A stretch of 64,000 nt of DNA from Raja brachyura (lineage: Eukaryota). The position numbers were made by a program, and so were the translations under genes. Below, one piece after another: positions 1-64,000 of the stretch (position 1 is its first letter; every line of letters begins with the position of its first letter). Below the pieces are notes generated by a model. It was not told the DNA's origin, did no database searches, and worked only from the letters and a program-made list of their open reading frames with translations. The stretch covers positions 20,708,001 through 20,772,000 of the forward strand of contig OY740785.1 in the NCBI GenBank assembly GCA_963514005.1, in the 5' to 3' direction.

Positions 1-264
1 GGGTCACCTGTCCGATCCTAATGTTTATGGAGTCATCTGGTTAAAAGATTAATTAAGCCAACGAGAGAGAGAGAATGCAAGGCAAGGAACATGTTATGAC
101 TTCAAAATACAAGTCAGTCCTGTTGCTCAAACCTAAATGCAAATGGAGAATGAAGAAATTCCCAGCAAATCATGCAATGTGTATAAATTAAAAGAAAAAA
201 ACAATTTTAGAAATGGTTAACCTTACATGATAATGGATTCAGCCAGATGAATGAATATGTGAGT

Positions 265-396
265 GGTGTAGGAAAGAACTGCAGATGCTGGTTTAAATCG
301 AAGATAGACACAAAATGCTGGTGTAACTCAGCGGGATAGGCAGCATCTCTGGAGAGAAGGAATGGGTGCTGTTTCGGGTCGAGGTCCTTGAGACTA
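265..396 (-). mobile_element. Penelope terminal (pLTR) module, solo copy with degenerate hammerhead motif
   Basis: GTAGGAAAGAACTGCAGATGCTGG...GCAGCATCTCTGGAGAGAAGGAATGG...TTTCGGGTCGAG is the reverse complement of the tail following the GIY-YIG region at 46358-46490. Confidence 0.8.
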
Positions 397-399
397 TGT

Positions 400-1060
400 G
401 AGTGGAGTCTATTTAAAGAAGACATGGTGGTTGCTGGGTCTAGATGAGTTGTACATGGTGAAAAAATATAATTGGTACCCAGGGTGCAACATAACCAGTT
501 GGAAGATGAAGTGTTGTTCCTCAAGCTTACGTGGGGCTTCTTTGAGAAAGTCTAGGAGGCCACAATCGGTAATCAGAGGGAGTGAGATGGAAAATAGAAT
601 GTACATGCAGTTTGCAACTGAGTGAAGTCGTTCTGTAAAGCGATCACCTAATTTGTGTTTGGTTTCTTCAACATGGAGAAGACTGTTATATGAGCAGTGA
701 ATACAATGTAGTAGATTGGAAGAGGTACAAAAATTGCCGATTCCACTAAAGGAATAGTTTGGATTGCAGTAAGAAATGTTGCACTACCTGCACTTGCATA
801 GAAAAGTGCTATGAAAGATGTAGTGGAAAGGATGGAAGAGCAAATTTAGGAGTGACAAAGCCAGTTGACCCTTTGGGATCTTAAATGAGCATGGGATATT
901 GGGCCTAGTGCGAGAATCTCATTGAAAATGATGGAAATTACAAGGATGATCAATTGAATGTCACAGATGGTGGGATAGAAAGGATGCTCTGAAGGATTCC
1001 CTATCCCCGCTCAGTTGGGGAAGAAAAGGGCGTGAAAACAGACGTGTGGGAAATAGATGT
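400..1060 (-). mobile_element. Highly degraded Penelope-like element (GIY-YIG region)
   Basis: GTGTTGTTCCTCAAGCTTACGTGGGGCTTC and later blocks resemble 23150-23450 in the same orientation. Confidence 0.55.
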
Positions 1061-1069
1061 GGAAGAACA

Positions 1070-1650
1070 AATCTGTAAAAACAATAAGATTCTAGTACTG
1101 GGTGATTTTAACTTTCCTGATATTGACTGGGATTGCATTTGATTAAGGGGCCTATATTGGTTGGAATTTGGTAAACGTACACAGAAAGGGTTTTTAAAGC
1201 AGTATGTGGTGTCCTCCTACCAAGGAGGGAACTCGACTCAGACTTATTTTATGGAATGAGAATGGGCAACTGATGGAAGTGTCTGTGGAGAAACTCTTTA
1301 GTAACAGTCCATTATGTTTAAAGGTAACCATGGAAAAGGATAATGTTGGACCTGGAGGCATAGCCTTAAATTAGGGGAGGGCTGACTTCAATAGTGTGTG
1401 ACATGGTTTGTGAGCTGCCGCTAGAGCGAAAAGCGCCTGATAAGTGGGAAAAGTTTAAAAGCACGATAGTAAGAGTTCAGTGTTGGCGTGTCCATGTCAG
1501 GGGAAGAAGCAAAAATTGCAGGATTAGGGAATCTTGGTTAACAAAATAAATTGAGGATGTAATTAACACAATATCAGGTATAGGAAATTGTTATCAAATT
1601 AATCCTTTGAGGTTTATAGAGGGATATAATTATTGACCAGAAATTAAACT
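1070..1650 (+). mobile_element. CR1-clade LINE fragment, APE endonuclease region
   Basis: GGTGATTTTAACTTTCCTGATATTGACTGG encodes GDFNFPDIDW; many stops. Confidence 0.75.
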
Positions 1651-1659
1651 TGAGTAGTC

Positions 1660-2090
1660 ACTTGTTTGGGACTTCTAGAGCTCCAAAACCGCAGCGCCTG
1701 CGGTCTTACCATCTCGGAGCGGGCGATCCCTTTGCCAGGATCGGCCTTTGGTGTTCCAACCTGCGGGAGCTATGGACTCTTAATATCGTGGAGCACGCTG
1801 TCTCTGGTGAGAATCCAATTTCGGGAACTCCAAGCCGCAGGAGTTCTACCGCCCCGACGTGGAAGCTCGATCGCTGGCTGCGAATGGTTTGATTCCCCCG
1901 ACCGCAGAAGGAAAGAAGATAAGAGTTTAGTGCCTTCCATCACAGTGAGGACGTGGAGGAGCTGCTGTGGTGAATGTTTATGTCCATTTTTAATGTAGTT
2001 GTGTGTCTTGTTGGTTTTTTGTTATGACTATGGCAAACCAAATTCCTCGTATGTTGCAAAACAAACTTGGCTAATAAATTACAATTATGA
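1660..2090 (+). mobile_element. CpG-rich non-coding SINE-like retroposon, 5'-truncated copy
   Basis: Shares GGAGCGGGCGAT-CC-TTGCC and GTGCCTTCC blocks with 50360-51135 and 53700-54540; ends in AATAAA plus a short tail. Confidence 0.6.
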
Positions 2091-2109
2091 TCTACATAAT
2101 GTAGTTACA

Positions 2110-2660
2110 AGTGTAGGTCAAAGGCCAGGAATCATCAGTTGAATAACTTGCCTCCCCAAAACATTGTCCACCATCTACAAGGCTCACGTCAGGAGTATGA
2201 TGGAATACTCTCCACTTGCCTGGATGTATGCTGCCACAACAACACTCAAGAAGCCTGATATAATACAGGACATAGCAGCTTGCTTGATAAGCAACCCTTC
2301 CACAATGATTCACTCACACCACCACTGACTCACAGCAGCAGCAGTTTGTACCATCTACAGGATGCGGCCACTCGTCAAGATTCCTTGGATATCACCTTCC
2401 GGACTCTCGTTCTCTACCAGCTACCAGAACAGCAGGAGCATGAGAACTTCACCATCTGGAAATGGCTCTTCAAACCACGCACCATCCATACTTGGAAATA
2501 TATCGCCGTTCCTTCACCATCGCTGGGTCAAAGTCCTAGAACTCTTGCAGTGGTTCAAGAAAGCAACCCACCACCACCTTCTCAAATGTCATTGGGGATG
2601 GGCAATTAAATGCTGGCTCAGCCTGTAAAGTCCACATCTGCTAAATGTACTGAAAATATA
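2110..2660 (+). mobile_element. Old CR1-like LINE 3' end
   Basis: Encodes a YKAHVRSMMEYSPLAW-type C-terminal RT block; 3' end GGGATGGGCAATTAAATGCTGG recurs at about 18640 and 29240. Confidence 0.7.
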
Positions 2661-2664
2661 CAGG

Positions 2665-2790
2665 AGAGGTGATGCAGTGCAAGAGTTGCTGCCTTACAGT
2701 GCCAGAGACCCGGATTCGATCCTGACTACGGATATCTGTTCAGAGTTTGTATGTTCTCCCTGGGACCGCGTGGGGTTGTTCTTTGTGAAG
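2665..2790 (+). mobile_element. tRNA-derived SINE (HE1/V-SINE-like)
   Basis: B-box-like GGATTCGATCC followed by GAGTTTGTATGTTCTCCC core; homologous to 22702-22925. Confidence 0.7.
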
Positions 2791-3734
2791 CTTTAGTCTT
2801 CATTCTTCACGGGTGGATGTACTTGCCTCAGAATGGTGCATTGCAGATTCTGTATCTCAATTCCAGGTCAAGATTCCTGCTTTTGAGAGGAAAGTATGCA
2901 AGTAATCTATTTAGATTGGAGATTAAGAGGGGGGGGGAAAAGTAATTAATTGAACAGGAAATATGGTTTTGCAAGGTTATTGGTGAGAAGCTGGAATTCT
3001 GAATTGGATTTTTTCTGGGGGGGCGGGGGTAATCTCTTTGATAAGTGGTTGTTTATTTATTGATAGGAATTTTTTTTAATAGGGTGTATAAATCTTGAAT
3101 TTTCTACCTCTGGGTCAATGGAGGTTGAGAAAAGTGCGTTTTGTTTTCCAGTGTTAAGGGAATCAAGCAATTAACATGATCAGGAAGAAAAGACATCCTT
3201 TTTTATGGAAATGGGCTTACTTTGAGGGTGTGTTACAGAAATGTTGCTTGTCACGCTGCAGGCCAATATAGTGTTGCAGATGCACAGGCATATGTGGTGG
3301 AGTGGTTCCTCAACTGCAGAATCAATCATCTGTGATTATTATAGGGGTAGGTCATAGATTAAACATTGCAAGATGATTGGGTGTAGGCTAGAAGCCTAAG
3401 GTAGTACTCTACTCAGATGTTGCTGCAGCCACGAGCCTCTTCATCCTGGTTAGGACTTCAGCCAAACGGAGACTTTTTACACCCTGGTTGCATGATTACT
3501 TGGGCTCCTTGGAGCTACTCTTGGGCCAATTTTGTCTTTCACCTGCAATCCAATCTTGGGTAAGTAAAAATGCCAAGTATCTCTGTAATGCTAATACTGA
3601 GCTCTGCAAATAGATGCCACTTGATGGTACTGATGACAACAGCAATGTAATTGTGATTCCGAATAGTGAAGGGGCCAGTAATTAGACAGATTGGAATTAT
3701 CCAAGATTTCTAGTCTAAACTTGAACATTTTTTC

Positions 3735-4125
3735 CATGTCTGAAGGGTCCCAACCCGCCATGTTACCTATCCATGTCCTCCAGAGGTGCTGCCTGAGTTA
3801 CCTAGCACCGTTTTTTGTAAACTAGCATCTGCAGTTCTTTATATCTACATTCTGCTGCTCCTCTACAAAATCTTCTCAAGCTATGCCTATTTTGAAGAAG
3901 TTATTATCCTCTCTCTGGCCCTCTCTCACTGCTCCACCTGTAATTCCTCCTGCTTTCCCCCTGCTCTTTTGAGTTCTGACCCGAACGCAAGACTGAACGG
4001 GGGCCCCGACCTGAAACATCACCTATCCGTGTCCTCCAGAGATGCTGTCAGTTATGCTGAGTTACTCCAGCGCTTGGTGTCTTGTGTTTGGAAACCAGCA
4101 TCTGCAGTTCCTTGTGTCTACATTT
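3735..4125 (+). mobile_element. Two direct copies of the Penelope terminal module (3735-3850, 3990-4125)
   Basis: Each has CCTATCC-TGTCCTCCAGAG-TGCTG...AGCATCTGCAGTTC; hammerhead cores are mutated. Confidence 0.75.
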
Positions 4126-6359
4126 CACATTGTTGAGTCAGAGCCAGTGTTGCAGCTGCATAAGCACATGTGGTGCAGTTAGACTTGGAGCTCTGCAGTC
4201 TCACAGTTGTTCTGCCTATTAATGTTTCTTAATGTGTTGTCTGAATTATATTGGGTGAAGACTGGCTTCTGTGATGTTGGGGAGCCTACGGGTGGGAGGA
4301 GGGGGGACATTACACTGAAAACATCTGATTGAAGAGTCACGTAATGATTCTCTTTTGCCTTTGCTGTTGTCCTGTGTTCTGCAGCTGCTTTGGTGTTTCT
4401 ACTTTCCTGTGGGAAATTACTAGTACCCCTATTTCAGCATCTTTCTCTTTCACTCCATCTTCCCCCACTCGTTCCATCACCGTCTGGCCACAATACCCTC
4501 ACCATCTCTGTTGTTTGCCCCTGCCTCTTCCTTCCAGTTCTTCTGCCCCTCCCTCCTGCCCCCATCTCTTTGCTTATTTTATCATTTACCAACTAAGCTA
4601 TTGGCTGAGGTCTCATTGGTGTTTATACTGCAATAGTGTAATTTCTCTTACCATGAAAGGTTAATATTTTATCCAGCTGTTTTTATATAATGTTAGTGTT
4701 GATAATTTTTTCCTAGGTTTATTAAAAATTTAAGCTAGCAAACTGATTATTACATAATGTTTTGAGACAGTGGTCCAAGTTAATTTTGCCTGGAAGTATT
4801 TTGCTCATAAATATAACCTTTCGGGAGCCATGTTTTGGAGCTGGACCATGTGGAGAATCCAGTTGCTGTAAGTCTTAAACCTTTCATTTAGATGGTAACT
4901 GAAATCAGTCTTTTGAAAAACTGACTGAAATGGTTGTAAAAATTGTGTATCTTATAAGAGCAAATGACATTGTTTTTAAGCAGTGTCTATTTTTAGTAGG
5001 CTTCCGAGAGAAATTTTTTAATCTTTCACAGAATATGAATTGCTACTGCAGTCCTCGCACAAAGCTCTCAACATTTCATCAGTGCAAATGATAAATGTGA
5101 TGTGATACAGTTTAATGTAACGTTATGGACATCATCTCTTGTATTTTCTACTGGTCTGATTTTTAAATTGCACCGTATTTTCGAACGCCTTGCAGGAAAT
5201 GTTAGTGTGCAAATGTATACAATGCATCAAGCTCATTCGACTGCCTGAACAAGTAGATATGTAAACAGGAAGGATGCCATGCATTTGCTGCAGAAACAAA
5301 GAGCTTTGTGAGTTGCAGCTGCTAACGTTATGGTTGATTAATTCTTGGCATTACAGTGTGTGGTATTGATACGTTTGATGCGATGCATATGTTATCAATT
5401 TAAAGATTGTGTTTTAGAGTGGTCCTGAGTCATGTGCACACATATGCTGGTGGAAAAAATTAATTTGATTATGATTCTTAAAGTGGTGAGTTGTTGATCA
5501 CAGCTTGGGTGTTTGGGTGAAAGGTTTCCTCCTGAGAAACAAAAATGTAAAGGTTCGTCAGACTATAACGAAAGCGTGCGTCACTTGAGGCTGTCCGGTG
5601 TTCGTTACTTGTGTCTTGAAAGCAAGCTGACCTGGGATCATGGGAATGGGGTGTGGGGGCAGGGAAAGAATGGTGCGGTGTATCTTATCGTGCGACTTGG
5701 ACTTGTAGCTGTCTTCATAAATGCAAAAGGATTGACAGAATCCTGCTGATTAGACAAATTAATGGTGGAATTCTGCAGCACGAGAGGCAAGATTTGATTA
5801 CCCATTTTAAAATATTCGAGTGCTCCAGGCTATTCTGGATATTAACAGAATTAAAAAAGGCAATTTGATTTTTACTGAGGACAAAGCAATAGAATGATCG
5901 ATTTTTACACCTGTGAAAATGTTCGCATGCAAGTGAGAATTCAGGTCTCTACATGAACAGAATGTTAATTTTTTTTTTCAATGTAGAGAATATGCTGAAG
6001 ACCTGAAGATGGCTTCTGATAACTCTCCAGTTTGTTTTTGGGTATTTAAACTTTGTCAATATTCCATTTTCTATATCTGAACATTAATGGTAAATGTGTT
6101 CATGATTAAAAGAGTTTTTTTTTTTTATCGAAGTGTGGATAAGTACAAGATTCTTTGGATTTTAGCAGTGCAGGGAGCACACATTTCTGGAATTCGTTAA
6201 ACTTACAAACACCTTGTGGTCTGTGAAAATTAATCATGACCATGTCTGGACTGCCTAAAGCATCACATATGGGTATTCCTTTAATTGTTCTCACCGAATG
6301 GAGAGATATTGGACATAATTTTCATTAACAGTATCACCATCAAAATAATAATCATACAG

Positions 6360-6572
6360 TGTATAAGAAGGAACTACAGATACTGGTTCAAACCGAAGAT
6401 AGACACAAAAAGCTGGAGTAACTCAGCCGGACAGGCAGCATCTCTGGAGAGAAGGAATGGGGTGACTTTTCAGGATGAGACCCTTCTTCAGACGTCTCGA
6501 CCCGAATTGTCACCCATTCCTTCTCTCCAGAGATGCTGCCTGTCCCGCTGAGTTACTCCAGCTTTTTGTGCC
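6360..6572. mobile_element. Fold-back (inverted dimer) of the Penelope terminal module
   Basis: Left arm about 6404-6480 is the reverse complement of right arm about 6495-6570; flanked by TAATAATCATACAG (6346-6359) and TAATAGTCATACGG (6573-6586). Confidence 0.85.
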
Positions 6573-7510
6573 TAATAGTCATACGGCATGGAAATAGGCC
6601 CTTCAGCCTAACTTGTCCATGCCGACCAAGGTGCCCTATGTACACTCGTCACATCTGCTTGCATTTGGCCCATATCCCTCTAAACCTTTCCTATCTATGT
6701 ACCTGTCCAAATGTCTCTTAAATATTATAGTGCTTTCCTCAACGATGTCCTCTGGCAGTTCATCCCATATACCAACCACCCTCTGTGCGTTAGTGTTGCC
6801 TTTAAGGTTCCTATTACATTTTCCCCCTCTTTCCTTAAACCTATGTGTTCTGGTTATTGGTTCCCCTACTCCGGGTAAAATATTCTGTGCATTCACCCTA
6901 TCTATTCTCTTTATGATCTTATACATAAGATCACCCCTCATCCTCCTGCACTCCAAGAAATATAGTCCTAGCCTGCGCAACCTCTACCTATGGCTCAGGC
7001 CCTCAGGCCCTGGCAACAGTTGCATGTAATTCTGGTCGTCCTGCTACAGGAAAGATATGGGGGCTTTAGAGAGGGCGCAGAGGAGGTTTACCAGAATGCT
7101 GCCTGGATTAAAGGGTTTCAGTTGCAGAGAGACGTTGGATAGGCTTGAATTGTTTTCTCTGGGATGTTGGAGGTTGAGGGGAGAATTGATGGAATTTATA
7201 AAATTTATGAGAGGCATAGATACGGTAGACAGACAGAACCATTTTCCCTGGTGGAAATGTTCAACATGAGAGGGCATAGCTATGAGGGGGGAAGTTTTTT
7301 TTAATACAGAGAGAGATGGGGTCTGGAATGCATTGGCAGGGTGGTAATGGAGGCAGATACGATAGTGGCGTTTAAGATACTTTTGGGTGGGCACATGGGA
7401 GTGCAGGATGTGAATCATGTGCAGGCAGAAGAGATCAGTTTAACTTGGCATCATGTTGGCAGACATTGTGGGCCAAAGGGCCCATTCCCGTGCTATACAG
7501 TTCTATGTTA
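6573..7510. mobile_element. Two CR1 3' ends in opposite orientation (- 6573-7015, + 7015-7510)
   Basis: ORFs RLGLYFLECRRMRGDL and LERAQRRFTRMLPGL are typical CR1 ORF2 C-termini. Confidence 0.85.
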
Positions 7511-8373
7511 ACATCCTTAGAAATCTTCTCTGCACTCTTTCCAGCTCAACAACATCTTCCTAAAGCAGGGTGACCAAAATTGAACTTAATACTCTAAATA
7601 TGGCCTCACCAACATCTTGTACAACTGTAACATAACATCGCAATTTTTATACTCGATATCTTCTCCGGTAACTTCTCCGGTGAAAGGAGGAGATGCGGAC
7701 TCGTACCGCACACGTGCCGGACAGGTCAGTAGGCCACCCATTAGATACTGTGATTTTGTATAACTATACTTTCCCATATGTGTTATTAAAGTTCCGGCTA
7801 CTACATTGTTTAGCCACCATGTTTTTACATATCTATACTTTATTTTGCTTCAAGAAAAGATGTAGATTGGTTATTTCCTACTAACCAATTGTAGTGCTTG
7901 TTAGTGCTGGCTCCGCCTAAAATGCGATTGATATTACCAAGAGCTTGCCTACGCAATTCAGCCTGAGTAGCTGCTAGTTACTGTATTGTCCTGCAGACCG
8001 ATGCTGTAAGTGGACTTTAATAAACATGTGTTGTATCTTGATGTGTGTCTGACTCGACTCATTGCAACTGATGAAGGCCAATGTACCGAGAGCCCTCTTG
8101 ACCAGCCTGTCCACCTGTGATGCCACTTCACCCGTGCACGTATCTGCATTAAACTCCATTAGCTGTTCCACAGCCCACTTGCCCAACTGATCAAGATCTT
8201 ACTGCAATTTTTGGTGATCATCTTCGCAATCTACGATACCACCTGCTTTAGTGCCATCTGTAAACTTACTAACCATGCCTTCTACACTCCGATTCAAATT
8301 GTTGAAATAAACCACAAACAGCAATCAGTGCAGCACCGATCCCTGAGGCATACCACTGCTCACAATGCTCCAG

Positions 8374-8955
8374 CAGGGCTCAAAATTAGCGGTTGCCCGG
8401 GTGCCAATGACCACTCAAAGTGCCGCCGGGCAACCTAAACGCCCAGTCACTTTGCCCGGCTTCACACGCAAATACTGGTTTATACCGATAGACAGAAAAA
8501 AACTGGAGTAACTCCGCGGATCAGGCAGCATCTCTGGCGAATAGGAACGTGACATTTCGTGTCGGGGGCGGCTCTATTGGGGGGCAAAGATACTAGGAGC
8601 AGGGTGACGAAGGGTCGGAGCGAATGACGGGCTCCGAACAGCGGTAGCAGCGGCCACGACAGCGGCTCCCTCCCTCCCTCCTCCCGACCTCGGCGTGCAA
8701 GAGGGGTTGTTTTGAAAGCGCCATTGGTGGATTTGCAAGCTTGCAAATCCGTTAATTGCACTTTCAAAACAACCCCTATCGCACGCCGAGGCACGGGGAG
8801 AGGGAGAGTGCCACCTGAAGCAGCTGCACCAACGACCCCGCACCTTCCTGTCGGCTGGCGGAGGAGGGGAAGCGGTGGCGATGAGATCTTTGGCGGCGGC
8901 ACTTTGGCGTTGGACAGGGATGGCCAAGGCAGCAGGACGATGTTATCCGAGGAGC
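8374..8955 (+). mobile_element. Left part of a non-autonomous DNA transposon (CAGGGCTC end family)
   Basis: Starts CAGGGCTCAAAATTAGCGGTTGCCCGGG; colinear with the reverse complement of 28650-29219; same end type as 20835. Confidence 0.75.
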
Positions 8956-9112
8956 GCTGACAATGCCTTGCTGAAGTTCAAATAGACAACATCTATGGTT
9001 TTGGCCTCATCAATCTTTTCAGTTACTTCAAAAATTTAATCAGACTCGTAAGACACTATCTCCCACATACAAAACCATGTTGACTATCTGTAATCAGCCC
9101 TTCTCTATCCAA

Positions 9113-9117
<5 letters not shown>

Positions 9118-9144
<27 letters not shown>
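9118..9144. repeat. (TA)n microsatellite
   Basis: Direct observation. Confidence 0.95.
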
Positions 9145-9688
9145 CTTATCCCTCAGAATCCTCTCCAATAAATTGCCTACCACAGATGGTAGGCTCACTG
9201 GTCTTCTTCAATAGAGGCACCACATTAGCACCCTCCACCCTCCAGTGGACGTTAGTGAGGATTTTATTGCATAAAAGGCAGTGTTGATCTTTTCGGTCCA
9301 TTGGAGGTGTTCTGGTGCCACTCATAAGACAAAGTTCTGCAGGGGGCAACTAAATTCTGCATAATTGGCGATCTATTGCCTGCAGCTGCCCGCTATTACC
9401 AACAAGTGGCCGAGTTCTTTCATTTGTGCCAACATGCACGACGACTTGTGGCTGCTTACCCTCCCCTTTAAGAATGTCATGCAGCCACTTAGACATACTG
9501 AATCCTGGCCCCAAGGAAGCAACACCAGCTCTATTACTGCCACACAATCTCCTGTGGATCTGGCTGACATTATCCTTTGCCGCTGTGCCTCAGAGTGGGA
9601 CTTTGTGCCACAGCTCTGACTTCTACTGCTGCTCACCCTTGACAAGTCATCTGTCTCTCTCTCTCCCCCCCACCCCCAAACAGTATCC

Positions 9689-10738
9689 ATAAGGGTAGGT
9701 ATGTTACAATACTTACCTTCAGCAGAGCTGCAGTTCTGCAACTGGCCGTGTGCGCGACTTTGGCGCCTTTTGGGGGGGGGCGGGGGGCGGGATTAAAATG
9801 CCGTTTTCTCCTACCTGTCCGAGGTATAGTTTCTCGGGCTGCTAGCTGATGCTGAAAAATTGTTCCGACTTGTGTTCTCTGAAGTTTTTTTTTAAATCGC
9901 GGGACAATTTAATCGCTGGAGTAAAATACAAAAGCGACTTCTTACGCCGACAACGGGACGGATCTCATGTAGGGGACAAAACATAACGAAAGTCGTTTAT
10001 TTTACATATAAACTTGATTCTTCGGATGACTTTAATCAACATTTCATTGGCGAAAATGTGATTATGGCCCCATACGAACTGGCAGTGTTTTTCCTGCCGA
10101 TACGGGGTTCAAATTCACTGCAAACCGCAACGTTCCAATCGATTGCGTTGCACAAAAACCCACTCGCAAGATGATTAAAATGGCCTTTTACGGGAATTAA
10201 ACATTAAATTCCTTCAATTTGGCCTATAAATTCATGCCAATGAGATTTAACAATCATGTTATATTGTGAATTCTTGTGTGAATGTTATTTGGACACTTGG
10301 GCTATTTAAAAATGTTAATCTTTTCTTAAGAAATGGATAGATGTTTAGATCTAGTAATTGAATTTTGTAATTAGCTACAATTAGGTAACTAATTATATGC
10401 TTTAATTTCAGGTCATCCAAGTAAGATTGTTTCATATTTGTTTCAGAATGCCTCAATCTATAATAACTGAAAAATTATTTCAGTTCTCTTAATTTTTAAG
10501 AAAAATTATGGGCTATTGACTGTCCTCGATCACAGCTTTTGTGTTAAGTCAATGGAGAAGCAATAGCGAACAAGATGCTAATTTCCGAGTATGAAAATGG
10601 CCATAAATTTTTTTAAACTGAAGATATGAAAGTGAATTAGGTGTCAAATTAAACTTCTTTTTATGCTTTATCTGATGAGATAAATTGCAGACTTGATTTT
10701 TAAAATCTCAAAATGTTGTAACATTGCTAATAAGGGTA
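9689..10738. mobile_element. Unclassified non-coding insertion with terminal direct repeats and subterminal inverted repeats (Crypton-like or other DNA element)
   Basis: ATAAGGGTA at 9689-9697 and 10730-10738; ATGTTACAA (9701-9709) and TTGTAACAT (10716-10724); interrupts CR1 sequence. Confidence 0.5.
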
Positions 10739-11769
10739 TGCCTGAGTGGGAATGGGCATAGGGGACACCTGCGTTCTCTGTCTACTCCCTTTCTTATGAG
10801 TCGCCTACCTCCTCTCTTCATGTACCTTGGGCATGACCACCTCGCTATAACTCCTATCCATGAAGCTCTTGTTTTCCCTGCCAGGGACATCTCCACAGTT
10901 TCCTAATGGCCCATTCTTAGTCATGTGTGTGATCAAAAATAAGAACAATTGTGGAATACATCTCTTCTAATTCTGAAAGCATTACAGGCATATCGTTTTG
11001 TACTCCATATATTTATTTTTTTCGAAGTTCATCAAGTGAAATTTCTATGTTATGCTGACAATGTTTGTTTAGCATCAGAGGTCAAATATGACTGGTCATG
11101 TGTGACCTCACATGCAAGTATTTTTTTCATAACTCAGTTTTTTTACCTTACAAACTGTAAATTTTAAAATGCTATAATGTTCATATCTTTAGCCGACTTG
11201 CATTTAGTTCTGTCGATAGGAAAATAGCAATAATTATGATTAATCTCGTACAAGGAAATGAAGTGGTGTATTATTTTATGTGATGTGAAATTTAGTTCAC
11301 TTTCCAAAGAAAGGCCCCCATGCGGCCTGTAAGGATGTGCACCTGGACACACCGTAGACACAGGTGTAGTCATCAGGGACACCAATGGTTTCCCTGACTT
11401 CCCAAATCCAGAAGGAGGAACATTGCACCATTCTACCTGCCCTCCGAGCTGCACCAAATCCAAGAGGAAAAAAAGTGCAACAATTACACAGAAGAAACAG
11501 CACCTTTACCTGCTGTCCCCCTCAGCTCAGCCCCCTTGCCAAAGCCTCACACTTGCCCTCCACACAGCTGTTCCCAATATACTGCTCTGCCACACCATGT
11601 CTTTTTATTGCCTGCTCAATTGGCCAATTTTTGATCACTCAACCAATCTATCTGCTGCCTTTTGAAATCTTCTGCTGCTGCTCTGTCACTAAAGGATACT
11701 GACTCAACCAATCCAACTCCTGCTGTTATTGCAGGTGTTGGTACCTGTTCATTATAGTGATGGCTTTTG

Positions 11770-13620
11770 AGATACTTTATTAGCGTGCTATCCGGTCAAA
11801 TCATTACTGTACATGAGTACAATCAAGCCAGACACATACAACAGGTAGAGTAAAGAGAAACATTCCATAGTGCAGAATATAGTTTTATAGCATTGTAGCA
11901 TTGCTGTTACTGAGAGAGTGCAGATTGAAAAAAAAGGTGCAAGGGTTGCAAAGTGGTAGGTTGGGGAAAAAATAACTGCACCCTTCGCTTTCGCGATGAC
12001 CATTCAGTATAGTCTGACAGCAGCTGGGAAGAAGCTGTTCCTGAATCTGGTGGTATGTGCTTTCAAACTTATGTACCTTCTGCCAAACTGGAGAGGGGGG
12101 AAGAAATGATGAATGTGACGCAAATCATCATCGTTGAAAACATCAACGGTGCCTTACAATGCTATGTACGACAGTGATCGCAACTTCACTGAATGGTGGT
12201 ACTTTGTGGTGCTGATGCAAATGATCCTTGAATATATTGGTCGCTTTCCCGAGGCAACATGAAATACAGAGGAAATTAAGTTCATAAAATGGGGGGGGGG
12301 GGGGGGGGGGGGTGGCTTGTGTGATGGACTGGACTACATCTACAACTCTGAAATTTCTTGTGGTCTTGGGCTGAGCTGTTGCAAAATCAAGCTGATGCAT
12401 CTTTCTGTGCTGTATTTGTAGAAGTTTATAAGATTCTTTGGAGACATGCTGAACTTCCTTTGACCTATGAGGAAGGTGTTGGCATGCTTTGATGTGTGTA
12501 ACTTCAATGTGGCTGGTCCAGGACATTGTTGGTGATATTTCTGCCTGGGAAATTGAAGCTCTTGGCCGTTTCTTTTCCAGCACTATTGATGCTGAAATGC
12601 TGCATGTACACCACTTCATTTCCTGAAGTCAACAACTACCCCTTTGTCTTGCTGGCATTGAGGGAGAGGTTGTTGTCTTGAAATTGTGATATTAAGCTCT
12701 CTCTCTCTCTCTCCTTCCTGTATTCCTTCCTATCATATATCAAGATCCATCTCACTACAGTGGTGTCATACTTGTCAATGGGAATTTACAATGGAGAGGA
12801 ATTTGGCCATGATTGTATAGGAAATATAGTAAAGGGTTGAGAAGTTGTCCTTGTGGGACCCAGTGCTGAGAATGATCAAAGAGGATGTTTTGTTGCCTGA
12901 TCTCACTGATTGTGGCTTATGGGTCAGGAAATTGTGGAGCAACAGTCAATAACTAGGAGTCTGATGTATGTGTCCTTGTTGTTTTGGTGTGCTCCGGAGA
13001 TGAGTTTAGGGCCAGGAAGATGGTGTCTGCTGTAGACCTGTTGGGATGGTAGGCAAGCTGCAGTGGATTAAGGCTGTCTGGGAGGCTGGAGTTAATTTTG
13101 TGCCGTGACCAGCCTCTCAAAACACTTGGATGAAAACTGTGAAAACATAAGAACACTTGGTTCTCAAAACAGTGGATGCCAGAGCTACTGGTGTAGTGGT
13201 AATTAAGGCTTGTTACCTTACTTTCTTTGGTATTGGGGTGATAGTATGTCTTAACGGATGTGGGAAGTAGAGAGATGTTTAAGATGTTTGTGAATACCTC
13301 TGTCACCTGGCCTGCGCCGTTTCTGAGGATGCTTTGGGGACTCTGTCCCTTTCCGTGGGATCGCTTTCACGAAGGCTGATCAGACGTCTGCGACAGTAGC
13401 CATGGAAACAGGTGCATCTTGGTATATTGGGGTGGATGACGTCATTCCACTGACATTTTGTTTGAAACGTGAATTGAATACATTGAACCTATAGGATAGT
13501 AAACGTTGTCAGTGTAGCTGTGTGACTTAATTTTGTAGTCCGCTACAGAATGGAAGCCTTGCGCCATCGACGGGCGTCTGTCTGGTTATCCTGCATCAGC
13601 AGATCCAAAATGGTACTCAA
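11770..13620 (-). mobile_element. Degenerate Rex1/Babar LINE
   Basis: VFTNILNISL, LNPLQLAYHPNRSTADTI, CCLGKATNIFKD blocks match the intact ORF at 33295-34548 and other Rex1 3' ends. Confidence 0.8.
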
Positions 13621-15829
13621 GAGTTAGTCACTATGACATCTATTTCAGTATTCAATGTTCTAAATGTATTTCAAGCACTGAGTTGTCAGCCAAGTAAGCA
13701 AAGGACATTTTCCCAATCATTTTGAAGTATGGTAACACCATGGTTATGATGCTGGACTATTATTGAAATGTTCATAACATTTACCTAGAAAAGTAAATAA
13801 ATCTCGGACAACTGAAGAAGTTAAATTCCAGTGATTAAATTTGTGATATGACAAGTTACATTTGGTAATTATGTTTATTTTAATGTATGTCCTCTGGTTA
13901 TTGACTCTTTCTTTCTGTGGCATCCATTCACAGGATAATGGAGTATATCTGCAGTTCTTTACAGAGAAGAAAGTTGCATGGAGTATTCCAGGCGAGGCAT
14001 TGCTGAAGAATTGTACTATCTTAGCAAGAGTTCCATGTTTGGGAATCCAGCCCTCTTACAATAAAAGCTGATAATTTATAAACCTTCCTATTTACTTTCT
14101 GTAGGGGTTGCACAAATACAGCAAGATCATTTGGAACCTCATTATTGGCTTCTTTTAAGTGTTTTTATCTTTCCAAAATTTTTATCATGTACTTCATCTA
14201 TCATCCTACTGCCCATTTGCCTAATCTGCCTCTATGCCTTTGGAGGCTCTTTGTCTCTGCCTGACAGCTTTCTTTCATCTAGTTCTCCCTTTGGCACCCT
14301 CAGGGAGCAGTATGCCAATCTGAAAATGGCCTAGATACTCTTTGCCCTTTTAACTAAGCCTCTATTCCTAATCTCTTAGCCTATGATTTATATAACACTT
14401 TGCGATGTATTTCGAAAATCTAGATGTACTTCATACACTAGTTCCTACGTAGCCGTCTTGCTAGTTATACCCACAAACTCTTCCATAGCTGTTAAGCAGA
14501 ATTTCCCTTTCAATATACTGAATGCCTCAGAATTTTAGGTTTTGCCGTGTTCCTTGTTAGTATCAGTTTCCATTTACTTATAATGTATTCTATCTGCCAT
14601 GTTTTGGCGCATTTCAATGGTGCACGCCACTTCTTTGTTAACTTTGTTTGCAAATGTGTGCTATTTGTAAGATGAAATTATGTTGTGTTTTACCACATCC
14701 AGGGGGTCATTATGCAGTAAAGTAATCTTTAGACTGGCCCATGGGATACATCGGGGAGCAATGAAATTCCTTGTTCACGTAGAGCTCACAAAAATAAACA
14801 CCATATGGTTTTGATAAATAATCCTATCAGGACAAAAACTGATGCAGTGTTGAGGCCTGAAAGGACAACTATCCCTTTGTTTCCACTTGACTCGCTGAGT
14901 TCCTCCAGTGTTCTGATTTTTGGCTCAAAGTACTTTATTGGCTGTAAGGCTTTTTGTGCCACAATGTTGTTGACAACCATAAGATATAAACGCAGGTCCA
15001 TATGGACTCTTAATTTATACGTTATGTTTGATGTCAGGAATAAATGCCAGATAATTTAAGCCATGATAAGCAGAAAGCGGGCTTGGAACATGTAGGAGGA
15101 CTGAGTCAGAAATGAGGTTCTTTGAGGTTTGGAAGCAAGGTAAGGGATTTATTTGAAAGGTAAGATGTAATTGCGGAGTTAAGCACATTGATGATTGATG
15201 ATTTTTGAAGCGTTGGTGGTCCTGAGGCTAATAGAGGGTTGCATACATTGATGGTTGAGAATCTTTTTGGTGGCTCGGGTGCTTCTGTTGCATTGCTGCA
15301 TTGTTTGGTTTGTCATTTACACAGTCCATTTAGATGTGTAATTGAAAACTTTGAGGAAGATGAAACGGATAAAGTTAAACCAACTTGCACATAAACAAGG
15401 ATCTAAAGCTGTCGATTTTTATTATTGTGAAGAAACTGTGCTGAATGAGTGTGACTTTGTTTATTGACATTGGGATTCTTGTTATTCTCTGGTGTTTACA
15501 TTTTTAGGCATTCACCTTCAAGGTGAATTTCCTGACAAGTAAATAAATCTTGATTGAATTCTGAACTTTAATTTCTTGCCATGTTATAAGCTGATATTTT
15601 TGGTGATACAATTTCATGTCGGTTTGTTCCACGTTATGACTGGCATAAAGGTGTTGCTCTATTGCTCACTATTTGGTTTCAACTTCTATTTTATGCTAGT
15701 TGTCTGCGTGCAGCACCAGTGCATCAGGTGATGGACAGCTGAGCAGAAAAAGGTGACTAAGTAATCTTTTGTGGTACTTATGTTTTCTATTTAAAGGAAG
15801 TGGAGTTTCATTATTCCTCCCCCCTCAAG

Positions 15830-16263
15830 GTTTATATTCCTATTGTGTAAACTTCGACAGACGCCTTTAAAATGGATTTTGATAATGGCAGACATACCTG
15901 CCGACGCCAGGCTCTCTCCCCTCTCACCAGCTGCCGCTTCTTTTTGTTGGCCATTGCTTTGGCCACTCTGCCTCTTCACTCTCTCCCCCCCCCCCCGCCC
16001 CCCCGTCGCTCTGTCTCCACTCTGCATCTCTCCCCCTCACCACCGCCACCACCTTCTCCTTCTCCCCATGAGTCGCTGACATAGTCCACCTTGGAAAATG
16101 TCGGCAATCGTGGGGATGAAGGAGGAGGAGTCGGCGGGGGAGCGGATAAAGCGATGAGTAAGAGGGGGGGGGGGATTACCATGGTGACCGACCATCTCAA
16201 ATAATCAGCAATAACAGATACCATATACCTCCCTATGGCCTGTTATAACAAGGATTTACTGTA
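15830..16263. mobile_element. Probable pogo/Tigger-type MITE remnant with GC-rich low-complexity interior
   Basis: Right end GTTATAACAAGGATTTACTG followed by TA resembles a Tc1/pogo terminal repeat; no left end seen. Confidence 0.4.
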
Positions 16264-16889
16264 CATTATATTCACCTTGTGTTAGGCTGTATAATTTTGC
16301 CTTTAAGAGTTCTAGATTGGATGGGAACTGTGCGAGAACTTTCTTTAAAAGTATTTTCACAACCGTGCAAATGATCATATGATAGGAAGAGTGATCCATG
16401 TCCATGCTTTTTTGTGACTGGTGGAATGTCCCAGCACCTCTACAAAGTTTAAGAACTAGATTGACTTATAGCACCAATAGTGTTCCATGAATTGTTTATA
16501 TGTGTACTGTACATTTTGTACACCAAAAAGCAATGATCATACCCAATGGGCATTTCTCTTCTACCTGGGAAAAGATACAGTGAATTTTGCTCATGGTTAT
16601 TTGATTACTTTCTGGTACTTGTGTTATTGGTTTTAATATTCTGATCCATATAAATATGTTTAAAGCATGATATGCTGGTTAATCTGCATTTATGCAAGTT
16701 TCATCTTTTCAGTAGGTTTAATTGTTATGCTCAACACAAAATGTGCGGGCAACTTGGCAGGTCAAGCATCATCGAGTAGGGAATGGACAGATGACCATTT
16801 GGGTCGGGACCAGGTATATTTGCTTCCTCCACCACCCTGGCTGGCAGCGCATTCCGAGCACCCATCACTCTGTTTTTAAAAAAAATCAA

Positions 16890-17815
16890 ACGTTTCCTCG
16901 CACATCTTCCCATTCTCACCGTAACGCAGTGAATGCCCTCAGAATGGGAAGATGGTATTTGACATTTGACAATGGTATTTGACATTTCCACTGTAGAGGG
17001 GAAAAAAGGTTCTAACTGTCCACCCTGTCAGTACTTCTCATAATTTTGTAAGCTTCAATCAGGTCTCCCCTCAGCCTCGGATGCTCCAGGAAAAGCAATC
17101 TATGTTTGTCTAACTGCTCTTTACAGCTCATACCCTCTAATTCTGACAGATCCTGAACCACCTCTTCAGCACCTTCTCAAAAGCTTCCACATGCTTCCTG
17201 TTATGGGGTGCCCAGAACTGTGCACAAATGCAGCCAAAACAAACTTTTATAAAGCTATAAAATGATTCTTGTTCTCAAAGCCCAGGCCAATGAAGGCAAA
17301 CATACTGTATGCTTTCTTGACTATTTGTGTTGTAACTTTCAGGGGGCTGTGGACTTGGATCCCAAGATCCCTCTGTATATCAATGGGGTTAAGGATCTTG
17401 CCATTAACAAAATCCATTGTCCGTACAGTTGACCTCCCAAAGTGCAACATCTCACACTGTTTCTGATGATACTCCACCTGCCATATCTGTAACTGATCCT
17501 ACTGTGTATATAGCACCCATACTCCACAACCCCACCAATAAACAACTGGAATAACAACCTTTCACCACAACCTCTGTCTTCTATGGCAATGCCATTTCTG
17601 AATTTAAACTATTGTCATCATGTATCCCATGAATTATTTTTTTTTTAGATCAGCCTATCATGAGGGTCCTTGTCAAATATCTCACATTGTCAAATGTCCA
17701 TGTAGATGATATTCGCTGCCTTGCTCTCATCAATCAATCAAAAAAAAAGTCAGTCAACTTAGTCAGACGTGACGTACCCTGTCCAAGGCCATGCTGTCTC
17801 TAATCTGCCCGTTTA
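16890..17815 (-). mobile_element. CR1 LINE fragment
   Basis: KQCEMLHFGR, QRDLGIQVH, VKKAYSMFAFI blocks. Confidence 0.8.
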
Positions 17816-17874
17816 AAAAAAAAAAAAAAATTAATTCAATATGTTGGAATTTAAATATTTGGCCTCATGAAATA

Positions 17875-18338
17875 AGTCAATCACCCATTCTGAACCCAAT
17901 TGAGCATGCCCTTTATATGCTGAAGAGAGAACTGAAGGGGACTAGCCCCCAAAACAAGCATAAGCTAAAGATGGCTGCAATACAGGCCTGGCAGAACATC
18001 ACCAGAGAAGACACCCAGCAACTGGTGATGTCCATGAATCACCGACTTCAAGCAGTCATTGCATGCAAAGGATATGCAACAAAATACTACTTTCATTTAC
18101 ACGACATTGCTGTGTCCCAAACATTATGGTGTCCTGAAATGGGGGGACTATGTAAAAACACTGCTGTAATTTCTACATGGTGAAACCAAAATGTATAAAA
18201 ATACCCTTTATTAAAATCTAACAATGTGCACTTTAACCACATGTGATTCTTTTTCTATTACAAATCTCAAATTGTGGAGTACAGAGGCAAATAAATAAAT
18301 GATGGGCCTTTGTCCCAAACATTACAGAGGGCACTGTA
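17875..18338 (+). mobile_element. Tc1-like transposon right end (IR/DR type), truncated transposase
   Basis: SPILNPIEH...LQAVIACKGYATKY is a Tc1 DD34E C-terminus; TGTCCCAAACATTA repeated at about 18113 and 18311; ends GGGCACTG followed by TA. Confidence 0.9.
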
Positions 18339-21300
18339 TAAATCAAAACTTTAAAAAAACTACCAGGGTTTACAGTTTTTATGTATGTTATTGCGTATTC
18401 AAATAGATCTAACTTTAGATATTTTATTCCTGCCCTCCTTTTACTTATGCACATATTCCTTTGTGCACGTAGGATTGGCAGTAGGAAAAAAACACTTATT
18501 TCTAAATTATCTTTAACAAGCTCAGGACATCTTAAAGCAGTTTACAGCCTCCTGACAGCACTCTGGCTATACCTTTACCTCATGGACTGCAGCAGTTCCT
18601 GAAAGCAGCTGCCCACCACCTTCTCAAGGACTATTATGAGTGGGCAATTAAATGCCGGCTCGGCTTGTGAAGCTCACATCCCTTGAATGAATAACAAAAA
18701 CTTCTTGGGATGTTACTTGGCGTCATGGATGACTTGTTTCCATTGCATTTCTGATGTGACTGAGTCCTATTCAGGATTTACAGACCCTCTTATGTGGGGC
18801 AGGTATAGTAACACTGGGTGGTTGTGTCGATGGGATCATTGCTTGCTGGTGTTGCAACCTACACTGATGCCTCCTTTATCATCCACAAGGCTACAGTCGC
18901 AGGATGCTGATTGGGAGAATTCAACTTGACTTGGGGAAGCTGACATCTGTTGTTGCTCTGGTTGAAACTGTTGGAATCTGTGTAATGCTGAGTGGTACTT
19001 GTGCATGGGGAAACTTTATTTTATTGGTTTATTTGTTGAATTTCTTTCTTTGCTAAATAAACAGTCTGCCCATTGTGGGCATATCATGTCTTTTTCTGAA
19101 AGCCTGATATTAAATGCTGGAAAATGTATTAATCATCCAGTGGAAATGTTTCATTATCTTGGTTCTAAATTATAAATAGTTGCATTTAGGTTCTTGGAAA
19201 ATAATTTTAGAATTACATTTGATGGAAATCTGAAATGAAAATAGAAAATTACAGAAACACTCAACAGATTGGGCAACATATGGGTAAATAGAAAGAGTTT
19301 ATATTTCACATTGATGAACTTTCCTCAGAACTCTGTTTCTCTGTTCACTGTTTCCAATATTTTCTGTTTTTAATTTCTAATGTTCTTATTTGTGACTCTT
19401 CTATCTTGTTGCTAGTTGAGTGATAAATATTATTGCAAAACACTAGCTTTGTAGAATATGGTTCTGATTAAATCAGTATGTTCAAGAAAATAAATTATTA
19501 ATGTAAGAACCTTCAAAAGCCACTGACTCCACTCATGACCGCAGTTTAAAGGGGAAGCTCACTCAATGAATCCAAGAAAAGGATAGTTCCTGAGCAATAA
19601 TCACTTCTGCTATCAGGGATCTCTAGCGAAGACAAATGCAAGAGTATCTTCACTCTTTAAGGCCCTTGAGAAGTCAATACAATGGGTGAAAAATTAAATA
19701 CCAGCTCAGCCTGTGCCCCTTCTAATCGCCTGTTTGAGTACTAACCTCTTTTCGTTATATTATTTTTAAAAATATTCCTCAAAAGTCCTGCCTGATTATA
19801 ACCTCTTAAACCTTGCAGGCTCTTCATTTATATTTATGACCCAATTTACAACTTCTGGTCATCCAGAGTTTGCTTACTTTGCCATCCTTACGCCTCTTCC
19901 TCACTGAATATCGATCAACTGGTCTATAAAACAACTCCCACATGCCAGTAATGGATTTGTCCAATAACAATTGCTCCCAGTGTACCATTGTAGTTTGTCC
20001 TAATCTAATTTGGCACCTTCCGGCAAGGTCCAGTCTTCTCCTTATTCAAAACAATGAAAAAAAGCTTGAGGTGTGATCACTATTCCTCAAATTTTGAGAG
20101 GATGCCGAGAAAAAATGTAGTTGTAAGCGAAGAGTGATTAAATAATATAGTTTTGAAACAATGGATATTTGGAGATTTCTTTTGTCAAAATTGTAGGGTT
20201 GAGACAAAGTAAATTGGAAGGATGACTATTTTCAGGATGATAAATAACTTGGAAATAATTCTAAGGTAATTGCTGGATTAATTAATTGCGAGTTGGACAA
20301 TGTTTTTATGTAATAGCGATATTAGTCTGAATCCACTGCCAAAAACGTGATAGAATCATTAATCTTCAACAGAACTTGTATGTCATAAATTATCTAGATG
20401 TAAATGTAGATGGGTTGGTGAATAAGTTTGCTGACAACACCAAAAGTGGAGGAGTTGCAGACAATGAGGAAGGCTATAAGTAGATACAGTGGGATATAGA
20501 TTAGCTGCAGATATGGGCGGAGACATGGCAGATGGAGTTTAACCCCGGCAAGTGTGAGGTTTTGCACTTTGGGAGATTGAATGTAATGAGAGAGTGTACA
20601 GTCAATAGCAAGACCCTTAACAGCATAGATTGTGAAGAGGGATCTTGGAGTCCGAGTTCATAGCTCACTAAAGGTGGCAGAGCAAGTAGATAGAGTGTTA
20701 AAGAAGGTGTATTGTATACTTGTCTTCATTGCTAGGGGCATTGAATTTAAGAGTCAGGAAGTCATGATGCAACTGTATATGACTTTGGTTCGGCCACATT
20801 TGGAGTCTTGCATGCAGTTCTGATCGCCCCATTACAGGGCTCGAAATTTGCGGTTGTCCGGTTGCCAATGGCAACCCACAGCCCCGCCGGGCAACCTAAA
20901 AGCCATGCAATTTTTCTTGTGCTCTCTGCGTCCAGTCTCCACCCACTGTCCAAGTCTCGGGTCTCTGCCTGCTCCTCATCCGCCAGCACGGCTGGCATCA
21001 AAAATCCTATAGCGAGGATTTCTGGCCAGCACATCGGCTGTGGTTATGCGCATGTGCCGCCCTGCGCATGCGTGCTGCAACTAGTCGGCGTCGGCCACTT
21101 TCTCCCTCTCTTTGCATAGTGGGAGATCTGGCTGCCATTGCTGTCCACTCACCGCGACCACTGAAAACCAACTCCGAATCACTCCCTGGTGCTGGAGTAA
21201 TTCCCTGGAGTAACTCTTGCGTCTTGGTTTCCTGGTCCTCCAATGCAGCAAGCAAGAATTTAATTGTCCTATCTGGGACACATGACAATAAAATTCTCTT

Positions 21301-21954
21301 GACTTGGACTTAAACAAAAAAGGGGTCTTGGGGGGGAAAAAAAGGAGCTACCTTAAATTTAATTGCTTCTGGTTGGGTACCTATAGTAGGGTGAAGACTA
21401 TTCCATGCTTTAATTGTGCGGCGGAACTCCATGGAGCAGCCAGCATCTCTGGATAGAAGAAATTGGGTGACGTTTCAGGTGGAGACCCTTCTTTAGATTT
21501 CCTCGGGTTTTAGTATTTTAGTTTAATTTAAGCATACAGCGTGGAAACAGGCCCTTCGGCCCACCGAGTCCACATTGACCACCGATCACTAGTTCTATCC
21601 CACACATTAGCGACGCAAGTCAAGAGTGTTTTATTCTCTCATGCCCCAATGAAATCCTTACTTGCAGCAGCACAACAGAATATGTAAACAATGTTATAAA
21701 CGAGAAAACAAAACTGTGTATATTTATATATGAATATATAACTACACACACACACACAATTTCCCTCCTGGGATTAATAAAGTTCTATCGTATAGTATCG
21801 TGTGTGTAGGAAAGAACTGCAGATGCTGGTTTAAACTGAAGATAGACACAAAAAGCTGGAGTAACTCAACAGCTCAAACAGAATCTCTGGACAAAAGGAA
21901 AATATTACGTTTTGGGTTGGGTCTGAAAAAGGTTCCTGCACACCTTTGGAATGT

Positions 21955-22415
21955 GGAAGGGAACAAGATCGGGTAGATGCACAGAGTGTTTTGCTCAGAG
22001 TTGGTGAATCGAGGACCTGAGGACAAAGGTTTAAGGTGAAGTGGAAAAGATTTAATAGAAATCTGAGGGGTGAACTTTTCACACAAATTGTGGTGGGTGT
22101 ATGGAATGAGCTGCCAGAGGAGGTAGTTGAGGCTGGGACTATGCCAACATTTAAAAAAAAACTAACTACTAGACAGGTACATGGCTAGGACAGGTTTGGA
22201 GGGATATAGGCCAAATTCCTGCTGGTGAGACTAGTGTAGATGGGACTTGTTGGCTGGTGTGGGCGAGTTGGGCCGAAGGGCCTGTTTCCGCACTCTACCA
22301 CTCTATGACTCTAAGCAGAGAAAGGTAGGGAATGGTGTAGATGGGACATGTTGGCTGGTGTGGGCGAGTTGGGCCGAAGGGCCTGTTTCCACACTGTATC
22401 ACTCTATGACCCTAT
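21955..22415 (+). mobile_element. CR1 3' end with tandemly duplicated terminal 80 bp
   Basis: GTGTAGATGGGAC-TGTTGGCTGGTGTGGGCGAGTTGGGCCGAAGGGCCTGTTTCC occurs twice (about 22235 and 22336). Confidence 0.8.
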
Positions 22416-22417
22416 AA

Positions 22418-22925
22418 GAGCACCCGGAGAAACCCCGAGCAATCAAAGGGAAAAGGAGCAAACTCCCTGCAGACAGCACCCATATTCAGGATCAATTCCG
22501 GGCCTCTGGCAATTTTAGGCAGCAACTTTATGGCCAATGCACTGACCTGTAGGGTTGAACTGAATGAAAACATACAGTAGCTGTAAAGGGGGACATAGCA
22601 TCACTTAGAGATTTAAGACTGAAAATGGATAGTTTCTTTTTTTTTTTAGTAACCAAAGTTATCAACGTATAATTTTTATGTGTGTTGGAAAATAAAATAT
22701 AGTGGCACAGCTGGTGGACTTGCTGCTCACACGCCAGGGATCTGTGTTTGATCCTGTTCTCGGGCACTGTCTGTGTTGAATTAGACATTCTCCCTGCAAG
22801 CATGTGGGTTTCCTCCCACATCCCAAAGATGCATTGGCTTTGTAGGTTAACTTGTCTCTGTAAAATTGCCCCTAATGTGTAGTGAGTGGGTGAGGAAAGT
22901 GGGATAACAGAACTAGTGTGAATGG
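22418..22925. mobile_element. Two tRNA-derived V-SINE/HE1-like copies (- 22418-22545, + 22702-22925)
   Basis: tRNA-like head GTGGCACAGCTGGT...TTTGATCC and core GGTTTCCTCCCACATCCCAAAGA. Confidence 0.7.
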
Positions 22926-22929
22926 GGAG

Positions 22930-24045
22930 CCAAAAATGCTGGAGAAATTCAGCGGGTGAGGCAGAAAATAGGCGATGTTTTGGGTCGAGACCCTTCTTCA
23001 AACTGATGTGAGGGTGCAGGGGGTGGGAAGAAGAAAGGAAGAGGCAGAGACAGTGGGCTGAGGGAGAGCTGGGAAGCGGAAGTGAAAGCAGGGACTACCT
23101 GAAATTGGGGGTCAATTTTCATACAGCTGGGGTGTAAACTGCCCAAGCAAAATATGAGGTGCTGCTCCTCCAATATGTGGTGGGCCTCTCTCTGGCCATG
23201 GAGGAGGCCCAGGACAGAAAAGTTGAATTCGGAATGGGAGGGGGAGTTGAAGTGCTGAGCCACCAGGAGATCAGGTTGGTTATTGCGAACCGAGCGGAGA
23301 TATTGGGCAAAGCGATCGCCAAGCCCATGCTTGGTCTCACCGATGTAGAGCAGCTGACACCTAGTGCAGCGGATGCAATAGATGAGGTTGGAGGAGGTGG
23401 ACGTGAACCTCTGCCACACCTGGAAAGAAGACTTGGGTCCTTGAATGGAGTGAAGGGGGGAGGTAAAATGACAAATGTAGCACTTCCTGCGGTTGCAAGG
23501 GAAAGTGTCAGGAGAGGGGGTGGTTTGGGTGGGAAGGGACGAATTGACCAGGGAGTTACAGAAGGAGCGGTCTCTGCGGAAAGCCGACTGGAGAAGATCG
23601 GAAGATGTGGCCAGTGGTGGGATCCCGTTGGTAGACAAAGCTGGAGAAAATCAGCAGGTGAGGCAACATCTATGGAGCGAAGGAATGGGCAACGTTTCGG
23701 GTTATCATTCAGACCGATGTCGGGGGGGGGGGGGGGGTCGGGAAAAAGAAAGCAAAAGGCGGAGACAGTAGGCTGTGGGAGAGCTGGGAATGGATGGGGA
23801 AGAAGGGAGAAAGCAAGGACTACCTGAAATTGGAGATATCAATGTTCATAGCGCTGGGGTGTAAACTACCCAAGCAAAATATGAGGTGCTGTTCCTCCAA
23901 TTTGCGGTGGAGGAGGCCCAGGACAGAAAGGTCGGATTTGGAATGGGAGGGTGAGTTGAAGTGCTGAGCCACCGGGAGATCAGGTTGGTTATTGCGAACT
24001 GAGTGTAGGTGTTGTGCAAAGTGATCTCACTTGGTCTCACTGAGG
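22930..24045 (-). mobile_element. Penelope-like retroelement, partial tandem with GIY-YIG endonuclease
   Basis: ORF 22949-23638 contains CxxxxCxxC, NLIYCIRC...LYIGET, VAQHFN and EEQHLI; terminal region repeated in direct orientation at 23630-24045. Confidence 0.9.
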
Positions 24046-24537
24046 TTGATCATAGGCTGAATAATCCAACCAGATTTTTGTTTGGAAGTGGAAAGAACTA
24101 ATAGAAATTGCAGTCATTGCAACGTGTAAAAGGAAATGAGATCCAGTATTATCATTTTGCTGCATGTCATTGTGGTATATATCATGTCTTGATTGGTGAA
24201 TAAGTTTAGCTAGTGACTTTATTTGAAACAGAAATAATGTGAATGCTTCATGGACCTTAATTCTGACTAGTAACTACACACTTCGTCCGAACCAATTATC
24301 GCGCATGTCATGCAAGCCGTCTTAAATGACCACCTAAACTGTCATTTGGCAACCTAAAAAGCTGCCGAGGTTGCCCGGCTGGCAACAGGGAAATAAAGTT
24401 ATGCGAGAGCCCTGCATTATAGGAAGGATGTGGAGGCTTTGGAGAGGGTGCAGAGGACGTTTATCAGAATGCAGCCTGGATTAGAGGGTTTCAGCTACAG
24501 GGAGAGGTTGGATCGACGGGTTGTTTGCTCTGGAGCA

Positions 24538-25143
24538 CAGAAAAATAGGTGCAGGAGTTGGCCATTTGGCCCTTTGAGCCAGCACCATTCAATATGATCA
24601 TGGCTGATCATCTAAAATCAGTACTCCGTTCCTGCTTTTTCCCCAATATCCCTCGATTCATTAGTCCCAAGAGCTAAATCTAACTCCCTCTTGAAAACAT
24701 CCAGTGAATTGGCCTCCACTGCCTTCTGTGGCAAAGAATTCCTCAGATTCACAACTTTCTGAAAAAGTTTCTCGTCATCTCAGTTTTAAATGGCTTACCC
24801 GATGTTCGTAAACTGTGACGCCTGGTTCTGGACTCCCCCAACATCGGGAACATTTTTCCTGCAATCCTGTCCAATCCTTTAAGAATGTTATATGTTTCTT
24901 TAAGATCTCTTCTCATCCTTCTAAATTCCAGTGAATACAAACCCAGTCTTTCATCATAGGTCAGTCCTGCCATCCCGGGAATTAACCTGGTGAACCTACA
25001 CTACATTCCCTCAATAGCACCAATGTCCTTCCTCAAATTTGGAGACCAAACTTGCACACAATACTCCAGGTGCGGTCTCACCAGGGCCCTGTACATCTGC
25101 TGTAGGACCTCCTTGCTCCTAAACTCAAATCCTCTCGCAATGA
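24538..25143 (-). mobile_element. Young CR1 3' end nested in the opposite orientation
   Basis: [25 protein letters not shown]; same subfamily as 27031-27490. Confidence 0.85.
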
Positions 25144-26439
25144 GCTGGGAAATGGCTCCAAACTTTGGAGGTTGTAGGGAAACTTGATGGAAGTATATAA
25201 AATTGAGAGGCGTAGATAGGGTAGACAGTAGACCTTTATCCCAGGGTGGAAATGTCCAACACTGAAGGGTTAGCTATAAGGAGAGACGAGGAAGGTTTAA
25301 TGGAGATGGGCGGGGTTTTTTTTACACAGTGGTGGGGACCTGGAACACATTGCCAGGGCTGGTGGTGAAGGCAGATACAATAGTGGCTTTTAAGAGGCTT
25401 TTGGTTAGGCAGAGGAAATAGAAGGATATGAATCATGTACAGGCAGATGTTATCACTTTAACTAGGCATCATGTTTGGCGCAGACATTGTGGGTGAAGGG
25501 CCCGTTCCTGTGTGGTACTGTTCTATGACCCTGCAAGTCTGGAGCTCGGTAATGGGATAAGGTAGGGTGGAGGCATTTCAGATGGCCTACACTTCGCCAA
25601 ATGGTCTCCTTGGCTGTTATTCTTTGTGTGCTGATAATCTGAATAACACTTTTGCTGGCATTATCCAGAGAGAGAGCACATTGGCCATAATTTTTTTTTT
25701 TTGATTCTTAGCTCTTGCCAATTGTTAACCAGTTGTAGCTTTTTTAACACTGTTTAATAATTTTACACAGAATGAGTTAAACTTGGTTTGTGTTATCTCT
25801 GCATGGATTACCAAATTGTCTTGGGCACTGGGAAGTAAGTGCAGGATTTTAATTGTCAGTTTCTATTGCATGTGCTTCAGGGACTGATTTGTTCATTGTT
25901 AATTTTGGTTGAGGGGGTGAACAAGTGAGCTATAAATACATTGCCTAATGAGTCATTGTAAGAATTAAAGCTCGTTACAGATACTGTTTTCCTTGTGTCC
26001 TGTGGAAATTTGGCTTCTGTGGTGAAGCCCTCCCCGTAATCCAAATTGTGACCTTCAGCACAAACTATTTTGCTACTAATGGCGACAGTGAATACCAAAC
26101 TAATGTCTCATGACTCTAATGAAAGTTATAAATCAGGTTTAAAATAAATAATATTGGTCATTTTACAAATCATCTTTTAAAATTTTAATTGCAACTCCTG
26201 ATAACTCTTTACCCCCTCATTTTAAATGTTTACTGAACGTATCATCCCTGAGCCCTCATTTTCTTTCTCCCTCTTGAATAAAGCATCTCCAAAAAATATA
26301 TTGACGAGATGTGTGGAGGGCCTGTTTCTTTGCTGTGTGACTCTAACTGTAAACTATTTGTCCTGTTTGCCGTGCTGATCACTGGAAAGAGATTCCTTCT
26401 AAATTGTTCAGGTGTCTGCCTTTGCTCTGGACTTAGTCA

Positions 26440-27580
26440 TTTTTATTTTAGTTTATTGTCACGTACCAAGGAACAGTGAAAAAAATATTTGTTGCTTGCT
26501 ATCCAGTCAGCAGAAAGACTACACATGATTACAATCAAGCCGTACACAGTTTACAGATATGGGATAAAGGAAATAATATTTAGTGCAAGGTAAAGTTCAA
26601 TTAAAGATAGTCCGAGATTCTCCAATGAGGTAAATTGCAGGTCAGGCCCGCTGTCTTGTTGTTGGAATGGTTCTGTTTTCTGATAACAGCTGGGAAGAAA
26701 CTATCCCTGAATCTGGAGGCAAGAGTTTTCACACTTCTGTACCTCTTGCCTGATGAGAAAGGAGAGGAGTGACTGGGGTGAGACTCATCCTTGATCATGC
26801 TGGGGCAGCGTGAAGTGTATATGGAGTCAATGGAAGGGAGGTTGGTTTGTATGATGGTCTGGGCTGCATCCATAATTCTCTGCAATTTCTTGCGGTCTTG
26901 GTTTGAGCTGTTCCCAAACCATGCTGTGATGCATCCCAATGAAATGCTTTCTGTGGCACATCTGTAGAAGTTGGTGAGAGTTGTTGGGAACATGCTGAGC
27001 TTCCTAAGCTGTCTAAGGATGTAGAGTAGAGGGATGTCAGGACTTTCATATGAAGAAAGACTGGATAGACTCGGCTTGTACTCACTAGAATTTAGAAGAT
27101 TGAGGGGGGATCTTATAGAAACTTACAAAATTCTTAAGGGGTTGGACAGGCTAGATGCAGGAAGATGTTCCCGATGTTGGGGAAGTCCAGAATAAGGGGT
27201 CACAGTTTAAGGATAAGGGGGAATTCTTTTGGGACTGAGATGAGAAAAACATTTTTCACACGGAGTGGTGAATCTCTGGAATTCTCTGCCACAGAAGGTA
27301 GTTGAGGCCAGTTCATTGGCTATATTTAAGAGGGAGTTAGATGTGGCCCTTGTGGCTAAGGGGATCAGGGGGTATGGAGAGAAGGCAGGTGTGGGATGCT
27401 GAGTTGGATGATCAGCCATGATCATATTGAATGGCGGTGCAGGCTCGAAGGGCCGAATGGCCTACTCCTGCACCTATTTTCTATGTTTCTAGAGACATTT
27501 GTGTGCTTTCTTGTCCATTGCTTCGACATGGTTGGTCTAAAACAGGTTGCTAGTGATGTTTACTCCTGGGAACCTATTAT
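26440..27580 (-). mobile_element. Rex1/Babar LINE 3' part interrupted by a CR1 insertion
   Basis: LTNFYRCATESI...ITAWFGN...RFRDSFFPAVIR. Confidence 0.85.
27031..27490 (+). mobile_element. Young 5'-truncated CR1 with probable TAGAG TSD
   Basis: Well-preserved CR1 3' end ending CCTATTTTCTATGTTTC; TAGAG on both flanks. Confidence 0.85.
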
Positions 27581-28041
27581 CTACATAATATTGGGTGATT
27601 AGAACTCTGTACAATTGCATGCGATTTAGGACGTGCAATTATGATTCAGCCACTGCGCATTTGGCAGGTTTTTCTAGCTATTCAGTTAATTGTACTCCCT
27701 TATTTGTAAGTTCTGCACATTTCTTCTAAATTAATACGTCTTTTTTTAGAACGCTTTCGCTGAATCTGCTTCCACTACTCGTATTACCTTTGTTTTAGTT
27801 TCTCCTGCGACACAGAAGGAGTCCATTTAGCCCATTGCAGCCTCCCGGCATAGCAGACTAATCTGACCCATTTCCCAGCTCTTGTCTGCAACCCTACAAT
27901 GTACTCCCGCATGCACTCTCGTCTGTTTTAAAATGAGTTCTAAGTTCTAACTGTCTTAGTTCTAAACAGTGACTCCCTAGTTCAACACAAAAGTGCTGGA
28001 GAAACTCAGCGGGTGAGGCAGCATCTAGGGAACGAAGGAAA

Positions 28042-28078
28042 TGGGCAACGTTTCGGGTCGAGACCCTTCTTCAGACTG
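28042..28078 (-). ncRNA. Putative minimal type I hammerhead ribozyme within a Penelope terminal module (27983-28078)
   Basis: Minus strand reads AGU CUGAAGA A GGGU-CUCG-ACCC GAAA CG UU GCC: catalytic boxes intact, stem II perfect, NUH triplet present; stems I and III minimal. Confidence 0.65.
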
Positions 28079-28089
28079 TTCCCCCCATT

Positions 28090-28640
28090 CTTCTTAAATG
28101 GGAGGATCAGTACAGGATGGATGGGAGGAGGAGATCAGCACAGGATGAATGGGGGGGGGGGGGGGGGTCAGTACAGTGGAACGGAGGGTCTGTGCAGGAT
28201 GTATGGGGGATCACTACAGAATGAATGAGACTATTACAGAATGAATGAGGGGAAGGGGGGAAGGTGCAGGGTAAATGGAGGGTGGGTCAGTACGGGATGA
28301 ATGCATGGATTAGTACAGGATGGATGGGGGAATCAGTACAGGATGGATGGAGGAGAAGTGCAGGATGGATGGTAAAGGGTGAATTGGGGAACCAGTGTAG
28401 GAGGGGTGGGGGGGGGGGGGTGAGTGGCGGCAGGAAAATCAATGCGAGGTGGATAGGGTGATCAGCGCATGGATGAATAGATAGGGGGGGAGATGGGGAG
28501 GGGAGCACAGGGGATGTCAGTGAGGACTGAATAGAGGGGATCAGTACGGGATGGTGAGGAGGAGTCCCAGGATAAGGGGGTGGAGGGGGCGTACAAGAGA
28601 ATGAGAGAGAGAAAGAGAGGGAGGGGGGAGGTGTGGAGGA
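28090..28640. repeat. Purine-rich degenerate minisatellite (CAGTACAGGATGGATGG-like) with G runs
   Basis: Repeated CAGTACAGGA/CAGGATGGATGG motifs. Confidence 0.7.
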
Positions 28641-28649
28641 AGGAAGGTC

Positions 28650-29219
28650 AGCGCTCTTCGGACAACATCGCTGCCTTGGACGTTGGGAAATCCTCGCCTC
28701 CCTCCTCCACCAGCCAACAGCAAGCTGCGGCGCCGAGCGGTGCAGCTCAGAGATCCTATAGCTATAAGATCTTTGGTGCAGCTGCTTCAGACGAGTCGGA
28801 GCGAATGACGGGCTTCGCATAGCGGCCGCAGCGACAGCGGCTCTGTCTCCTCCTCCTCCCGGCCTCCCTCCTCCCGGCCTCGTTTGTTTTGGGTTTGTTT
28901 TGAAAGCGGGGTGCGGGAGGAGATGGAGCCGCTGTCGCGGCCGCTGCTGCCGGTGTGCAGGGCCCGTCATTCTCTCCGACCCTTCCTCACCCCGCATCTA
29001 GTATCTTTGTTCCGCACAGCCATTGCCGACACGAAACGTCGTGTTCCGTTTCTCCAGGGATGCTGTCTGACCCGCGGAGTTACTCCAGTTTTTTGTGTCT
29101 ATCTTCGGTACAAACCAGTATCTGGTTGCCAAGCCGGGCAAAATGACTCGGTGTTTAGGTTGCCCGGCGGCACTTTGAGTGGTCATTGTCACCCGGGCAA
29201 CCACTAATTTCGAGCCCTG
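28650..29219 (-). mobile_element. Second copy of the CAGGGCTC-end transposon left arm
   Basis: Ends AATTTCGAGCCCTG at 29219; reverse complement is colinear with 8374-8950. Confidence 0.8.
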
Positions 29220-30799
29220 CAATTAATAATGTGGTTCGTGGGCAATTAGGGATGTACAGTTTATGCTAACCTGCTTGGTGATGTGGATATCTTGTGAATG
29301 ACGAATGTTTCCTTTGTGAAAGAAATCACCTATCTCTTCATGGAAATGGGTGATTTAACTGGAACTGTTAATCATGTTGGCATCTGTGCTCTCGAGCCTG
29401 CTCCTTTCTCCCTTGTCAACATAAACTCAATGCATCTGCCTATTTATTTATTTTCCCTAAAATTAATCCATATGATTAATTTGTAACCACATTATTACAA
29501 CTCTGTAATAAAGTGTCTTCCAAATTTATTGTTGGATTTCATGGTGACCAACTTAAAATGATGGGCTGTAGCTTTGCTCTCCAAGTGCAAAACATTCTGT
29601 GCCGACTGGCAATTTTAATGAACTCCATCAGGCCATTTCCCCCCCCCCCCCCCCCCCCCACCCACCCCATAAGAATGGGGTAGGGAGGGAATATATTGCC
29701 TTATTTAATAAGAACTTTGCTAGGACGCAGCAAGCACTTAGGATTCTAATAGCATTCGTTTGGGATTCTTAGGAATAAAATATGTATTCATTTGGAAAGA
29801 ATTAGGACGTGATTAGGAATAGTGGGCATGGTATGTGCACGGGAGATTATGACTCAGGAATTTGAGTTTTTTGACGTTGATGACGTAGGGCTGTAAACAT
29901 AGTCCCTCTCCATGGACATCAGCAAAACCATTGATAGGTTCCACATGGTAGGCTGCTCTGAAATCCCGCATTGGGATTTGGGGAGAACCAGCTAACTGAA
30001 TACAGAATTAGTTTAATGGTAAGAAGCAGAGGCCTCTGACAAATGATGGAATCAATGCTGGGCCCATTATTATTTTGGAACATTTGGGATACATTTTGGA
30101 ACTGTTTGGGTTACAAGTCACTGTCACTGGTCTCACAGTTTTCCCATGTTTTATTTGATCTACCACGCATTCGGCTTGGCATTATCTCTCAAAATCTTTG
30201 AGGGAGACATTATTTTCACTGATTCAGGAATGATGGGTGCAGGGTATGGTTCTATAATTGTAGCCATTTTTATAAGGAGCCACTTCAGGTAGCATTTTAT
30301 GGCCAAAATACAGTGAAGGTTTAGAAATACCTACCCGGCATGTCATTTGCTGTGTGGTCAGTTATTACATCCATGAAACAATGTTACGAGTTAAGTTAAC
30401 TGGAAGTAAAAGGGTGTATGGGACAAAGGTAACAATGATATTAGACATATAATATGTTGAGGCAGTCATCGTCAGGAGTAAATTGTAGCCTATGATTCCT
30501 GTGGAAGTCAAGTTTTTTAGAAACACTTGACAAAAATGAATGTGTCCATTTGGTAAGAAGTAGAAAGTGATCCATAATCTGATCTGTGGGATGAAGATGG
30601 TTTGATTGGCCTAATCTTGCTATTTCCTTGTGTTCTTCATGGTGAGCCACCTTCTTAAAAACTGAAGCACTGTTAGATAGGAAGTTCCAAGATCATTACT
30701 TGGAAAGCAATGAAATGGACCAGAAAAAAAAAATATTGTTTTATTAATTTATTCATGGGTTGTGGACATGGCTAGAAATTCCTGTATTGCTATTGGTTC

Positions 30800-31675
30800 A
30801 TTCAAGTCAACTTAATTTGTCACATACACATACAAGATGTGCAGTGAAATGAAGGTGGCAATGCCTGCGGATTGTGCAAAAACTACAGAACAGAATAGAA
30901 CAGAATCAGTATTTACATGTTGGAAAATATATTTATTTTAAAACACAACACAACAGTAAATTAGTACAGTAACTTAGTCCCTGGTGAGATAAGAGTTTAC
31001 AGTCCTGATGGCCGGTGGGAAGAAACTCCGTCTCATCCTCTCTGTTTTCACAGCATGACAGCAGAGGCGTTTGCCTGACCGTAGCAGCTGGAACAGTCCG
31101 TTGCTGGGGTGGTAGGGGTCCCCCATAATGTTGCTGGCTCTGGATCTGCTCCTCCTGGTGTATAGGTCCTGCAAGGGGGGGGGGGCGAGTGTAGTTCCCA
31201 TAGTGCGTTCGGCCGAACACACTACTCTCTGCAGAGCCTTCCTGTCCTGGGCAGAGCTGTTCCCAAACCAGATTGTGATGTTGCCGGACAAGATGCTTTC
31301 TACAGCCCCAGAGTAGAAGCACGGAAGGATCCTCGGAGAGATTCTGAATTTCCTCAGCTGTCTGACATAGTAAAGGCACTGCCTTGCCTTACTCACCAGT
31401 GCGGCAGCGTGTGTTGTCCATGTCAGATCCTCTGTGATGTGGACTCCCAAGTAATTAAAGCTGCTCACCCTACCCACAGTAGTCCCATTTATCTCCAGTG
31501 ACGTGTACGTGCTCGATTGTTGCGCCCTTCTAATATCCACAATCAGCTCCTCAGTTTTTGTGACATTCAAGAGGAGGCTGTTATCCTGACAGCTGAGTGC
31601 CAGATCAGCCACCTCCTCCCGGTAGGCCTTCTCATTGTTATTGGAGATCAGGCCCTCCGCCACAGTGTCATCAGC
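30800..31675 (-). mobile_element. Rex1/Babar LINE 3' part (RT C-terminus)
   Basis: ORF 30974-31786: ADDTV, LNVTKTEELIVD, YLGVHITEDLTW, SFFPPAIR. Confidence 0.9.
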
Positions 31676-31859
31676 GTTATTGTTGTCACGTGTACCAGCA
31701 TACAGTGAAAAACTTTTGTTTTGTGTCCTATCCAGACAAATCATCCCACATACGAGGACAATCAAACCATAAAACAGGTTGAGCAAAGACAGAGAGTGCA
31801 GAATATTGTATTACAGCTACAGATCAAATTAAGATTTTTTTTAAAGTACCAGGGCTGCA

Positions 31860-32350
31860 CTAAGTTCCATTGTTCGCTGTTCATCTTTAATTCTGAACCA
31901 GATATAGTTGAGAATTGAAAACGTATGTGGGTCTGAAGTTGCAAATGGATTAGACTGAGTAAGTACAGCAGATGTTCTCTCCTGATGGCCATTAGTGAAC
32001 AAGAAAGCTTTTACCACAGCCTGCTAGTTTCCTGACACCATGACTCACCAGTATTTAAATCCAGATTTGCTTAAGGATTTGCGTTTAAGTTTCACACATG
32101 CTGGCCTTGAGATCATTGATCTAAATATCTGATTACCAGTTGAGTAAATCCATACCATGATGTCAGTAAAATGTAGGAGTATGGTGGTGATGCAGTGGTT
32201 AAGTTATTGTACCTGTAATCCAGAAACAAGGTCTAACATATAGGGACATATGGAGTCCAAATATTATTGTGGCAACTGTGAAATTTAACTTGTTAATAAT
32301 CTGGAATGTGGAAGAAGTGGTAATGTGTTAATAAGACACCAGGACTGAAA
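31860..32350. mobile_element. Head-to-head pair of old tRNA-headed SINEs (same family as 47990-48390)
   Basis: GGTGGTGATGCAGTGGTTA...TAATCCAGA head on +; a related reverse-complement copy lies just upstream. Confidence 0.45.
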
Positions 32351-32714
32351 AGCAGTGAGCACAAATTATGGGTGGCCCTGGCATTGTCAGCATTTGTTGC
32401 ATATCTTTAATTGCCCTCAAGAAGATGTTGACGAATGGCTGCAGTCTACCTGGTCAAAGCACTTTACACAGTCATATTGAATAGAGTTCCAGGAACAATG
32501 AAGGAGTGGCAATGCATTTCCAAGTTGGGGTATGTGACTTGGATGGAAGTCAGTAGTCAGTGATGTTCTGTGCACCAGATGTCCTTGTCTTGTTGCTATA
32601 TGTCACGGGTTTTGGAGATGCTAGTATATTAGCCTGGGCAAGTAACTGCAGAGCATTTTGTAGTTTCTAGACATTGCAACCACTGTTTGCTGATGATTGA
32701 AGGAATTAATATTC

Positions 32715-34765
32715 AAAAAGTCAAGAGTTTATTGTCATGTGTCCCTGACAGGAAAATGAAAACTTTCTTTGCATAGCACAACAGAACATAGAAGGCATTG
32801 ACTACAATTCTATACATAAATACACCCATGACTTAATAAATTAATAAAGTGCAAATAACAGATGGAGGGATATTAATGTTCAGAGTTCCGAGCCAGGTTT
32901 AATAGCCTGATGGCTGTGGGGAAGTAGCTATTCCTAAACCGGGTTGTTGCAGTCTTCAGGCTCCTGTACCTTCTACCCGAAGGTAGCTGGGAGATGAGTG
33001 TGTGGCTAGGGTGGTGTGGGTCCTTGATGATGCTGCCAGCCTTTTTGAGGCAGCGACTGTGATAAATCCCCTCGATGGAAGGAAGGTCAGAGCCGATGAT
33101 GGACTGGGCAGTGTTTACTACTTTTTGGAGTCTTTTCCTCTCCAGGGCGCTCAAGTTGCCGAACCAAGCCACGATGCAACCAGTCAGCAAGCTCTCTACT
33201 GTACACCTGTAGAAGTTAGAGTCCTCCTTGACAGACCAACTCTCCGTAATCTTCTCAGGAAGTATGAGAAGATTATAGCACTATGACCGGCTATTCAGTC
33301 ATGAGTATAGAGTGAGTACAGCAGGGGGCTGAGCACGCAGCCCTGAGGTGCTCCCGTGCTGATTGTTATCGAGTCTGACACATTTCCACCAATACGAACA
33401 GACTGTGGTCTGTGGATGAGGAAGTCGAGGATCCAATTGTAGAGGGATGCGCAAAGACCCAGTTCTGCGAGTTTGGTAACCAGCTTGGAGGGGATGATTG
33501 TGTTAAATGCCGAGCTGTTGTCAATAAATAGCAGCCTGACATATGAGTTTTTGTTGTCCAAGTGTTCCAGAGCTGAGTGGAGGGCCAGCGAGATCGCGTC
33601 CACCGTTGATCTGTTGTGGCGGTAAGCGAACTGCAGTGGGTCCAGGTTTTTGTCGAGGTAGGAGTTGATTTGCGCCATGATCAACCTCTCGAAGCACTTC
33701 ATCACCACATGCGTTAGTGCCACAGGTCGATAGTCATTGAGGCACGTCACCTTGCTCGTCTTGGGCACCGGTATTATTGATGCCCTTTTGAAGCAGGTGG
33801 GAACCTCAGACCTCAGAAGTGACAGGTTGAAAATGTCCGCAAAAACTCCAGCCGGTTGGTCCGCACAGGTTTTTAGGCCACGACCAGGTATGCCATCAGG
33901 TCCAGACGCTTTTCGAGGGTTCACCCCTCTGAAGGATTTCCTGACGTCGGCCTCTGTGACTGAGACTGAAATACCATCACAGCGAATAGGGGCTCGGGAA
34001 GGCACATCGGTGTTCTCCCTATCAAAGCGTGCGTAAAATGCATTGAGCTCATCAGGGAGTGATGTATCGCCGACATCCGAGCTGCCTCCTGGTTTCGCCT
34101 TGTAAGAGGTGATTGCATTCAGTCCCCGCCACAGCTGCCGAACATCTGTCTCATCCTCCAGCTTGGAGTAGAACTCCCTTTTGGCCTTTTTGATGGCCTT
34201 ACCAAGGTCGTATCTGGACTTCTTGTAGACCACTGTGTCATCAGACATGAATGCCCGGTGTCTGGTCTTCAGAAGAGTGCGGATCTCACAGTTCATCCAA
34301 GGTTTCTGATTGGGAAACACTCGGAAGGTTTTTGTAGGGATGCAGTCCTCCACACATTTCTTTATGAAGTCTGTAACGACTGTGGCGTATTCATTCAAGT
34401 CCGTTGCCGAGTCCTTGAACATAGCCCAGTCTACAGACTCCAAACAGTCTTGTAGTTGTTCTTCTGCCCCCGCCGACCAGCTCTGTACTGTCCTCACCTC
34501 TGGGGGTGCGCTCTTTAATTGCTGCCTGTAGGCAGAAAGAAGCAGCACCGCGGTATGGTCGGATTTACCGAAGTGGGGGCGAGGGATAGAGCGGTAGGCA
34601 TCCTTAATGGTGGTGTAGCAGTGGTCGAGGATGTTTGGTCCTCTAGTGCAGCAGGAGACATGTTGGTGGAAGTTGGAGTGATTTCTTTAGGTTTGCCTTA
34701 TTGAAGTCCCCAGCAATGGTGGTAAATGCCTCGGGGTAAGACGTCTGGTGTTTGTTGACCACCAA
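32715..34765 (-). mobile_element. Young Rex1/Babar LINE, 5'-truncated, internally deleted, nested in an old CR1-like LINE
   Basis: APE end (GDFNKANL, LDHCYT, SDH), RT ORF, 3' tail ending AATAAACTCTTGACT; old LINE sequence flanks both sides (32365-32712, 34800-35200). Confidence 0.92.
33295..34548 (-). pseudogene. Rex1/Babar reverse transcriptase ORF fragment (417 aa), lacking the FADD motif
   Basis: KASGPDGI, NDYRPVALT, LDPLQFAYR, SAFNTI, GAPQGCVLSPLLYSLYTHD then a stop and a deletion. Confidence 0.9.
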
Positions 34766-36881
34766 GTGCCACTATTTAAAGTGCCACCAAGGCTACTATT
34801 TAAACTGGATACTTTGGCCTGGAAGGTGCTGAGTTGCTTGAGTGTTATTGAGGCTGCATTCATTCAAGCAAGTGGAGACTATTATATCGCGATCCTGACT
34901 CGTGGCATGGTGGAAAGGTTTGGCGTGTAAGGCAGAAATACGCTTGCTACAAGATAGACAGCAGTGACCTGCTCTTGTGGGCTGGTCCAGTCGTGTTTCT
35001 GGTCATTAGTGATCCTCAGGATGTTGAGTGTGGGAATTTGACAATGGTATTAGACTTGGAGATGGGCATTGCCTGAGAGCTTCAGTGGTGCAAATGCTAT
35101 TTGCCATTTATCTGCCCATACCTAAATGTTGTCTAGGCTCTGTGTATTAAGGCATAAACCGCATCCTTTGTTAGATTGCGAATGGAAATAAATGTAGCGC
35201 AGTTTCATATTCTTTTAACAAATTAAGCCTATCTGTTCATCAAGTGTATGCCCATTTCTCCACTTCCAAACATAAGTGGGTATCCACCCTTCTTGCCTTC
35301 GGTTGCAAGGAAATGATGAATTAATGGAAGATGGTTAGGCCAGGAAATATGAGGAACTCCTTCTGCGATGATCGGGGCTCCCACAGCCACAAGCAATTTC
35401 CCTTGTGCAGTCATTGGAGTGTTTCCACTTTACGTCACATTCTGTTAAATCTTGCCTTGATGTCAAGAACAATAGCAGCAGGTGGCCACTAGACCCTTCA
35501 AGCCTGCCTCATCATTTAATATGACCATGGCTGATCTGTGCTGGCCTCAACTTAAAAGTGCCTAATTCCTCAATGTTTCAAATATTTATCTATCTCCATC
35601 GGAAGTATTTATAATGATTGGGCATCTGTAATGCTCTTGGCAGAGAATTCCAGAGATTCACTACACTCTAGGGCTTGTAGATGTTTGGGCCATTGCTGTG
35701 ATGAAGTCTCCCCAATGTATTAGGTTAATACTGAGTTTTGAACTGATTAACTGTAGGCAAACTTGGGAAAGACTGTATAAATCAAATGGTAGAAGTTGCA
35801 AATGAATGCAAGAACAAGACTTGACTGGATATGTACAAATATACTCTTTGTGACTTGCGTAATTGGCGATGTGCGCAGACTCGCACTTACATGAGCTATT
35901 CTTTAAGCCTACTGCTTTATTTCCAAGTTGCGTGTGTCAATAGTCTCAGCTGTACGCTACTGCCGTCGCATGTGGCCATTTCGGCAAGTCGGTCAGCTGT
36001 TCTCATGGATGCTCCCACTTGGTCTCCGTGTCGGAACTCCCACGTGGTGTCCGAGTCTACTGTAGGTTTTTGGCTTGTCAATGATGTCTGGCTGAACTTG
36101 CCAAACTCATTATTAAACGGTCTGTGGCAGTACAAATTCACGTTTGAAACTTTGCACTTAATTTGGAAATTTAGACTTGCACAGCTCTCAGACAGTTGAC
36201 TGCAGCTATACCTGTCACTTGTGGTGACAGAGTTCTCTGGCAATGTTGGAAGCTTTTTATCGCCAAACTGATCTTTTTTATGTCGGTTTGCACATCAGGT
36301 TTTGCAGACTCAACAGCAATGATTAGTCCAAACACATAACTGTTGTGAAAAACATGGTCCGAAAAGGTCCATAAACTGCACCTAAAGCTTAATTTTTTGA
36401 TTTATACAAGAGTAAATTGTTTTTCTTAAATAAAATAATGTGCCCTGTAATTGTCTCAGCCTGCTTCTACTTTCTTGTTGCAAACATAGTTTTCAGATAT
36501 TTGTTGATTGCATATCCCATGGAAAATACCTGAGATAATGGCAAATTACCCATCACTTGTTGTACTGGAACAACTTGGCTGGTAATTCTAGAGTACTGTA
36601 GCTGGGATGTTGTCTGGTTGTCTTTGCTATATGTAGTAGTCTTTGCTATGTGTACTGCATTCAGTTGTTGGCTTTACAGCTGAATACATTATTTTTAGCT
36701 GAAGGCAGGCTTTGTGATCAGAGCCTCAGTAGGAGGCCACTTGGCTCATCTGACTGAAAATCTTTGCAAAACACATGAAGTGGCATGATAGAGGTATATA
36801 AGATTATTAAAGCCATAGAAAGCCAGTGCCAGTTTCAAATAGGAGGGATGTCTAGAGCTAGTGGGCATAGGTTTCAGGTGA

Positions 36882-37307
36882 GAAGGGGGGGAGGTCTTAT
36901 GGGAATCGGAGAGGTATATTGAACAGTACAGCACAAGAATGAGCCCCAATGTCTCTGCTGACTGCAATGCCAACTTAAAATGCACACCCGCCTTCATGTG
37001 GCCTATATATGTCAATTCCCCCGGAAGGGGGGGAGGTCTTATGGGAATCGGAGAGGTATATTGAACAGTACAGCACAAGAATGAGCCCCAATGTCTCTGC
37101 TGACTGCAATGCCAACTTAAAATGCACACCCGCCTTCATGTGGCCTATATATGTCAATTCCCCCGGAAGGGGGGGAGGTCTTATGGGAATCGGAGAGGTA
37201 TATTGAACAGTACAGCACAAGAATGAGCCCCAATGTCTCTGCTGACTGCAATGCCAACTTAAAATGCACACCCGCCTTCATGTGGCCTATATATGTCAAT
37301 TCCCCCG
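36882..37307. repeat. Exact tandem triplication, 142-bp unit
   Basis: Units start at 36882, 37024 and 37166 and appear identical. Confidence 0.95.
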
Positions 37308-37645
37308 ATGCCTCCATCCAGGGATCCCAGCAGAACTTCCAGGTAAGGCAGAGGTTCATGTCCACCTCCTCTAACCTGCATCTAGTGTTCCTGATGTGGT
37401 CTCCTGTACATCATTGAAAGCAAGCGTAGATTCGTCCACCTTTTTGCCAAACACTTGCGCTCAGTCCACCAAGGTCTACAGGATCTATTGGCCGCCAATC
37501 ATTTTAATTCCCCTTCCCATACTGACCTTTCTGTCCTGGTTCTCCTCCATTGCCAGAGTAAGGCCACATGCAAACTGAAGGAACAGTTCCTCATGTGGAT
37601 TATTTACAACTCAACAATATGTACATTGATTTCTCCAATTTTAAT
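37308..37645 (+). mobile_element. Degraded Penelope GIY-YIG fragment
   Basis: IQGSQQNFQVRQRFMSTSSNL, ANHFNSPSH, KLKEQFL resemble ORF 22949-23638. Confidence 0.75.
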
Positions 37646-37799
37646 TTAATTCCAACTCTCCCTTGTCCCACCTGGACTTGCACCTGTATCCCTTCCCCCC
37701 CCCCCCAACCTCCATCTACATTTCTTACTGTGGCTTTCCCGCTGTCGTGCTCCTGCCTATCCTGGCTACTGAATTTGTTTTTATTGACTTCTTGGTTAA

Positions 37800-38660
37800 C
37801 ATTAGGTTTGTAATTGTTATGTACACCGAGGTATCGTGAAAAGCTTTTTTGCATATTATTCCACTCAAATCAGATAATACCATACATGAATATAATCAAG
37901 CCAAATATGTACAATAGGTAGAGCAAAGGGGAAGATACAGAGTGCAGAATATAGTTCTCAGCTGTGTACTGTGACAGTTCCACAGACAAAGTCCAATAAC
38001 TGGAATGAGGTATGTTGGAGAATTGGGACTGAAGCCCAGCTTATGGAAGGACTTCAGAAATCTGTTAACAGAGGGGAAGAAACTCTTCCTGAGTCTGGTG
38101 GTACATACTTTCACCTCCTACCTGATGGATGTGGGGAGTAGGAGCAGTGACTAAATGGGAAAGGTCTTTGATTATTTTGGCAGCTTTCCCGAGGCAGCGT
38201 GTTGTAAATGGAGCCAATGGGAGGGGGGTGGGGGGTGCCTGGTCTCTCTGGTGGACTGGTAAATATGCAAAACTATCTGCAATTTCTTGTGGCCTTGGAC
38301 AGAGGTGTTCCCAAACCAAACTGTGATGCAACCCAACAGTATGCTCTCTAAGGTGCTTTTGTAGAAGTTGGCCAGAGTCGTCGAAGGTATGTCAAACGTG
38401 CTTGGTGTCCTGTGCAAGAAGAGATGCTGGTTTGCTTATATAAGCTGTTGGTTCAATGTAATTGGTCCATGACAGATCATTGGTAATATTTACTCCCAGG
38501 AACATGCAGCACACCACCATTTCTACTTCGGCACCCTTGATGCTGATTGGGGCATGTACTCCACCACGCTTCCTGAAGTGGTAGTAGATAAGTAGAAAAC
38601 TTTGTCTTGCTGAAATTGAGGGAGAAGTTAGTGTCCTGCCAACATGTTACTAATCCAGCG
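37800..38660 (-). mobile_element. Degenerate Rex1/Babar LINE 3' part
   Basis: LANFYKSTLESILLGCITVWFGN; CLGKAAKIIKD; RLRKSFFPSV. Confidence 0.8.
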
Positions 38661-39184
38661 GCAAAGTAAAGCAACGTGCGTTAATGACAACCATCCTGTG
38701 GCTCTGACATCCACAAAATCACCTGGCTGACCGTGACTATCAAATTTTCCTCTCGCTATAGCCCAGTCTTGTCCTACCCTGCTCTGCCTCAGAGAGAAAC
38801 CCAGTGCCAGACCTGTTGCTGCTCTCCTCTGAACAGTCATCCTCCACAACAGTGTCCAAATATTTATACTTGTTTTGGAGGGGAATGGTGACAGGAGATT
38901 CCAGCACTGCCTTCCCTGGTGCTCCCCAAAATTATTTCTACCTTGGATGTGTCAACTTGCTGTAACACTGATCTATGCAGCTCTCAGACTCCCGCTCGTC
39001 CAGCTGCAGTTTCCTTGAGCTGTCAATTAGGAGCTGTGGTTGGATGTACTTCCCACACTGGAAGTTTCCCTGACTTTCCACCTTCTGCAGGCAGACCATG
39101 CGGTGTCCTACTTGCCATCCTGACTCCTCGTAGACTAAAGAAGTGTAACACAAAAAATAAACTTTCCTTTATCTTCCTGTCGCC

Positions 39185-39425
39185 CTAACCATATAACAAT
39201 TACAGCACGGAAACAGGCCATCTCGGCCCTTCAAGTCCGTGCCGAACAACTTTTTTCCCTTAGTCCCACCTGCCTGCACTCATACCATAACCCTCCATAC
39301 CCTTCTCATCCATATGCCTATCCAATTTATTTTTAAATGATACCAACGAACCTGCCGCCACCACTTCCACTGGAAGCTCATTCCACACCACTACCACTCT
39401 CTGAGTAAAGAAGTTCCCCTTCATG
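39185..39425 (-). mobile_element. CR1 3' terminal fragment
   Basis: ACAGCACGGAAACAGGCC...CGGCCC terminal motif shared with other CR1 ends. Confidence 0.75.
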
Positions 39426-39486
39426 GGTTACACAAAAAGCTGGAGAAACTCAGCGGGTGCAGCAGCATCTAAGGAGCGAAGGAGAT

Positions 39487-39523
39487 AGGCGACGTTTCGG
39501 GTCGAGACGCTTCTTCAGACTGG
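39487..39523 (-). ncRNA. Putative minimal hammerhead ribozyme in a Penelope terminal module (39428-39740)
   Basis: Minus strand AGU CUGAAGA A GCGU-CUCG-ACCC GAAA CG UC GCC; core intact with a GUC site, one stem II mismatch. Confidence 0.55.
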
Positions 39524-40639
39524 TCAGGGATCAGGGAAACTAGAGATATAAACAGTGATGTGGAGAGATAAAGAACAATGAGTGAAAGATATGCAAAAAA
39601 GTATTGGTGATAAAATGAGAAGCTAATGCGGCTGGGGGGGGGGATGGAGAAGGAATGTCAGGGCCCGAGGGCTGAGGGAGAGGTGGGGTGGGGAGGAGGC
39701 AGTCTGGGTTAACAGAATTGTGAAAATTCAATGTTTAAGCCCAGAGGAAAATTCAATGTTTACCCTCTGCTCAGCCTCGAGGAAAAGCCTCAACAATTGG
39801 TCTCAAACACGGCATTAACACTTCATATGGCCACTCTGCTAGTGTCTGCCTTCATTTTGATACTCAGAGCAGCCATTCCGGTTCATTAACAGCTGTTTTT
39901 AATCTCCTGCACTGTTCGTCCTCTCAGCTGTTTACTTGACAGTGAAACTCATGACCCTAGTTGTGACCTGTATTTGCCCACACTGTTGTATGTAATATAA
40001 CACTGATTATAAATTATTTTCCCACCTCTGTTTTCATAACCTTGGGCTTTGCAGCTCATGCAGCACTCTTTTGAAGGGCAGTTCGGTGCAGTAATTAGGA
40101 ACAAAATCAACAATTTGCAAATTGGTGGTGATGATGGTAAAGGCACCTGCTTCGGAGCATTGGGTGGGAATCCGTCTTCGCCATCAGCCGTCCAATATGT
40201 TTGAAATACTGTCATTGGAATTTTCTATGCAGACAGGCCTTAATGACTTGCTTCAAAGATGGCACCTCCAGTTACTTGGTGCTGCTTCTTGGTACTGCTT
40301 TAGACTTTCTGTCTAGATTTGAATTTAGCAAACTTTTGACTGAAAGTATGAATCTTCCCATTTTGTTATGAATGCCAAATGGTGTAGATATTAGTCAAGA
40401 GGAAAGATATGGTATGTCCTCATCTTGATCTCAAGGTCACCACTACATACCTTGTTTTCTTCACTTTGAATAAATGTTAAATCAGAGTGGGGAATAGTTA
40501 CATTTGTTCACAAACTGGAAGGTGAGGTGACAAAAGAAGCAAAATAAATAAAATTATATCTGCAGCAGAAGTGATAAAATGATTATGTACTTTACTCATC
40601 AAAATAATTTTAGAAAAATGTATATATAAAGTTATTGGG

Positions 40640-41740
40640 GAAAATAAACCTGATGGACAGGATTTATGATTACTTGGAAAGCAGGAACTAATCAGACAGC
40701 CACTGTGACTTTGTGACTAGTTTCCCAGATCCTGTCTGATTGTGATTTAATTTTTTGAAGAGGTGGTATTGATGAGGCCAGTGCGGTGAATGTGGTTTAC
40801 ATGAACTTAAGTTGTTGTTAGTCACTAGATCTCAAGTAAGACCATGAATTCTAGATTGTAGTGATTGTGAAGGTTGCTGATTAGACCAATTTTGACGAGA
40901 GTAATCCTCACAGAGGTGAAGAGATGCTGATTTTTCAAATACTCTTTTCCTCTTTGATTTAACAAGTTAGACAAAAGTGTGGTTAAAAAGCTGCAGTTTT
41001 GCCTGTGGTATTTCTCTGGGAGCTGTCTTGCTGCGAAGATCATGTCTGCCATTCAACCAATATAATTGATGGGACAGTAGTAATTTCTGTCAGGAATTAC
41101 TCCCTCAACCTTATCCTCGCCTGATCCAAGTTGGAAAATTGGATCCAACGTTGGCTTGGCAGTAGGAGACGGAGCCTAATGATGGTTCTTTTTGTGATTT
41201 GGATGATCATGCCTAGTGTTCCACAAGGATCGGAACTGGGAACCTTGCTATTTGTGATGTACGTCATTGATTTAGATATGGATGGTATGATCAGTAAATT
41301 TACAGAGGGTGCAGTTATTGATGATATGGAGGACAGTCTTAGACAATAGGATTATGTTGATATGGTGGAGGTAATGGCAGATATGGTGGAGGAATGGCAG
41401 ATGGAATTTAATCCAGATAAAGGTGAGGCGATGAATGTTGGGAATATGAATGAGGGTGGTACATTTATTATGGGGTCTGAGGGCTTATTTGGAAACAGGA
41501 TCCTTGGAGTAAAGTGCCAAGATTGCTGAAGCTAGCAGTGCAGGTAGATAATGTGGTTAAGAAGGCGTTGAGACGGTAGAGATACTGGTCTTCATTGGCT
41601 GAATCATTGAATATAAGAGCAGGGAGGTTCCGCTCTAACATTATAAAACATTGATCAAACCACAGCTGGAGTTCCGCGTCTGCTCACCACTCATTCGGAA
41701 AGAAGTGATAGAGCTGGAGAGGGCACAGAGGAGACTCGCT
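40640..41740 (+). mobile_element. Degenerate CR1 RT region containing an antisense RTE fragment (about 40985-41110)
   Basis: CR1: VPQGSELGTLLFVMYV; RTE-type ADMIFAARQLPEK on the minus strand. Confidence 0.7.
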
Positions 41741-44034
41741 AATAGTAAAATAAATCAAACTGTTGGGGGGATACTATAGATAAAGCTGTGTCTACGGAGG
41801 GAAATGGACAGACGACATTTCGGATTTGGACCCTTCTTACAATGGAGTACAGGGGAGATACCTGGTCGAAAGGGCTGGGCAAGACCATCAGGTGAGAAGT
41901 GGGTACAGGTGAGGAGGGGTTGGTTAACAGATAAGGCAGTTGGGGAGATGGGTAGAAATGTTACCAAAGCTTCAAGCTGGATTGATAAGTGTAGAAGACA
42001 AAAGGATGAAGATTGTCGAATCTGATAAGGAAGGGAAATGGGGAATTAAATAAAAAAACAGACGGGGATGGGGTAAAGGAAAATGGGGGAGCCAGAGAAA
42101 GGAGGGGTACATGATAAGCTGATTGAGGAGGAGAAAGGAATTGGTTGCTACTGGCAGGGTTGGTCAAAGGAAAGGTGGTGGTGGGTTTGGAGAAACTCTT
42201 TCTATGAGAAGTGGGGATTAGGTGGGAGTGGTTGGTGTTTACCTGTAAATGGAGATTCGCCAGGATGTTTAGGCAGATAAAATTTAGTGGTAGAAAGAGG
42301 TCTGGAAAATAATGTAGAAATTAGGAGCTGTAAATGCTGGTTTACACAAGAGGACACATGGTGGTGGAGTAAGTTAGCAGGTCAGGCTGCAGCTCTGGAG
42401 AACATAGTTGATACATTGGGTCCGGGGTCCTTCTTCGGGTTGAGAAATATTGATAGACTGAAGTTTATTTCTGAACACCAGAGAGATATGGGAGGATGTA
42501 GATTTAGGGTAGGGGAATACGATTAGAAGGAAAATTAGGTCTTTCACTCGGTAGTGATCCTGGAATACACTATCCGAGAGTGGTTGTAGCAGTCGCTTAC
42601 AGCATTTAAGATGTATCTAGACAAGCAGTTGAATCACTCGGGTTTAGAGCTATGGGCTAGCGTTGAAAATGGGATTCATGTCGATATAGTGGGCCAAATG
42701 GCCTATTGCCATGCCGTATAACTTTGACTTTTTTGACATTATACCTTTTATAATGGTGCACAAAGGAACGTGAAGTAAAAATTATAATGTCTTATAATTC
42801 TTGACAATGACTTTCGCAAGCATAAAATATTTTTTTATTAGGGGAAGAAGCATTTCGGCATGGAACTGAAAAATCAATAACCTAGCAAGCAACAGAAGCT
42901 AAAGTGTCCGCAGGAAGGCTGAGTGCTTTTCATGTAAAATATGCAAAACTGAAAGGTACATATGGTCCATTCAAAGAAGTATTTTGGTTTAGATATCTTA
43001 CTGAATTGTATACTCTTGTTGTTCCCTCTGGCGTAATTTCATCTGCCATTGAGCAGTACTTCACTGCTTTCACTGATACCTCCAGCAGAAATATGTGGAA
43101 ATACTTGCAGATCATGCAGAATCTTGTGGAGAGAGAAGTAGATTGAGGTTCCAGATCATTGATCTTTTTCATCAGAATTGGAAGGTTAGAAACGTAACAC
43201 ATTTTAAGCAAGTGGTGAATTGAGGAAAGGTGGGAGGGGAGAAAGATGAATGAGTTTGTGATATGATGGAAGGAGGAAGAGACCTGATAGGATGATGATC
43301 TTGTGTTATACGATGGAAAATAATTGGACCACTGAAGGAAAGAAGCAATTTAACTTGGTCTGCAATAAATGAGCTAACCACAAGCAGTGAGCAGAATTAA
43401 TGTCTTCTACCCATTGTATATTAGATTGCTGAGGTAGAAAATATATCACTATTAATTGGACTTACTAAGAGGTGTAATTTGAAATTCTTAAGCTGCTCAT
43501 GATGTCAATTGAGCATTTTATGGTCTCCTCTTGGTCAAAGCTTTGTCCTTCGTACTCGATAGAAATCCTCCCCAGTAATCGTCATGTCTGAGTGTGGTAG
43601 CATTTCCCAAGACTTAAAATAAATGCATATTACCCGCAACTATAAGTGTGTAGGTCTGATACCAAATAATATAAATAGGCTACATAGAGCTAAAGTTAGA
43701 CTGGTGGAATTTGTGAACTTCTAAAGAGGATCAACTATAAACTTGTTATATCTGAAAATAGATAAAGCAACATTCCTTTACCAGCCTTGCTCACAATTCT
43801 GCGTTGATTTTTGATGTTGTAGCTTTAAAATATTAGATGTGCTGGGGAACTTCAGCCGTTTTGTTTTGTTGTCCAGATTCCAGCAACAGCGGTGGCTTAC
43901 GCAAGTTCAGTTTTCAGAGAGGTCATTGATCTGGAACATGAATTCTTTTCTCTCCTCGTGTGTGGATGACCGGTTGATTATTTACAGCATTGCCACATAT
44001 TACTTATCACTGTGCATATTTCCAAAGATCTCTC

Positions 44035-44630
44035 CTGGTCCCAGCACACTGATGCAATTATAAAGAAAGCACATCAGCGTCTCTAGTCCCTGAGAAGATT
44101 ACGGAGAGTCGGTATGTCAAGGAGGACTCACTCGAACTTCTACAGGTGCACAGTAGAGAGCATGCTGACCGGTTGCATCGTGGAACCGGTCAGCATGATT
44201 CGTGCAAGAAGGAACGGTTCATGCAAGAAGGAATGGAAAAGGCTGCAGAAAATTGTAAACACTGCCCAGGCCATCACCGGCTCTGACCTCCCTGCCATCG
44301 AGGGGATCTATCGCAGTCGCTGCCTCAAAAACGCTGCCAACATCATCAAGGACCCACACCATCCTGGCCACACACTCATCTCTCCGCTGCCATCAGGCAG
44401 AAGGTACAGGAGCCTGAAATCTGCAACATCCAGGTTCAGGAACAGCTTCTTCCCCACAGCCATCAAACTATTAAACACAACTTCAAACAAACTCTGAACT
44501 ATAACAGCCTGTTGCACTTTATCTATTCATTTATGTGTATTTATGCCTACAATATTCTGTTGTGCTGCCGCAAGCAAGAATCTCATTGTCCTATCTGGGA
44601 CACATGACAATAAACTCTCTTGACTTGACT
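44035..44630 (+). mobile_element. Rex1/Babar LINE 3' end
   Basis: NFYRCTVESMLTGCI...SRFRNSFFPTAIKLLN; tail ACAATAAACTCTCTTGACTTGACTTG. Confidence 0.9.
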
Positions 44631-44659
44631 TGGCTCCACCTCTCCCAGACAACCCAGAT

Positions 44660-45235
44660 GATAGAAACATAGAAACAGAGACAATAGGTGCAGGAGGAGG
44701 CCATTTGGCCCTTCGAGCCTGCACCGCCATTCATTGTGATCATGGCTGATCATCCACAATTAGTAACCCGTGCCTGCCTTCTCCCCATATCCCTTGATTC
44801 CACTAGCCCCTAGATCTCTCTCTAACTCCCTTTTAAATTCATTCAGTCTTCTTCTTTCGTGTTCATGATCTATGTTTCAAATGTTCGGCCAGTCTCTTGC
44901 ACAGTGGACAGCCTTCTTGTTTCCCACTGCTAAATCTTCCAGGCAGCATTGTTCACCAAGAAGTGGGCACCTTATTAGGTATGGCATGGATTGTACAGAT
45001 GTTCCACATTCACATTCTGCGTCTGACACATCTGCAAAGCCCCATTTGCTCATGTTGGTATTCATCAGTGAATTGGCCTCCACTGCCTTCTGTAGCAGAG
45101 AATTTCACAAATTCACAAACCTGCGTGAAAACGTTTTTTCTCATCTCAGCATTAAATGGCCTCCCCTTTATTCTTAGACTGTGGCCCCTGGTTCGGAACT
45201 CCCCCAACATTGGGAACAGTTTTCCTGCATCTAGC
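44660..45235 (-). mobile_element. Young CR1 3' end hosting a nested LINE fragment
   Basis: ATAGAAACATAGAAAC tail; sequence resumes at 45060. Confidence 0.85.
44848..45059 (-). mobile_element. Vingi/Ingi-like LINE 3' end
   Basis: KWGF...CECG...QSMPYLIRCP zinc-knuckle-like C-terminus; short 3' UTR ending ACACGAAAGAAGAAG; flanks ATTCATTCAGT and ATTCATCAGT. Confidence 0.65.
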
Positions 45236-46004
45236 TTTTAATATAATTGTGGAGAGCTTTGTGTTAACCTTGGTATCATCTGTAAGTATTTCCTAATTTT
45301 CCTTTAATGTCACTGTGACTTTTTTCTTATCCTATTTTGTTCATATCATATCTCAGTCTCTTAGATGTTCGACTATCCTTTCAAAGGGTCTTTTCATTGG
45401 TTTTACATTCTCTCTCATTTTTGGTTGATTATGGCTATTTTATTTGGTTAATAGAGCTCTTTTCCTAGAGTGGAAAATATTGGTTCTGTATTAAATGAAA
45501 TTCCTTTTTGATTGCCTCCTATGATTCATCTGTAGTTTAATCCTATAACTGATTTTGTCAGTTTTCTGGTGCATGCAATTGTTAGATTTCTTCTCTTCTA
45601 CTCATATTTTTGCATTTTCATGCAACATTTTGAACTTTTGATCAGTTTTGGATGAGTTACTACTGTAAATCTGGTGCACTACCCATTACTACAACTAATA
45701 GGATCTGCTTTCTTGTTGCCCCCAGAATATGTTGCTCTCATATAATGTCTTGAAGGCACTAAGGATATTCACTACCTTTTGACTTGAGTTATTCCATTCT
45801 TTCCAATTTAAATGAAAATTCATGCCTTTGAATAAAATAAGTTTGCTTTTGCTTCAAGCATTATGATCTTTGAATTAATAAATGTTGTCTCTTTATTGGC
45901 ACCAACAGGAACTCTGCAGCGAACTCCCATTAAGATTTTATGCCCACTCTTATCCTGTTCGCTTCTGGCTGCTAGAGTTTAATTTTCAGCAGATGATATG
46001 CAAT

Positions 46005-46490
46005 ACAACTGCTCTACATCGGTGAGACCAAGCGCAGGCTTGGCGATCACTTTGCCCAACACCTCCACACAGTTCGCATTAACCAACATGATCTCCCGGT
46101 GGCTCAGCACTTCAATTCACCCTCCCATTGCGAATCTGACCTTTCTCTCCTGGGCCTCCTCCATGCCCAGAGTGAGTCCCACCACAAATTGGAGGAGCAG
46201 CACCTCATATTTCGCTTGGGTAGTTTACACTCTAGCGGTATGAACATCGACTTCTCCAATTGCAGGTACTCCTTGCTTTCTTCCTCCTTTCCCAGCTCTC
46301 CCACAGCCTACTGTCACTGCCTCTTCCTTTCTTCTTCACGCCCCCCCACCCCCACATCAGTCTGAAGAAGGGTCACCACCCGAATCGTCACCTATTCCAT
46401 CGCTCCATAGATGCTGCCTCGCCCGCTGAGTTTCTCCAGCATTTTTGTCTACCTTCAATTTTTCCAACATCTGCAGATTCTTGTTAAACA
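46005..46490 (+). mobile_element. Penelope-like element 3' end (GIY-YIG C-terminus, pyrimidine tract, hammerhead-like motif, tail)
   Basis: LLYIGETKRRLGD, AQHFNSPSH, KLEEQHLIFRLG; CTGAAGAAGGGTCACCACCCGAATCGTC at 46362-46389. Confidence 0.9.
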
Positions 46491-48789
46491 GGAGCTACAA
46501 TGTAATCACTGGCAAAGAGTTTCATAGGTAATTTGTCCTTTTTATGATCACATCTAATGCTTTCATCAGGAGTCATCAAGTTTTAGGGTTGGACAACTTC
46601 ACAGCCCACTCCTTTAATAATATCTGATAGTTATGGCGAAGCAGAATATTTGAATGAATAATCCTATGAATTAATGGGTACAATTCTAAAGAATTGTATG
46701 AATATACTATTACCTAATAACTGACAATTCCTTTGTAGTTTTGGCTTGAGGGTGGCTGATCTAAGATAGTGAATTCTATTAAAAATCATGGACTTACACC
46801 AAGGGCAAATTATCCAGTGAGTTAAAGTGATGGAAACCAAAAAAGATAATAATAATAGCTTACCGCAAAATATTTTTTACCAGTTTCTTATTGATTCTTT
46901 TTCTGCCTCCTTAGTTTCTCCTTCCTTTTGGCGAGAAATGGAAATGATTAAATTCAGCATGCCCAAGATGCAAGAATTGAAGTAGCATAGAAATTGTAGA
47001 TTGTAGATTGTTGGATTGAGGAAATTACTGAGGGTAAAACAAGGATAGGATGTAAAAGGAAAGATCTGGGCAAAGAAGTAGTACATATATGACCAGTGTT
47101 TGAAATGGAAATTGAAGTAATTGAAGCAAATGATTGTAATTGAAGCCTGGACAGCAAAACGCATGAATGAGCCTTGAAATTTGAAGGATCATGCTTGACT
47201 GTCATGATATTGATGGATTGTGACATGAAGAAAGTATGAAGATATACAAATAATTTTTTTTTTTTTAACTTGTAAGATATTGGAAACAAAAGCCTAAATG
47301 CTTAAATCATTCAGCAGGTCAGGCAGCATTTGTGGGAAGAGAAACAGCCAAGGACACTATTAGTTTCTGTAAAACTAATTGTTTTTCTTTCCACATATGC
47401 TGCTCGACTTGCTGAGTGTTTTATGCATTTTCTAAAAATGTTCAAATACCTTTCGGAACATGTTGTGATTTAGAACTCTCATAATATTCACCATTTTGAA
47501 ATATTAACGGTCCTCCCTTCCCCTCCCCTGCCAAAGTAGTGCGTTATGAGGTACTTTGACCGGTCAGCCTGGTTTGTTTCTGCTGCCTAAGTAGATGAGG
47601 CCTAATTTTAATAATTAAACTTGAAAATGTGAATGGTAATACTCTTTTTCAGTGTTTCAGTGAATGTGTAAATTTAGTTTACTTCCAATTTGAGATGCAC
47701 AGATTTAAACACCTGAACCTTTTGACTGGTAATAATGTTATTGCTGAGACAGCAGGAACTGGTTATCATGTATTAATGACGGGTATTGCACTGAGGTAGG
47801 AAGTTTTGAAGTGTTTAATCCATCTGGCAGACAGTTGTAAAATGGTGGGGGGGGGGGGTGGAAAGAAAGGGACACTAAGATTGCTACGGAGTTCAAAGAC
47901 GATGAGTCAATTCAGAACACGTGACAAATGTTTCTTTTCGATTTAAGGTTGTTGGAACCAGGCCAAGATACAAAATCTTTAGAATTATGGGGTTAAGTGG
48001 TTATGTTAATGGTATAGAGACTAGACTTCTGTGACTATTGATCTGGAAACCCAAGTTTGAATCCCACCATGACAGCTGGGGAATATAAGCTGAAGTAATT
48101 AATTCAGGAATTTAAAAAAAGAAACCGATCTTGGTAACAGTAACCATGAAGCTGACAGATCATTGTAAAAAAACAATTTGATTTGCTAATGTGCTGCAGA
48201 GAAGGAAATCTGTCATCTTCACCCAATCTGGCTTCTGCGTAGGGAATTTCTTTGCACCCTAGGGTATATGACAATAAATTAATCTGAATCTGGGTCTCAT
48301 GATCCACTAAAGTGGTTGCCTCCTCAGTTCAGTGGTGATTTAGATAATAAATGTTGATATTACCAGAAACATCCTGTGAATGAATATGAAAAGACAAATG
48401 ACTAACTCCGGGAATTCCAATAATAGAATGCCAAATGAATATTTTTTTAAATGATGGACTTTAAGCAATTTTATGTGTAAAAATTCATGGTGTTTCAATA
48501 AAATGGCAAAACTGGATGTTTATACATATAAAAAACAGCATCGGGGAAAGTGTTGGTCGGGGAAGCTGTTGTAACAATGCAATGATACAGAAAGCAATAA
48601 ATCAAATTTTATGCTAGATTGCAGTGATGGATAATTTTAATAATATGGGTAATGATGCATAATTTAGGAAGCCACATTATGAGTTTACATTAATTGAGCT
48701 AATGGAACGGTTGTTTCCAGGACGGCACAAAGCATTGTAAAGTTAAACATGGTTGCAGCTACTCAAAATTGGATGAATGAAACAATATT

Positions 48790-49420
48790 AAAGTAGTCAT
48801 ACAGCACGGAAACGGGCCCTTTGGCCAATTTGTCCATGCTGACCAAGATGCCCCATCTAAGCAAGTCTCATTTGACCCCATTTGGCAAATATTCTAAACC
48901 TTTCCTTCCCATGTACCTGTACAAATGTATTTTATTGTTTCTGTGCCCGCTTCAACTATCTCCTCTGGCAACGTGTCCACGTACCCACTACCCTCAGTGT
49001 GAGACCCTTGGGTCCCTCTCACTTTAAACCTATGCCCTTGATTTTCCACGCTCTTGGGGGGGGGGGGGGGGAGGGAAGGAGGAGGGAGACTGTGCATTCA
49101 CCCTATCTATTCTTCTCAAGATGTTATACATCTCCATATAATATCGCCCTTCAGCATCCTGTGCTCCAAGGAATAAAGTCCTAGCCTCCACAACCTCTCC
49201 CTATACCTCAGGCCCTCGCATTCTGGCATTCTTAGAAAGCTTTTCTGCCCTCTTTCCAGCTTAATAACATTTCCCTCGCCTGGCCTGGGTGACCAAAACT
49301 AAGCATAATATTCATAACACAGCCTCACCATTATCTTGCAAAACTGCTATAACATCCCAATGAATATGCGGTGTCCTTGCTGATGAAGGTGAGCATGCCT
49401 TCGTCACCCTATCCAGCCGT
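48790..49420 (-). mobile_element. CR1 3' end
   Basis: Homologous to 6573-7015. Confidence 0.8.
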
Positions 49421-50359
49421 GACCACTTAAAATTGTCAATAAAGAGCAAAACGTAAACTGCTAGAAGAATTCAGTGGTCAAGCAGCATTTGTGGAGACAA
49501 AGGGGTGGTTAAGGTTTTGAGTCTAGATCCTGCATCTGAACTTGATTTGTAATTTTGTGTGACAAATATAGCCTATTGGCAGTGTGCTGGTTAAATTGAA
49601 CACAAATTCCAGTTTTACTCATTTGAAGTTTAACTCAATAGGCAGATATGCATATATGCAGACATACATGTACTCAGACATGCATGTGAAGGCAAATCTG
49701 GAAGCAGTATTGAGTGCCTTCAATAAGAATCTGATAGGGAATTTGCAGTTTGGGCTTTTGTAGTCATGGCTGCCAATGGTGGAACAAATATATTGTAGGT
49801 CAGAAGTGGAAGAGTGCAGATATCTAAGGTTTCAAAGGATGGCAACGACTCCAGAGATAGGGAGAGGGATTGCTGAATCTTAAAATGTTGGTGTTATTTA
49901 ACTGTAAGCCTCTATCAGTTCATAACAGAATGACTGGAGTTGGTGAGGGTTGGGGCAGGAAGAAAGGTACCGGATGATCAAGTTCATGGAGAGTAGAATG
50001 GTGGAGGCTAACCCCCAGGGTTGTTAGATTAGACAAGTCAAGAGGTATTAAAACATAGATGACGTTAAAGTCGAATCTGAGCTGAGGCCGAGACTGGCAA
50101 AAGTCATGGAGGTTTGAAAGGTGATCTTGCAAACAAAGGTGAGAATAATAGTTGAGAAAAAGACTATACAGCAGGGATAGAAGCCTATTACTTTTCTGCC
50201 GTTGGGAAAATTATTTGCTCACCCAGAAAGGCTTGTCAAACAGTCTAGCAGCTTAGACACTAAATATATTAGATAGACTGGTTGTCATTCTTATGCATTT
50301 TGTACAAGAACCACCAGATTGGTTAAAGCAAAATGTTAGTCATTAATGTTGTTAGTGAC

Positions 50360-51135
50360 GTCGTCCTGTACGGTGTAGCTGCCCAGCCTGCAGCTGTATG
50401 TCTTTCCCCCTTTTCTTTTTTTTAGTGTGTTAAAGTGTTTTGTTTTGGAGCCTATTCTTTTTTATGTGGGGGGGAGGGGGGGGGAAAGGGGGAAACTGCT
50501 TTTCCTGGTCCCTACCTGGTCGGAGAGGCAGCTTTTCTCCGGGCTGCAACTTCGACCCGTCCTCGCGGCCTACCAGTGGGCCTGGAGCGGCGTTTCCTGA
50601 GGGGCCGCCCAGAACCTCAGCTTCGGCAGCGGCGAGGCACTGGAGCGCCATTGCGGGACGGAGCGGGCGATGCCTTGCCTGGGTCGCCGCGCTGGAACTC
50701 CGGTGAGCCGAGACCGCCCGAGACAAACATCGCGGAGCCGCGGGTCTGTGGAGCGGCCGGCTGCGGCGCTGAACCTTAACATCGGGAGCCGGTGGGGGAG
50801 CTCCCGTAAGGAAGTGGCCGTTCCGGGTGTCCCAAGCCGCTGAGAGGATTCTCCCGACGCCGGAGCACCAACACCCGGCGAGAACGGTCTGGAACATCAG
50901 GCCTCCGTGAAGGCGACTGCGGAGGCCTCAATAGGCCCGACTATGGGTGGACATGGGTCAGGGACTGGACATTGTGCCTTCCCTCATAATGGGAACCATT
51001 GTGGGGGGGTGTTTTTCTGTTTAAATCTCTTTATTAGTGTTGTGTCTGTATTCTTTATTTTATGTGCTGCATGGCAAGAAGCATTTCACTACACCAATTG
51101 GTGTATGTGACAAATAAACTAACCTTGAACCTTGA
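50360..51135 (+). mobile_element. CpG-rich non-coding SINE-like retroposon with Rex1-type tail
   Basis: Colinear with the reverse complement of 53700-54540; ends CATTTCACT...GTGACAAATAAA then (AACCTTG)2. Confidence 0.7.
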
Positions 51136-53699
51136 CTACCTTTTGGAGCCAAATTAGAGGCTGAAAAATCATTCTCTCTTCTCCACCCCCACCCCCAAGG
51201 TCACTCAAATCTCTGCCAGCTATGTGCAATCTTTATCTTTCATTTGCATAATTTCTATTGAATTGTTATCCACTTTCTTTTCGAGGTGGAAATATTCACC
51301 AAATTAGACATCATCCGTGGAGAACGATGGATAACGTTTCAGTTAAGCAACCTTTCAGGTCAAGAGCATCTGATTATGTTATCCTTCCAAGCTAAGATCT
51401 ACAACCAGTCAGAAGTGTTTGTAGTTTTAATCACGGTTCTTCTCTCAATCCTTAATTTCAGGTGGGAAGTAAAGAATGTCTTGTGGAACATGGTTTGAAG
51501 AACTCCTGCTATAATTTTCTGTTAGTAATTTACTCCGGGGTGTAATTGAAATCAACAGGTCCAGAATGCGAGCTGTATAGTATCTGTGGCTCACCACTAC
51601 AGTAGAGACTCGACCAGCATACAATGTGGATAAATTGTCATTAATATTTCTGTTTAAACCTCCTAGGCCCCTTTTCCTGTTATGACTTATTTACTGCGTG
51701 CCATTCTGACACGCTGCCCTTCACATCTTTATGAACTCTCCAACTTGCCTAACCCTTTGTTTGCAATTAGGCTAGTCCACTATCTTGTCCTCCGAGCTGA
51801 CATATCTGTTACAGCTCACTTTCTTGCCCAACTTTGTATCATCAGTCAACTTGGAAATGCTTAATTTTGTTCTAATCAATTACTGGTATCTGAGAGCCTT
51901 GGGCTAATTTCTGTGGCACTCCCACCACTGCCAATTTACCAATGTGTGAAGCCCTACATGACTGGTGAACGGAAGGATATTAGGGTCCAAGTCCATAGTT
52001 CCTTGAAAGTGATAACACGGGTGGATAAGAGTGGTAAAGAAGGCATCTGTGACAGACATGATGCCAAGATTAGCTAATTGCATCTGCAACACGTGATCCA
52101 TTCCATATATATCCATGTGCCTATCTAAAAGTCACCCAAAAGTTGCTGTTGTATCTACTTCCACCACCACCCATGGCAGCATGTTCCAGGAACCCACCGT
52201 TGTGTAAAGAAAAACTTGTCCGTGCCTCTCCTTTAAACTTTGCTCCACTTACCTTAAATTTTCAAGAGTCCTAATGCCACCTTCTTAATCTCAAACTGTT
52301 CTTGCATATCAGTATTTTCCACACTGATCTCAATGTCCATGTCCTCCTTACAAAATCAGATGTAAAGTACCGGTACTCATTTAACACCTTGCCTACAACC
52401 TCTGCTCTCATTTATCATTGAGCGGTCCTACGTTCCCCCTGGTTATCCGCTTCTTAAAGTACACATAAAAAGCTTGGGATTTTCTTTAATCTGATTCGAG
52501 TAAGACATTTTATGGCTTTGATGCAGCGAAAAAAGGTAGTTTGCCATTTTTGCAATATGGTTGGAATGCAAAAATAAGGAAGGTGCAGGGGTTTGAGACC
52601 AAACCTGGAATTCTATGCGCTATTGTCTCTGCACTTGAGAATATGTTTAAGGAAATGGAGCTTCTTATACTTGTAGTGCAGAATTACTGAATTGATTTCA
52701 AGATTGGGAGGGATTTCCCTGAAGAAGAGTGTGATTAACATTGTCCTATATTTAAATGTAGACAAAAGAAGTATTTAATTAATTCCGAATTTGACGTAGT
52801 GTTTGAATCTGTTTCCACAAGCCTTTCAGGCTCACACTTTTCCCTGTGCGCAGTCTGAGGATAAGGAGTCATCCATTTAGAACTGAGAAGATTTGCTCAT
52901 ATTGGTAGAAGATTTCAATATTCTGTTTTAAATATTTGGAATCCTGAATCCTGGGAGAACACTCTGCATTAAAAAATGTGATATAGCATTGTTTTGGGCA
53001 TTAAAAGTAATTGAGGAATTTGGAGCTTAGGTGATGTGGTGGGCTTGATGCATAAGATTGCACTCCATAATCTCACAGAATGGAAGGAAAGTATTAATGC
53101 GCTACAAGAAATTGCAGATGCTGGTTTACAAAAATGAACACAGTGCTGGAGTAACTCAGCGGCATCTCTGGCGAGCATGGACAGGAGATGTTTCAGGTCG
53201 GAACTCATTTTCTGAAGAAGGGTTGCATCATGGTCTATTGCTACTATCCCAATGGACACGAGTGCATAAGGCTGCAGAGTGCTAGATTCAGCTCATCATG
53301 GCCACAGCCCTCCTCACCATTAAAAGTATCAACATAAATTACTATCTCAAGAAGATAAACTCTGCAGTCGCTGCATGCTGGTGATAGATACAATGACCAT
53401 TTTGGATTGTTGATTAATGATTAGTAACCAATTATGTGTTCTTGATGGTGTTATTCTGCTTGAGTCAGTGGCCAGTGGAAAAATATTCTACCATGCTCCT
53501 AACCAGTGGCTTGAAGATAGTAGACAGATCTGGGGGGAACGGTGGGGAGGGAGGCAGTGTCAGGTGGTGACTGACTTGCCACAGAATGTTGTGGATATGG
53601 AAAATCACACGGGTCTATTAAGTCAAAGAGGCTTATATTTATTTGATCAATCTTTTATCTCAAGAATAATGAGAGAGGCCCATTTACCTTCGCTGAGCA

Positions 53700-54540
53700 G
53701 TTCAAGTTCACATTTATTGCCACGTGCACCAATTAAGGAACAGTGGAATTTACCTTTCCATGCAGTCGCATAATCAAAAAGAGCACAATACACAATAGAA
53801 TATAACATGAACATCCACCACAGTGGAATCAACATTCTTCACTGTGGTGGAATGCAATAACGTTCAGTCAGTCCTCCTCCTTTGTTCATCCATGGTTGGG
53901 GCCATCACTCCTACAGACGGCCGGATGTACAGGCCCTCTCGTCAGGATGCTCGAAACTCCGACGTCAGGGTGGACGGACACTCAGTGGCTTGGAGGTCCC
54001 GAATCGGCCGCTTCCCACTGGAGACTGCGGCTTCAGGATGTTGTAGGCCACAGGCCGGCGGTCGGAGCTCTTCTCTGGCGATCCCCGGCGAGGGATCCCA
54101 GACTCCGGATGGTAAGTCCACGCCACGCCCGCGGCTAGAAGCTCCACAGACCACAGCCCCATGATGCCAAAGTCACCAGGCCAGCGATGGGAGCACTCCT
54201 TTCTGGCGACCCCGGCAAGGGTTCGCTCCCGCTCCGCGATATACAAGTCCACGCTGCGCCCGCTGCTGAAGCTCTGGGCCCGACTCCGGGAAAGGCCGCT
54301 CCAATCCAAGCTGTTATGCCACGAGAGAGGAGGCGGAGAAGTGACATGGAAAAAGTCGCCTCTCCATGAGGAAGTGACCGAAAAACGGTTTCCCCCTTTC
54401 TCCCCCCCACCACCCCCCACATAAGATATACCGAGAGACACCAAAACAAACACTTAGACACACAAAAAAAACCAACAAAAGTTGAAATAACGAACACGCT
54501 GCTGGCAGGGCAGCGGACTCGCAGCGCCCCCAACAGTGAG
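53700..54540 (-). mobile_element. CpG-rich non-coding SINE-like retroposon, second long copy
   Basis: Shares TATGTGGGGGG...AAAGGGGGAAAC, GGAGAGGC--CTTTT, TGGAGCGGC-TTTCC and CCTTGCC-GGGTCGCC blocks with 50360-51135. Confidence 0.7.
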
Positions 54541-55431
54541 TCCATATACTCTCTCTGTACAAAGACTGGCATCTTTATACGCAGGGGTCATGAAGTACAT
54601 CATCCGCGCCAATGTATGGTGTGCAAGTTATCATTTCCTGACCAATCCAAGATGAGAATGTGCATGATCAGTTGCTCTTGACGTCACCTTGTACCTTACT
54701 GACCCCTGCCTCTCGTAGGAGTCAGATGGTTTTATGTTTGAAATATCCCTTTTTTCAAACCTTACGAGACCCAGGAATGTTATCTCCAGTTATTACCTTC
54801 TTCCAGAAGCCTTGTATTTCTGTCCCATACTACTTCACAAATCAGATTAGAAATTAGGTGGGTTAGATATATAATTCTGTCATCCAGTATGCTCTATAAA
54901 ATAGTACAATATTCACTCTCTGACCATGGTATCTATGTAGTGAGTCCAATTGAGTTTCTGGTCAATGGATTTCCTTGGGTGTTGATTGTGGAGTTTGCTC
55001 TTTGGTCACGTCATTGAATCTCAAGCTCAGAGAGAATACTTCACCAACTTGGTCATTGACTGGCGCTTTTGTAACATCAGTGTTACTCGCCATTTATTGG
55101 CCCATATCTGATTATTGTCTTGGTCTTACCCCTGAAAGCTTGAACTGATTAATTTGCTGAGTAATCCCTCCTGTGCTGCTCTTGTATTTAAACTAAATAA
55201 GAACTGTGGAATTCTCTTGAATTTTGGGAAGGAATCCAACTGAAGATAATCATCTCATCCTGACTCGCAACCCAAGAGACAATTCTCGCTGTGTTATCCA
55301 AAAGTCCTGTTGCTCGCCAGACTCTGAGACACCTGTTCTGAAAGAAGCTAGGTTAACCTCCTGTGGAGCTAATGTTTTTTTTTTCTTCTGCTGTTTTACG
55401 GCGTGTATCCGTTCTACAGTCTTGTGACAGC

Positions 55432-55580
55432 TTTAGCTCAGTGGTGGCATTCTCACCTCTGATTCAGAGGTCATGGGTTCAAGCCCCAGTTGAGAGTAAT
55501 GAACACATATTTCAGGCTGACATTTCAGAGTTGCCAGGTTCACAGCAGATCAAAAGTGCTGCTTTTTTAGATAAAACAGT
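55432..55580 (+). mobile_element. tRNA-headed SINE resembling shark SacSINE1 (DeuSINE group), truncated
   Basis: A box TAGCTCAGTGG, B box GGTTCAAGCC, then CAGGCTGACA. Confidence 0.55.
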
Positions 55581-57011
55581 CCTTTGCGTTGTAAATTTAG
55601 TGAGGTTGTACATTTGTTCAAAAATAAAAATAAAGTGTATGTTAAGTTTAAGAATATGCAACCAGCCAAAGCCTTTGAGGAATTATAGAGCAAGTTGGAA
55701 AGAGCTCAAATAGGTGATTAGAAGGGCCAAACGGGCCATGCAATGTCAATGGTGAGTGATTAAAGAAAACCCCAGGTTTTTTCCATGCTGCTTCCTTGAT
55801 TGATGTAGCAGAGAGGCGTCAGAATAGATGTGGCCACAAAAAAGGCAGGTGTAGCTGGGGCAGGAGCCTGAGGACTGTTGACTCCAGGTGCAAGAATATC
55901 TTCTTCCCACCAACCACCAGGTTCTTGAATTTTCCTTAATGACAATAATCACAACCCGACCTCACCACTGAACCACAATGGACTTTGTACCAATTGTGTT
56001 GCTCTTTGTACTTTGGGTTTGTACCATCTCTTATTTGCATGGAATAACTTATAATTTATAATGTTTATGTTTGTAGTTGTTGCATCTAACGTGCCTGTGA
56101 AGCTGCAGCAAGAAAGAATGTCATTGTTCTGATGCACGATATCCTTGTTTGACAGCAAGGATAAATTCTGCCATGCGCACAAGTGTGAGTAGAATAGAAC
56201 TGGTTGGATCTGTAAAAACAAGAAACTGCAGATGCTAGATTACAAAAAAAAGACCCGGGCACACTGGAGTAACTCAACATCCCTGGAAGAACTGGACAGG
56301 TGACGTTTTGGGACGGGACCCTTCTTCGGACCTCTGGGTGGATCTCTTGTTCTAGAGAAGAGCGAAGGGCCTTTAGATCTTCCTGACGAGGAATAGAGGT
56401 GTATAGAGTTTGGAAACCCATGATGATGTTGAAGCCGTTGGGACCAAGGAATAAGAAATTATGAAAAAGGTGGAGGGCATGAGAGGTGTATCAGATGTAG
56501 GTGGGAAATATCTGGGCAGTGGTGGTGTGTGTGGGTGCAGGATAGAGTCAAATTACTTGGAATAGTTGGACTGATGGTGAGACTTTAATAAATGCCCAAG
56601 GACTAGTGTATTTCTAGATACAATAGAATGTTGCCACCAGATAAATAGGCAGACATCCGCAATACTTAATTTATGCCTTGGGATCCAGGGGGTGTAAAAA
56701 TGTTGATAAATCATGTAAACTAAAGGATGTATGGAACAGAAGGATTCTGGGTGCATATGAGCATAAGCTTTCAAAACTGGCAGGGCAGGATGATAATGGT
56801 TAGTGATGGGTATGAGATCCTGGGTTTATTAGGAGTGATTTTAAAGTACAGAAGGAGAGGTTGTGTTGAACCTGTACAAAACATTGGTTGGGCCTTATAT
56901 GGAGCAACAATAGACTGTTGGAGTACCTGGACTGACAACATTGGGATTGCGATCCTCCTTGCAAGATGTTGTCTATCCATTTCCCTCCATAGGTGATGCC
57001 TGACTTATTGA

Positions 57012-57199
57012 AGGTAGACAAGGAAATAGGCAACGTTTCGAGCCAAATCCCTTCAGATCCGAAAAACGTTGCCTATTTCCTTCGCTCCATAGATGCTGCT
57101 GCACCCGCCGAGTTTCTCCAGCTTTCTCCGAGTTTCTCCAGCTTCTCCAGTTTCGTCTACCTTCGATTTTCCAGCATCTGCAGTTCCTTCTTAAACGCT
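57012..57199. mobile_element. Fold-back Penelope-terminal mini-element with 11-bp TSD
   Basis: TGACTTATTGA at 57001-57011 and 57200-57210; AAGGAAATAGGCAACGTTT and AAACGTTGCCTATTTCCTT are inverted. Confidence 0.85.
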
Positions 57200-58249
57200 T
57201 GACTTATTGAGTTCTTCCATCAGTTTTTGTTTTTTACACAAGATTTTAGCATCTGGGGTGGCGCTTGTCTCCATGCCCCAATTATAGTTTCTGCCTAATT
57301 TTGTTCATTATGGTTTCAGAAGGATGTAAAGGTCTGAGAGAAAGTGCAGAGTATGCTGATTAGAATCGTTTCACTGTATGGTAGGATGATTCTCTTTGGT
57401 GTAAAGACATTTGAGAATCAATCTGATAGAGGGGGAGGAGTGGCGTTCCTACATAATGGTCCATATTGCGATTTTCCTTAACATGTGCACATTGTTATTT
57501 GTGTTAAGGAATGGGAGTTAAAAATAAAGCCTTTTTTTGGTAGTGGTGTGATTTCCGTAAGAGTAAATTTCTGTTAACCGAACTGCTGTAATGAGTAGAA
57601 TGCAAGTGTGCAGACTTTTTACTCAAGATCTAGAAATTACTACTAATTAAGAATGGCAGAAATTAGTTAATTAGTAGTATCACAAAGGATTTGGCTTGGT
57701 ATTGCAGTGGGAATAATTTAAGGGCTTGAGAAAAGAGCAGTGAAACCGACAGAGAGGATGCAGTGGTAGCAGTTGGCATGGACAGTGGGCATTCTGTGCA
57801 GGAACAGGTCTGATTATTTACCCAATCTCACAGAGTAGTTTGCTCTTCCCTGCTGCTCAGCTGCCTCAAAGAGGCTGCAGAACATGGTGGCTAATGCAAG
57901 GTTGTACTTACAAAGTGTATAGTCGTACAGTGGTGTCCATGTCAACCAAGGTGCTTTCCTGAGGTACTTCCCATTGTCTGCATTAGGCCTATTTCCTTTT
58001 AGACCTATCCTTTCCATGTGCCTGAACAAATGTATTTTAAACGTTGTAATTGTACCGGCCTCTCCAGCTTTGGCAGTCACCTCGTTTCATATACTCACCA
58101 TCCTCTGTTGAAAAATTGCCATTCAGGTCCGCTTTACAATTTCCCCCTCGCAACTAAAACCCATGCCGTCTAATTTGAGATTCTCATTCTCTGGGAAAAG
58201 ACTGACCATCCACCTTATAAATGCCCCTCATGATTTAATCAACTTCTAT

Positions 58250-59020
58250 GTATGTCAGGCTACAGAACTGTCTTGGACATGGTAGTGAGGGGCCCCACAG
58301 GAGACGGTCCACTCTCCCTCCCTGTTCACCATCTGAACCTCTGACTTCAGATATAACTCGGGCTCGTGCCACCTGCAATTGTGGGCTGCATCATTGAGGG
58401 GAGGGAAGCTGAATACAGAGGTGTAGTCAACGACTTTGTCGAGTGGTGTGGGCTGAATAACTTGCACAGACTAAGGAATTAGTGGTAGACTTTGGGAGGA
58501 GAGGAACACCCCTGTCCCCAGTCTCCATCAATGGTGTGGATGTGCAGTTTACCAAGGAGTACAAATAACTTGGAGATTACCTGGTCAGTAAAATGGACTG
58601 GTCCAGGAATGCTGAGGCCCTGTACAAAAAGGGACAGAGCCGCCTGTACCTTTTGAGAAGGCTCCGCTCCTTCAACGTCTGCAGTGCGCTGCTGCAGATG
58701 TTCTACCAATCTGTGGTGGTCAGTGCCGTCGTATGCTGGGGCAGCAGAGCAAAGGCTGCGGACGCCAACAAGATTAACAAGCTCATCAGGAAGGCTGGCA
58801 CTCCTGGGGGTGGAGTTGGATTCATGGGAGGTGGTCTTAGAGGGGAGGATGCTCCTCTAACTATGGAACATCTTGGACAATACAGCTCACCACCTCCATG
58901 GTCAACCTGAGGAGTATCTTTAGCAACAGACTGGTTCCACCAAGATGCAGTACAGAACGCCACAGGAGATCCTGTTACCCTGTGGCTATCAAACTGTACA
59001 ACTCCTCCCCCTTCTGTCAT
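58250..59020 (+). mobile_element. Rex1-clade LINE RT fragment (different subfamily)
   Basis: GAPQETVHSPSLFT; KKGQSRLYLLRRLRSFNV...FYQSVV. Confidence 0.8.
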
Positions 59021-59131
59021 GAGGTAGACATTTATTTTGTGAAGAATCTCTAGAATATAAATTATTTTATTTAGAATCTCTAAATATACACGAGTGTGTG
59101 TGTGTGTGTGTATATATATAGCAACTTGGCA

Positions 59132-59266
59132 ATAGACGCAAAATGCTGGAGTAACTCAGTGGGACAGGCAGCATCTCTGGAGAGAAGGAATGGCCCCGCT
59201 TAGTTATCCTAGCATTTTGTGTCTATCTTCGGTTTAAACCAGCATCTGCAGTTCCTTCCTACACGT
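59132..59266. mobile_element. Fold-back Penelope-terminal mini-element with 11-bp TSD
   Basis: GCAACTTGGCA at 59121-59131 and 59270-59280; ATAGACGCAAAATGCT and AGCATTTTGTGTCTAT are inverted. Confidence 0.85.
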
Positions 59267-60200
59267 ATGGCAACTTGGCATTTTCTTTCAAAAAAATCTT
59301 AGTTCCCCCAGCTGGTTGTTAATTTGTTAATGTTTTAATCTCAGAGTCTGCCATTCACTTTTGCTTTGGCGTCTGTAGAAACTAGTGGGATCACAACATT
59401 GTTTTGAGCTATTTAAAAATAGAGGAAAAACAATTTATCTTAATAATTTTCTCATGTAAATTTCATCAGATCAATATAGTATTGCTCTTCCATTATATTA
59501 TTTCAGCCTTTTTTACGGTGCAGTGGTCATTGTTTTATTGAATGGATTCATTCTGCATCAAATTAATCCATGTGCTTGACGTCAGTGCTGTTTGTGTCAA
59601 GTTTGAATGTGCTCCATGAATATCAATGGAACTTGGATCTATGTTCCCACCTGATGTGGGCTAATTCTACATTCCCACCTGATGTGGGCTAATGTTTAAC
59701 ATTAGTAGTTTTACACGTGTTCTTTTGCATTCTCTCCGAAGTGCATTTCAAAATGAGCATTGACATTTGCAGCTTCCAGTAGGGTTTGTGATGCAGTTTC
59801 TTTTTTTTTTTGGGGGGGGGGGGATGATTTGAATGTATTGGAGTTTCCTAACTGCAATAATAATGTATGTGTGGCAATTTATTTGGTGCACTATTACATT
59901 TCTTCTCAAATCCAAGATTATTTTATAGAAATGTGCTTGTGCTCATGGGATAGCTTTCATGGCCTCAGGATATCCCTGATCTTCCCAATCATTGGTATTG
60001 GTTTATTATTGTCACGTCTATTGAGAAGCTTTCATTTCCAATGAACTTCTGAGTTCATTGCACTGCTGAACTTCCAAAGAAAAATATTTGCATGTTAAAT
60101 GTAAGATACCATCAGAGTGCATGTGTAGCTGATGTGCCAATAATGTTTAAGCCTTTAAACAAATCTGTTGTCTAACAGGACAGACCTGTAGGATATGAAA

Positions 60201-60419
60201 TGTGTAGGAAGGAACTGGAGATGCTGGCTTACACCGGAGATAGACACAAATTGCTGGAGTAACTCAGCGGACCAGGCAGCATCTCTGGAGAGAAGGAATG
60301 AGTGATGTTTTGGATGGAGACACATCTTCAGACTGAAGGGTCTCAACCGAAACGTCACCCATTCCTTCTCTCCAGAGATGCTGCCTGTCCTGCTGAGTTA
60401 CTCCAGCATTTTGTATCTA
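60201..60419. mobile_element. Fold-back Penelope-terminal mini-element
   Basis: About 90-bp inverted arms pivoting at CTTCAGACTGAAG (60327-60339); possible degenerate TSD GACCTGTAGGATA / GACCAGGAGGATA. Confidence 0.85.
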
Positions 60420-60929
60420 GACCAGGAGGATACATACTAGACCCCCTCCCCTATTCATGAGTATTGGTGTTCTGGCAGACAGTGTCTTGTGAAAACCTGC
60501 CTTGTTGTCATGGACTGCTTCAGACGTGGCAGATGAAACTGGGCATGCACCAGGCATAACTGTATTCTGAAAAAGATAACTCTTATTTTCACAATTGCTG
60601 GCTGAGTAACATTCATGCCTTACTCGTGGAATGGGGAACTTGTAAAAGAGGAGTGACATTGTAATGTTAATGATTGATTTCATTGCCGTTGCAATGAGAG
60701 TAAGTCCAAGAAGGTTCTTCAATTATGCCTTTATGGAGGGACCAGAGAAACACAAACAGTGGTCATTTTACTGCAAGGTGAATTTTAGGCCTATTTAAAA
60801 TAAGCAAGAGTTACAGGAGCAGTTATGTACACAAATCACAGAGATGTGACAAAAGGTCACAGGCCTCGGGCACTTCAGTTGTACTGACATTAGTTTGGAA
60901 TGTCCCACCTGCCTGCTTTTGACTTATAA

Positions 60930-61471
60930 AGGGCCTGTCCCACCAGCACGCAACTCTATGCGATCAACGCGATCAAACCGGCAGCGGGGGCCGCGCGGAG
61001 GTCGGGTGATCCCCTGTACAGGGCCGTTCCCACCAGCGTGCGCCTGCATGCGGCAAGCGCAACCAAACCGGCAGCACGGGCCGCGCGGAGGTCGGGTGAG
61101 TGGCGCAACGCGGCGCAAAGTGAGGCGAACTTGGAACGAAGTCCAAGGTAAGTTCGCCAGGACAGAGAGGGGCACACACACACACACACACACACAGGGC
61201 CACGGAGGCACTTACAAATAGGTTCACGGAGGCACAATGTCCGGGCGGTGTGTAAATGTCGAGGCGACTGCGAGCCGACAAGCCGTTGCCGTGCGGAATT
61301 TTTGGACATAGTCGGTTTTTCGGAGCCCCGCGCCGTGTCGGGACGAACTCCGCACAATTCCGCACGGCTCTGGCGATCGAAGTGGGACCGGCCCCGCGAC
61401 GCCGGACGGCTCAAGCGACCACGTTAGGACGCGCTAATCGCATAGAGTTGCATGTTGGTGGGACAGGCCCT
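60930..61471. mobile_element. PIF/Harbinger-type MITE
   Basis: About 40-bp TIR AGGGCCTGTCCCACCARCAYGCAACTCTATGCGAT; TAA TSD at 60927-60929 and 61472-61474; internal (CA)n. Confidence 0.9.
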
Positions 61472-61474
61472 TAA

Positions 61475-61880
61475 CCCTCTAAACCTATCCTGTCCTTACA
61501 GCAGCCTAAATGTTTCTTAACGTGGTGTTAGTTGCTGCCTCAACTAACTCCTCTGGCAGCTTGTTCCATACACCTACCATGCTTTATGTAAAAAAAAGTT
61601 CCCCTCAGATTGCCATTCCCCCATTTTCTTCCTCTTTTTAAGCCTTTGTCTTCTGGTTCTTGATTCCCCTACTGTGGGTAAAAGATGCTGCGCATTTAGC
61701 CTATCTATTCCTCTCATTATCTTGTACACCTCTGTTAAATCACCCCTTGATTTTGCTCTTGCTCTCCAAGGAAAAAACCCCTGGCCTGCTGAACCTCTCC
61801 CTATAGCTCAGGCTGTCGAGTCCTGGCAACATCCTCGTAAATCTTTTCTGCACCCTTTCCAGCTTAACAACATTATTCCA
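61475..61880 (-). mobile_element. CR1 3' fragment
   Basis: Homologous to 6670-7015. Confidence 0.8.
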
Positions 61881-62154
61881 AAAACGCTCAAAATTCCAAG
61901 GTCCTATTTAGTTCTATTACCTTTGTCATATGTCCCGCCCCCAGTACCAGCTTAGCTGGGTCCCCTGCCAAGTGTGAAGAATTCTTTACTTTTTTCACCA
62001 GTAAAGTTGAGAACATCAGAACTAATATTTCCCCTCCCACCCTTGACCTAGCTGTCTACTTGGTCTGTTCTTCCAAATTAGACTGCTTCCAACCCGTTAC
62101 TCTACCCTCCCTTGTGAAGCTTGTTTCCACTATGTAACTTATCTACACCAAAAT

Positions 62155-63560
62155 TCCATCCTGGAAAGTTTCCAATCAGGTTTCAGGGCCCACCACAGCA
62201 CAGAGTTTGCCTTGTCGAAGGTAAACAATGACTTGCTTCTCGCCATCGTCTCCGGTGACTGCAATCCTGCTCCTTCTCAACCTCAGCGCAGTGATTGATG
62301 CAGTGGACCATACCATCCTAATTGACCGTCTCCAGTATGGGGTTGGTGTTGATGGCTGGTTCGTTTCCTACCTAAAAAACAGGAGTTTCTCTACCAACAT
62401 AGGCAATTCTTTCGCTTCCCCAGCTAGCTTTTTCTGCGGGGGTTCCACAAGGCTCCATCCTAGGCCCCATTCTCTTGTCTCTCTACATGCTCTCCCTAGG
62501 CCAAGTCATCCAAAGGCATGGCATTTCTTCCCACTGCTATGCAGATGATACACAGCTCGATCTCCCCCTGAAACCCAACAATCTGTCTAATTTAAACGGC
62601 CTCATGCACTGCCTTGATGATTTAAAATGCTGGATGGCTCAGAACTTCCTCCAACTTAACGAGAGCAAGTCTGAGGTCATTCTACTCGGCCCCTCCGACC
62701 CCATCAAAACGATAATAGGCAGCCTTGGAAGCCTAACCTCCTTAGTCAAACCGCACATCAAAAACCTTGGCGTGATATTTGACTCCGCATCAAGCAAGTC
62801 AACTCTGTGGTAAAAGCTGGTTTCTTCCAGCTTCGTACAATAGCTAAAATCAAATAATTCCTCAAATTCGACCTTGAAAAAAAATCATCCACGCATTCAT
62901 CTTTTCCGCCTTGACTACTGCAACTCCCTATACACTGGCATCAGCCAATCGTCCCTGTTCCGTCTGCAATTAGTCCAAAATGCCGCAGCAAGACTTCTGA
63001 CCACATCACCCCGATGCTGGCCTCTCTCCACTGGCTCCCAGTACGGTATAGAATCAACTTCAAGCTCCTCTAATTTGTTTACAAAGCCCTTAACAGGCTT
63101 GCCCCCCCCCCCCCCCATATCAAAAATCTTCCAACTAATCATTCTACCACCAGGTCTCTCAGGTCGGCTGACTTGGGCCAGGTCTCTCAGGTCGGCTGAC
63201 TTGGGCCAGGTCTCTCAGGTCGGCTGACTTGGGCCAGGTCTCTCAGGTCGGCTGACTTGGGGCTATTGACTATCCCGTGGTCTAGGTTTAAGCTCGGGGG
63301 CGGTTGCAGCACCTAAACTGTGGAATAGTATCCCGCTCCTCATCAGAGCTGCCCCCACCATCGACTCCTTTAAGTCATGACCCAAACCTATTTCTACTGC
63401 CAAGCGTTTTTGAGCCCCTCTGATGGGGCGCTGTAAACAGTTTATGTATGTATTGTTAGGTCTGTCTACTGTTGTATGTACCAAATTAGTACCTGCACTG
63501 ATGTGAAGCACTTTTGGTCAACGTGAGTTGTTTTTAAACATGCAAATAAATAAATTTGTT
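62155..63560 (+). mobile_element. L2-clade LINE 3' half, frameshifted
   Basis: [58 protein letters not shown]; (AAAT)n tail. Confidence 0.9.
63150..63261. repeat. Minisatellite, 4 x 28 bp, inside L2
   Basis: CCAGGTCTCTCAGGTCGGCTGACTTGGG repeated 4 times exactly. Confidence 0.95.
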
Positions 63561-63851
63561 AAATAAATAAAATAACAAATACATTTATTATTTATTATCC
63601 TTTCTATAAAGATGACCAAAACAACACAATACTATTTTTTTCTAAGTTTGGACTACCAATGTCTTGCACAACTGTAACATGACTTACCAACTTCTATACT
63701 CAGCATCAAACTGGGTCCAGGATTGAACCCATGTTAAACAAATGAGATAGAAATAAGAGTATTTGGCCAATAATTTACAAACTTAAGGAGTAAACTTAAG
63801 GAGTAAATCATTTGGTCCTTTGTACTCGCTCTGTCATTCAATAAGACACAT

Positions 63852-63975
63852 ATCGGAAGGAACTGCAGATGCTGGTTTATATCGAAGATAGACCCAAAAG
63901 GCTGGAGTAGCTCAGCGGGACAGGCAGCATCTCTGGAGAGAAGGAATGGGTGATGTTTTGGGTCAAGACCCGCCT
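63852..63975 (-). mobile_element. Penelope terminal module, solo copy
   Basis: Same sequence family as 265-396. Confidence 0.85.
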
Positions 63976-64000
63976 GACTGACTCCATATACCTTGATTCT

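Follow-up and report, generated by a model that had tools for sequence, protein, structure and literature searches.

A short head-to-head insert in Raja brachyura is very probably a Penelope stub formed at insertion

Introduction

At one locus of Raja brachyura, a short palindromic insert built from pieces of a Penelope terminal module is bracketed by direct repeats and lies within an older copy of the same module. Is such an insert a mobile element in its own right, copied as a unit from a fold-back RNA, or is it the trace of one insertion of a larger element? The initial annotation, made from the letters of the DNA, proposed the former, a non-autonomous retroposon associated with a ribozyme. 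In the published descriptions of EN+ Penelope insertions that were available, an inverted truncated copy lies beside the pLTR, a tail is found on one end, and a duplication surrounds the whole (PMC3846280; PMC8557442; PMC2377424; PMC8969392). The formation of these inverted ends is described as unresolved in the text available from PMC8557442. Here, the locus is analyzed in its window, a stretch of 64,000 nucleotides of contig OY740785.1 (positions 20,708,001 to 20,772,000), and compared with contigs from sequencing runs of four relatives.

Results

Structure of the insert and its duplication

The direct repeats TGACTTATTGA are located at 57001-57011 and 57200-57210 and are absent elsewhere in the 64-kb window on both strands. 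The flank match at the insert scores 12, a score equalled or exceeded by 0.03% of ~20,000 random 30-mer pairs. The 188 bp between the repeats (57012-57199) consist of module sequence in two pieces, inverted at 57012-57058 and forward at 57059-57196/99, as first described. The perfect 11-bp target-site duplication of the initial annotation was also recovered, but it stretches to 14 bp with one mismatch (left copy 56998-57011, +; right copy 57197-57210, +, where 57200-57210 is perfect and the mismatch lies in 57197-57199). Because ~14 bp seems typical in the family and the long 3' end of the module falls right before 57197, the duplication was probably 14 bp with one later change, and the insert would then be 185 bp rather than 188 bp in length. 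The ATT cut preference of the anole enzyme is compatible with this site; by eye, no consistent motif was visible in the other four duplications.

The inverted arm (57012-57058, -) reaches from the short 3' end of the family to the 5' edge of a decayed hammerhead-type motif. Internally it lacks ~46 bp at 57019/57020, and this deletion junction is common to relatives B and D. The last 2-5 bases of the left duplication equal the element end, giving junction microhomology, and 57007-57021 is identical at 15/15 positions to the copy at 46445-46459. The head-to-head turning point lies at 57058/57059, where 1-3 nt of microhomology, partly mutated, may have been present. The forward arm up to the short 3' end (57059-57163, +) starts at about model position 22-24, without the CUGANGA core; it contains a slippage array (57111-57154) and matches the copy at 39497-39436 at 58/62 bases. 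A 33-bp tail between the two 3' ends of the family follows on this arm only (57164-57196, +). The arms form a perfect 19-bp stem (57020-57038 / 57064-57082), being identical at 19/19 positions in the overlap; the overlap comprises no fewer than 19 bp and, in addition, the tip. Poly(A) is absent from the insert. The 5' part of the hammerhead is present on the left arm and missing from the right, while the tail is present on the right arm and missing from the left. Each arm thus carries sequence missing from the other, and neither is therefore a plain copy of the other. A stable hairpin is predicted for the insert (z -4.15), but the same holds for any inverted repeat and is uninformative on an RNA stage.

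The insert splits an older copy of the module

The 5' part of an older, diverged module copy ends in the left duplication (56962-57011, +; model positions 23-71 by nhmmer), and its 3' part follows the right one (57211-57256, +), with weak similarity that may reach ~57270. When the flanks were rejoined, they aligned to model positions 23-117 with 23.7 bits, using a profile from 13 other window copies. Alone, the left half scored 11.0 bits and the right half gave no match; the best of 300 shuffles reached 3.8 bits. Since the rejoined flanks outscore both halves and the shuffles, the insert does split an older copy of its own module, as the initial annotation had held. The duplicated 11-mer departs from the module consensus identically on both sides, and its duplication appears to postdate the decay of the older copy. 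Targeting of the element's own older copies was considered and rejected: with the module making up 4.5% of the window, one nested insertion among five duplication-bearing ones is expected with a chance of about 1 in 5. A solo module (266-395, -) with a 14-17 bp duplication lies just downstream of an ORF (409-783, -) whose end resembles an older GIY-YIG tail and which has no Pfam match at E 0.01. Here too, an older Penelope copy may have received a nested insertion.

Empty and filled sites in relatives

Of 22 sequencing runs from eight organisms, four were used, one each from the relatives B (X3), D (X10), F (X18) and H (X20), and their contigs were aligned to 56500-57800. The site is empty in two of the four (F and H) and filled in the other two; such empty orthologous sites had been named in the initial annotation as a check, and their absence as grounds against it. 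In relative H, a contig of single-copy depth joins 56500-57000 (letters 581-1088) to 57200-57772 (letters 1089-1658), an exact skip of 199 bp with one target copy remaining. In relative F, one contig spans 56500-57011 and 57223-57800 with 16 letters between them, and is likewise empty. Contigs of B and D enter the insert from the left flank, to 57054 and 57044, respectively, and from the right flank, starting at 57172 and 57173, so that both outer junctions are present. The turning point itself was crossed by none of the contig pieces listed for the relatives. Divergence of the flanks from the window amounts to 2.1% (B), 4.2% (D), 4.6% (F) and 5.3% (H), and F and H oppose the window, B and D at no fewer than nine variant sites (nine among the 40 listed of 96).

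There was hence a single gain of 199 bp, the insert plus one target copy, on the branch to Raja brachyura, B and D, and the claim that the structure moved in as one event is borne out. The deletion in the left arm is at least as old as the split from D. The direction of change points to insertion and not loss, because the empty state restores the uninterrupted older module; the tree itself is unrooted. The insert can serve as a clean presence/absence marker, present in Raja brachyura, B and D and absent in F and H. A joint of 57011 to 57169, seen in D and H, was considered as an empty site and rejected, having only 21 letters on its short side and letters like those of the old module in between. 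It is read as a putative paralogue of the older subfamily.

The module derives from an endonuclease-bearing Penelope element

On sequence grounds, the module is assigned as the hammerhead-type end (pLTR) of a Neptune-like, endonuclease-bearing Penelope element. A copy of the same subfamily (22925-23630, -) is still joined to a C-terminal GIY-YIG endonuclease remnant with a CX4CxxC linker and two Cys inside the GIY-YIG core, and it identifies the parent family. A second copy of this subfamily (46006-46490, +), situated at an endonuclease 3' end and carrying the tail, was used as a ruler. The insert falls in the same subfamily as these endonuclease-attached copies. The GIY-YIG remnants before the module in the two copies matched Pfam with E 0.001-0.002, short of the curated cut-off. 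Among 510 candidates, 11 proteins were longer relatives; four were rescanned, and RVT_1 and GIY-YIG both matched in three of them. No RT of the module's family was found within the 64-kb window. In a comparison of related proteins for an ORF start within the module, the N-termini of four cartilaginous-fish and partial relatives begin inside the RT, and the related protein P0008 is distant. The CX4CxxC motif was found in 23095-23620 and in P0008. In the text available from PMC8557442, a CX2-5CxxC linker upstream of the C-terminal GIY-YIG domain is characteristic of Neptune and Nematis, and Penelope/Poseidon lack it. The label Neptune-like is used here instead of Neptune because the linker, by which the class is assigned, is shared with Nematis. 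The region 22925-24026 (-) is a partial tandem, in which a first copy, truncated on its 5' side and terminating at the short 3' site, abuts a second copy starting inside the ORF.

The module carries a minimal hammerhead-type motif; cleavage is putative, at the level of the motif. With a pattern descriptor taken from the accessible text of PMC4209133, one exact match to CUGANGA/stem II/GAAAC-GUY was found in the window (28047-28074) and none in 100 shuffles, and the family consensus built from the relatives' contigs also contains the motif. Rfam gave no hammerhead match at the module or the locus; in the window it gave three weak miRNA-type matches, all away from the locus and all below gathering scores. 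Folds of hammerhead monomers from six sequences were not significant (z -0.4 to 1.2). In the insert the cores are broken, the left arm having lost three bases and having a broken stem II, and the right arm being without a core. Moreover, both arms run upstream of the presumed cut at the GUY site, and neither begins there. The insert is therefore no retrozyme processed by its ribozyme.

Two 3' ends and a preferred 5' edge

The window holds 31 profile matches to the module, covering 4.5%. The 3' ends of the 28 non-focal matches fall at model positions 131-134 (12 matches), at 87-98 (10) and elsewhere (6); the family has two 3' ends ~35 nt apart. The left arm of the insert starts at the short end and the right arm at the long one, 33 bp apart. 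The insert consists only of two head-to-head pieces of the terminal module, one from each 3' end. The contigs of the relatives reflect both ends: 398-492 per run depart behind 57122, and the consensus turns heterogeneous near the short end, while 376-602 per run depart behind 57196 into A/T-rich sequence. Contigs aligned to the module number 24,097-30,870 per run, which is not a copy number; the counts of loose ends rest on 24 of 804 rows and those of recurrent junctions on 12 of 170. The stretch between the two 3' ends is the 30-40 bp 'tail' of Penelope elements.

On the 5' side, 17 window matches reach model position 9 or below, a count biased by the fact that the model itself begins there. 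Upstream of these 17, two share the upstream UTR clearly and one weakly, two have an inverted module, and 12 have nothing in common. Among the relatives' contigs, 551-591 per run extend before 57064, and the consensus holds only to the same point. Many copies begin just upstream of the hammerhead core and not at its cut. This preferred edge may be where the RNA has its 5' end, the cDNA running off the 5' pLTR, or where synthesis stalls. Solo copies starting a few bases upstream of the core are seen, for example, at 28076 (-), 56331 (-) and 3742 (+).

Fold-backs with the same layout differ in their inner junctions

Three further long fold-back stubs, all of a sister subfamily, are present in the window at 6359-6574 (-), 59132-59264 (+) and 60201-60421 (-). 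Each has a flank match of 14-15 bp (P = 0.0025, 0.0002 and 0.0025, respectively; 0.0002-0.0025 across all four long fold-backs), the match of the last one starting 5 nt beyond the end set for the element. In all four, an inverted short-end arm is paired with a tailed forward arm. Their turning points are four different ones in two subfamilies. The arm reaching further 5' is the inverted one in the focal insert and in 59132, and the forward one in 6360 and 60201. A perfect 8-bp palindrome is found at the turning point of the first stub, at 6494. Altogether, a significant flank match was obtained for five of 12 elements tested, with element boundaries set by eye. The duplications in these five decayed cases measure 14, 14, 15, 14 and 14-17 bp, the last being that of the solo copy 266-395, and a duplication of ~14 bp seems typical of the family. 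No significant duplication was found at the short candidate fold-backs 53095 and 21800, or at five of six solo copies tested.

The turning point or the deletion of the focal insert is shared by none of the other three long fold-backs in the window, and both of its inner-junction words occur once there. The deletion junction in the left arm is crossed from unique flank by contigs of single-copy depth (5.94 in D, to 57044; 7.6 in B, to 57054). Paralogous junctions of 57051-57054 to 57020-57022, near the edge of hammerhead stem II, were seen in X3, X10, X18 and X20. One stem-edge junction has a depth of 518 versus a single-copy depth of 35.5 in X20, and recurrence is ~3-15x single-copy among the junctions listed. 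These were not counted as turning points, since they could be strand changes, go-backs or tandem duplications.

Discussion

A very probable stub made at insertion

These results are best explained by a single event in which a Neptune-like, endonuclease-bearing Penelope element inserted with extreme 5' truncation. We hold it to be very probable that the insert is a Penelope-made stub that formed anew at this site. It is a dead by-product without sign of function.

As to the route, priming of reverse transcription at both nicks, with two short cDNAs joined head to head, is the favored account, though by no means a secure one. The element protein would cut both strands ~14 nt apart. Reverse transcription primed by the bottom-strand 3' end would begin at the distal start site and yield the tailed arm, and the top-strand 3' end would prime at the proximal site, aided by the 2-5 matching bases. 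Both cDNAs would stop after ~100 nt, near the 5' edge of an uncut hammerhead, and their ends would be joined by repair. The loss of 46 bp in the left arm may have occurred during or soon after insertion. No pre-formed hairpin RNA would be involved: the template would be an ordinary RNA of the element, perhaps a tandem transcript whose 5' pLTR was copied out to the end. The geometry of all four fold-backs is accommodated by two independent cDNAs, as either arm may then reach further 5'. The limits of this account are that no intermediate was seen and that it draws on only four old insertions.

The route agrees with results in vitro for PAc, the Poseidon of Anolis carolinensis, which is not Neptune-like. 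In the portions of PMC11167929 available, PAc cuts and extends both strands, uses uncut RNA, and starts reverse transcription at two adjacent internal sites which define the tail. The focal family resembles PAc in having two adjacent 3' start sites that define a tail, here deduced from genomic 3' ends, and presumably also in the use of both strands and of a template not cut by the hammerhead; unlike PAc, it has the Neptune/Nematis CX2-5CxxC linker. No connection between two-strand priming and inverted pLTRs was found in the available text of PMC11167929, and the literature search, as far as its sources were accessible, found none tying two-strand priming to the inverted Penelope end. The link drawn here is one that we infer by analogy.

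Self-priming as a possible source of the inversion

A less likely account, though the strongest of the competitors, keeps the same Penelope stub and derives the inversion from self-priming, in which a short palindrome would let an antisense RNA or the first cDNA fold back and serve as its own primer and template. For rotifer Penelope elements, head-to-head structures have been proposed to arise by self-priming on antisense templates (PMC3846280, as far as available), and the palindrome at 6494 would suit a fold-back of this kind. With an antisense template, the geometry is as expected at the focal insert and at 59132, where the inverted arm reaches further 5', but 6360 and 60201 misfit unless later deletions are added; the cDNA version fails in the same way at the focal insert and 59132. 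Self-priming alone also leaves unexplained why a short-site arm is paired with a long-site arm in 4/4 cases. Deletions at the palindrome centre after insertion could have removed the arm part needed by a single fold-back, so the geometry may be blurred, and our preference for priming at both nicks over self-priming is therefore kept at the graded level given.

Because these genomes hold very many minimal products, tabulating their arm ends, turning points and duplication lengths could discriminate between priming at two nicks and self-priming without new bench work. The single locus is of little weight, being one dead stub among ~30 module pieces in 64 kb.

An improbable fold-back RNA copied as a unit

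The initial annotation proposed a distinct short, non-coding fold-back RNA that is mobile as a unit. In such a scheme, a non-autonomous master locus would yield a short fold-back RNA copied by Penelope proteins, and its family would have fixed inner junctions. We regard this as improbable. The insert did arrive as one unit, its hairpin is stable (though any inverted repeat would fold), some stem-edge junctions recur above single-copy depth as given above, and non-autonomous PLE derivatives exist (PMC8557442; bioRxiv 10.64898/2026.07.22.740005, both as far as available). Against it, the four long fold-backs turn at four points in two subfamilies, none of the other three repeats the focal turning point or deletion, and the junction words are single in the window. 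Exact siblings would be expected to break contigs at the deletion junction, which single-copy contigs instead cross. In addition, members of the subfamily are joined to endonuclease coding sequence, and neither arm has an intact hammerhead core. The distinct non-autonomous RNA is thus probably wrong, and the inversion more likely arose in the course of insertion.

There is a slim chance that some stubs nevertheless became templates, in which case hairpin RNA with Penelope start sites, made by read-through from host promoters, would be re-inserted with fixed inner junctions, and the focal locus would have been copied from such a master or be its sibling. If true, this would be a palindromic, SINE-like partner of Penelope elements, without description in the literature searched.

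Two separate events and a MITE as very unlikely readings

It is very unlikely that the module inserted twice at one spot, or that inverted module DNA was added later by rearrangement or break repair. The coverage of 4.5% makes nesting common, and the left arm is internally deleted. However, one duplication brackets both arms, the empty allele has neither arm, and B and D hold both outer junctions. The arms are identical at 19/19 positions in their overlap, and the layout recurs four times; this reading is largely excluded.

A DNA transposon (MITE) with inverted repeats derived by chance from Penelope sequence has next to no chance. Such an element would be short, non-coding and palindromic and would suit the narrow range (14-17 bp) of the five significant flank matches, although these are too decayed for a fixed length to be claimed. 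It is refuted at the focal locus by termini that do not match, the left tip pairing not with the right terminus but with 57155-57167, ~30 bp further in. In addition, the ends coincide with the two Penelope 3' sites and the inner structure varies between copies; the earlier view that the insert only looks like a MITE was correct. In repeat annotation, such stubs should be filed as Penelope products and not as MITEs.

Comparison with known systems

The stub formed at insertion is the shortest form of the known pattern of 'inverted pLTR + tail + TSD' and not a new self-copying element. As in the canonical EN+ PLE insertions of the papers cited in the Introduction, to the extent of the text available, there is a head-to-head, inverted, 5'-truncated copy, a tail of 30-40 bp on one end only (here 33 bp), a variable target duplication, a hammerhead-type motif in the terminal repeat and frequent nesting in other elements. 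Unlike those described there, the insert is without any coding sequence at 185-188 bp, its host is a cartilaginous fish, and the duplication in the focal family is ~14 bp versus 8-10 bp in the rotifer examples (PMC3846280). The literature search found no report of such stubs in cartilaginous fishes among the sources as available.

Dispersed minimal hammerheads occur as thousands of single motifs per genome and are attributed to truncated PLEs in the accessible text of PMC4209133, which also mentions opposite-strand pairs 100-700 bp apart. Unlike those pairs, as they are described there, the focal pair is closer, bracketed by a duplication and dated by an empty site, and its cores are broken. 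Metazoan non-LTR retrozymes are described in the available part of bioRxiv 10.64898/2026.07.22.740005 as head-to-tail tandems in which every unit retains an intact type I hammerhead. The insert resembles them in being non-coding, derived from a PLE pLTR and related to the hammerhead, but it is head-to-head, has no intact core, and its ends would be RT start sites instead of ribozyme cuts.

A comparison can also be drawn with twin priming. In L1 twin priming, a second nick primes a second cDNA, the junction shows microhomology, and the whole structure lies within one duplication; its two arms derive from separate, non-overlapping stretches of one RNA, with poly(A) at the end. In contrast, the arms of the insert overlap and lack poly(A), and both have their start no more than ~35 nt from the 3' end.

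Other repeats in the window

A 318-bp repeat pair (8373-8686, +; 28907-29220, -), 83% alike, lies in a GC-rich element starting with CAGGG, and both repeats hold a piece of the module that breaks off identically, at model position 117-118. The end of this element is one that we take to be hAT-like. The repeat may be a DNA transposon carrying the Penelope module as cargo; if true, the module would here genuinely travel as a component of a unit. Next to this composite repeat lies a 134-bp palindrome (8674-8806; 84%) with a miRNA-type Rfam score of 31.9 bits against a cut-off of 73. LINE-type remnants are located at 33295-34686 (-), 30974-31810 (-) and 62403-62813 (+), two of which match RVT_1 and one ALKBH8_N. 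Two perfect tandem arrays, 100% identical, were found at 36882-37307 (142 bp x 3) and 63150-63261 (28 bp x 4), and are either very young duplications or assembly artefacts.
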